This document shows positions 1 through 287 of a stretch of DNA of 287 nt, piece by piece. Position 1 is the first letter of the stretch, and each line of letters starts with the position of its first letter. The notes under the pieces are model-generated. The model made no database searches and had not been told where the DNA came from. It worked only from the letters and a program-made list of their open reading frames with translations. This DNA is from Escherichia coli (lineage in GTDB: Bacteria > Pseudomonadota > Gammaproteobacteria > Enterobacterales > Enterobacteriaceae), in the NCBI RefSeq assembly GCF_003334335.1, contig NZ_QOWQ01000225.1; one strand, 5' to 3'. The translations under genes were made by a program, and so were the position numbers.

Positions 1-287
1 GCCCCTTCAATGACTCTGTCCACCACATTTCCCCGGTGCGGAACACGCACTTCCCCCAGAGACTGACCACAGACGCATCCGTTCTGGCAGACGAACCTGA
101 AGTAACCCGGCAGCATCTGGTAGCTGGAGGTACCGTCATGAGAGTTGAGCAGAATAATTTCAGGGACATGTTCTCCGTTTATCTCTCCGGCCCGCCGCAG
201 ACGCAGCATGTGTTTTGTGTATCCCCGGCGGCCCGGGTCGCGCACACGGGTCTGGCAGGCGAAGAATGGCTGAAAGCCTTCCCGCTG
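1..287 (-). CDS. Internal fragment of a DUF932/UPF0380-family protein (YafZ/YfjQ-like, prophage/integrative-element associated); partial at both ends
   Basis: Seen in sequence: the complement frame with codons aligned to forward 285-287 is open for 95 codons (forward 3-287, plus 2 leftover bases at 1-2); the other two minus-strand frames each contain stops (TAA and TGA). Leucine codons are 5 CTG and 1 CTC, and TTA/CTA/TCA are absent. Translation: QREGFQPFFACQTRVRDPGRRGYTKHMLRLRRAGEINGEHVPEIILLNSHDGTSSYQMLPGYFRFVCQNGCVCGQSLGEVRVPHRGNVVDRVIEG. Established knowledge / recall: the segments EIILLNSHDG..SYQMLPGYFRFVCQNGCVCGQSLGEVRVPHRGNVVDRVIEG match my memory of UPF0380/DUF932 proteins (E. coli YafZ, YfjQ). 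No database search was run, so the family assignment is a recollection. No start or stop codon of the gene lies in the window. Confidence 0.7.

Follow-up and report, generated by a model that had tools for sequence, protein, structure and literature searches.

An internal fragment of an Escherichia coli island DUF932 gene, and a possible role for its family on newly entered DNA

The stretch of Escherichia coli DNA analysed here (the window; 287 nt) lies wholly inside a protein-coding gene. Six-frame reading shows that minus frame 1 has no stop codon and covers all 287 nt, as 95 codons that run from position 287 down to 3. Its translation starts with QREGFQPFF, contains the block ILLNSHDGTSSYQMLPGYFRFVCQNGCVCGQ and ends with VIEG; in full it reads QREGFQPFFACQTRVRDPGRRGYTKHMLRLRRAGEINGEHVPEIILLNSHDGTSSYQMLPGYFRFVCQNGCVCGQSLGEVRVPHRGNVVDRVIEG. 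Residues 2–95 of this fragment match positions 27–118 of the 227-position Pfam model for DUF932 (PF06067; i-E = 1.5e-29), and the full parent protein matches model positions 1–227 (E = 8.6e-52). The original prediction had singled out the 31-amino-acid block, which corresponds to residues 45–75 of the fragment translation and 101–131 of the full protein, as typical of UPF0380/DUF932. The Pfam result bears this out: the minus frame matches the family, and the plus strand has no match that could compete with it. Within the 287 nt there is no start codon, no stop codon and, as had been noted, no flanking gene. A search of both strands against Rfam gave only a chance-level best match (E 0.4; 14.8 bits, where the gathering score is 50), and hence no structured RNA.

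The window corresponds to positions 15001–15287 of a locus from strain E2865 (L001), where it falls inside a minus-strand coding sequence (14637–15455). This parent gene is 819 nt long and its product, WP_001234620.1, has 272 amino acids. Relative to the K-12 gene yfjQ, the window carries 15, 11 and 54 substitutions at sense codon positions 1, 2 and 3, respectively, and the changed codons comprise 42 synonymous and 17 non-synonymous differences. Against the paralogues, dN/dS (Nei–Gojobori) was 0.03–0.08 for the window part and 0.08–0.12 for the whole gene, values that, with dS near saturation, are safely read only as much less than 1. Together, the third-position bias, the low dN/dS and the stop codons found in the antisense frame of the paralogues argue that the minus strand is coding and under purifying selection. 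We regard it as virtually certain that the fragment represents codons 57–151 of an intact, selectively maintained chromosomal DUF932/UPF0380 gene of 272 codons, a paralogue of yfjQ and yafZ that belongs to CP4-type islands.

The opposite strand also holds an open frame. Plus frame 3 has no stops in the window and, in the parent locus, spans 229 codons without a stop, 192 of them from an ATG onwards, and it could be proposed that this frame is the real gene or that the two strands form a sense/antisense overlapping gene pair. We see next to no chance of either. The frame runs antisense to the DUF932 gene in codon register, and synonymous-codon shuffles of the sense gene gave an antisense frame of 175 ± 42 codons, with 13% of shuffles reaching 229; its length is thus accounted for by the amino acids and codons that the sense gene uses. 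The plus frame 3 translation had no Pfam match even at E ≤ 10 and none in NCBIfam; the homologous segment of the antisense frame is interrupted by one stop codon in yfjQ and by two in yafZ; and the substitutions cluster at sense third positions, which are antisense first positions. The shuffles, the missing Pfam and NCBIfam matches and the stops in yfjQ and yafZ rule out the plus-strand open reading frame as a gene. Plus frame 3 is a passive antisense by-product of the DUF932 gene (Table 1).

Table 1 Features of the 287-nt window, in window coordinates
Feature	Position	Strand	Remarks
Internal piece of the 272-codon DUF932 (UPF0380) gene	1..287	-	Pfam match and mapping to the parent coding sequence
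Codons 57-151	287 down to 3	-	Codon 152 (Ala) has its first two bases at positions 2-1
Most conserved core, residues 82-140	36..212	-	H82, R85, R87, E99, N104, H106, G108, G117, C123, N125, H140
Block ILLNSHDGTSSYQMLPGYFRFVCQNGCVCGQ	63..155	-	Family-conserved N104, H106, G108, G117, C123, N125, G126 (100-sequence alignment A1)
H82	210-212	-	
C123	87-89	-	Invariant
N125	81-83	-	Invariant
H140	36-38	-	Invariant
Open frame opposite DUF932	3..287	+	Plus frame 3; codon-aligned antisense; no gene

The parent product is 74.6% identical to YfjQ and 75.4% identical to YafZ of K-12, in agreement with the earlier description of the fragment as YafZ/YfjQ-like. Both K-12 proteins belong to the same Pfam family and are nearly equal in length (273 amino acids, against 272 for the window's protein). 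They are 97.8% identical to each other and only about 75% identical to the window's product, which places the window's gene in a separate paralogue subgroup. The gene is already known: it is annotated, near-ubiquitous in E. coli and a member of a long-recognised family (UPF0380, ‘F plasmid protein 32’). As a gene identification, the window itself adds nothing new, being a correct but ordinary piece of a gene that is annotated and present in most E. coli genomes.

Of 5,426 complete E. coli genomes searched with megablast, 4,455 (about 82%) match the window, at a median of 3 places and a maximum of 14, and 12,512 of the 12,519 places were chromosomal. The best match was at least 99% identical in 1,498 records, with many chromosomes at 100%, and among the matches listed every one lies inside a gene annotated ‘DUF932 domain-containing protein’. 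We read the island layout from the loci of E2865 and CFSAN061771, both of which match the window at 100% identity, rather than around the window itself. In E2865, the genes follow one another on the same strand in the order GTPase, Ag43, IrmA, DUF905, DUF932, antirestriction protein and RadC, and continue with DUF987 (YeeT), a YeeU-family antitoxin, the CbtA toxin and DUF5983. This block occupies the CP4-44 site, between cobU and tmaR/yeeA, in an IS-ridden island that has no intact integrase. CFSAN061771 carries the same block, in an island with the kps capsule cluster at one end and a tyrosine integrase adjoining tRNA-Phe at the other. The core of the block, all on one strand, consists of DUF905, DUF932, a KlcA-like antirestriction gene, a RadC-like gene, DUF987 and the CbeA/CbtA toxin–antitoxin pair. 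No oriT, relaxase or tra genes are annotated in the 30 kb around the chromosomal copies in E2865 and CFSAN061771.

The K-12 genes have comparable surroundings. yfjQ lies in CP4-57, with intA beside smpB/ssrA, and yafZ lies in CP4-6, with thrW and intF; these islands likewise have a GTPase gene upstream and antirestriction, RadC-like, DUF987 and toxin–antitoxin genes downstream. At the exact-match loci DUF932 sits directly between DUF905 and the antirestriction gene, whereas several genes intervene in K-12. The antirestriction-like, RadC-like and toxin–antitoxin neighbours that had been expected were seen in E2865, CFSAN061771, CP4-57 and CP4-6. The expectation of an integrase and a tRNA attachment site in the flanks held in part: an integrase with a tRNA or tmRNA boundary is present in CFSAN061771 (tRNA-Phe), K-12 CP4-57 and CP4-6, but the E2865 island has no intact integrase. 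The third K-12 island, CP4-44, has no DUF905, DUF932 and antirestriction segment, and its comparison with E2865 at the same chromosomal site indicates that K-12 lost the paralogue there. At that site in K-12 (L005), yeeR leads directly to yeeS (RadC-like), between which E2865 has IrmA, DUF905, DUF932 and the antirestriction gene.

Several smaller observations concern these islands. In K-12 CP4-57, the antirestriction-like and RadC-like genes downstream of yfjQ (L003 23920–24869) are now named lfgA and lfgB. LfgB is reported to be a protease that cleaves the antitoxin MqsA (PMC10846083), which means that at least one gene of the island block has a reported host-directed activity. One paper describes yfjQ in E. 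coli Nissle 1917 as up-regulated once the cryptic plasmids had been cured. In the E2865 locus, two similar GC-rich hairpins with 12–13-bp stems, each followed by TTT(C/T)ATTTAT, lie on the minus strand (L001 15533–15504 and 15842–15814). They are terminator-like and stand outside the window, just upstream of the DUF932 start and the DUF905 start; a terminator scan returned 11 terminator-like sites, against 4.0 ± 1.9 in shuffles.

DUF932 is a large family. An exhaustive HMMER search over 50%-identity representatives collected 5,341 members at E ≤ 1e-3, and when 100 aligned diverse members (alignment A1) were compared with Pfam, all matched DUF932 only, with no secondary Pfam link. Conservation was taken from A1. 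Five residues are invariant (P29, C123, N125, H140 and G230), and at least 90% conservation is reached by S41, Y44, T49, G60, Q68, H82, R85, R87, E99, N104, H106, G108, G117, G126, A183, A186, R208, D211, W217, Q224, E225, G231, R245, N257, L260 and W261. The query protein has every one of these residues, and those at positions 60–140 are encoded in the window. Because 19 of the 41 positions with at least 85% conservation fall in the window part, which makes up 35% of the protein length, the window represents the family's most conserved core. The protein scores far below the 110.7-bit cut-off of NCBIfam TIGR03299 (phage/plasmid-like, LGT-associated), at 17.9 bits (a weak match, E about 1e-3), and is therefore not a member of that subfamily; YgeB of the F plasmid scores 19.4 bits. 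TIGR03299 is a distant sister group in the DUF932 superfamily that is likewise found on phages, plasmids and transferred islands.

An AlphaFold2 model built from A1 (mean pLDDT 93.4; pTM 0.89) predicts an N-terminal α/β domain with strands (DSSP) at 61–68, 82–88, 96–104, 112–120, 125–128 and 136–138, followed by a C-terminal helical domain (144–271). The conserved core, residues 82–140, lies on β-strands of the predicted N-terminal domain, where most of the family's conserved polar positions (His, Arg, Glu, Asn and Cys) also lie. Searches of the PDB with the single sequence and with the 100-sequence profile found no relative, and Foldseek against the PDB returned nothing at E ≤ 1e-3. Against AFDB50, Foldseek gave 724 significant matches, of which the best 50 were all DUF932/DUF945 members; the matches include entries named ‘F plasmid protein 32-like’ and ‘Gene 32 protein’. 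As modelled, the DUF932 fold has no solved relative, and the structure alone assigns no function. PADLOC gave no match and no defence-system membership, PHROGs returned only families of unknown function, and the literature on DUF932 and its named members assigns no biochemical activity. The statement that the family has no established biochemical function therefore agrees with the structural, defence-system, phage-family and literature searches alike.

The family extends well beyond chromosomal islands. With tblastn, a homologue of about 62% identity was found in at least 5,000 plasmids, 89% of which are predicted to be conjugative. Some jumbo phages, such as GAP32, CBB and Yersinia fHe-Yen9, encode homologues of 37–39% identity, among small genes annotated without function. 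Metagenomic members occur on phage-like contigs with arrays of small same-strand genes, and the DUF932-bearing contigs also encode a DNA ligase, thymidylate synthase, PD-(D/E)XK and an SNF2 helicase. A 2025 preprint reports that, after phage exposure, a DUF932 gene on an integrated plasmid of Variovorax gained start-codon-loss and missense variants at high frequency, alongside variants in trbE. The view of DUF932 as a marker of CP4-type islands is right for the setting of the exact matches but too narrow for the family, which, judged by its homologues, is not specific to these islands.

One of the plasmid relatives is YgeB of F (also called YubP, and ‘protein 32’ or ‘gene 32’ of the leading region), which is 62% identical to the window's product over its full length (blastp) and has the same predicted fold. 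The F gene, annotated as DUF932 at 64438–65259, adjoins an SLT gene and lies near oriT and traM, in the order KlcA-like antirestriction, ssb, DUF905, ParB-like, psiB, hok, a 95-amino-acid ORF, DUF932, SLT and traM. In IncF plasmids, DUF932 occupies the end of the leading region that is nearest oriT. Upstream of it are psiB and hok; immediately next to it is the SLT transglycosylase gene, in opposite orientation, and then come oriT and traM. The leading region is the part of the plasmid that reaches the recipient first in conjugation. We identified ygeA and ygeB by mapping the lambda-Red deletion oligonucleotides of Couturier et al. 2023 (PMC9849209, supplement) onto F. The arms of the Δ-ygeA oligonucleotides bracket exactly the 95-amino-acid ORF, and the Δ-Frpo1-ygeA-ygeB deletion ends one base past the DUF932 stop codon; ygeA is therefore the 95-amino-acid ORF and ygeB the DUF932 gene (L009 14033–15260 for the pair).

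In that study, the single-stranded-DNA promoter Frpo1 drove early, transient expression of ygeA in transconjugants, with ygeB, itself untagged, just downstream (PMC9849209). Transconjugant frequency was 92.6% for the wild type, 25.2% for Δ-Frpo1, 32.7% for Δ-Frpo1-ygeAB, 14.5% for Δ-Frpo1-ygeA and 3.9% for Δ-ygeA, and no mutant lacking only ygeB could be obtained (PMC9849209). Loss of ygeA (3.9%) was thus more harmful than loss of Frpo1 with both genes (32.7%), which, together with the failure to delete ygeB alone, suggests an interplay between the two. The data hint that YgeA and YgeB form an antagonistic or mutually dependent pair, and the genetics of the ygeA–ygeB operon point to a real role of some kind in conjugation efficiency. 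In the description of DUF932 as an uncharacterised accessory protein, ‘uncharacterised’ is accurate biochemically but overlooks the positional and genetic data on this plasmid homologue.

A survey of leading regions by Samuel et al. 2024 (PMC11541004, Supplementary Table) places YubP, UPF0380, YafZ-like, PF06067 and YgeB together in family 3, which is enriched in the leading region. Family 3 ranks third in size in that survey, with 4,661 members, an FDR of about 0, a median ORF index of 1 from oriT and T-strand orientation, and DUF905 (YubL/YkfF) is its family 2 (PMC11541004). Three families are common to the F leading region and the chromosomal block, at identities of 62% for DUF932, 44–51% for DUF905 (YfjA/YubL) and 27–28% for the KlcA-like protein. 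The settings differ in other ways. The F copy adjoins oriT, has T-strand orientation and lies downstream of Frpo1 with ygeA before it, whereas the island copy has none of these nearby. When the F leading region, including Frpo1, was compared with the islands by blastn, only the DUF932 and DUF905 genes aligned, with no Frpo-like DNA, and tblastn found no YgeA homologue in chromosomal islands.

From these parallels we infer, at about even confidence, that DUF932 has an establishment role on newly entered DNA, by acting against a host barrier or in DNA processing. The protein would work for the mobile element as its DNA newly enters the cell, where it would either counter host defence or process the incoming DNA, and the conserved His, Arg, Glu, Asn and Cys residues of the N-terminal domain may form a catalytic, metal-binding or ligand-binding site. 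This proposal follows from the 62% identity to YgeB, whose gene is oriT-adjacent and downstream of Frpo1, and from the DUF905, DUF932 and KlcA-like families that the chromosomal block has in common with the F leading region. The whole explanation, in which a DUF932 island gene is joined to an establishment role, is the one towards which we lean, if only slightly. Position in the leading region offers only circumstantial support for an anti-defence role. Because the islands have no oriT, relaxase, Frpo-like DNA or YgeA, the early-entry logic of the plasmid copy may not apply to the island copy, and without YgeA the island copies cannot share in the YgeA/YgeB interplay. A more specific version, which we think rather unlikely as a whole, would make DUF932 an enzyme or metal-binding effector with an unsolved fold and a functional surface of H82, H106, C123, N125 and H140. 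Cells receiving conjugative DNA would express it as one of the earliest proteins from that DNA, and it would neutralise a host barrier or process the entering strand, with island copies acting in trans. If this were true, the island copies, which about 82% of E. coli genomes carry, would modulate the acceptance or mobilisation of foreign DNA.

Other functions have to be weighed against an establishment role. DUF932 could itself be a bona fide anti-restriction protein that inhibits restriction enzymes directly, as ArdA, KlcA and the Dar proteins do. Samuel et al. tag the family ‘Anti-restriction’ (PMC11541004), and a KlcA-like antirestriction gene is found both next to DUF932 in the islands and together with it in the F leading region. 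The tag of family 3 goes back to a single Foldseek match, by 1 of its 4,661 members, to Hdf of phage P1 (PMC11541004). A link between DUF932 and P1 Hdf was not reproduced here (hhalign probability 0.75%), and we detected no similarity in sequence or fold to known anti-restriction proteins (ArdA, KlcA/ArdB or Dar/Hdf). The KlcA/ArdB-type proteins share the island block, the plasmid leading region and a presumed early action after DNA entry with DUF932, a likeness that is one of functional analogy only. We judge direct inhibition of restriction enzymes to be quite improbable. Hardly more probable is that DUF932 binds DNA or serves the element as a regulator, in which case it would act on replication intermediates of the incoming single-stranded DNA or control transfer or element genes and would not be an anti-defence effector.

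The chromosomal copy might also do nothing at all, as residual cargo of a decayed element that is conserved through the youth of the islands or through spread by recombination. The islands are IS-ridden and partly pseudogenised, the E2865 copy is without an intact integrase and the gene is gone from K-12 CP4-44, all of which fits decay. Yet about 82% of complete E. coli genomes have intact ORFs of 272 or 273 codons, frequently more than one, and dN/dS is 0.03–0.12 between paralogues whose proteins have diverged by about 25%. The island protein keeps all family-invariant residues, and yfjQ is transcriptionally regulated in Nissle 1917, according to one paper. We consider a functionless chromosomal copy very doubtful, and an establishment role remains our preferred reading. 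DUF932 is among the most abundant uncharacterised families of plasmid leading regions. Knowledge of its activity would fill a gap in the understanding of how antibiotic-resistance plasmids establish themselves in new hosts, and would explain why chromosomal islands keep several copies.

A few database records of the family call for comment. Some database proteins join DUF932 to Pertactin/AIDA (473 amino acids), RadC, DUF905 or antirestriction domains; these fusion entries are most likely frameshift or gene-call artefacts that merge neighbouring island genes. The AFDB entry A0A2X2J265 from Shigella boydii shares 94% identity with the query; its name, ‘Nitrite extrusion protein 2’, is an evident misannotation. 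The PLSDB record CP061270.1, labelled a plasmid and 1.2 Mb in length, includes a copy at 100% identity and is probably part of a chromosome.

Follow-up and report, generated by a model that had tools for sequence, protein, structure and literature searches.

A long open frame antisense to a DUF932 gene of an Escherichia coli genomic island is very probably a by-product of codon usage

Introduction

Opposite a protein-coding gene runs a frame with the same codon boundaries (frame -1). Of all alternative frames it is the likeliest to contain long open reading frames (ORFs), and codon usage has been given as the main reason (Mir et al. 2012, PMC3454372, citing Merino 1994 and Silke 1997). In this class of long ORFs, highly expressed genes predominate (Mir et al., PMC3454372). 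Negative selection is generally absent on long antiparallel ORFs, and gene finders occasionally miscall such frames, an example being the “glutamate dehydrogenase” family PF10712, antisense to dnaK (Moshensky and Alexeevski, bioRxiv 10.1101/724807).

Antisense overlapping genes have also been described in E. coli, in EHEC (PMC9927249, PMC4683798, bioRxiv 10.1101/2020.11.18.388249) and, with aatS, in ETEC (PMC7457138). The evidence behind them consists of RNA-seq, ribosome profiling, mapped promoters or ribosome-binding sites, and phenotypes.

Here we analyzed a stretch of 287 nucleotides from E. coli (hereafter the window), which lies inside a gene of the DUF932 / TIGR03299 “phage/plasmid-like protein” family and is open on both strands. 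In E. coli K-12 the family is represented by yafZ in the cryptic prophage CP4-6 and by yfjQ in CP4-57. A literature search returned nothing on the function of DUF932, and no relevant publication dealing with DUF932 together with antisense.

The window has in common with frame -1 shadow ORFs (Merino et al. 1994 and Silke 1997, via PMC3454372; 10.1101/724807) the exact codon register and antisense stops that come only from sense TTA, CTA and TCA. It also shares with them a length that follows from the rarity of these codons, a strongly constrained sense frame opposite an antisense frame without negative selection, and occasional miscalls by gene finders. Nothing essential sets it apart from this class. 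With the EHEC and ETEC genes it shares an ORF antisense to an annotated gene in a horizontally acquired region. Unlike theirs, the evidence for its antisense frame is the sequence, in which a consensus scan found no promoter-like site and the evolutionary tests no sign of constraint.

Results

Two open frames in the same register

The initial annotation had described plus frame 3 as open over 95 codons and in register with the coding frame on the minus strand, and had named the lack of TTA, CTA and TCA among the sense codons as the direct cause. Six-frame translation and stop counts per frame bore out the first statement, and a count over the 95 sense codons the second. Zero stops were found both in plus frame 3 (window 3–287, codons 3–5 to 285–287) and in minus frame 1 (codons 287–285 to 5–3); the remaining four frames had 5, 4, 1 and 3. 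The two open frames have identical triplet boundaries and are therefore exactly in register. TTA, CTA and TCA do not occur among the 95 sense codons, and this is why plus frame 3 is open. The six leucines of the sense frame are encoded by CTG (five) and CTC (one), and its four serines by TCT (two), TCC (one) and AGC (one).

An ATG of the antisense frame at window 138–140, plus strand, opens a 103-codon ORF that ends at a TAG at window 447–449. This ORF is the version sometimes emitted by automatic gene callers. Further in-frame antisense starts inside the window are GTG 36, ATG 168 and GTG 210.

The sense gene and its island

Minus frame 1 is a real coding frame, that of an E. coli DUF932 gene in a CP4-type genomic island. 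The whole window (1–287, minus strand) is an internal fragment of a gene for a YfjQ/YafZ-like DUF932 domain protein of 272 aa, as seen from Pfam, RefSeq CDS identity, PHROG and dN/dS. Positions 287–3 encode residues 57–151 of this protein, and bases 1–2 are part of codon 152. The minus-strand translation matched Pfam DUF932 (PF06067) with E = 1.5e-29 over residues 2–95 (model positions 27–118 of 227), and the full protein matched PHROG phrog_12094 with E = 4.7e-128. Against TIGR03299 the window fragment reached 18 bits only, the cutoff being 110.7. In many E. coli genomes, an annotated RefSeq CDS (the DUF932 domain-containing protein WP_001234620.1) contains the window with 100% identity. Of 5,426 complete E. 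coli genomes, 4,455 had a match to the window, and the median copy number in a genome was 3. A count of all E. coli copies came to roughly 12,700, in 4,472 genomes.

The exact allele of the window is carried by E. coli E2865 (NZ_AP018808.1; locus L001). There the gene occupies positions 3637–4455 on the minus strand, codes for 272 aa and contains the window at 4001–4287. Its neighbors are genes for DUF905, an antirestriction protein, RadC, YeeT, a YeeU-type antitoxin and the CbtA toxin, and the gene layout is that of CP4-6 and CP4-57. The K-12 genes yafZ and yfjQ equal the window’s gene in length and island neighborhood. The window’s gene is a member of a separate allele group of E. coli and E. 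albertii, in which CTG makes up 82–87% of the leucine codons and each gene has 1–3 antisense-stop codons. In yafZ and yfjQ, unlike in this group, CTG accounts for 13–14 of the 29 and 28 leucine codons, and there are 4–5 antisense-stop codons.

Some island variants (L082–L085, positions 156–401, minus strand) carry, after the DUF932 gene and on the same strand, an 81-aa hypothetical gene that overlaps the DUF932 stop by 1 nt. L001 does not have it, and there the antirestriction gene comes next after DUF932, across a 54-nt gap (L001 3583–3636). “Hypothetical protein” annotations overlapping E. coli matches (H32, H37, H38 and H48) were considered as antisense genes and rejected, as they are the same-strand 81-aa genes with the 1-nt overlap. 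Further along L001, at 4867–7784, an IS66-family element (tnpA, tnpB and ISEc22 transposase, 5297–7632) lies between two IrmA-family gene fragments (4867–5217 and 7671–7784). The opposite end of the island carries an IS110 pseudogene together with DUF957 and DUF5983 genes that are truncated.

Extent of the antisense frame

In L001 no stop interrupts the in-register plus frame over 229 codons, from L001 3760 to 4446 (window -240 to 446), and the window holds the middle 95 of them. The flanking stops are a TGA upstream, opposite the sense TCA of codon 233, and a TAG downstream, opposite the sense CTA of codon 3. This TCA and this CTA are the 2 antisense-stop codons (TTA/CTA/TCA) of the whole L001 DUF932 gene. 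CTG encodes 83% of the leucines in the window’s allele. The six leucine and four serine codons, together with this CTG share, are the reason that the window has no antisense stop and the gene only two. The first ATG of the antisense frame is at L001 3871, leaving 192 codons.

Termination of the antisense frame just outside the window had been named in the initial annotation as a finding that would speak against a genuine gene. It was not seen. The frame runs for 229 codons here and for up to 316 in sister alleles: the nine E. coli alleles studied had it open over 229–316 codons, and among the eight sister alleles retrieved from E. coli, seven had 276–316.

A frame of this extent might be a young antisense overlapping gene, restricted to the clade and created by overprinting, for example as the ORF of 192 codons from L001 3871 or that of 103 codons from window ATG 138. 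Such a gene would be akin to the antisense genes described in EHEC. All 10 E. coli / E. albertii alleles first sampled have the frame open over 229–316 codons at a sense dS of up to 0.43, a weak GGTGA motif precedes the ATG at L001 3871 by 7 nt, and there are reports of antisense ORF translation in E. coli (bioRxiv 10.1101/2020.11.18.388249, PMC9927249). On the evidence given in the following sections, we nevertheless regard an overprinted gene as very improbable.

Chance expectation

We redrew the codons of the gene with the protein fixed, taking synonymous codons from four usage tables: island neighbors, 77 homologues, 3 K-12 core genes and general E. coli. Across the four tables, the probability of no antisense stop in the window’s 95 codons was 0.16–0.35, a range explained by the presence of only six leucine and four serine codons in this stretch. 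An antisense run of at least 229 codons had a probability of 0.012–0.086 per gene.

As a K-12 reference sample, we used 42 annotated genes from a 50-kb region, with 14,790 codons and 10,871 windows of 95 codons. TTA, CTA and TCA together made up 1.95% of these codons. The in-register antisense frame was open in 3,716 of the 10,871 windows (34%), and runs of at least 225 codons occurred in 8 of the 42 genes, the longest being that of aceE with 803. The open frame of the window does not exceed chance expectation. A length of 229 codons is still common for an in-register antisense frame, because almost a fifth of the K-12 genes (8/42) have runs about as long or longer. The codon-usage reading has to accommodate the lengths of the whole frames, 229 codons here and 276–316 in sister alleles, at a redraw probability of ~0.01–0.09 per gene.

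Conservation among homologues and close alleles

We compared the gene with 124 further homologous genes. Of these, 80 were from one-genome-per-species contigs and 34 from viral contigs, and the other 10 were E. coli alleles, among them K-12 yafZ and yfjQ. The homologues from the genome collection had a median of ~7 antisense stops per gene. The stretch equivalent to the window was open in 17 of 18 genes with at least 90% aa identity, in the single gene at 80–90% it was closed (0/1), and at 60–80% it was open in 9 of 103 (9%). The K-12 genes yafZ and yfjQ contain 5 and 4 antisense stops, respectively. The antisense frame is thus not conserved in homologues, the second finding that the initial annotation had set against a genuine gene. 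A frame broken in yafZ, in yfjQ and in ~91% of the homologues at 60–80% identity also argues against overprinting.

Among close alleles the frame is open with variable borders. Its upstream stop lies at four different places among the E. coli / E. albertii alleles with at least 91% aa identity, and the E. albertii allele has the codon-3 antisense stop only. The first antisense start varies by allele, being either a GTG or an ATG at three positions, and none is common to all alleles. In 18 close alleles (at least 91% aa identity) and one at 89%, internal antisense stops were found at sense codons 19, 24, 53, 109, 115, 178 and 233; codons 109 and 115, sites of stops in other alleles, fall within the window’s stretch. 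The TTA at sense codon 19 of L090 removes 16 C-terminal codons from the antisense frame, and the TCA at codon 233 of the window’s own allele leaves it with 86 N-terminal antisense codons fewer than L082. Stops at seven positions in close alleles, with both ORF ends and the first start differing among alleles, are difficult to reconcile with an overprinted gene.

Two IMG/VR contigs (L124 and L125; matches at 601–1416 and 601–1401) carry distant DUF932 homologues with 55% and 46% aa identity and a GC3 of 0.91 and 0.69, respectively. Neither has TTA, CTA or TCA, and their in-register antisense frames are open over 304 and 484 codons. These are independent occurrences of the same shadow frame in other lineages.

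Two contigs assigned to other bacteria had Enterobacteriaceae-type DUF932 genes. The first, from a “Bacillota bacterium” MAG (L003, JAEWTL010000095.1), had 94% aa identity to the E. coli protein, and the second, from “Chryseobacterium sp. 18061” (L068, CACSKA010000023.1), had 72%. Contamination or mis-binning is the probable source of both.

Selection on the two frames

In 45 pairs within the clade, the sense frame had a dN/dS of 0.125 and a dS of 0.06–0.43, so that synonymous sites in the clade are not frozen. For the same pairs the apparent dN/dS of the antisense frame was ~2.0, and mean aa identity was 83% for the antisense translation versus 94% for the sense protein. In a simulation that began with L001 and applied selection to the sense frame alone (omega 0.125, kappa 2), the antisense dN/dS was ~1.6, and antisense identity was 84% at a dS of 0.24. 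The observed values match those of the simulation, and therefore the antisense frame evolves as an unconstrained shadow. A lack of excess synonymous constraint was the third finding that the initial annotation had held against a genuine gene, and it is what these values show. An antisense dN/dS that matches a simulation without antisense constraint also weighs against overprinting.

Static leucine codons in the clade

In the E. coli / E. albertii clade, the antisense frame has persisted beyond the unbiased-mutation prediction. Codons 4–232 were kept open in 12 of 17 sister alleles, and the unbiased-mutation simulation gives this a probability of ~0.1–0.5 per allele. The frame persists above the simulation because the leucine codons are unusually static. 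Among the 17 clade alleles, 4 of 20 leucine columns varied versus 41 of 65 four-fold columns (Fisher p = 0.0009). At equal dS, changes of CTG cells were 4–8 times rarer here than in other family clades. The CTG share of leucine in the clade, 82–87%, is the family’s highest (family median 52%, maximum 72%); the high-CTG clade is one lineage, so this counts as a single event.

Regional heterogeneity of dS was rejected as the cause of the stasis, since in a local control 2 of 20 leucine columns varied versus 9.8 expected from neighboring four-fold sites. Stop avoidance was also rejected. All synonymous changes of leucine are depleted, with a deficit that is equally marked for CTT, CTC and TTG variants and for CTA and TTA. 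At the 17 CTG-majority leucine columns, the only variants in the 17 alleles were the stop-creating CTA or TTA, at codons 19, 53 and 115, and no CTT, CTC or TTG variants were found there. The leucine stasis is probably due to the extreme CTG share of the clade combined with a general preference for CTG.

Glutamine showed a similar pattern. Over L001 3637–4455 and the alleles L002, L082–L085 and L088–L091, the CAG codons (12 columns) were invariant and the CTG codons (17 columns) nearly so, and other four-fold sites varied freely. With CAG, CTG, TTG and TCG set aside, 15 of 35 other NNG-majority columns had an NNA variant among the clade alleles. The near-invariance of CTG and CAG in the clade is likely due to codon preference.

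The persistence above the simulation and the static leucine codons count against a codon-usage by-product and in favor of an overprinted gene. Yet the variants that do occur at the CTG columns are precisely the stop-creating ones, a point against an overprinted gene. The case can be narrowed to a very young overprinted gene, present in the E. coli / E. albertii allele group only and likeliest in the form of the 103-codon ORF from window ATG 138, with the CTG stasis as a first trace of selection keeping the frame open. We consider this narrower version slightly less probable still than overprinting in general.

The same codons could be frozen because the nucleotide sequence itself is under selection, for example as a regulatory antisense RNA or as an RNA or DNA element with a structure; this would fix CTG and CAG and remove antisense stops incidentally. 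The nearly invariant CTG (17 columns) and the fully invariant CAG (12 columns) next to freely varying four-fold sites would fit such an element. Synonymous sites are however generally unconstrained, with a dS of up to 0.43 and variation in 41 of 65 four-fold columns, and the frozen codons are scattered rather than clustered. The CAG share is 81–100% in the top 25 family members listed, and therefore looks like an ordinary codon preference. There was also no Rfam match (E up to 1) and no promoter-like site on either strand. Selection of this kind is hardly a plausible explanation of the open frame, and we place it at the level of the very young gene.

Search for signs of an antisense gene

The antisense translation had no family match in Pfam, PHROG or NCBIfam. 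Against 1.84 billion representative proteins it gave 101 matches, mostly short fragments of varied length. Many of them begin at query residue 127, which is window ATG 138, for example P0002 with 103 aa. The nine matching protein sequences that we inspected, of the 101, look like shadow-ORF or read-through calls. One predicted “protein” among the matches, P0005, has 55% identity to the antisense frame and a strong excess of F, Y, I and V, as though the reads behind it had undergone C-to-T (bisulfite-like) conversion or other damage. In a search of 5.8 billion proteins we found 10 matches, none with more than 45% query coverage and each on 1–13 contigs. Most of these had an unrelated Pfam domain or name, e.g., IS21 transposase, and no full-length antisense gene call was found among the 5.8 billion.

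One RefSeq protein of 311 aa, WP_077874033.1, bears the name “DUF932 domain-containing protein”, and its residues 121–311 align to antisense-embedded ORFs of a DUF932 gene of EHEC EDL933 (NZ_CP008957.1 1138084–1138848; Zehentner et al., bioRxiv 10.1101/2020.11.18.388249, Table S12). It therefore looks like a wrong-strand (shadow ORF) annotation, with a length near that of the 315–316-codon antisense frame of L082 and L084.

A consensus scan of L001 3300–4800 detected no sigma-70-like promoter on either strand, though weak or alternative promoters can escape such scans. The same region had three terminator-like hairpins versus 1.5 expected from shuffles. One of them, followed by a T-run, is at L001 4327–4342 on the plus strand (window 327–342), just outside the window and inside the antisense frame; it is probably there by chance.

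For EDL933, expression of antisense ORFs has been surveyed (bioRxiv 10.1101/2020.11.18.388249). The antisense ORFs of one of its DUF932 copies, at 1138084–1138395 and 1138420–1138848, are in the table of BLAST matches (S12) only and absent from the lists of 864 transcribed (S4) and 216 translated ORFs (S6); as these refer to limited conditions and to an allele that differs from the window’s, the absence is weak negative evidence. From this absence in one EHEC data set and from the lack of a promoter-like site, we infer that the antisense frame is not expressed. The position of the EDL933 ORFs outside both lists, together with the missing promoter-like site, protein family and full-length gene call, is further evidence against an overprinted gene.

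Discussion

Together, these results make it almost certain that the open antisense frame is a codon-usage by-product, a passive shadow of the codon usage and amino-acid composition of the sense gene; it would be an ordinary feature and not a second gene. This was also the reading preferred in the initial annotation, and it was strengthened by our analysis. Of the three findings listed there as speaking against a genuine gene, the lack of conservation and the lack of excess constraint were made, and early termination of the frame was not.

The plus frame can gain a stop only where the sense gene uses TTA or CTA for leucine or TCA for serine. Few leucine (6) and serine (4) codons in the window, and a gene with 83% of its leucines as CTG, leave no antisense stop in the window and two in the whole gene. 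The resulting open frame would be neither transcribed and translated as a gene nor maintained by selection.

The locus has the properties of a frame -1 shadow ORF: codon boundaries shared with the sense gene, a length explained by codon scarcity, no purifying selection, and no conservation beyond close relatives. Of those of a functional antisense gene, it lacks conservation of the ORF with its start and stop across homologues beyond the codon-usage expectation, and it shows neither purifying selection on the antisense frame nor reduced synonymous variation in the sense gene.

The codons CGG, CGA and AGG for arginine, and GGA and GGG for glycine, are rare in E. coli. The window’s island gene uses many of them, whereas highly expressed genes dominate the class described by Mir et al. 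The cause of its open antisense frame lies in the few leucine and serine codons and the 83% share of CTG, rather than in overall codon optimization.

Were the antisense frame a gene after all, it would have arisen de novo within a gene of a mobile island. As it stands, the locus is a clean worked example of how a long stop-free antisense frame in register with a coding frame is weak evidence for an overlapping gene, as this frame is likewise open in one of three such windows taken from ordinary E. coli genes.

Follow-up and report, generated by a model that had tools for sequence, protein, structure and literature searches.

The minus strand of a 287-nt stretch of Escherichia coli DNA (hereafter the window, meaning the whole stretch that was analysed) encodes a peptide in which three cysteines fall within seven residues, spaced C-x3-C-x-C. 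A preliminary description of the window had read these closely spaced cysteines, together with a fourth elsewhere in the fragment, as a possible metal-binding or redox-active site that could serve as a functional handle on a protein family. We asked which gene the fragment belongs to, whether its cysteines are conserved together or singly, and what the residues around them and the genomic setting suggest about function.

An Internal Fragment of a DUF932 Gene

Frame 1 of the minus strand is open over all of the window (95/95 codons) and reads QREGFQPFFACQ...GYFRFVCQNGCVCGQSLGEVRVPHRG...; stops are present in the other two minus-strand frames, and the remaining short ORFs on either strand are few and encode 22-42 aa. 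The window DNA is 100% identical to part of an annotated coding sequence of 272 aa, WP_001234620.1 ('DUF932 domain-containing protein', strain E2865), of which it covers residues 57-151, and it is likewise 100% identical in many E. coli chromosomes. In full-length numbering the four cysteines are C67, C123, C127 and C129. The peptide FVCQNGCVCGQ is encoded at window positions 69-89 and the cysteine of FFACQ at 255-257, so that the preliminary description had the positions and residue numbers of all four cysteines exactly right (codons at 87-89, 75-77, 69-71 and 255-257). The features to which we refer below are as follows.

1-287, minus strand: internal fragment of a DUF932/UPF0380 gene (YafZ/YfjQ/YgeB family), codons 57-151 of 272, from the open frame, Pfam PF06067 and identity to WP_001234620.1
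255-257, minus strand: C67, codon TGC; Cys fixed in the enterobacterial clade only
210-212, minus strand: H82 codon, a near-invariant His (at least 95% in four homolog groups)
132-146, minus strand: N-S-H-D-G loop, residues 104-108, predicted between strands 3 and 4; from conservation in alignment A1 and DSSP of the model
78-101, minus strand: family signature [FY]-R-x-[VI]-C-x-N-G, here F-R-F-V-C-Q-N-G, residues 119-126; C123 and N125 invariant, G126 at least 90%
87-89, minus strand: C123, codon TGC, fragment residue 67; the sole family-invariant Cys, in 418/418 aligned homologs branches with 24-29% identity among them
75-77, minus strand: C127, codon TGC; a recent, lineage-specific Leu-to-Cys change; L, M or I in most homologs, with a Leu codon (CTG or CTC) in each of yfjQ, yafZ and F ygeB
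69-71, minus strand: C129, codon TGT; Cys fixed in the enterobacterial clade only
36-38, minus strand: H140, codon CAC; His invariant in alignment A1 and at least 95% in four groups, its closeness to C123 suggested by the strand order of the model

Every defining feature that we tested identifies the gene as a bona fide DUF932/UPF0380 member. The fragment matches the Pfam PF06067 (DUF932) HMM with an E-value of 1.5e-29 over model positions 27-118 of 227, its homologs carry the same precomputed PF06067 assignment, and PHROG 12094 is matched at E 4.7e-128. The protein is a single domain of 272 aa in which H82, C123-x-N125-G, H140, R208, Q224-E225 and N257 are all present. It shares 74-75% identity with YfjQ (CP4-57) and YafZ (CP4-6) of K-12, and 61% with the 273-aa DUF932 protein of plasmid F, YgeB (orf273), for which YubP, 'F plasmid gene 32' and UPF0380 are given as synonyms (Nature 2024 supplement). 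Both gene and family are already known and annotated, and the cluster as a finding is ordinary. Among NCBIfam models, TIGR03299 reached 18 bits with the fragment, below its cut-off of 110.7, and the full protein had no hit; PADLOC returned zero hits for the protein, and literature searches on DUF932, DUF945, YfjQ/YafZ and YubP/orf273 found no functional study.

The family is large. A scan of 1.84 billion representatives at E <= 1e-3 yielded 5341 clusters at 50% identity, and four distant PHROG families (1221, 21518, 1362 and 38703) match a core of approximately residues 78-169 with weaker E-values. The protein is basic, with a pI of 8.9-9.5 among the chromosomal paralogs. At the DNA level, an Rfam scan of the window gave a single sub-threshold chance hit, and the short direct repeats in it are 10-13 nt long and occur in two copies each. 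One of them, a 13-nt repeat with one mismatch (window 83-95 and 251-263; TCTGGCAGACGAA / TCTGGCAGGCGAA), underlies F-V-C-Q and F-A-C-Q and is probably a chance two-copy match.

One Invariant Cysteine Among Four

Conservation of each cysteine was counted in one joint alignment of 418 sequences drawn from four sets: 100 full-length cluster representatives at 36-52% identity (set A), 120 relatives of a Curvibacter-phage copy, which shares 25% identity with the query (set B), 120 relatives of a Flavobacterium-phage copy at 28-29% identity (set C), and 78 close enterobacterial homologs at 74-100% identity (set D). This sample covers part of the DUF932 family, namely the nearest 150 of the 5341 clusters plus two distant branches. 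The counts were as follows.

Position 123: Cys in 100/100 of A, 120/120 of B, 120/120 of C and 78/78 of D; never another residue
Position 127: Cys in 7/100 of A, 0/120 of B, 0/120 of C and 14/78 of D; otherwise L (59) or M (25) in A, I in B, L in C and L (64) in D
Position 129: Cys in 15/100 of A, 0/120 of B, 1/120 of C and 78/78 of D; Ala in 120/120 of B and 119/120 of C
Position 67: Cys in 8/100 of A, 0/120 of B, 0/120 of C and 78/78 of D; otherwise A, M or S

C123 was never replaced by Ser, Ala or Val in the 418 sequences, which extend down to 24% identity. The preliminary description had recognised that poor conservation across homologs would tell against its proposal, and this is what we found for three of the four cysteines, C127, C129 and C67. 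C123, C127 and C129 occur together in 15 of the 418 sequences, and 14 of those 15 are the nearest relatives of the query. YfjQ, YafZ and F YgeB read VC(Q/T)NGLVCG, with the Leu codon CTG or CTC in place of the TGC of the window. With an average of 1.26 cysteines per protein in the Flavobacterium-phage branch, C123 often stands alone there, and a multi-cysteine site cannot be a feature of the family. The proposed cluster therefore does not survive as a metal or redox site shared across the family, while the narrower idea of a cysteine as functional handle remains tenable at a single residue, C123. To judge from these alignments, the trio is very probably not a conserved site; instead, positions 127 and 129 behave like small hydrophobic positions that tolerate Cys, and the preference for aliphatic residues at 127 points to a place in the buried core. 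Extra cysteines arise sporadically and independently across homologs. The protein contains no CxxC motif.

How, then, did three of four cysteines come to lie so close together? Under random placement in 272 residues, three of four within seven residues has p ~0.005, and p = 0.036 when the 95-aa fragment alone is considered. The clustering is thus mildly unusual, and phylogeny accounts for it: one constrained cysteine, one clade-specific cysteine and one recent Leu-to-Cys change. We propose that the spacing is a by-product of history around C123, in which C129 and C67 would have become Cys in the enterobacterial lineage (elsewhere these positions are mostly Ala, otherwise Val or Ser) and C127 would be a recent replacement of Leu, Met or Ile.

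The low p-value could also be taken to favour a metal or redox site peculiar to the CP4-44-type copy, formed by C123, C127, C129 and perhaps C67 on top of the single-cysteine site of the family, that would modulate activity, for instance as a redox switch. Consistent with this, the three-cysteine version is kept in large clusters (P0018, with 18,561 members, and P0026, with 7,588), an unrelated representative (P0221) also has C-x3-C-x-C, and the predicted positions of C127 and C129 at i and i+2 around a strand should make their side chains face alike. However, position 127 is Leu in the paralogs YfjQ, YafZ and F YgeB, and in the diverged representatives C127 is found with C67 or C129 no more often than chance would give. 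The residues found at 127 and 129 in most homologs, aliphatic or small, suggest buried core rather than metal ligands, and the E. coli cytoplasm is reducing, which counts against a redox site. We consider a paralog-specific site of this kind quite unlikely. C67 and C129 show weak co-occurrence among the diverged representatives (Fisher p 0.017 without correction for phylogeny).

Predicted Fold and Residues Conserved With C123

An AlphaFold2 model built on alignment A1 is confident (mean pLDDT 94.3, pTM 0.90). It consists of a helix at residues 49-58, a run of five to six strands (61-68, 82-88, 96-104, 112-120, 125-128 and 136-138) and a helical C-terminal half. In the model, C123 sits in a turn of four residues that joins strands 112-120 and 125-128, C127 is within the second of these strands, C129 lies immediately beyond it, and H140 follows strand 136-138. 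An antiparallel meander of these strands would gather R120, C123, N125 and H140 at one end of the sheet, and would put H82, N104, H106 and D107 at the opposite end.

The predicted fold has no solved relative in the searches that we made. PDB sequence and profile searches gave nothing meaningful, and a Foldseek search of the model against the PDB had zero hits at E <= 0.001; rows for Rad52, Cas12f and Rad50 were scattered, with probability <= 0.05, and were dismissed. Against AFDB50, 727 clusters were matched at E <= 0.001. The best 50 of these 727, from taxa that include Proteobacteria, Nocardia, Geobacter, Legionella and Protochlamydia, were all DUF932/DUF945, 'F plasmid protein 32-like', or unnamed or mislabelled homologs, and no characterised family was among them. 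Because neither a solved structure nor an annotated enzyme family resembles the model, the chemistry of the protein cannot be borrowed from a relative.

C123 is one of several strictly kept residues. At least 95% conservation in all four homolog groups was observed for P29, T49, G60, H82, G117, C123, N125, H140, R208, Q224, E225, G230 and N257, and R85, R87, E99, N104, G108, G126, D211, R245 and W261 are in addition near-invariant in alignment A1. R120 is present in 88/101 sequences of A1 and in 120/120 of the Curvibacter branch. Within the N-S-H-D-G loop, conservation in A1 is 94% for N104, 90% for H106, 86% for D107 and 94% for G108. Many of the invariant residues are polar or charged, which would fit a binding or catalytic site. 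As a separate observation, D107 (window 135-137, minus strand) is kept as Asp by at least 86% of distant homologs and by 120/120 of the Curvibacter branch, and among close enterobacterial homologs it is Gly in 31/78 and Ser in 3/78, the acidic residue having been lost in one close subclade.

From this pattern of conservation, we consider C123 to be probably a functional-site residue, with a probability of roughly 0.6. An invariant cysteine can also be purely structural, and C123 might be kept for tight packing of the hairpin turn in a non-enzymatic binder, such as an ssDNA-binding factor or a mimic of DNA or protein. Yet Ser, Ala and Val never take its place while neighbouring core positions vary freely, and the His, Asn, Arg, Gln and Glu residues that are invariant along with it are more typical of catalysis or ligand binding, so we regard a structural role alone as unlikely. 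In the reading that we favour, C123 together with N125, H140, H82, R208, Q224-E225 and N257 most likely makes up a single polar site, catalytic or ligand-binding, where C123 would be either a nucleophile or one ligand of a His-rich metal site. Our confidence in any specific chemistry for C123 is low.

Carriage on Mobile Elements

In strain E2865 the gene lies on a CP4-44-like island, in the order Ag43, IrmA (split by IS66), DUF905, DUF932, antirestriction protein, RadC, DUF987 (YeeT), CbeA-type antitoxin and CbtA toxin. Homologs are carried on CP4-57 and CP4-6, in the leading region of IncF plasmids, in phages and in ICE modules. A copy with about 62% identity is present in at least 5000 plasmid records, of which 4458 are predicted to be conjugative; the IncF order is ssb, DUF905, ParB-like, psiB, hok, (ygeA), DUF932, SLT gene, oriT and traM, and in F itself ygeB adjoins the SLT gene ygfA, one gene from oriT. 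A survey of leading regions found DUF932 to be the third-largest family (family number 3, with 4661 members), in T-strand orientation and at a median position of 1 from oriT (Nature 2024). Outside the enterics, the gene occurs in an ICE-type module with ParA, ParB, topoisomerase III and a methylase, and also in blocks of small early-type phage genes, including those of the jumbo phages GAP32 and CBB.

Several neighbourhoods deserve separate mention. The K-12 genes yfjQ (L015:10711-11574) and yafZ (L016:7098-7961) are preceded by the putative GTPase genes yfjP and ykfA, and the window island has DUF905 upstream. A DNA ligase gene (NAD- or ATP-dependent) lies 0.45-4 kb from DUF932 in unrelated phage contigs, and in Curvibacter-like phages DUF932 is directly upstream of an ADP-ribosylglycohydrolase gene, with a Phage_L5_gp82 gene recurring nearby; phage loci with these neighbours are L008:7271-9202, L010:4371-5255, L019:8570-10426 and L012:6912-7742. 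We found no constant gene partner across taxa, the DNA ligase and the ADP-ribosylglycohydrolase recurring inconsistently. Some database proteins (P0016-P0020, P0022, P0028, P0029, P0038 and P0039) have DUF932 fused to an Ag43-type pertactin/autochaperone, RadC, antirestriction or DUF987 sequence. These are probably deletions or gene-calling artefacts of the islands rather than real architectures.

The island around the window is decaying (L001:4504-7421 and 10968-12484): IS66/ISEc22 splits IrmA, truncation has affected the genes for DUF5983 and DUF957, and an IS110 transposase gene carries a frameshift. Despite this, the DUF932 copy is intact and under purifying selection. The decay of its neighbours and the many fused or truncated database entries could suggest that the gene is itself a remnant in a cryptic island, and that its cysteine pattern has no functional meaning. 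This is very improbable, as its frame is intact, all family-invariant residues are kept, and matches to the window occur in 4455 of 5426 complete E. coli genomes (82%), with a median of three places per genome. Selection also speaks against a remnant: dN/dS is 0.02-0.12 among the chromosomal paralogs, indicating strong purifying selection, with values of 0.08-0.12 for the window copy against the K-12 paralogs and 0.016 for yfjQ against yafZ.

Hints of Function From Plasmid F

The published genetics of plasmid F bear on the ygeA-ygeB pair rather than on C123. In F, the ssDNA promoter Frpo1 drives ygeA-ygeB, and YgeA is transient, being made before the plasmid turns double-stranded (Couturier et al., 2023; PMC9849209). 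Transconjugants amounted to 92.6% for the wild type, 25.2% for delta-Frpo1, 32.7% for delta-Frpo1 delta-ygeAB and 3.9% for delta-ygeA, and a single deletion of ygeB was not obtainable in F (PMC9849209). This pattern suggests that the activity of YgeB is harmful when unbalanced by YgeA, and resembles mutual antagonism. A YgeA homolog was not detectable beside chromosomal or phage DUF932 genes, and F ygeA (orf95, L003:12033-12320) matches no Pfam or NCBIfam family. Plasmid F also contains a 464-nt repeat of 88.8% identity (L003:11553-12012 and L003:6165-6622) that holds Frpo1 and Frpo2, and near the chromosomal DUF932 copies (L001, L015 and L016) no Frpo-like ssDNA promoter sequence was found. 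In a Variovorax preprint, loss of the start codon of a DUF932 gene on an integrated plasmid rose to 50-60% after phage exposure; such selection would fit, indirectly, a protein that lowers host defence.

A Candidate Role in Establishment

Taken with the F-plasmid genetics, the genomic setting suggests a protein that is made very early after mobile-element DNA enters the cell. It would probably act on a nucleic-acid or nucleotide substrate and thereby help the element establish, possibly by countering host defence. A more specific version, which we offer as a tentative and somewhat doubtful reading, is a thiol-dependent enzyme with C123 as its nucleophile that would be made from ssDNA in the first minutes after conjugation delivers the DNA, or in the early phase of phage infection, and would modify or cleave a nucleic-acid or nucleotide target so as to disarm a host response. 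If true, the gene most often found first after oriT in plasmid leading regions would acquire a biochemical function.

Few uncharacterised gene families are as abundant on mobile DNA as DUF932, and a conjugation defect of more than 20-fold is tied to it through deletion of the operon partner ygeA. C123 offers a clean point-mutation handle on a very abundant family with a genetic phenotype, and is the residue worth mutating. Point mutants at C123, H140 and N125 could separate chemistry from scaffolding in plasmid establishment, a process that bears on the spread of antibiotic resistance.

Comparison With Known Systems

Known cysteine-based metal and redox motifs include zinc ribbons, the CxxC pairs of zinc fingers, CxC sites and the CxxC of thioredoxin-like proteins. 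The window protein is like them in having three cysteines within seven residues, and unlike them in that it lacks CxxC, two of the three cysteines are unconserved, and many family members have a single cysteine. The Foldseek and PDB searches gave no fold match to thioredoxin-like or zinc-binding domains. A multi-cysteine metal site of the zinc-ribbon or CxC type was rejected for want of joint ligand conservation, given the rarity of the trio and the predominance of L, M or I at 127, and a thioredoxin-like or CxxC redox protein was rejected since a CxxC on a thioredoxin fold was not found.

Several enzyme families were also considered. Cys-His(-Asn) hydrolases and transferases (papain-like, CHAP and sortase-like) are brought to mind by a composition of one Cys, two His, an Asn and a Gln/Glu. 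They differ in that the PDB searches gave no fold similarity and in that the cysteine here is predicted to lie in the turn of a beta-hairpin and not at the N-terminus of a helix; we treat the analogy as a lead only. The 'RxCxN' motif of MsrB and the P/T/C/R set of peroxiredoxins were set aside, as were the CX5R phosphatase motif, SRAP and the deaminase H/CxE...PCxxC motif; in each case the spacings differ and no such fold was found. A PD-(D/E)XK nuclease would have an alpha-beta-beta-beta-alpha-beta core with a D...(D/E)xK motif, a combination that the protein does not show.

The characterised anti-restriction proteins ArdA, ArdB/KlcA and P1 Dar/Hdf were rejected as relatives because the protein resembles none of them in sequence or fold. 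The 'anti-restriction' label given to the DUF932 family derives from one Foldseek hit out of 4661 members (Nature 2024 table). Other genes of plasmid leading regions (ssb, psiB, ardA, klcA/ardB and the ParB-like yfjB) are like DUF932 genes in region, T-strand orientation and enrichment near oriT, and also in early, transient expression from an ssDNA promoter, but unlike them in sequence and fold.

The remaining comparison is with the UPF0380 relatives YfjQ, YafZ and F YgeB. The window copy differs from all three at position 127, where a Cys in place of their Leu gives rise to the C-x3-C-x-C spacing, and in lying on a CP4-44-like island beside Ag43, where a ygeA partner and an Frpo ssDNA promoter were not detectable. 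It is like these relatives in full-length homology, in length, in all the family-invariant residues and in mobile-element context, beside DUF905, antirestriction and RadC genes.
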